Source: an archaeon | GTDB lineage: Archaea; Iainarchaeota; Iainarchaeia; Iainarchaeales; CSSED10-239 | Direction: 5' to 3' | Assembly (NCBI GenBank): GCA_035390665.1 | Contig: DAOOUC010000014.1 | Location: forward strand, 1 to 14,435 | DNA length: 14,435 nt | In this document: in pieces, positions 1 to 14,435 of the stretch | Numbering within the stretch: position 1 is the stretch's first letter | Layout of the letters: every line of letters starts with the position of its first letter | The notes under the pieces: generated by a model | Databases searched by the model: none | What the model was told of the DNA's origin: nothing | What the model saw: only the letters and a program-made list of their open reading frames with translations | Made by a program: the position numbers and the translations under genes

Positions 1-487
1 GCCAAACACTATAATTAACTATATATTCTTTATTTTCTTTAATAAATATAGATCTTCCTTGTGCTTTTTTTATAAATTGTTTTATAGTTATTTCTTTTAG
101 TCCTGTTTCTTTTACGATTTCTGTTATTGTTTTTTTATCAAGAGCAGTAGTTAATATTTTTATTCCAGAGTAAGGTAATATTTCAATTAGATTTTTATTT
201 ACAAGTAGTTTTCTTAATTTCAAAGCAAAAGGATATTCTGAGACAGAAAGTTTTTGTTTATCTTTAGTTATTAATTTCTCTCTTATAAGTGTACCAATCA
301 TTTCACTTATATGTGTTTTATTCATTTTAATATTTTCAAGTATTTTACTTAGTCTGTTATTTCCTTGACAGATTTCATAAAATACAAGTAATTGAGTTCT
401 CGTAAACATAAGTATATTAATATCCGAACTATATATAAATGATTCGGTTTTCAGTATATTTTTAGTAATATATTCTAATTCACTCAT
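1..487 (-). CDS. Winged-helix (MarR/ArsR-like) DNA-binding protein; C-terminus runs off the window
   Basis: Absent from the ORF track because it is open at the window edge. My reverse-complement translation from the ATG (complement of 485-487) reads MSELEYITKNILKTESFIYSSDINILMFTRTQLLVFYEICQGNNRLSKILENIKMNKTHISEMIGTLIREKLITKDK... with no stop through position 1 (about 162 codons). There are two HTH-like segments: LSKILENIKMNKTHISEMIGTLIREKLI and TITEIVKETGLKEITIKQFIKKAQGRSIF. Confidence 0.6.
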   Translation of the reverse strand, partial: MSELEYITKNILKTESFIYSSDINILMFTRTQLLVFYEICQGNNRLSKILENIKMNKTHISEMIGTLIREKLITKDKQKLSVSEYPFALKLRKLLVNKNLIEILPYSGIKILTTALDKKTITEIVKETGLKEITIKQFIKKAQGRSIFIKENKEYIVNYSVW

Positions 488-524
488 ACCATAAATATAT
501 AGTGTTTTATAAGGCCAGTCATTC

Positions 525-582
525 TCGGGGGGGTAGGTGTCCAGTGGAACCCCTTTAGAAAAGGTGTTGCGATCCCAAAACG
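525..582 (-). repeat. Family-A intergenic element, short GC-richer variant (copy A4), oriented toward the minus-strand wHTH gene
   Basis: The reverse complement of 525-549 is ttccactggacacctacccccccga, 24/25 identical to 5093-5117. The reverse complement of 550-582 (cgttttgggatcgcaacaccttttctaaagggg) loosely matches the 5' module ttttgtaaaatcgcaaaatctt of copies A1/A2. Confidence 0.6.
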
Positions 583-586
583 AACT

Positions 587-616
587 CTGCTGGTTGCGCT
601 CGGCTCGCGCGCAATA
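587..616 (+). repeat. Family-C GC-rich module (copy C-e)
   Basis: ctgctggttgcgctcggctcgcgcgcaata aligns with gagccggtttcgctcagctcgcgcgcaata at 3165-3194. ttgcgc (594-599) and gcgcaa (609-614) can pair as a 6-bp stem. Confidence 0.55.
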
Positions 617-710
617 TTTCTTTGTTGTATTTTTGAGAATTAGGTATCTAAAAATTTCAATTTCACAAAAATCTAATTAAAAACCATTCCGTCTTTTCTA
701 GTATTAACCT

Positions 711-1427
711 ATGAAACAAGAAACTCTAGAGATAGCTAACAAACAGTATAATGTAAGAATATACATAGAAAGAAGAAGAAACTCTTCCTGTTCTATTGGT
801 AAAAACATAAACATTAGACTACCCTTATTTCTATCCTCAAAAGATCAACTAGCTGAAATAGAAAGAATGAAACAATGGGCTACCAGTCAGATTCAAAAAA
901 ATCCACCAATTAGTCAAATCTTTAAAAAATACAATTCAGGAGATACAATTACCTTGGGAGAAAAAACATACACTTTAGTAATAAGCACAACAGACAAGAA
1001 AAGCAGTAGTGGGAGATTAAAAGATGATAATATAGTTTTAAAGCTCAGTTCATTAACAGAAAAGAAAAGAGAAGAAGAAACATCCAAGTTAATAAGTAAG
1101 ATAATTTCTAGAGTTAGACTTCCCTATTTACAAAAGAAGATAAGAGAATTAAACTCTAAATACTTCAATCTCCCTTTAGGAGAAATTAAGTTTAAGAATC
1201 AGAAGACTCGGTGGGGCAGTTGTTCACAGAAGAGAAACATAAACATCTCCACTAGATTGATTTTAGCACCAGAAGATGTTCTTGAATACGTTTGCATTCA
1301 CGAACTTGCTCACCTTAAGGAATACAACCATTCAGAAGCCTTTTGGTCCATCATCCGTTCCATTGATCCCAGTTATAAGGATAAGCACAAGTGGTTGAAG
1401 AAGAATGGTAAAGAGCTAGTGATTTAA
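711..1427 (+). CDS. DUF45 / YgjP-like (M48-related, SprT-like) zinc-dependent hydrolase
   Basis: C-terminal signature ...KTRWGSCS...I.I...L...P..VLEYVCIHELAHLKEYNHSEAFW, with HExxH plus a downstream NH, is characteristic of the DUF45/YgjP family. Intact 238-aa ORF with an ATG start. Confidence 0.8.
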   Translation: MKQETLEIANKQYNVRIYIERRRNSSCSIGKNINIRLPLFLSSKDQLAEIERMKQWATSQIQKNPPISQIFKKYNSGDTITLGEKTYTLVISTTDKKSSSGRLKDDNIVLKLSSLTEKKREEETSKLISKIISRVRLPYLQKKIRELNSKYFNLPLGEIKFKNQKTRWGSCSQKRNINISTRLILAPEDVLEYVCIHELAHLKEYNHSEAFWSIIRSIDPSYKDKHKWLKKNGKELVI

Positions 1428-1429
1428 TA

Positions 1430-1475
1430 CTTGGGGGTACAACTTTATTTTAATTGTGTACACTAGTGGGCACAA
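1430..1475 (+). repeat. Family-B intergenic element (copy B1)
   Basis: cttgggggtacaactttattttaattgtgtacactagtgggcacaa recurs at 7743-7788 with 4 mismatches by hand alignment. It contains the imperfect inverted repeat GTACAA..TTGTGTAC and the palindrome GTGTACAC. Confidence 0.65.
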
Positions 1476-1480
1476 AAACT

Positions 1481-1530
1481 ATCGTGATTAGAATCGCCGA
1501 AATGAATCAATTATCGCGATTTAAATCGCA
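1481..1530. promoter_or_regulatory. Two 18-nt direct repeats (atcgYgattWRaatcgc); the second contains a perfect 14-bp palindrome. Candidate operator upstream of the ATPase gene
   Basis: atcgtgattagaatcgcc is at 1481-1498 and atcgcgatttaaatcgca at 1513-1530. GCGATTTAAATCGC (1516-1529) is its own reverse complement. It lies directly 5' of the TATA-like gtatatttaaa at 1531-1541. Confidence 0.4.
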
Positions 1531-1563
1531 GTATATTTAAACCTTTTGTTACCTATATATCTT

Positions 1564-2802
1564 ATGGAAGCAAATATTATCAAAGATATTTTAAATTATA
1601 GCTCTAATAATCTTGAGGACTTTACAGAATCTCAAAGATTTATATTTACTGATATAGAAAGTAAAGTAAATCATTTTTTCAAAAAGCGTGGACTAAATAT
1701 AATACTAATAACTGGACTTAGAGGTACAGGAAAAACCACGATATTAAAAACCATTGCAAAGAAATATGATGGATTGTATACTAGTGGTGATTTTCTAAAA
1801 ACCAAAGTAGTGGATATTCCAAATTTGACTGAAATTTCTAAGGCTTATGATAAAAAGATAATAGTTATTGACGAAGTGCTATATTTAACTGATTGGCAAA
1901 TAAAACTTAAAATAGAAGCAGATACTAATCAAAACATATTATATATAATCTCTGGTTCTTCAGCTATGCAGTTAAAGAAGATATCTCAAGATCTTTCAAG
2001 AAGATTAGATACCTACAGATTAAACCCATTATCTTTTAGAGAATATTTAGTTTTGAAAAATAATTTAAATCTTGAACAAGAAATTAGCTTTTCTAGTTTT
2101 TTAAATAAAGATCAAGAAAAGTTATTTCTAGAGTTGTCTTCAATAAAGCAACAATTACCTAAAAATCTTTATTCTTTGTTTAAATCATATTATGAAGATC
2201 AACTACCTTATCTTTTAGAAGAAAGTAATAAAAAAGACAAGATAAGACAATTAGTAGAAAAAGTAATCTATAAGGACATGCCACAAATTGATAATCTATA
2301 TACTGAACAATTAAAAAATGCAGAAATAATTATTAAGTTTTTAAGTTCTGCAGAAAAGATAAACTATACTAGTATTTCAACCAACTTAGGAGTAAAAAGA
2401 GACATGGTTGTTAAGATTATTGATCTTTTAGAGAAATCAGATTTATTATATATAGTTCAAGACGTAGTTCCAACAAGAGAACTTAGAAGTAATAAGAAGA
2501 TTTTATTTTCCTCTCCAGGAATAAGAATTGCTTTAAACGAGGTAAATGAAAGCTCAATTATTGGTTTTTCAAGAGAAGACATGTTTGGGTTGATACTAAA
2601 GAACTCAGGCATTAAATTTGCATACAACTACAAGCAAGACGGTTATGATTATCTAGTAAAGACTGTTAAATTTGAGATAGGCAAGAACAAGACCAAGAAC
2701 AGTATAAGCAAAGGCACCATAGTCGTAGGCGATTACTTAGACGTAGAATACAAAAATCACACCCTTTACATTCCAATGTACTTATTCTCCCTAATCAACT
2801 GA
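1564..2802 (+). CDS. AAA+ ATPase of the DUF4143-type (archaeal-ATPase-like) family
   Basis: Walker A is GLRGTGKTT and Walker B is KKIIVIDEV. Size (~410 aa) and the C-terminal helical/wHTH-like tail fit this family. The ORF track starts at TTG 1546. ATG 1564 (MEANIIKD...) is preferred because a TATA-like box is centred ~28 nt upstream. Confidence 0.8.
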   Translation: MEANIIKDILNYSSNNLEDFTESQRFIFTDIESKVNHFFKKRGLNIILITGLRGTGKTTILKTIAKKYDGLYTSGDFLKTKVVDIPNLTEISKAYDKKIIVIDEVLYLTDWQIKLKIEADTNQNILYIISGSSAMQLKKISQDLSRRLDTYRLNPLSFREYLVLKNNLNLEQEISFSSFLNKDQEKLFLELSSIKQQLPKNLYSLFKSYYEDQLPYLLEESNKKDKIRQLVEKVIYKDMPQIDNLYTEQLKNAEIIIKFLSSAEKINYTSISTNLGVKRDMVVKIIDLLEKSDLLYIVQDVVPTRELRSNKKILFSSPGIRIALNEVNESSIIGFSREDMFGLILKNSGIKFAYNYKQDGYDYLVKTVKFEIGKNKTKNSISKGTIVVGDYLDVEYKNHTLYIPMYLFSLIN

Positions 2803-2886
2803 GCTGAGCCGGTTTCGGTCACGCCCAGAAAATTCATTTTCTGGCGTCCCAGAAGCTAAGCTTCTATGAGCTCGCGCCCAATGGCG
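2801..2886 (+). repeat. Composite GC-rich element: a family-C module split by two small hairpins
   Basis: The left part is gagctgagccggtttcggtcacgc (2801-2824). Hairpin 1 is ccagaaaat-tc-attttctgg (2825-2844) and hairpin 2 is agaagct-a-agcttct (2851-2865). The right part is gagctcgcgcccaatgg (2868-2884). Left and right parts together match the modules at 3081-3114 and 3164-3206. Confidence 0.55.
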
Positions 2887-3293
2887 AAAGAATAAGAGAA
2901 GAAGAAACATCCAAGTTAATAAGTAAGATAATAGCAAGAGAAAGACTTTCCTATTTACAAAAGAAGATAAGAGAATTAAACACCCAATACTTCAATCTCC
3001 CTTTAGGAGAAATTAAGTTTAAGAATCAGAAGACTCGGGTGTGGGCAGTTGTTCACAGAAGAGAAACATAAACCTCTCCAGGAGCTGGTTTCGGTCAGCT
3101 CGCCCCCAGTGGTTGCACCAGAATCTGTTCTTGAATACGTTTGCATTCACGAGTTAGCCCACCAGAGCCGGTTTCGCTCAGCTCGCGCGCAATAGTCTCT
3201 CTAGACTTCTGGTCCATCATCCGTTCCATCGACCCCAGTTACAAAGACAAGCACAAGTGGTTGAAGAAGAACGGTAAAGACCTCGTCATTTAA
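2886..3293 (+). pseudogene. Decayed second copy of the 3' half of the DUF45/YgjP-like gene
   Basis: It is collinear with 1060-1427 in three blocks (about 2886-3080, 3115-3163, 3207-3293) and ends at the equivalent TAA (3291-3293). It is 5'-truncated. A 2-nt insertion near 3037-3043 leads to a premature TAA at 3069-3071. Two internal segments are replaced by GC-rich modules, one of which removes the LKEYNHSEA part of the metal site. Confidence 0.85.
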
Positions 3294-3312
3294 GAAATTT
3301 CTATAGTTCACT

Positions 3313-3588
3313 TTGTGGGGCAAGAGAACCAGAGAAGAAATAAGAATTTTCTATGGTAAAAGGAATGTTTTTAAAGAGTTTTTAGTTATAAGTTTATTAA
3401 TCGGTGAAACTATGAAAGTATATATCTTAAGTGATACAGAAAACTTATTCTCAAAAGAAAAGAAAGAATTATTAGAAAGTAAATTAGAAGTAGTTTACAT
3501 AAGAGAAATAAAACCCTCAAATTTTGTGAAATTGACGATTTTTGAGAAAAAGTTGAGTTTTTACAAAAAAACCACAGAACCTATTTAA
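3313..3588 (+). CDS. Hypothetical small protein; possibly spurious or a gene remnant
   Basis: The ORF-track entry begins at TTG. The only ATG in frame is at 3412 (MKVYILSDTENLF..., 58 aa). No recognisable motif was found, and it lies inside a decayed region. Confidence 0.25.
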   Translation: MWGKRTREEIRIFYGKRNVFKEFLVISLLIGETMKVYILSDTENLFSKEKKELLESKLEVVYIREIKPSNFVKLTIFEKKLSFYKKTTEPI

Positions 3589-3654
3589 TCTTTCTCTAGT
3601 TCTTTTGTTTTATCTACAGAAAAGAAAATTAACCACAGAATCTAACTTAATCTT
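3570..3654 (+). repeat. Direct repeat aaccacagaaYcta..ttaatctt (2 copies) followed by atctt-type low complexity
   Basis: aaccacagaacctatttaatctt at 3570-3592 overlaps the stop of the 3313-3588 ORF. aaccacagaatctaacttaatctt is at 3631-3654. Downstream runs of taatctt/tatctt extend to about 3690. Confidence 0.4.
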
Positions 3655-3989
3655 AATCTAACTTTATCTTCATCTTTATCTTTAAACTATTAGATATGAT
3701 TTATTTACATTTATAAAAATACCAATTTTCTTAACTTATATGCGGCTTCTTTTGCTTTTTAATTAAATAACTAAATACTAATGCTTACTATTTAATTTCT
3801 ATACAAAACCTTAAAAGAAAGAAAAAACTAAATAAATAAAAAGAATGTTTCTACCTCTCTATTAGTGTTCTTTAGTTATCTTTTCCAAAAAAACTACTAA
3901 CAATATAAAATTTAAAACCTAATTCTTTCTAATAAGAACTAAAACTTAAATAAAAGGCTTAAAACACATAACAAATACCTATTTACTTG

Positions 3990-4079
3990 AAGATTTTGTA
4001 AAATCGCAAAATCTTGGACATTTTTAGATAGTTTCACAAATAATTTCGCAGTGGACAACTACCCCCCCGAAAACACCCC
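3990..4079 (+). repeat. Family-A intergenic element, full-length copy A1
   Basis: It has a perfect inverted repeat aagattttg-N8-caaaatctt (3990-4015) and an AT-rich middle (tttttagatagttt). The core is tcgcagtggacaactacccccccga (4046-4070), followed by aaaacacccc. It aligns end to end with 5040-5126. Confidence 0.7.
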
Positions 4080-4141
4080 TTGTTTAAGACACAGATATAT
4101 AATATAAATGTTAACTTTAATAATATTTAGAGAGGGAACTA

Positions 4142-5029
4142 ATGAAAAATAAAGAGAAAGTAATAATTCTAAATTATTGTGCATATAGTGCAATTGGCCG
4201 GATTTGTTTAAGATTTCCTAAAGAAATCAAAGGATTATTGAAGATTGTAAAGTATTCTAAAGATAAACAAGAGATTATTGCTAAAGTAAATATCTTAAAT
4301 AAGCAGTTAGTTCCATTAATTTTAGTTTTATTGAATAATCTAAAAGAAATCAATTGTTCTAAGTTAAATTATTTATTTCTGGAAAACGATTATTTAGAAA
4401 AATATTTTGAAAAAATAATGTTAAATAAAAAACTCAATAAAAAAGACAAATTAATTAATGAGTATATTTCTCAATTATTTAAAATCCCTAAAGCCACTAA
4501 CATTAACCAACTACGGTTAAAAAAATTAACGACTTTTATTAATAACTGTAATTTATTAGATAAACCAAAATGGAGGAAATTAAAATTTATATTTTTAAAA
4601 TCCATAAAAGGAGTATCTTGCGGTTATGGTAATTTTAATTATGTAATTATTGAATCTAACATCTTTCCAGAACAGCTAATTATACATGAAGTAATACATA
4701 ATTATAATCAAAAACAAAAATTTAGAACCAAAAATACAATGGAATTTGAAGAAATATTTACCAATGTTATTTCTCAAGCAATTTATTGTAAATATAAGAG
4801 AAAGCCAGTTGTTTTTGATAAGTACTATTATTCTACAAAAAAAGAACAGCAATTGGAAGAGGAATTACGGATGTGTTATTTTGAATGGATTAAACAATCA
4901 AATCCTAATTTTCTAGATTATTTAGAAGAAAGTGGAAAGATATTCATTGGTAAAGATAGAATCACTTGGACCTTTAATGATAATTTAAAGTTTAAGAAAC
5001 TAGTTAAAGAATCTATAAAGGTAAAATAA
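4142..5029 (+). CDS. Hypothetical protein with a single HExxH motif (possible metallopeptidase)
   Basis: Intact 295-aa ORF with an ATG start preceded by the purine-rich agagaggga. The motif is LIIHEVIHNY. No other family signature was recognised. Confidence 0.55.
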   Translation: MKNKEKVIILNYCAYSAIGRICLRFPKEIKGLLKIVKYSKDKQEIIAKVNILNKQLVPLILVLLNNLKEINCSKLNYLFLENDYLEKYFEKIMLNKKLNKKDKLINEYISQLFKIPKATNINQLRLKKLTTFINNCNLLDKPKWRKLKFIFLKSIKGVSCGYGNFNYVIIESNIFPEQLIIHEVIHNYNQKQKFRTKNTMEFEEIFTNVISQAIYCKYKRKPVVFDKYYYSTKKEQQLEEELRMCYFEWIKQSNPNFLDYLEESGKIFIGKDRITWTFNDNLKFKKLVKESIKVK

Positions 5030-5039
5030 ACTAATTCTA

Positions 5040-5126
5040 TTTTTGTAAAATCGCAAAATCTTAAACATTTTTTTATAGTTTAACAAATGGTTTTCCACTG
5101 GACAGCTACCCCCCCGAAAACAACCC
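5040..5126 (+). repeat. Family-A intergenic element, full-length copy A2
   Basis: ttttgtaaaatcgcaaaatctt...ttttttatagtttaacaaatgg...ttccactggacagctacccccccga (core 5093-5117), followed by aaacaaccc. It is a direct repeat of A1, about 1.05 kb downstream. Confidence 0.7.
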
Positions 5127-5147
5127 GGCTTCTACTACTATATATTA

Positions 5148-6113
5148 TTGGTGGAAGGTCTGAACGAAAATAATAGTTTAATTGTTCCAGATAATATAAA
5201 TCACAAGATTCATGCAATTAGAGGAGTTCAGGTAATGCTTGATAGCGATCTTGCAGAACTGTATGGAGTTAGCACAGGTAGACTGAATGAAGCAGTTAAA
5301 AGAAATATAGATAGATTTCCCGAGGATTTCATGTTTCAATTAACGCAAAAAGAATGCGAAATCTTAAAGTCGCAATTTGCGATATCAAGTTTGGGTAATG
5401 TTAATAATTTCCCTGTAAATACTAGTAATAACGCTAATCGTTCGATATCGCAATTTGCGATATCAAAGAATGACAGAGGTGGAAGACAAAAATTACCATT
5501 CGTTTTTACTGAACAAGGCGTTGCTATGCTTTCTGGAGTTCTTAAGAGCGAAAGAGCAATAAAAGTTAATATCTTTATTATGAGAGCATTTGTAGCTATG
5601 AGACAATTTATACAAGAAAATGCAGGGCTATTTCAAAGAGTTGATAGTCTTGAAATAAAACAAATTAAAACAGATAAAAATATTAAAATGATCTTTAGTG
5701 CTATGGCAGATAAAAATATTTTCAAAAAACAAAAAATTCTTTTTGATAATCAAATATTTGATGCTTACAAGTTTGTTAATGATATACTAAAAAAGGCAAA
5801 GAAATCAATAATTCTTATTGATAATTACATAGATGAATCAGTGCTAATACTTTTTTCAGAAATAAAGAATGTAAAGATTATTATATATACTGAAAATATA
5901 ACAGATAAATTAAAACTTGACCTTGAGAAATATAATCAACAATATTCAAATATAGAAATAAGAAAATTCAAGAAATGTCACGATAGATTCTTGATAATTG
6001 ACAATAAAGAAATCTATCATTTTGGAGCATCAATCAAAGACCTTGGAAAGAAGTGGTTTGCTTTCTCTAAGATGGATAAAGAGTCATTAAAATTATTACA
6101 AAAATTGGAATAA
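5148..6113 (+). CDS. ORF6N (KilA-N-like) DNA-binding domain fused to a PLD-like (HxK/R..D) C-terminal domain
   Basis: The N-terminal IRGVQVMLDSDLAELYGV...RLNEAVKRNIDRFPEDFMFQLT...FTEQGVAMLSGVLKSERAI is the ORF6N signature. The C-terminal CHDRFLIIDNKEIYHFGASIKDLGKKWFAFSKM resembles a phospholipase-D/nuclease HKD-type motif with R in place of K. The start is uncertain: TTG 5148, GTG 5151, and no upstream ATG. Confidence 0.75.
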   Translation: MVEGLNENNSLIVPDNINHKIHAIRGVQVMLDSDLAELYGVSTGRLNEAVKRNIDRFPEDFMFQLTQKECEILKSQFAISSLGNVNNFPVNTSNNANRSISQFAISKNDRGGRQKLPFVFTEQGVAMLSGVLKSERAIKVNIFIMRAFVAMRQFIQENAGLFQRVDSLEIKQIKTDKNIKMIFSAMADKNIFKKQKILFDNQIFDAYKFVNDILKKAKKSIILIDNYIDESVLILFSEIKNVKIIIYTENITDKLKLDLEKYNQQYSNIEIRKFKKCHDRFLIIDNKEIYHFGASIKDLGKKWFAFSKMDKESLKLLQKLE

Positions 6114-6124
6114 ATTTAGATTAT

Positions 6125-7702
6125 CTATTTTTTAATTTCCTTCCCTCTTAAGAGCTTGTTGTAGGTGATGGCAAACCTATGGGCTTCATCTCTAATTCTT
6201 TGAAGTAATTGAAGAGATTGTTCTTTTTTGCTTAGTTTTATAGAAAACAGTTGCTCTGGTTTAAAAATTTCTTCTTCTCTTTTTGCAAGACCAATAATTT
6301 CGGTCTTTTCAAAAACATTAAGTTCTTTAAGAACAGAAACTGCAGAAGAAAGTTGACCTTTTCCACCATCAATAACAATTAAATCCGGTAGTTCTTTATT
6401 TTCTTTAATCAAACGATAGTATCTTCTTCTTACAACTTCTGAAATGCTTGAAAAGTCATCAATCTTTCCGTTATCCAAGGTTTTTATTTTAAATTTCCTG
6501 TAATTACTTTTGCTTGGCAAACCATCTTTAAAACAAACCATTGAGCCGACTGTCAGGGTTCCAGAAAGATGAGAAATATCAAAACATTCTATGGTTCTTG
6601 GAAGTTTTTTAAGTTTTAATTTCTTTTGTAAGTCTATAAGTGTTAATTCTTCTTTAAAGAAAGTAATTTCAATATTCTTAAAACAAAGATCAAGAAGTTC
6701 TTTCTTCTCTCCTTTTTGTGGTATTGTAATAATTATTTTTTCTTTCTTTTGATCTTCAAGATATTTTTCTGTTTCTTCTAAAACAGAAGAAGGTATAATT
6801 ATTTCTTTAGGAATAAAATTACTAGAATAATATTTGATTAAAAAATCATCAAGAACAGAAATATCTACTAAAGAGTTATCAATAATAAATTCTTTTTTAT
6901 TAACAAGTGTTCCTTTATCAATGTTGAACAAAAGTAAATATATCTTGTTATCTTTAGCAATGTAATTAATAATATCTTGATCAAATTTAACTTGTCTTTC
7001 CATTGTTTGTTTTTGTGTTAAGTAATCAATGGCAGTTATCTGATTTCTTAGTGTTAGTGCTTTCTCAAAATCTTGATTTCTAGAATAAAGTTCCATATCT
7101 TTTTTTAATTCAGGTAAAAGTTCTTGAGATTTACCAAGTAAAATCAGCTTAACTGTTTCAATTGTTTTAGAATAGTCTTCTTTAGTAATGTTACCAATAC
7201 AAGGAGCAGAGCAATAACCAATATGAAATCTAGTACAAGGAGTTTTTGGTAGTCTTTTACAAGTTCTTAATTTAAATTCTTTATTTAGGTATCTAATTAT
7301 TTCTGTTCTTGCTTTGCCAGAAACAAAAGGACCAAACACATTGTCGTCTTTACCGCTTGGCTTTTCTCTTAGTGTTAATAATCTAGGGTAGTTTTCTTTA
7401 GTTACTTGAATATAAGCATATCTTTGCCCATTTTTAAGATCAATGTTATACTTTGGTTGATGTTTTTTAATTAATGTGTTTTCAAGAATAAAAGCTTCAA
7501 GTTCATTGTTAGTAACAATGAAATCCACAGAAAAGATATTTGAAACAAGAGCACTAGTTTTTGCGCCTTGTTCTTTATTTAAAAAATAAGAAGAAATTCT
7601 TTTCTTAAGATTTTTTGCTTTACCAATATATATAATATTCCCACTTTTATCTTTGTAGATGTAACAACCAGGACAATTAGGGATATTTTCTAGATTAATC
7701 AT
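6125..7702 (-). CDS. uvrC: Excinuclease ABC subunit C (UvrC), short form
   Basis: It has the GIY-YIG motif (GCYIYKDKSGNIIYIGKAKNLKKRISSYF) and the Cys cluster CTRFHIGYCSAPCIG. It also has a UVR-like region and the C-terminal endonuclease signature IVIDGGKGQL...RIRDEAHRFAITYNKLLR. Confidence 0.9.
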   Translation of the reverse strand: MINLENIPNCPGCYIYKDKSGNIIYIGKAKNLKKRISSYFLNKEQGAKTSALVSNIFSVDFIVTNNELEAFILENTLIKKHQPKYNIDLKNGQRYAYIQVTKENYPRLLTLREKPSGKDDNVFGPFVSGKARTEIIRYLNKEFKLRTCKRLPKTPCTRFHIGYCSAPCIGNITKEDYSKTIETVKLILLGKSQELLPELKKDMELYSRNQDFEKALTLRNQITAIDYLTQKQTMERQVKFDQDIINYIAKDNKIYLLLFNIDKGTLVNKKEFIIDNSLVDISVLDDFLIKYYSSNFIPKEIIIPSSVLEETEKYLEDQKKEKIIITIPQKGEKKELLDLCFKNIEITFFKEELTLIDLQKKLKLKKLPRTIECFDISHLSGTLTVGSMVCFKDGLPSKSNYRKFKIKTLDNGKIDDFSSISEVVRRRYYRLIKENKELPDLIVIDGGKGQLSSAVSVLKELNVFEKTEIIGLAKREEEIFKPEQLFSIKLSKKEQSLQLLQRIRDEAHRFAITYNKLLRGKEIKK

Positions 7703-7742
7703 AAATATAATTAATATCTAAAAGATATTAAAAACTGCTTCT

Positions 7743-7813
7743 TTTGGGGGTACAACCTTATTTTAATTGTATACACTAGTGGGTACAATTTATAAACATT
7801 TGTATACACTATA
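7743..7813 (+). repeat. Family-B element (copy B2), organised as two tandem 33-nt units
   Basis: 7743-7788 matches 1430-1475. The units at 7748-7780 and 7781-7813 both read GGGTACAA-N11-TTGTATACACTA-N2 at identical offsets. Confidence 0.65.
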
Positions 7814-7818
7814 TATTT

Positions 7819-8772
7819 ATGGCTATAATAAAAAGAATTATCGGAAATAAGGAATATTATTATTTAGAAGAACAGTTTAGAATAATAGATAAATTAAGAA
7901 AATTCAGAAAATATTTAGGCTCTAAAAAACCATCTAAACAAGAACAAATAGATATTGAAAACCAATTTCTAGACACTATAATTGCAAGATTAACATCTTC
8001 TTCAAATATTCAAGTAAAGTATATCTCTAAAAAGCAATTAATTCAGATATTATTATTTAATCAAAAATATTTTAATAAATACAATAAATTAACTCCAACT
8101 ATTAAAAATAAGCTAAATATAGACAATATTGTATTATTTACATTAACTACTTTAACAACAGAAGACATAGACGTATCTTTAGAAGATGTAATTAATGCTC
8201 AAAAGAAAGATAAAAACTTAAATCAGAGAGAACTAATTTGTAAAAACATGTTAAAAGGCATAGATCTAATCAAAAAAGGAAAAACTAAAATAGACATTAA
8301 TTTTATTAAAAACTTACATAAAACAATAATGGCTGATTTTGAAACAAAGACACCTGGACTATTTAGAACAAGAGAAGTTCATATCTATAAAAAGCACACA
8401 AAAGACATTTTAAGTGCAGAAATAAAGTTTCAGCCACCAGCTTACGGGTTAGTTGTGGATAAACTTAACAAATTAATAGAGTGGTATAATTCTTCAGATT
8501 TAAATAACTTTGAAAAAGCAATACTTTTACATTTTGAAATATATAAGATTCATCCATTCCTTGATGGAAACAAGAGAGTATGTAGATTATTGTTCAATAA
8601 AGTATTACTTGACAATAACTTTCCATTAGTAAACATTTCAGACAACAGAACTAAATACTTTGATTCATTACTTTCTTCAGTAGAAGAAAACAACCCTGCA
8701 CACATGGCTGACTTTATGGTGAATGCTTACTTAAAACAAGTAAAGACATTTATAGGTAAAGACGAAAGTTAG
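7819..8772 (+). CDS. Fic-domain protein (putative AMPylase/adenylyltransferase)
   Basis: Fic motif HPFLDGNKRVCRLL (consensus HPFx[D/E]GN[G/K]R). An upstream segment TTLTTEDIDVSLEDV aligns with the class-II inhibitory-helix region (S/T)xxxE(G/N), here TxxxED. Confidence 0.85.
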   Translation: MAIIKRIIGNKEYYYLEEQFRIIDKLRKFRKYLGSKKPSKQEQIDIENQFLDTIIARLTSSSNIQVKYISKKQLIQILLFNQKYFNKYNKLTPTIKNKLNIDNIVLFTLTTLTTEDIDVSLEDVINAQKKDKNLNQRELICKNMLKGIDLIKKGKTKIDINFIKNLHKTIMADFETKTPGLFRTREVHIYKKHTKDILSAEIKFQPPAYGLVVDKLNKLIEWYNSSDLNNFEKAILLHFEIYKIHPFLDGNKRVCRLLFNKVLLDNNFPLVNISDNRTKYFDSLLSSVEENNPAHMADFMVNAYLKQVKTFIGKDES

Positions 8773-8862
8773 AAGCAAATTAGTTATCCAGATTAATCAT
8801 ATAAAAGATAGATATAAAAAACATTTTAAAAAGAATGTATTAAAGATATAAAAGTGAAGAAT

Positions 8863-9576
8863 ATGCCTCCAAAAATAAACAAACCATTTAAAGTAAGAGA
8901 AATTGGAAAAAAAGCAGTAGTAGGAACAAGAAAAGGAAATAAGATACTTAACAAGAAAGAACTAATTGATGCTCTTTTAGAAGTATCAAGAAAACAAATG
9001 TTAATGGATTATAATGATCCACAAGGAAGATTTAGAATAATTAAGCAAATGAGTTTCAAATCAGATGGACAGCATATACAAAGAAACTATGTTTTAGAAA
9101 TTAATGGAGCGACAGGTGTAAAGAAATACTTCATTAAAGAAGAAAAACTATCTACTATTGGAAAAGAGAACTTGACTTCAAGTTATACTTGGGAAGATGC
9201 AATAACTGAAAGTAAAGCACTTAATGTAATTTCAGATTATTTAAAAGAACATAAAGAAAGTAAAATAATTACAGTTCCATTTAAGTTTTCATATTTAGAT
9301 AGAGAAAAAGGAGTAAGTTATATTTGCTATAATTTCCAAGAAGGGCATCATCCAAAAACTCTACTTCAAAGAAAACAAATTGGAATAAAGGAATATTTAG
9401 ACATAAATAGAAGATTAGGGGTATTTGAAAAAAGACTAAATGAATATCTTGCAAAGAATTTAAAAAAATATAATTTAGAAGAAGGCACAATATTAACAGA
9501 CATTTCTACAGAAAATGTATTTTATGATCCAAAGACAAAGAAAATAAGAATCTTCAATCCAGTTCTTTCAAAATAA
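8863..9576 (+). CDS. Hypothetical protein; weak resemblance to a minimal protein-kinase-like fold
   Basis: The ORF track starts at GTG 8854; ATG 8863 (MPPKINK...) is preferred. LTDISTENVFYD resembles a DxxxxN catalytic loop and KKYFIKEE a beta3-Lys region, but the DFG-equivalent is IFNP. This is not a secure assignment. Confidence 0.5.
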   Translation: MPPKINKPFKVREIGKKAVVGTRKGNKILNKKELIDALLEVSRKQMLMDYNDPQGRFRIIKQMSFKSDGQHIQRNYVLEINGATGVKKYFIKEEKLSTIGKENLTSSYTWEDAITESKALNVISDYLKEHKESKIITVPFKFSYLDREKGVSYICYNFQEGHHPKTLLQRKQIGIKEYLDINRRLGVFEKRLNEYLAKNLKKYNLEEGTILTDISTENVFYDPKTKKIRIFNPVLSK

Positions 9577-9583
9577 TTTATTT

Positions 9584-9603
9584 TTCCACTGGACAGCAAC
9601 CCT
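9584..9603 (+). repeat. Family-A element, truncated copy A3 (core only)
   Basis: In ttccactggacagcaaccc the first 14 nt are identical to the A2 core, and the C7 run is reduced to ccc. It lies 36 nt upstream of ATG 9640. Confidence 0.5.
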
Positions 9604-9639
9604 AGTTAAACTTATAAACTAGAAAAATTATAGTTATTT

Positions 9640-10398
9640 ATGATTAAATTAATTAGTGATAGAAATATCTTAGATAAATTTGTTATAGATTTTACAACTA
9701 TTTTAGAAAAATACTCAAAATATGCAATAGTTTCTGGTTTCTTAGCAATTTCTAGTGGAAGAGTAAGAGGAACAGAAGATATTGATCTAATTGTTGAAGA
9801 AATGACTAAAGATACTTTTGAAAAATTCTTTAAAGATATCTATAAGCACAAATTTGAATGTGTACAAGGAGATGACCCAGAATTAATTTGGAATTTATAT
9901 TTAAAATCAAAAGACACAATAAGATTTGTGCGAAAGGGCACAGAAATGCCAGACATGGAATTTAAATTTCCAAAAACAGAAGCAGATAGAGTAGCATTAC
10001 TTACTAGAAAGAAATTACCATTAACTGGCCTTTCGGTTTACTTTGGAAGTATAGAAAGTACAATTGCATTTAAAGAACATCTTTTAAAGTCTCCAAAAGA
10101 TATAGATGATGCAAAGCATTTAAGATTAATCTATTCTAAAGAAATAAATGAAAAAGAAATTATTCGAATTAAAAAACTTATAACAAGAGACATTTTAGGT
10201 AAATCAGGTAAACTTAAATCCCCAGAATTAAGTTACTATTACAGAAGAGATAAAACACATGATGAATTTATAGAAAGATGGGCAGAAAACATAAAGAAAA
10301 CTCCACGAAAAATCTGGAAAAAAGAATTAAATCAATTTATTGATGCTCAATTCCAAAAATCAAAAGAATTCTATAAACGATTGAATAAGAAAAAATAA
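9640..10398 (+). CDS. Nucleotidyltransferase-fold (minimal NTase / MNT-like) protein
   Basis: ISSGRVRGTEDIDLIVEE fits the G[GS]-x(9-13)-DhD NTase pattern. Intact 252-aa ORF with an ATG start and a TATA-like cttataaac centred 25 nt upstream. Confidence 0.5.
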   Translation: MIKLISDRNILDKFVIDFTTILEKYSKYAIVSGFLAISSGRVRGTEDIDLIVEEMTKDTFEKFFKDIYKHKFECVQGDDPELIWNLYLKSKDTIRFVRKGTEMPDMEFKFPKTEADRVALLTRKKLPLTGLSVYFGSIESTIAFKEHLLKSPKDIDDAKHLRLIYSKEINEKEIIRIKKLITRDILGKSGKLKSPELSYYYRRDKTHDEFIERWAENIKKTPRKIWKKELNQFIDAQFQKSKEFYKRLNKKK

Positions 10399-10401
10399 TA
10401 T

Positions 10402-11331
10402 TTATTTTAAATAATTCTCTATTTTTTCTTTAAATTCTTTATCGCTTTCTGTTAATTTAATTATTTCTTTGTTTTCATTTAAGTATTTGGGGTCAATATA
10501 TCTTTTTTTTACATATCTAGGTGTATTAATTATTATTTCATTATTTCTTAATTGTTTTAATGTTTTAACTATAAACTCATCACTTGAAGAATAAATTTTA
10601 TTTTCAATAACTTCTTCTGTTTCTAAAAAATCAGATAAGGAAATTACATTAATGTCAAGAGCTCTTTTTAATAAATCTATAAAGATGAATTTCTTTTCTA
10701 CCTTTATTGGGTTGTTAAAATCATTAATTATTACATACATATAAGCATTAGCAAAAGACTTTGCAGACTCTTTATTTTTAAATATTAACTTATTATCAAT
10801 AACTGTAAGATTAACGAAGATATTTTTTATAAAATCAGGTTCTTTAGTTCTATAATAATATTCTCTTATAGAATAATCTAATCTATCAGCACAAGTATCA
10901 GGGGCCGGCAATTCAAGAAGAGTATATTTTTCTAAATCTTCTAATATATTTAAATTAATATTATATTTTTTAAAAATGTCATTAATCTCTTTATTGTTTT
11001 TTAAAAAACTAAAGAAATTATTATCTTGATGATCTTCATTTAAATCTCCTTTTAATATATCATAAGTATGTGAAAACGCGGCGTGATTAATATCATGTAA
11101 TAATCCTGCAATTTTTTCTTCTAATTTTGCTCCAACTAGATCTAAGATTATTAGAACACCAAGCGAATGCTCTAATCTAGTAAAATAAAGATCAGAAAGA
11201 TCTTTAGGAAATCCTTTATTTCCAATCTTTCCAAGTCTTTGAAAAGTTTTTGAATTAATTAAATCAACCAATATTGGTTCTTTAATTATATGTTTACCAT
11301 AAACTGGATCATTAATTTCTATTAAATTCAT
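10402..11331 (-). CDS. HD-domain phosphohydrolase, COG1078 / SAMHD1-like family
   Basis: Signatures: DPVYG near the N-terminus, FTRLEHSLGV, LLHDINHAAFSH and CADRLDYSIRE. The ORF track starts at 11358. ATG 11331 (MNLIEINDPVYG...) is preferred because it sits 1 nt after the Nudix stop (TAA-t-ATG), indicating translational coupling. Confidence 0.8.
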   Translation of the reverse strand: MNLIEINDPVYGKHIIKEPILVDLINSKTFQRLGKIGNKGFPKDLSDLYFTRLEHSLGVLIILDLVGAKLEEKIAGLLHDINHAAFSHTYDILKGDLNEDHQDNNFFSFLKNNKEINDIFKKYNINLNILEDLEKYTLLELPAPDTCADRLDYSIREYYYRTKEPDFIKNIFVNLTVIDNKLIFKNKESAKSFANAYMYVIINDFNNPIKVEKKFIFIDLLKRALDINVISLSDFLETEEVIENKIYSSSDEFIVKTLKQLRNNEIIINTPRYVKKRYIDPKYLNENKEIIKLTESDKEFKEKIENYLK

Positions 11332-11332
11332 A

Positions 11333-12229
11333 TTAAAACAGCTCTTTAAATTCTTCAAATATTTTCCTTGCTGATTCTATTTGGTTTTGTAAAGTAAGGC
11401 ACTTTTCAGTTTCTTCTTTCTTTATCCATTTATATCCTGAAATTTCTTCTTCTTGTATTTTTATGTTTTCTGGAGAAGAAAGTAATTTAGCAATAACAAT
11501 CTTTCCTTTTCCCCCACGAGATTTAAAGTAATTATTGAAAAGACTTTCTTTTGAAATTTCGTATTCTAAAGGATATTTAGATATTCCGATAATTTCTATA
11601 TCAGCATTAACTTCTTCTTTTGCTTCTCTTATTGCTGCTTTTTCAAAAGTTTCATCTTTTTCTAATCCGCCACCAAGCACCTTGCAGAAATGATCTTTAA
11701 GTGCAGAAAAGACAACAATAAATTCTTTATTTTCATTAAGAATATATACTTCAACATAAGAACCATAAGGAAGATATTGTATATCAATATTTTCTTTAGT
11801 AATATTTAGATTATTAATTTCTGTTTCTAATTTTTTCTTTAAACTTTCTTTATTATCGTCCCACCATAGTTTTTCTATATACTCATCAATATCGCACCAA
11901 AGAAAATCAATGTGTTCTATTCCATCAAGAATTACTTTATCGGAGTTAATAATTGATAAGAAATTATGTTCTTCACATTGTTCTTTATCGTAATTAGAAT
12001 AATATTCACTTTTGGTATTTAGATTAATAATCTTGATTGGGGCAATGTCTATTTCTTCAAGCATTTTTCTTGCGACTGCATCTTCCAAAGATTTATCTTC
12101 TTTTTCCACAGAACCAGTAACTGTAAACCATTTTTCTCCACCGTGGATTGGATCCTCGCCATTATTCTTTAAAAGAAGAAACCTGTTATTTTTCCTAGAA
12201 TAAATAAAAGAAAGAATCTTTATTCTCAT
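11333..12229 (-). CDS. Tandem Nudix hydrolase (degenerate N-terminal plus canonical C-terminal Nudix domain)
   Basis: The canonical Nudix box is GGLEKDETFEKAAIREAKEEVNA (Gx5Ex7REUxEE). The N-terminal half has a degenerate box, ...GSVEKEDKSLEDAVARKMLEEIDI. The ORF track starts at TTG 12250. ATG 12229 (MRIKILS...) is preferred because of a TATA-like box 26 nt upstream. Confidence 0.8.
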   Translation of the reverse strand: MRIKILSFIYSRKNNRFLLLKNNGEDPIHGGEKWFTVTGSVEKEDKSLEDAVARKMLEEIDIAPIKIINLNTKSEYYSNYDKEQCEEHNFLSIINSDKVILDGIEHIDFLWCDIDEYIEKLWWDDNKESLKKKLETEINNLNITKENIDIQYLPYGSYVEVYILNENKEFIVVFSALKDHFCKVLGGGLEKDETFEKAAIREAKEEVNADIEIIGISKYPLEYEISKESLFNNYFKSRGGKGKIVIAKLLSSPENIKIQEEEISGYKWIKKEETEKCLTLQNQIESARKIFEEFKELF

Positions 12230-12309
12230 AAATATCTTAACAAACCGCAATATTTTTAAACTAGTTTATAATCTATTCTTATATAATTTTAGTGGAGGGT
12301 TGAATAATT
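12230..12309. promoter_or_regulatory. Divergent promoter region between the Nudix-HD operon and the RuBisCO operon
   Basis: cttatataat (12278-12287) is centred ~27 nt upstream of ATG 12310. tttaaaaata (reverse complement of 12251-12260) is centred ~26 nt upstream of ATG 12229 on the minus strand. ggaggg at 12294-12299 is a possible SD for rbcL. Confidence 0.4.
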
Positions 12310-13779
12310 ATGGGTACTTTAGATTTATATAAAACATTAAATGAAAAACAAAAAGCTTATGTTAATCTTAAAATGACAGATAGTCAATTACATAATGGAG
12401 AATATATGTTAACAGTTTTCCATTTTAGACCAGGAAAAGGATTAAATACTTTACAAGCAGCTGCTGAAATTGCAGCAGAATCATCAACAGGAACTAATTT
12501 TGCAGTAACTACAGAAACTCCATTTTCAAGACAAATGAATGCACTTGTTTACAAAATGGATACTAAAAATGAATTAGTATGGATTGCATACCCTTGGAGA
12601 TTGTTTGATAGAAGAGGAAATATTCAAAATATTTTAACTTATGTTGTTGGAAATGTTCTTGGTATGAAAGAGGTTTCTGCATTAAAACTTTTAGATGTTT
12701 GGTTTCCACCAAGTATGTTAGAACAATTTGATGGCCCAAGCTACACAATTGATGATATGAGAAAATACTTAGGAGTTTATGATAGACCAATCTTAGGGAC
12801 AATTATTAAACCCAAAATGGGACTTACATCAGCAGAATATGCAGAAGTATGCTATGATTTTTGGGTAGGCGGAGGAGATTTTGTTAAGAACGATGAACCT
12901 CAAGCAGATCAAGATTTCTGTCCTTATGATAAAATGATAAAACATGTTAAAGAAGCAATGGATAAAGCAGTAAAAATTACAGGACATAAAAAAGTACATT
13001 CATTTAATGTTTCAGCAGCAGATTACGACACCATGATAAAAAGATGTGAGATGATTAGAAATGCAGGATTTGAAAAAGGATCTTATGCTTTCTTGATTGA
13101 TGGAATAACTGCAGGATGGATGGCAGTTCAAACTTTAAGAAGGAAATATCCAGATGTTTTTATTCACTATCATAGAGCATCACATGGTGCATACACTAGA
13201 CCAGAAAATGCATTTGGTTTCTCTGTTTTAGTTCTTTCTAAGTTTGCAAGGCTTGCAGGAGCTTCAGGAATTCACACAGGAACTGCTGGAGTTGGAAAGA
13301 TGGCTGGAAGTCCAGAAGAAGATATTGTTGCTGCTAGAAATATTTTAGAATATTCTGCAAAAGGGCATTATTTTGAACAATCTTGGTCAACTATACCTGA
13401 GAACGATATAGATATTAAAAAACTTGTAAAAAAAGACAAAAACAAAAAAAGAATATTAGAGGATGACTCTTGGAGAGGAATAAAAAAATGTGCTCCAATA
13501 ATTTCTGGTGGATTAAATCCAACACTATTAAAGCCATTTATTGATGTTATGGGTGGAGTTGATTTCATAACAACAATGGGTGCAGGTTGTCATGCTCATC
13601 CAGATGGAACCCAAGCTGGAGCAAAGGCTTTAGTTCAAGCTTGTGAAGCATACAAAAAGAAAATAGACATTCACAAATATGCAAAAGACCCAAAGCATAA
13701 AGAACTGAAAAGAGCAATTGAATTCTTTGAAAGAAAAAAATGTAAAGGTCAAGAAAAGATTACAAAAAAGAAAAAATAA
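12310..13779 (+). CDS. rbcL: Ribulose-1,5-bisphosphate carboxylase large subunit, form II/III type
   Basis: Motifs: GTIIKPKMGL (catalytic Lys region), GGDFVKNDEPQADQDFCP (carbamylated Lys; form-II-like GGDFxKNDEPQ), HYHRASHGA, GIHTGTAG and SGGLNP. There is an insertion of about 31 aa (STIPENDIDIKKLVKKDKNKKRILEDDSWRG) where form II/III enzymes are known to carry one. Confidence 0.92.
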   Translation: MGTLDLYKTLNEKQKAYVNLKMTDSQLHNGEYMLTVFHFRPGKGLNTLQAAAEIAAESSTGTNFAVTTETPFSRQMNALVYKMDTKNELVWIAYPWRLFDRRGNIQNILTYVVGNVLGMKEVSALKLLDVWFPPSMLEQFDGPSYTIDDMRKYLGVYDRPILGTIIKPKMGLTSAEYAEVCYDFWVGGGDFVKNDEPQADQDFCPYDKMIKHVKEAMDKAVKITGHKKVHSFNVSAADYDTMIKRCEMIRNAGFEKGSYAFLIDGITAGWMAVQTLRRKYPDVFIHYHRASHGAYTRPENAFGFSVLVLSKFARLAGASGIHTGTAGVGKMAGSPEEDIVAARNILEYSAKGHYFEQSWSTIPENDIDIKKLVKKDKNKKRILEDDSWRGIKKCAPIISGGLNPTLLKPFIDVMGGVDFITTMGAGCHAHPDGTQAGAKALVQACEAYKKKIDIHKYAKDPKHKELKRAIEFFERKKCKGQEKITKKKK

Positions 13780-13782
13780 AGT

Positions 13783-14187
13783 ATGACAATTGAAATTGAA
13801 AAACTAAATAAATCAGATTTAGTTATAAAAAAAGTAGGTAAAGACTTAACGTTAATTACTTCTAAAAAACAAGATCATTCTTCAGAGCAAGTAATTACTT
13901 TTGTAGAATATCCAAATGGTCAAAAATATATTTCAATTGCACCTAGACAAATTAAAGGACATTTTAAGAACAATCATTTTTCATTTTTATTTTTGATACA
14001 AGATTTAGAAAAAAAGACACCATTTGTAGATAAATCAAAAGTAGAATTAATAGTATATAATCCTAAAGAAAAAAAATTTAGATGGGAATCAAAAAATAAG
14101 AATAATGCTGTTGAAGAAATAATATTAAATCATTTAAATAAAAAAAAAGCCACATTAAAAAGATTTAGAACTCCAAAGAGAGTATAG
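13783..14187 (+). CDS. Hypothetical Lys-rich 134-aa protein, translationally coupled between rbcL and the phosphatase gene
   Basis: ATG lies 3 nt after the rbcL stop, and its own stop lies 2 nt before the next ATG. No motif was recognised. Confidence 0.5.
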   Translation: MTIEIEKLNKSDLVIKKVGKDLTLITSKKQDHSSEQVITFVEYPNGQKYISIAPRQIKGHFKNNHFSFLFLIQDLEKKTPFVDKSKVELIVYNPKEKKFRWESKNKNNAVEEIILNHLNKKKATLKRFRTPKRV

Positions 14188-14189
14188 AT

Positions 14190-14435
14190 ATGAAACTTAT
14201 TCTTACAAGACATGGGCTTACAATAGAAAATACAGAAGGCCGAGTGCAAGGCCACAATCCAGGAACATTACATGAAAAAGGGATAGAGCAAGCACAGAAA
14301 CTAGGGACTAGATTTAAAGATGATAAGTTTAATATAATATATTCTAGCGACCTTAAAAGAGCAAGTGATACTGCATATCAAATACATTTACATCATCCAG
14401 AAGTGCCAATAGTATTTACTGAAAAATTAAGAGAA
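14190..14435 (+). CDS. Histidine-phosphatase superfamily protein (cofactor-dependent phosphoglycerate-mutase-like); 3' end off window
   Basis: Not in the ORF track because it is open at the window edge. It reads MKLILTRHGLTIENTEGRVQGHNPGTLHEKGIEQAQKLG...IIYSSDLKRASDTA. RHGxTxxN and SSDLxRAxxTA are family signatures. Confidence 0.75.
   Translation, partial: MKLILTRHGLTIENTEGRVQGHNPGTLHEKGIEQAQKLGTRFKDDKFNIIYSSDLKRASDTAYQIHLHHPEVPIVFTEKLRE

Follow-up and report, generated by a model that had tools for sequence, protein, structure and literature searches.

Rickettsia palindromic elements (RPEs), REP/BIME sequences and the GC clusters of yeast mitochondria are the closest analogues of the repeats described here. 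RPEs are short palindromic non-coding repeats that are located both in intergenic DNA and in frame within unrelated, still-open genes, at positions compatible with the protein fold (PMC10969869). REP/BIME sequences are multicopy imperfect palindromes of 20–40 nt that carry a conserved tag, are mostly extragenic and form mosaic arrays (PMC3733652). Altered nucleotides flanking GC clusters of the GC42 type in yeast mitochondria were interpreted as co-conversion tracts (PMC4478555). MITEs, in addition, can create in-frame fusions (PMC10969869).

A stretch of 14,435 nucleotides (the window) from an uncultured archaeon of roughly 28% GC was analysed, and its features around a DUF45 gene and a damaged second DUF45 copy are given in Table 1. 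Both a pattern scan and nhmmer supported the GC-rich repeat family proposed by the first-pass annotation, including the copies at the 5' truncation point of the second DUF45 copy and at 587–616. With up to three mismatches allowed, the core pattern GGTTTCGNTCAGCTCGC occurred three times in the window against 0.01 expected, and none of 200 shuffles reached three. These repeats, referred to as modules, have the consensus GAGCYGGTTTCGSTCAGCTCGCRCSCAATRG, with the head GAGC and the tail GCRCSCAATRG. The short form of approximately 32 nt consists of a stem of 5–6 bp (GAGCYG/CRGCTC), the loop GTTTCGST and the tail, and its hairpin measures 20 nt; the long form of approximately 80 nt has two further hairpins inside the loop. 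The two extra hairpins previously noticed in the copy at 2801–2886 were found again, as was the hairpin suggested for 3082–3102, which is the 6-bp hairpin of module m3. There are four copies in the 14-kb window and approximately one per 5–10 kb in related contigs.

Table 1. Features of the DUF45 region, in window coordinates; "gene" in the remarks is the intact gene at 711..1427.
Feature	Position	Strand	Remarks
Motif A copy	497..556	-	second repeat family, core TCGGGGGGGTAGGTGTCCAGTG; upstream of a leftward gene, adjoins m1
Module m1	589..616	+	diverged short form (GCTGGTTGCGCTCGGCTCGCGCGCAATA); intergenic, upstream of the intact gene
Intact DUF45 gene	711..1427	+	YgjP-like (DUF45, M48/SprT-like) metallopeptidase, 238 aa; Pfam PF01863, E=1.5e-41
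ATPase gene	1546..2802	+	AAA_14/DUF4143 (Pfam); stop TGA at 2800–2802 overlaps the 5-nt module-head remnant
Module-head remnant	2801..2805	+	GAGCT; fused to the next module, like the nested copies in L029 and L030
Module m2	2806..2884	+	long form: GAGCC-GGTTTCGGTCA, hairpins 2822–2846 and 2848–2869, GCTCGCGCCCAATGG
Pseudogene block 1	2886..3080	+	gene 1059–1251; frame-shifting 2-nt insertion near 3039–3042; 92% identity (2886–3038 to gene 1059–1211) and 97% (3043–3080 to gene 1214–1251); whole block 93.3% over 194 nt (BLAST)
Module m3	3082..3114	+	short form (GAGCTGGTTTCGGTCAGCTCGCCCCCAGTGGTT); nhmmer E=1.8e-9; replaces about 15 nt (gene 1251–1265)
Pseudogene block 2	3115..3163	+	gene 1266–1314, 88% identity; encodes APESVLEYVCIHELAH including HExxH; frame unlike blocks 1 and 3
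Module m4	3165..3196	+	short form (GAGCCGGTTTCGCTCAGCTCGCGCGCAATAGT); nhmmer E=1.1e-11; replaces the LKEYNHS-encoding segment
Junction scar	3197..3206	+	CTCTCTAGAC; aligns poorly to gene 1330–1340
Pseudogene block 3	3207..3293	+	gene 1341–1427, stop codon included; 88% identity (3203–3293 to gene 1337–1427)
Downstream segment	3329..3381	+	94% identical to the DNA directly 3' of the DUF45 gene in L022/L033
Gene-borne modules			P0007 (DUF45, L033); P0121 and P0123 (nucleotidyltransferase; three copies in P0123); NUDIX gene in L006

The modules resemble REP/BIME sequences in being multicopy imperfect palindromes, with accessory-motif arrays in L005, L008 and L023, but they carry neither a GTAG nor a CGTC tag on either strand, they also lie inside coding sequences, and their hosts are archaeal. 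No RAYT gene (PF01797) was found among the called genes of the loci obtained by protein look-up, which are contig fragments; the loci from DNA scans carry no Pfam calls. Like MITEs, the modules are small, non-autonomous, multicopy and structured; unlike MITEs, they show no target-site duplication and no parent IS was found, and the short form, at 32 nt, is smaller than a typical MITE and has only its hairpin in place of terminal inverted repeats. With the yeast mitochondrial GC clusters they share the character of GC-rich hairpins of approximately 30–50 nt scattered in a very AT-rich genome, with constrained stems, presence/absence polymorphism and merging or nesting, although the module hosts are archaeal chromosomes and not organelles, and there is no sequence similarity.

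The earlier description of 2886–3293 as a duplicate of the 3' part of the gene 711–1427, and of this duplicate as an inactive second DUF45 copy, was borne out. The segment is a 5'-truncated, frame-broken copy of the 3' end of this YgjP/DUF45 gene, interrupted by three modules (m2, m3 and m4), with m2 marking the truncation point. Its blocks are 88–97% identical to the PF01863 gene, and it is by this nucleotide identity that the pseudogene is recognised as a DUF45 homologue; a continuous ORF across the YgjP domain is absent. Relative to the intact gene, 2 nt are gained near 3039–3042, 15 nt have become 35 nt at 3081–3114, and 26 nt have become 43 nt at 3164–3206. The reading frame differs from block to block, with stops, and only the 3' half of the gene is covered. 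Block 2 keeps the motif HELAH (HExxH), and the metal-site segment downstream of it, LKEYNHS, is indeed lost to m4, as had been claimed. The scar at the downstream junction of m4 has no counterpart beside any other module. The region 2801–3293 is a pseudogene with repeats and not a gene.

An assembly chimera, which the first-pass annotation had named as an outcome that would undo its reading, can practically be dismissed. A third assembly (L003) ends inside module m3, at window position 3084, which indicates that the repeat troubles assemblers. However, a separate sample (L002, JGI 3300010429), which differs from the window by six SNPs elsewhere, is identical and gap-free across the mosaic, and L033, from another study again, has homologous modules at the same DUF45 gene site. 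Because an independent sample assembles the mosaic identically, the mosaic is not an assembly artefact.

Comparison with related loci indicated how the modules enter their targets. The DUF45 site is filled in L033 and empty in L037 and L022, which are 97% identical to L033. An allelic series leads from an empty site (L039) through one module (L020) and a nested second module (L029) to three modules (L040), and L032 has no module m1 in its orthologous intergenic region. In every event with an empty-site comparator, approximately 3–15 nt of the target were replaced without target duplication; in AT-rich DNA the junctions can be placed only to within a few bases, so that the overwritten lengths are approximate. 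The claim that gene segments had been replaced and not simply interrupted therefore stood for the mosaic as well as for four to five independent events in other genes with empty-site comparators; the overwriting behaviour is real and general and is not confined to the mosaic. Module mobility is suggested by the presence/absence differences between relatives that are 93–97% identical; the loci compared yielded no mobilising enzyme, transposition intermediate or target rule. A long element was also observed at the same DUF45 site in two lineages that are approximately 76–85% identical, while closer relatives of each are without the element; this shared site needs either strong site preference or lateral recombination.

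Clustered substitutions flank the junctions in L033, L040 and window m3/m4, in the manner of the GC42 co-conversion tracts; GC42, however, has an AG target-site duplication, whereas the modules have no duplication and lose target bases. Several module copies are flanked by TAG, AAG or AG, and a target-site duplication was ruled out by the empty site in L039 (gataaatcatttcttttc), which showed that no AG is duplicated in L020. The view that such overwriting is not a described behaviour of mobile elements could be kept only in part, as RPEs are known to colonise genes in frame (PMC10969869) and the AT-rich genomes of yeast mitochondria are known to harbour mobile GC-rich palindromes (PMC4478555); overwriting without duplication, and an archaeal host, are apparently undescribed.

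Modules were found in frame, in sense orientation and free of stops in three unrelated families, namely DUF45, nucleotidyltransferase and a NUDIX fusion. In L033, the intact DUF45 gene carries an in-frame long form precisely where the pseudogene is truncated. An intact DUF45 gene that natively encodes such a stretch had been proposed as evidence against overwriting, and P0007 does encode a long module in frame; since 97%-identical relatives are without it and the insertion is therefore recent, this copy extends the overwriting finding and does not refute it. The net length changes in four measured insertions were +69, +21, +30 and +24 nt, all multiples of three. AlphaFold models of P0007 and P0123 had a mean pLDDT of 88, with confidence falling precisely in the loops encoded by modules; pLDDT was below 50 nowhere but in the module peptides (residues 119–138 of P0007 and 160–170 of P0123), which lie between helices or strands in the models. 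Judged from these predicted structures, module insertions fall at structurally permissive positions. Locus L006 contains both an intact gene with an in-frame module and a duplicated 3' fragment of that gene beginning at a module. A composite 112-aa query for the long form in frame in other proteins gave no matches, and a phmmer search with 30 aa against 1.84 billion representatives gave none either; the long form was found in frame only in P0007, and colonisation of coding regions may therefore be uncommon.

These in-frame copies place the modules in the same behavioural class as RPEs (P0007, P0121, P0123 and the NUDIX gene of L006), and the low-confidence loops that hold the module peptides in the DUF45 and nucleotidyltransferase proteins add to the likeness. 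RPEs, however, are approximately 100–150 bp long and alphaproteobacterial, whereas the modules are 32 or approximately 80 nt long, GC-rich and located in AT-rich archaeal hosts; unlike RPEs, they also nest in one another, abut tRNA genes and overwrite roughly 3–15 nt of target. By size and host they are set apart from RPE-1 to RPE-10 proper.

An AT-rich yeast mitochondrion is known to contain GC-rich bypass elements, and the modules interrupt coding sequence, form hairpins and occur beside tRNA genes, all of which would fit archaeal bulge-helix-bulge introns or translational-bypass elements, excised or passed over when the gene is expressed. This reading is highly improbable. A custom scan of six module sites for the helix-bulge-helix-bulge-helix arrangement (helix, 3-nt bulge, 4-bp helix, 3-nt bulge and helix at the exon-intron borders) gave no consistent motif, the multiple-of-three lengths of the four measured insertions and the stop-free genic copies would be unnecessary if modules were excised or skipped, and, with target bases lost, taking out m3 or m4 would not give back an intact gene.

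Exact-pattern scans identified 25 metagenome loci and two genome loci; approximately 20 of these are contigs of low GC content that contain the complete 32-nt consensus. Both genome matches are MAGs labelled 'uncultured archaeon', and the L018 contig carries an archaeal SSU (16S) rRNA; the repeat family is scattered across genomes belonging to a group of AT-rich archaea. Neither the module nor motif A was found in IMG/VR, and a viral origin of the modules is unlikely. No prior description of the family was found in the literature, including that on DPANN and Woesearchaeota, and the family is seemingly undescribed. Modules occur in intergenic DNA, at tRNA ends, nested in one another and in tandem arrays, as well as in frame within intact genes.

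The tRNA-end copies are among the observations that could speak for functional cis-acting or small RNA elements under selection (3'-end or processing hairpins, tRNA leader or trailer structures, or a cloverleaf-like sRNA), in which case the pseudogene and coding copies would be incidental. Seven modules begin 1–2 nt from the end of a mature tRNA, most copies run in the same direction as the adjacent genes, and the other GC-rich islands in these contigs of approximately 25–30% GC are tRNA and rRNA genes, motif A and a minority of unclassified short islands. Compensatory variants (GAGCCT/AGGCTC, GACCGG/TCGGTC and GAGCC/GGCTC) preserve the short stem, with some G-U pairs on the sense strand, and among five copies of the long form 14 of 28 predicted pairs remain paired although both partners have changed. 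Folding of the long form gives a four-way junction (z about -2.9), and in the DNA fold the remnant GAGCT at 2801–2805 pairs with AGCTC at 2869–2873, closing a cloverleaf-like structure. Abutment to tRNA ends and this conserved cloverleaf-like form could indicate a cellular RNA function and not pure selfishness. Nevertheless, we consider this explanation quite unlikely, as copies that are nested, in tandem or in frame in three unrelated proteins behave as selfish DNA, and the tRNA-5' copies and the L022/L033 copy are antisense to local transcription. Furthermore, A-C mismatches occur in the long-form alignment at about the frequency of G-U pairs, a T-run follows only some copies, and no Rfam 15 family matched the window at E<=1 or the modules of seven related loci, where the scans returned tRNA and rRNA genes only.

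ARAGORN found no tRNA in the window, and the module as a split tRNA or tRNA fragment was rejected because no tRNA model matches. A CRISPR array was likewise rejected, since the 'spacers' of L023 are near-identical to one another and the intervals in the window are 49–194 nt of gene sequence. A hammerhead or other ribozyme, suggested by CUGA..GAAAC on the minus strand, had no Rfam match and no stem II.

Protein identical to the product of 711–1427 is present in four to five independent contigs. The ATPase orthologue in L022 terminates at the corresponding codon, with TAA, and no module follows it. Because the segment at 3329–3381 matches L022/L033, the pseudogene sits in a position syntenic with their DUF45 gene; an inverted short module abuts the counterpart of this segment in L022/L033, and the window is without a module there. 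Gene order near the DUF45 and ATPase genes is shuffled among relatives. The motif A copy forms an inverted repeat with 4049–4073 and 5086–5145, and motif A directly abuts module heads in L005, L006, L011, L023 and L030. An origin-recognition box was set aside as an identity for motif A, which resembles such a box only in part and is scattered upstream of numerous genes.

Shuffled gene order is also what the attC/att-like recombination sites of a cassette or integration system might produce, in which case site-specific recombination between modules would have left the mosaic as a side effect. The four copies in the window are direct repeats, with m1 and m2 bracketing the DUF45-ATPase pair, gene fragments start exactly at modules in the window and in L006, and nested copies and long-form hairpins all enter at one point, on the 3' side of the loop. 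We nonetheless regard this as very improbable: no recombinase gene was found near any copy among the called genes, the DUF45-ATPase pair was not seen moving as a unit in relatives, copies in ORFs or beside tRNAs delimit no cassettes, and the truncations are accounted for just as well by ordinary homologous recombination among scattered repeats.

The origin of the second copy was examined through its substitutions, which the first-pass annotation had attributed to purifying selection in a GC-richer background, followed by inactivation, in a horizontally acquired xenologue. Its count of nine synonymous changes in block 3 held, this block having 11 differing codons, nine synonymous and two nonsynonymous. 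In addition, block 3 of the pseudogene has a GC3 of 0.79, higher than in the other sequences compared (0.57 in the intact copy, L032, L022 and L033), four pseudogene-branch changes in this block go toward C, and the intact copy, pseudogene and L032 are roughly equidistant, so that one copy could be from a sister strain. The selection argument was not supported, however, when L032, L022/L033 and L034 were used as outgroups for polarity: six of ten block-3 differences arose in the intact copy, mostly as C to T, block 1 has seven nonsynonymous changes and one synonymous, and blocks 1–2 of the pseudogene branch are dominated by nonsynonymous changes. Approximately 10 of 16 changes on the pseudogene branch are nonsynonymous, compared with three of 13 on the intact branch, and relaxed constraint is therefore indicated. 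C-rich third positions are common to relatives from contigs of 26–29% GC, and, should either copy be a newcomer, the intact one is an equally good candidate. Because it is in the syntenic DUF45 position of L022/L033, the pseudogene looks like a resident copy and not an import, and a xenologue is improbable. The small C-ward component of block 3 is unexpected for decaying sequence in an AT-rich genome. A diversity-generating retroelement (TR/VR pair) was rejected, as the substitutions show no restriction to adenines and the ten window ORFs scanned (711–12250) contain no RT domain.

Taken together, we think it likely that the region is a dead DUF45 paralogue taken apart by a lineage-specific selfish repeat. 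The modules may be mobilised in trans, or may be copied in by break repair or gene conversion, and either route would explain the lost target bases and the substitutions clustered beside the junctions. An insertion into a functional gene presumably survives only if it is in frame, free of stops and placed in a surface loop. The pseudogene's ancestor may have carried the long element in frame, like present-day L033, and deletion or recombination between this element and a copy at the ATPase stop codon would have removed the 5' half of the gene together with the intervening DNA. Redundancy provided by the intact copy 711–1427 might have allowed m3 and m4 to be tolerated despite the loss of frame and metal site.

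A more specific proposal, to which we give only a modest chance, is that the modules are a new archaeal selfish element that does not move by classical transposition but enters breaks as a copy, through templated repair, gene conversion or an RNA-templated process. Insertion would then be strand-coupled to transcription, and overwriting of about 3–15 bp without duplication would be explained, as would landing flush with tRNA ends, in the modules' own loops and in frame in genes. The long form would be an RNA or DNA with a cloverleaf-like structure, interacting with enzymes of tRNA processing or repair.

Selfish DNA inside protein-coding genes is best known from Rickettsia and organelles. If the preferred explanation, a selfish repeat that dismantled a dead DUF45 paralogue, is true, a comparable family exists in AT-rich uncultured archaea, whose genomes may be small and for which none was found described. 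The modules break short-read assemblies, as in L003, and inflate gene calls with foreign peptides, and in annotation the region 2801–3293 is to be treated as a pseudogene with repeats. Insertion with loss of target bases and without duplication points to an unusual integration route, and exact placement at tRNA ends may link the modules to RNA processing. In their hosts, the modules generate variation in protein loops as well as gene truncations and rearrangements, as in the window and in L006.

GC content in the window is 28%, but it jumps to 44-50% directly 3' of the ATPase stop codon, after which the 3' 370 nt of the DUF45 gene are present again as three blocks preceded and separated by GC-rich hairpin repeats, termed modules (see table). 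The second DUF45 copy is a pseudogene, because its blocks lie in different frames, owing to a 2-nt insertion near 3040 and to +20 and +17 nt at the modules, and because the LKEYNHS segment downstream of HExxH is missing. Block identities, modules and frame shifts were recomputed, and the measurements of the duplication mosaic reported in the first-pass annotation were all reproduced. The mosaic is best explained as a pseudogene into which an archaeal family of GC-rich hairpin repeats has spread. Two mechanical ORFs, of 50 aa (3141-3293) and 47 aa (537-680), cross modules and pseudogene blocks and could be wrongly called as small genes. A 45-nt direct repeat, TTGGGGGTACAACTTTATTTTAATTGTGTACACTAGTGGGCACAA, was also observed at 1431-1475, just 3' of the DUF45 stop codon, and at 7744-7788, upstream of the Fic gene (93% identity); among the fetched loci it was confined to contigs of the window's organism.

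Coordinates of the genes, pseudogene blocks, modules and motif A copies in the window and in related loci (L numbers)
Feature	Position	Remark
Intact YgjP-like/DUF45 metallopeptidase	711-1427	PF01863, E=1.5e-41
AAA_14/DUF4143 ATPase	1546-2802	
Pseudogene block 1	2886-3080	92-97% identity to intact copy (93.3% by BLAST)
Pseudogene block 2	3115-3163	88% identity to intact copy
Pseudogene block 3	3203-3293	88% identity to intact copy
GC-rich sequences preceding/separating blocks	2801-2884, 3082-3114, 3165-3196	last two, modules m3 and m4
Fourth module copy	589-616	diverged
Long-form modules	window 2806-2884; L033; L023 (two); L008	
Module-variant arrays	L023 1869-2166 and 337-622; L005 1817-1981	tandem and mosaic
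tRNA-adjacent modules	L008 3067-3100, 3250-3282, 6136-6228; L013 300-331; L018 499-532; L019 1722-1800, 7425-7456	
Motif A, full	497-556 (-), 3994-4079 (+), 5041-5126 (+)	window
Motif A, partial	9582-9602 (+)	window
Nucleotidyltransferase gene	L039 488-1237; L020 211-978; L029 1-684; L040 753-1574	L040 copy, P0123
NUDIX fusion gene and duplicated 3' fragment	L006 1-115 and 1312-2538	minus strand

Mis-assembly, which the first-pass annotation had raised as an alternative, does not explain the mosaic. A contig from another sample (L002, JGI 3300010429) aligned without gaps to 638-9348, with six SNPs, none of them within 2800-3300, and a DUF45 protein identical to that of the window was encoded on contigs from at least four samples. 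A further contig, from an independent assembly (L003, JGI 3300025706), ends at window position 3084, inside m3, which is a usual assembler break at a repeat; module repeats thus fragment short-read assemblies of this lineage.

The core module pattern occurred three times in the window versus 0.01 expected, and exact scans with GAGCYGGTTTCGNTCAGCTCGC recovered 25 metagenome loci and two genome loci. Six high-GC matches shared only the 22-nt core and were treated as chance, while the full consensus, GAGCYGGTTTCGSTCAGCTCGCRCSCAATRG(T), was common to about 20 low-GC contigs (22-36% GC). Both genome matches were 'uncultured archaeon' MAGs, NCBI names the window's DUF45 protein '[archaeon]', and module-bearing L018 carries archaeal SSU rRNA. 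GC-rich islands in module-bearing contigs were mostly tRNA/rRNA genes, motif A (a second repeat family) or modules, with a minority of short, unclassified islands. No copy was detected in IMG/VR, no Rfam family matched the module, and a literature search returned no published description, so that the family is apparently undescribed so far.

The short form (about 32 nt) consists of a 5-6 bp stem, an 8-nt loop and a conserved 3' tail, and its stem variants (GAGCTG/CAGCTC, GAGCCT/AGGCTC, GACCGG/TCGGTC and GAGCC/GGCTC) represent compensatory changes. The long form (about 80 nt) has two added hairpins on the 3' side of the loop. RNAalifold analysis of five long-form copies yielded 28 pairs, half of which (14) still pair after changes on both sides, and for the window copy the predicted fold is a four-way junction (z about -2.9 with RNA or DNA parameters). 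Where one module is nested in another (L029 versus L020; L030), the inner one enters the loop at the same point. Mosaic or tandem arrays of modules and accessory hairpins were found in L005, L008 and L023; the L023 array unit, GAGCCCGTTGCGGTGAGCTCGCGCCCAGCCAGATNTTGTATKGTTCTACT, is about 50 nt and present five times, with accessory hairpins such as GGATTTCGCGGTTATCCGCAATAG intermixed. A CRISPR-like reading of the L023 and L005 arrays was rejected, since the segments between the units are almost the same in sequence.

An unexpected finding was that some modules lie in frame within intact genes, in the sense direction. In P0007, a 264-aa DUF45 protein of L033, the long form encodes RAGFGHAQKTHFLASQKQGFYELAPKS at exactly the truncation point of the window pseudogene; it is absent from L037 and L022, which are 97% identical to L033. 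In a nucleotidyltransferase family from closely related strains, the ORF remains intact with no module (L039), one (L020, RAGFGQLAPNS in place of KSFL), two (L029, the second nested inside the first) or three (L040, the third at a separate site). In the L006 NUDIX fusion gene, an in-frame module immediately follows the Nudix box. The four measured genic events, a set that excludes L006 as it has no empty-site comparator, changed the length by a net +69, +21, +30 and +24 nt, in each case a multiple of 3. In AlphaFold models of P0007 and P0123 (mean pLDDT 88), the module peptides were the only disordered segments and lay between secondary-structure elements; among the 216 DUF45 and nucleotidyltransferase homologues retrieved, such peptides were confined to one narrow lineage.

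The claim that modules overwrite gene segments was upheld, as every event with an empty-site comparator, an orthologous site without the module, showed loss of target bases and no duplication. With boundaries uncertain by a few bases, 32 nt stand in place of 11 nt (L039 to L020), 33 nt in place of CAG (L020 to L029) and about 80 nt in place of about 9-15 nt (L037 to L033), and in the window m3 replaces about 15 nt and m4 11-26 nt. The flank of the second L040 site shows clustered substitutions. A TAG/AG target duplication, hinted at by some copies, was excluded by the L039 empty site, and no target rule was derivable from the compared sites.

Modules also lie in intergenic DNA, in some cases overlapping a stop codon (L010; the window ATPase). 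Near tRNA genes they start 1-2 nt from the mature tRNA end with the hairpin head always toward the tRNA, either 3' of the tRNA (Val, Leu and Gly in L008) or 5' of it on the opposite strand (L013, L018 and L019). A module directly follows motif A in the window, L005, L006, L011, L023 and L030, its head often abutting the motif. The motif A core, TTTTCCACTGGACAGCTACCCCCCCGAAAACACCCC, is also present in L005, L006, L011, L023, L029, L030 and L032, and the three full window copies lie at most about 70 nt upstream of a start codon, pointing toward the gene. There is a superficial likeness between motif A and an archaeal origin-recognition box (TCCAGTGGA dyad and G/C run); the dispersal of motif A makes a promoter-proximal or mobile motif more likely.

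The pseudogene occupies the syntenic DUF45 position, because 3329-3381, on its 3' side, is 94% identical to DNA downstream of the L022/L033 DUF45 gene and the gene order there is ATPase, two or three genes, DUF45. The intact copy is instead syntenic with L032, whose DUF45 gene has motif A in front of it. At its 5' end the pseudogene has a long module, in the same site as in L033, and before this module lies a 5-nt remnant of a module head that overlaps the ATPase stop codon; in the simplest reading, the truncated pseudogene would have arisen by deletion or recombination between two modules, one inside the gene and one beside the ATPase. The same architecture was found for the L006 NUDIX gene, whose duplicated 3' fragment, about 1.2 kb away, adjoins motif A and starts exactly at a module. 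YgjP, AAA_14-DUF4143 ATPase, Fic/DOC, ORF6N, HD, NUDIX and UvrC genes form a common set whose order varies between window 4142-12250 and L022, L032 and L034; this shuffling suggests that the region is recombination-prone, and it is possibly rich in defence or toxin-antitoxin genes.

Differences between the intact copy and the pseudogene were polarised with L032, L022/L033 and L034 as outgroups. Three of 13 changes on the intact branch and about 10 of 16 on the pseudogene branch were nonsynonymous, and the two copies and L032 were roughly equidistant. The synonymous excess from which a GC-richer background had been proposed is real; however, it stems mainly from the functional copy, as polarisation placed six of the 10 block-3 differences there (four of these C to T) and four, toward C, in the pseudogene, so that a GC-richer donor is not required. 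A minor point left unexplained by polarisation is the block-3 GC3 of the pseudogene, 0.79 versus 0.57 elsewhere.

In behaviour the modules resemble Rickettsia palindromic elements, which are inserted in frame in unrelated genes (PMC10969869). They share with yeast mitochondrial GC clusters the GC-rich hairpins in AT-rich DNA, the nesting and the flank changes (conversion tracts in the clusters), but not the AG duplication of the clusters (PMC4478555). Although alike in form to REP/BIME mosaics, modules lack the REP/BIME tag and are not strictly extragenic (PMC3733652). MITEs, BHB introns, DGRs and any Rfam family were rejected on their defining tests. The modules form a repeat family that is conserved among AT-rich archaea and notable for target overwriting, self-nesting, in-frame genic copies and abutment to tRNA ends.

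Follow-up and report, generated by a model that had tools for sequence, protein, structure and literature searches.

In the LexA/SOS system of Escherichia coli, an SOS box lies 5′ of recA, ssb, polB/dinA, dinD and the uvr genes. Archaeal promoters that depend on specific factors include those with upstream activating sites for Ptr2 or TFB-RF1, as well as the haloarchaeal classes defined by alternative TBP and TFB proteins. Putative mobile promoters are homologous promoter segments found 5′ of unrelated genes within one genome. To our knowledge, almost nothing has been learned about the regulation of archaeal DNA repair outside the Sulfolobales, and we know of no transcriptional regulon described for the uncultured DPANN archaea. 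In the Sulfolobales, the damage element 5′-ANTTTC-3′ is bound by Orc1-2, with TFB3 as a secondary activator (PMC6061795, PMC6101594). The element lies no more than about 55 bp from the start codon, and the damage-response genes that share it include those for recombination and for Dpo2, an atypical family-B polymerase (PMC6061795, PMC6101594).

The locus described here lies in a stretch of 14,435 nucleotides (the window) from an archaeon of the Iainarchaeota. The window carries four copies, A1–A4, of an oriented sequence whose core is, with a probability of roughly 0.7, the local form of a cis-regulatory promoter module, about 55 bp long and lineage-wide, that belongs to a DPANN clade that carries the label Diapherotrites/Iainarchaeum. 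On the same reading, and at the same odds, A1, A2 and A3 are three clustered promoters of the module type, and the module marks roughly 8–10 genes per Mb. The conserved block extends from −3 to +52 relative to TGGACA and reads CAC-TGGACA-S-CTACCCCCCC-GAAAAYRA-CCCCY-N-TTT-N-AA...ATATAT. From 5′ to 3′ it consists of the following parts. (i) A 5′ box, (C)CACTGGACA. (ii) A 7-nt C/pyrimidine tract joined to GAAAAYRA. (iii) A second C-run. (iv) A T-run and an A-run. (v) An ATATAT box about 45 nt 3′ of TGGACA. In 51 unique copies, information content is close to zero upstream of −7 and reaches 1.5–2 bits across −3 to +34; an AT box occupies +43 to +52 in about 47 of them, and the DNA upstream of the module is unrelated between loci. 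The module contains no inverted repeat, and the core lacks dyad symmetry, which is unusual for an operator. The 5′ box acts as a separate unit: it occurs in tandem in two loci (L084, L091), is kept in truncated copies and is almost never solitary.

These boundaries differ from those first drawn. The initial annotation described a three-part element of about 90 bp with an invariant run of seven C. The unit conserved across genomes is the block from 3 nt before TGGACA to the ATATAT box (three instances in the window, table 1), and the 5′ module and AT-rich middle of the 90-mer are local features that recur outside the window only in the ORF6N loci L048 and L068. The C run is invariant inside the window, but related loci read CCCTCCC, CCCTCTC or CCCCCTC, with the length kept; more distant relatives have C6, CCCTACC or C5. 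Selection on this run, as first proposed, applies to the length and pyrimidine content of the tract and not to the identity of all seven bases as C. Since the copies were gathered by searching for identical stretches of 19–22 nt, the invariance within that stretch is partly an effect of collection.

Table 1. Features of the module copies and of the genes behind them in the window.
Feature	Positions	Strand	Remarks
wHTH ORF	3–487	−	5′ part of a 312-aa ORF; downstream gene of A3; ATG 487–485; leaves the window at its left end
A3 conserved module	492–546	−	T of TGGACA at 543; ATATATTTAT box at 501–492; 5′ of the wHTH ORF
G-module	550–616	−	GC-rich, directly 5′ of A3: TTGCGCGCGAGCCGAGCGCAACC...GTTTTGGGATCGCAACACCTTTTCTAAAGGGGTT
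A1 local 5′ extension	3990–4045	+	9-bp inverted repeat, second TTGGACA box at 4013–4019, AT-rich stretch
A1 conserved module (−3 to +52)	4049–4103	+	CAG-TGGACAACTACCCCCCC-GAAAACA-CCCC-TTGTTTAAGACACAG-ATATATAAT; 5′ of the HExxH ORF; from in-register alignment of 51 unique copies
ORF with HExxH motif, 295 aa	4142–5029	+	downstream gene of A1; ATG 71 nt past the core
A2 local 5′ extension	5041–5095	+	22-nt module as in A1, AT-rich stretch
A2 conserved module	5096–5149	+	CAC-TGGACAGCTACCCCCCC-GAAAACA-ACCCGGC-TTCTACTACT-ATATATTATT
ORF6N-domain gene	5148–6113	+	downstream gene of A2; Pfam PF10543, E=1.3e-35
A4 truncated copy	9585–9602	+	5′ box only, TCCACTGGACAGCAACCC; 38 nt 5′ of ATG 9640; nhmmer E=2.5
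252-aa ORF	9640–10398	+	downstream of A4; ATG 9640

Within the window, the repeat itself is as first described. A1 (3994–4079) and A2 (5041–5126) align without gaps at 86% identity, and the inverted repeat aagattttg-N8-caaaatctt of A1 is legible at 3990–4015. The 25-nt cores at 4046–4070 and 5093–5117 agree in 21 of 25 positions, with 4 differences; the reverse complement of 525–549 matches the A2 core in 24 of 25, with a single difference; and the truncated core copy is present. Each of the four copies is directed at the start of an ORF: 4142, 5148/5151 and 9640 on the plus strand and 487 on the minus strand. The 22-nt 5′ module TTTTGTAAAATCGCAAAATCTT is the same in A1 and A2 and has no other occurrence in the window (0.01 matches in shuffles), and GGACARCTACCCCCCCGAAAACA gives 0 matches by chance (200 shuffles). 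The A1 extension lies outside the family-wide module; about 55 nt of it are found again in L048 and, inverted, in L068. A1 and A2 are the promoter regions of two adjacent genes of the module set, and A4 is a decayed copy of the module. A1, A2 and A3 fall within 5 kb, about 25 times the density on large contigs. Repeat D9 (1431–1475 and 7744–7788) was considered as a diverged copy and rejected: the resemblance is vague and the repeat is found in this genome only.

The genes behind these copies are mostly obscure. The HExxH protein has no match in Pfam or NCBIfam, and its gene surroundings are identical in every contig that encodes the exact protein, a look-up that recovers the same strain context only. 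The 312-aa ORF behind A3, found at full length in L027, has an N-terminal winged helix with weak HTH_27/HTH_45 matches. A family search with the 252-aa ORF behind A4 gave no match. The window ORF6N gene probably starts at TTG 5148 or GTG 5151, because the ATG of its orthologues (L001, L048) reads CTG at 5160; an SD-like GGTGGA occupies 5150–5155, directly 3′ of the A2 module. ORF6N genes also lie 3′ of the module in L001, L019, L048, L054 and L068.

Collection scans recovered 63 exact cores (51 unique) from AT-rich archaeal MAGs and metagenomes, to which depositors gave the label Diapherotrites/Iainarchaeum; samples behind these contigs include anaerobic digesters and activated sludge. Six AT-rich archaeal MAGs hold 17 exact cores, compared with 9 scattered chance matches in high-GC bacteria, and the core is found in 43 further metagenome loci. 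On six contigs of 208–382 kb (1.65 Mb together) there are 13 exact copies, about 0.8 per 100 kb. After correction of three spurious 2-nt calls, a co-oriented ORF with an ATG start begins 31–145 nt 3′ of the core in 45 of the 51 unique copies; at least three of the remaining six are cut by contig ends. Where there is an upstream ORF (41 copies), its arrangement is tandem in 21 and divergent in 20, and all 21 tandem elements point with the genes. The initial annotation had proposed that the element is under selection, points toward gene starts and is associated with promoters, a reading to be given up if the genome held no further copies and showed no orientation bias. This proposal survives, because many further copies exist and their bias toward genes is complete.

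Conservation follows the same boundaries. At orthologous loci the module is 77–88% identical, the 60 nt upstream 43–51% and the coding DNA 74–82%; as judged by sequence comparison, the module is under purifying selection. It stands 5′ of single-copy core genes in conserved synteny, namely radA beside PPDK and a polymerase-like gene beside Alba. Diverged versions precede these two genes in more distant relatives (L073, L076, L081, L082, L084, L091 and L093). The variant CTCGGCCAGCTACCC lies 5′ of the polymerase-like gene in L076 and of radA in L081, further variants are found in L073, L084, L091 and L093, and L082, a locus from a genome of 52% GC, has TTTAAAAG at +22 to +29 and AATATATT at +47 to +54. 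Two related lineages (L079, L092) lack the module 5′ of radA. Literature searches for the element sequence and for a DPANN promoter motif gave no match, in agreement with the earlier remark that no described element resembles this one.

Several of the gene families that recur behind the module are DNA-related. RadA (PF08423), the DinD equivalog (NF008573; 358.7 bits, cutoff 242) and a 485-aa protein with a predicted family-B polymerase fold (pLDDT 86, Foldseek E about 5e-7) are each found at 6 loci, ORF6N proteins at about 7 and YhcG/DUF1016 nucleases at 4–5. Also present are Bro-N, KilA-N, SLFN AlbA_2, VapB-like and small wHTH/RHH proteins and a 49-aa peptide, and RPA is preceded by a degenerate half-copy. 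The DNA-related members are RadA, the PolB-fold protein, DinD, RPA (with its half site), the YhcG nucleases and the Bro-N/KilA-N/ORF6N group; the 49-aa and 55-aa peptides and the HExxH protein are members without known function. Many of the genes are typical mobile or defence genes. The first impression that all downstream genes are accessory is correct within the window, but elsewhere the module precedes radA and, in degenerate form, RPA.

Among described systems, LexA/SOS is close in organization. In both, one short cis element precedes genes for a recombinase, a family-B polymerase-type protein, DinD and (degenerately, here) a single-stranded DNA-binding protein; prophage-type antirepressor-like genes are also included, and there are about ten sites per genome, conserved across related species. 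The differences are considerable: the module is archaeal, about 40–55 bp long, asymmetric and C-rich, whereas the SOS box is a palindrome of 16–20 bp; no LexA was identified; and the uvrC gene of the window lacks the module. The gene set has its counterpart in the E. coli SOS regulon (recA, ssb, polB, dinD), and the regulon would therefore plausibly be a response to DNA damage or foreign DNA; the label ‘DNA damage’ is taken only from gene content and is possibly right. The Sulfolobales element is likewise archaeal, promoter-proximal and associated with family-B polymerase and recombination genes. The reverse complement of the module's GAAAAT fits ANTTTC, but in AT-rich DNA a match of six bases is trivial. 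The module is also far longer and of another sequence, the DPANN are not Thermoproteota, and the ups/ced/tfb3 set was not seen. With promoters of the Ptr2 or TFB-RF1 type the module shares a conserved box directly 5′ of a weak or atypical BRE/TATA, at fixed geometry to the presumed start. Unlike these, the whole stretch from −50 to +3 is nearly invariant, which is closer to phage-RNAP or ECF-sigma promoter classes.

We infer a start site, a factor and an inducing signal for the module as follows. (i) The 5′ box would be the putative binding site of a dedicated regulator. (ii) The rest of the module would form a non-canonical core promoter, with the C-tract and GAAAAYRA at the BRE and TATA positions, about 26 nt 5′ of the ATATAT box. 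(iii) Transcription would start at the ATATAT box. (iv) The signal, as above, would be damaged or foreign DNA. The small wHTH genes among those behind the module (L006, L029, L038, L062) can at most be named as candidates for the regulator. A start at the ATATAT box would explain why conservation ends there and why start codons are lacking before +51, and would allow genes of leaderless type, with a short SD or with a long UTR to fit one start site. ATATAT-like boxes directly before the SD are common in element-free genes of the same genomes, which fits a box marking the start region. In a canonical archaeal core promoter the TATA box is centred about 26 nt 5′ of the start and a purine-rich BRE immediately precedes it; GAAAAYRA makes a poor TATA box, and C7-GAAAAYRA at 26 nt 5′ of the ATATAT box is non-canonical. 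Three TATA-like signals compete, and TATA-like octamers peak at −18/−16 (15 of 51 copies) and at +41 to +46 (about 47 of 51). An octamer at the second position cannot serve genes with an ATG at +51 to +66. GAAAAAC with ATATATT resembles a canonical BRE and TATA and fits only genes with an ATG beyond +86. ATATATT was rejected as the TATA box of all genes, because ORF6N, DinD and 49-aa genes, which have conserved N-termini, begin 0–15 nt after it.

The upstream octamers belong to another account, which we consider unlikely. A TATA box just 5′ of the core would place the start near +10 (T9/A10), mRNAs would open with ACCCCCCCGAAAAUGACCCCCUUUU... and an unstructured, C-rich leader would be a protein or small-RNA site controlling translation or stability. 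This geometry fits all ATG distances. A canonical octamer of the TTTATAAA type begins at −18/−16 in the 15 copies, at the right spacing for such a start; TTTTTTCAAAAGG occupies the equivalent place in copies of the G class; and on direct reading the core is similar to the 3′ tail of 16S rRNA near CACCU. A good upstream TATA is missing from 70% of copies, some of which are GC-rich there (...GCGCAACCGGTTGAC), and many of the existing ones lie in divergent intergenic regions, where they may serve the other gene. The account also leaves unexplained why the conserved part stops precisely at the ATATAT box, and why CACTGGACA, a box upstream of the start, is best kept in degenerate copies. The initial annotation had suggested a TATA box in the AT-rich middle followed by a shared leader; the general arrangement keeps this small chance, but the AT-rich middle of A1 and A2 is not conserved in the family and the near-universal AT box lies 3′ of the core. 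No leader structure was found (z=−0.18, alifold energy about 0). A structured leader or antisense RNA was rejected on these grounds (antisense z=+0.88; alifold −0.1 and −2.5; no consensus fold). No Rfam family matched the window at E≤1, and 10 loci yielded nothing of relevance, only a tRNA elsewhere. A tRNA, split tRNA or tRNA-derived attachment site was rejected as well: ARAGORN detects neither a tRNA nor a tmRNA in the window, and on direct reading the GGGGGGGTAG... strand has no D-arm fold.

It is improbable that the module is a mobile promoter that travels with accessory genes, or a recombination site whose copies A1 and A2 mark the insertion of an HExxH cassette. Mobile promoters likewise place a segment of more than 50 bp 5′ of non-homologous genes, several of them here of mobile type (ORF6N, Bro-N, YhcG, DinD, VapB-like). 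Local duplication has evidently occurred: the 86% identity of A1 and A2 extends over 86 nt, including a 5′ part absent from the rest of the family, so that one is a duplicate of the other. Assemblies break at the element, and GC-rich G-modules pile up precisely at the 5′ edge of the core. About 17 of 51 loci have such G-modules, single or in tandem, immediately 5′ of the core, and their GGCTGCGCGTCAACC signature occurs in them and nowhere else in the sampled loci. They were rejected as CRISPR-like repeats, since the ‘spacers’ are shared between loci and are themselves hairpins, and as strongly structured RNA, z being only moderate (−2.0 to −2.7 in 2 of 5 folds). Unlike mobile promoters, the module is kept at orthologous core-gene promoters across genera, which indicates regulatory selection rather than spread by transposition; its lineage-specific divergence in conserved synteny, before radA and the polymerase-like gene, indicates vertical inheritance. 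The same synteny speaks against the cassette and recombination-boundary readings offered at first, as does the lack of an integrase or transposase domain among the window ORFs scanned. There are no terminal inverted repeats, target-site duplications or GTTRRRY-type core sites, and exact-protein look-up retrieved no strain without the HExxH gene. The MITE reading fails on the missing terminal inverted repeats and on the position 5′ of syntenic core genes; a transposon end was rejected similarly, with no terminal inverted or direct repeat in or around A1 and A2 and an orientation always toward the gene, whereas such ends insert in both orientations. attC sites have inverted core sites (RYYYAAC...GTTRRRY) 3′ of promoterless cassettes, with an adjacent intI integrase. 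An integron cassette was rejected because the scanned window ORFs include no integrase, the module has no inverted repeat and it lies 5′ of genes, syntenic radA among them. A virus or plasmid origin was also rejected, as the sole match to a viral contig is a chance one inside a GC-rich coding region.

ORBs are clustered around an unwinding element beside orc1/cdc6. Published ORBs read GTTCCAGTGGAAAC-AAA----GGGGG (PMC1868953) or, for P. furiosus ORB1, CCCCCC-N10-TTCCACTGGAA (PMC1904270), that is, a TTCCAGTGGAAAC dyad followed by a G-string (PMC1868953, PMC1904270). That the module is an ORB-like Orc1/Cdc6 site is highly improbable, whether it is taken as replication-related or, by analogy with Sulfolobus Orc1-2, as a site for a damage regulator, which would be a sub-variant of the promoter module. 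In 17 of 51 copies, A2, A3 and A4 among them, the 5′ box is formed by the mini-ORB-like dyad TTCCACTGGA, beside a G:C homopolymer string, and a Sulfolobus Orc1 paralogue drives a damage response that includes Dpo2/PolB2 (PMC6061795). The architecture departs from the published consensus, and ORB identity was rejected: the polarity is inverted (dyad then C-string, not G-string), the spacer is 4 nt rather than 7–10, and in two thirds of the copies GCAC or TTAC takes the place of TCCAC. The module occurs as scattered single copies oriented toward genes, a promoter-type distribution with no clustering at an AT-rich unwinding region beside orc1/cdc6, and the window contains no orc1/cdc6 gene.

The promoter-module reading can be extended, tentatively, to a fuller scheme. 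Diapherotrites/Iainarchaeum DPANN might possess an SOS-like regulon (radA, rpa, a PolB2-like polymerase, dinD, nucleases and antirepressor-like genes) together with a promoter class that has a C-tract and GAAAAYRA in place of BRE and TATA. A specialized reader might recognize it, either an alternative TFB/TBP or an Orc1/Cdc6-type protein on the ORB-like CACTGGACA box, and the tandem GC-rich modules might be co-regulated small-RNA units or decoy sites. We regard this combination as a whole as a possibility, less likely than not to hold in every part. The module is of practical relevance for assembly, as contigs break at the repeat, and it would serve as a defined DNA bait in the search for the regulator. 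For lineage-specific proteins of unknown function, such as the 485-aa PolB-fold protein, the peptides of 49 and 55 aa, and the HExxH and wHTH proteins of the window, it would give a functional hint. The 55-bp module appears to be the hallmark of a regulon that has not been described before and may be related to DNA damage; it can be detected by sequence alone, and the regulon it predicts could be checked in existing metatranscriptomes.

The family-A element, with four window copies A1 to A4, is real and conserved, and its ~55-bp conserved block (the module) is, as far as the sequences indicate, a new promoter module in DPANN archaea, asymmetric and unusually long. The repeated element proposed in the initial annotation is borne out. 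A1 and A2 align without gaps at 86% identity, the core GGACARCTACCCCCCCGAAAACA had 0 matches in 200 shuffles of the AT-rich window (22–39% GC in 500-nt windows), the reverse complement of the minus-strand copy A3 agrees with A2 at 24/25 positions, and the truncated A4 retains TCCACTGGACAGCAACCC. All four face an ORF start. The proposed three-part, 90-bp unit is retained only in part: its 5' module and AT-rich middle lie outside the family. The 22-nt 5' module is the same in A1 and A2 and, in the window, unique to them; elsewhere both parts recur only at the ORF6N loci L048 and, inverted, L068. A1 and A2 are adjacent promoters of the module class, and because the extra 5' part is common to both, one must be a duplicate of the other. 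The gene set of the window (form-III-like RuBisCO, UvrC, Fic, ORF6N, YgjP, NUDIX and HD proteins) fits a DPANN-type archaeon.

Searched for exact matches to TGGACANCTACCCCCCCGA, species-representative genomes gave 26 loci. Six AT-rich MAGs labelled 'uncultured archaeon' account for 17, a single MAG having up to six copies; the remaining nine, one-off matches in high-GC bacteria, look like chance. A metagenome scan added 43 loci, giving 63 copies with the window included, 51 of them unique. The single match in viral contigs falls inside a GC-rich coding region and was rejected as chance. By the names that depositors gave to close homologues of the neighbouring proteins, the lineage belongs to Ca. 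Diapherotrites/Iainarchaeum. Six contigs of 208–382 kb (1.65 Mb summed) carry 13 exact copies; by comparison, three within the 14 kb of the window is an unusually high local density. Many metagenome contigs start or stop no more than about 100 nt from the module (L088-L090, L003, L017, L034, L035, L052, L061), and L090 consists of nothing but the HExxH gene, with its ends at A1 and A2; assemblies break at the repeat.

With the T of TGGACA as +1, conservation among the unique copies sets in abruptly at -3 (CAC), runs at ~2 bits across +1 to +22 (TGGACA-S-CTACCCCCCC-GAAAA), continues over +23 to +37 (YRA-CCCC(Y)-N-TTT-N-AA) and ends with an AT box at +43 to +52, present in about 47/51. Sequences 5' of -7 are unrelated between loci, except that 15/51 copies have a weaker TATA-like signal, which begins at -18/-16. 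Invariance within the search pattern is a consequence of how the copies were gathered; the flanks, -3 to -1 and +20 to +52, are independent evidence. An nhmmer search over 348 kb of collected sequence found 11 non-exact matches, four truncated like A4 to the 5' part CACTGGACANCNACCC and seven full-length, in which the tract reads CCCTCCC, CCCTCTC or CCCCCTC, or is intact beside a T-to-C change. What is kept of the supposedly invariant C7 is the 7-nt length; the run itself varies. The module lacks both terminal inverted repeats and an internal dyad, and neither strand shows RNA structure (z = -0.18 and +0.88; energy of the consensus fold ~0).

Comparison of orthologous loci of radA, the polymerase-like gene and dinD gives 77–88% identity for the module, against 43–51% for the 60 nt upstream and 74–82% for coding DNA. 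Synteny is conserved, the polymerase-like gene adjoining Alba and radA adjoining PPDK; this combination points to selection, not recent spread. More distant relatives carry diverged versions upstream of the same two genes; L081 and L076 have a 5' variant in common, though the genes behind differ, and the tandem boxes of L084 and L091 are consistent with cooperative binding by a putative factor. The radA upstream regions of L079 and L092 lack the module.

Family-A copies, diverged modules and other features (window coordinates unless a locus is named)
Feature	Position	Remarks
A1	3994-4079	second TTGGACA 38 nt upstream
A2	5041-5126	
A3 (-)	525-549	
A4	9585-9602	truncated
G-module-type sites	550-616 (-), 3084-3111, 3167-3194	
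G-modules at other loci		L001, L003, L004, L007, L025, L033, L034, L038, L039, L046, L048, L053, L061, L066-L068
ORF6N gene start	5148-5162	CTG at 5160 where orthologues L001, L048 have ATG; true start uncertain because in-frame TTG/GTG (5148/5151) overlap SD-like GGTGGA
YgjP-like gene, partial second copy	1059-1427 vs 2886-3293	88-92% identical in blocks
45-nt repeat TTGGGGGTACAACYTTATTTTAATTGTRTACACTAGTGGGYACAA	1431-1475, 7744-7788	93% identical
TTTATAAA box	7789-7821	22 nt 5' of Fic ATG (7819)
RuBisCO large subunit, form-III-type	12310-13779	PF02788/PF00016; adjoins NUDIX and HD genes
L073		CTCGGCAAACTACCCCCCTTAGAAAAGAACCC...CATATATTATT
L076		CTCGGCCAGCTACCCCCCTTGAAAAG
L081 (radA)		CTCGGCCAGCTACCCTACCAAAAAAC
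L084, L091 (radA, sister lineage)	L084 1383-1440; L091 about 1085-1150	two tandem CCACTGGACA-type boxes; 5' box twice, ~29 nt apart: CCACTGGACAGCA...CCACTGGACAAGAACCCCC
L093		further diverged version
L082 (52% GC)		CACCGGCAAACCACCCTCCCGA-TG-TTTAAAAG...AATATATT

About 1/3 of loci carry GC-rich G-modules directly 5' of the core, single or in tandems of up to about four; the window's 550-616 is one of these. Each is ~85-145 nt long and starts with GGCTCCAGTAGAGCYATAC...GGCTGCGCGTCAACC, akin to the core's 5' box; the layout is TCCAGTAGAGCYATAC...GGCTGCGCGTCAACC, variable hairpins and the end CTTTTTTCAAAAGG. The GGCTGCGCGTCAACC signature is confined to G-modules in the sampled loci, and shuffles fold only moderately worse than they do. 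Possible identities are small transcription or RNA units, decoy sites, and remnants or scars of insertion. The second copy of the YgjP-like metallopeptidase gene has 17–20-nt length differences, G-module-like GC-rich sequence in place of coding sequence and a stop right after HELAH, and is probably a pseudogene. The 45-nt repeat, found in this genome only among all fetched loci, lies once after the YgjP stop and once between the divergent uvrC and Fic genes; it bears a vague likeness (CCACTAGTG...GTACCCCC) to the reverse of family A. The spacing of TTTATAAA to Fic is the geometry of leaderless archaeal mRNAs, and this palindromic box could also serve uvrC. RuBisCO beside NUDIX and HD genes is the arrangement that DPANN/CPR genomes typically show for the nucleotide-salvage pathway.

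A co-oriented, ATG-started ORF begins 31–145 nt past the core in 45/51 unique copies (three spurious 2-nt calls corrected to 66–84 nt); at least three of the other six are cut by contig ends. Forty-one copies have an ORF on their upstream side in the same locus: 20 occupy divergent intergenic regions, some just 41–52 nt from the opposite gene's start, and 21 lie between tandem genes, co-directional with them in 21/21. No start codon precedes +51. Starts group at +51 to +53 (no Shine–Dalgarno sequence), at +63 to +66 (GGTGAT at +53 to +58) and at +86 to +111.

The module is most likely a regulon-specific promoter/operator. To account for all the data, we infer that transcription starts at about +48, within the ATATAT box. 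The start site would then be where conservation stops; genes at +51 would be of leaderless type, those at +63 would have 15–20-nt SD leaders and others longer ones. The C-tract and GAAAAYRA would occupy BRE and TATA positions, and the CACTGGACA box would lie at the position where activators bind in archaea. GC-rich L082 has a good TATA, TTTAAAAG, exactly at the proposed TATA position. ATATAT-like boxes just before the SD are also common at element-free genes of the same genomes. The shared leader initially suggested, with the upstream TATA-like box driving a start at about +10, is a possible, minority rival; fewer than 1/3 of copies have the upstream box. A start ~23 nt past ATATATT for all genes was rejected: only long-distance genes fit, because ORF6N, DinD and the 49-aa peptide begin 0–15 nt after the box and have conserved N-termini. 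In its published form (PMC1868953, PMC1904270) the ORB has a G-string after a TTCCAGTGGAAAC dyad; the module's string is inverted relative to it, the spacer is 4 nt and a dyad occurs in just 1/3 of copies, so ORB was rejected. The module sequence was not found in the searched literature. The cassette and MITE readings fall with the lack of terminal inverted repeats, the synteny and the absence of any integrase domain from the scanned ORFs of the window; no strain polymorphism for cassette-like gain at A1/A2 was retrieved. A tRNA or tRNA fragment and any Rfam family (none matched the window at E<=1, and 10 loci gave nothing relevant) were likewise rejected.

The genes behind the module include RadA (PF08423; six loci), DinD (NCBIfam equivalog NF008573, 358.7 bits against a cutoff of 242; six loci), ORF6N proteins (about seven), YhcG/DUF1016 nucleases (four to five), and Bro-N, KilA-N, SLFN AlbA_2, VapB-like RHH and small wHTH proteins; an RPA gene has a degenerate half-copy upstream. 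A conserved 49-aa basic peptide without family match (MFR..N+F+-NVCVMYKSVDDLI.KN+.LIGRT...) is encoded always immediately 3' of the module, with GGTGAT as SD, at eight loci (L010, L021, L031, L036, L045, L049, L065, L071). At six loci the polymerase-like gene follows, whose 485-aa product has no Pfam/NCBIfam match. This lineage-restricted family (P0001-P0035; L011, L030, L039, L051, L069, L073-L078, L093) has Cys242 and Cys245 among its invariant residues, and the AlphaFold model (mean pLDDT 86) matches family-B DNA polymerases in Foldseek (Pol epsilon, Sso PolB1, Thermococcus Pol; E about 5e-7, probability 1.0). It may be a PolB2-like translesion enzyme. In E. coli, recA, ssb, polB and dinD are under LexA control. 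Damage in Sulfolobus induces, via Orc1-2, recombination genes and Dpo2, the atypical PolB2 (PMC6061795). In DPANN archaea the module probably marks a regulon concerned with DNA repair or with foreign DNA.
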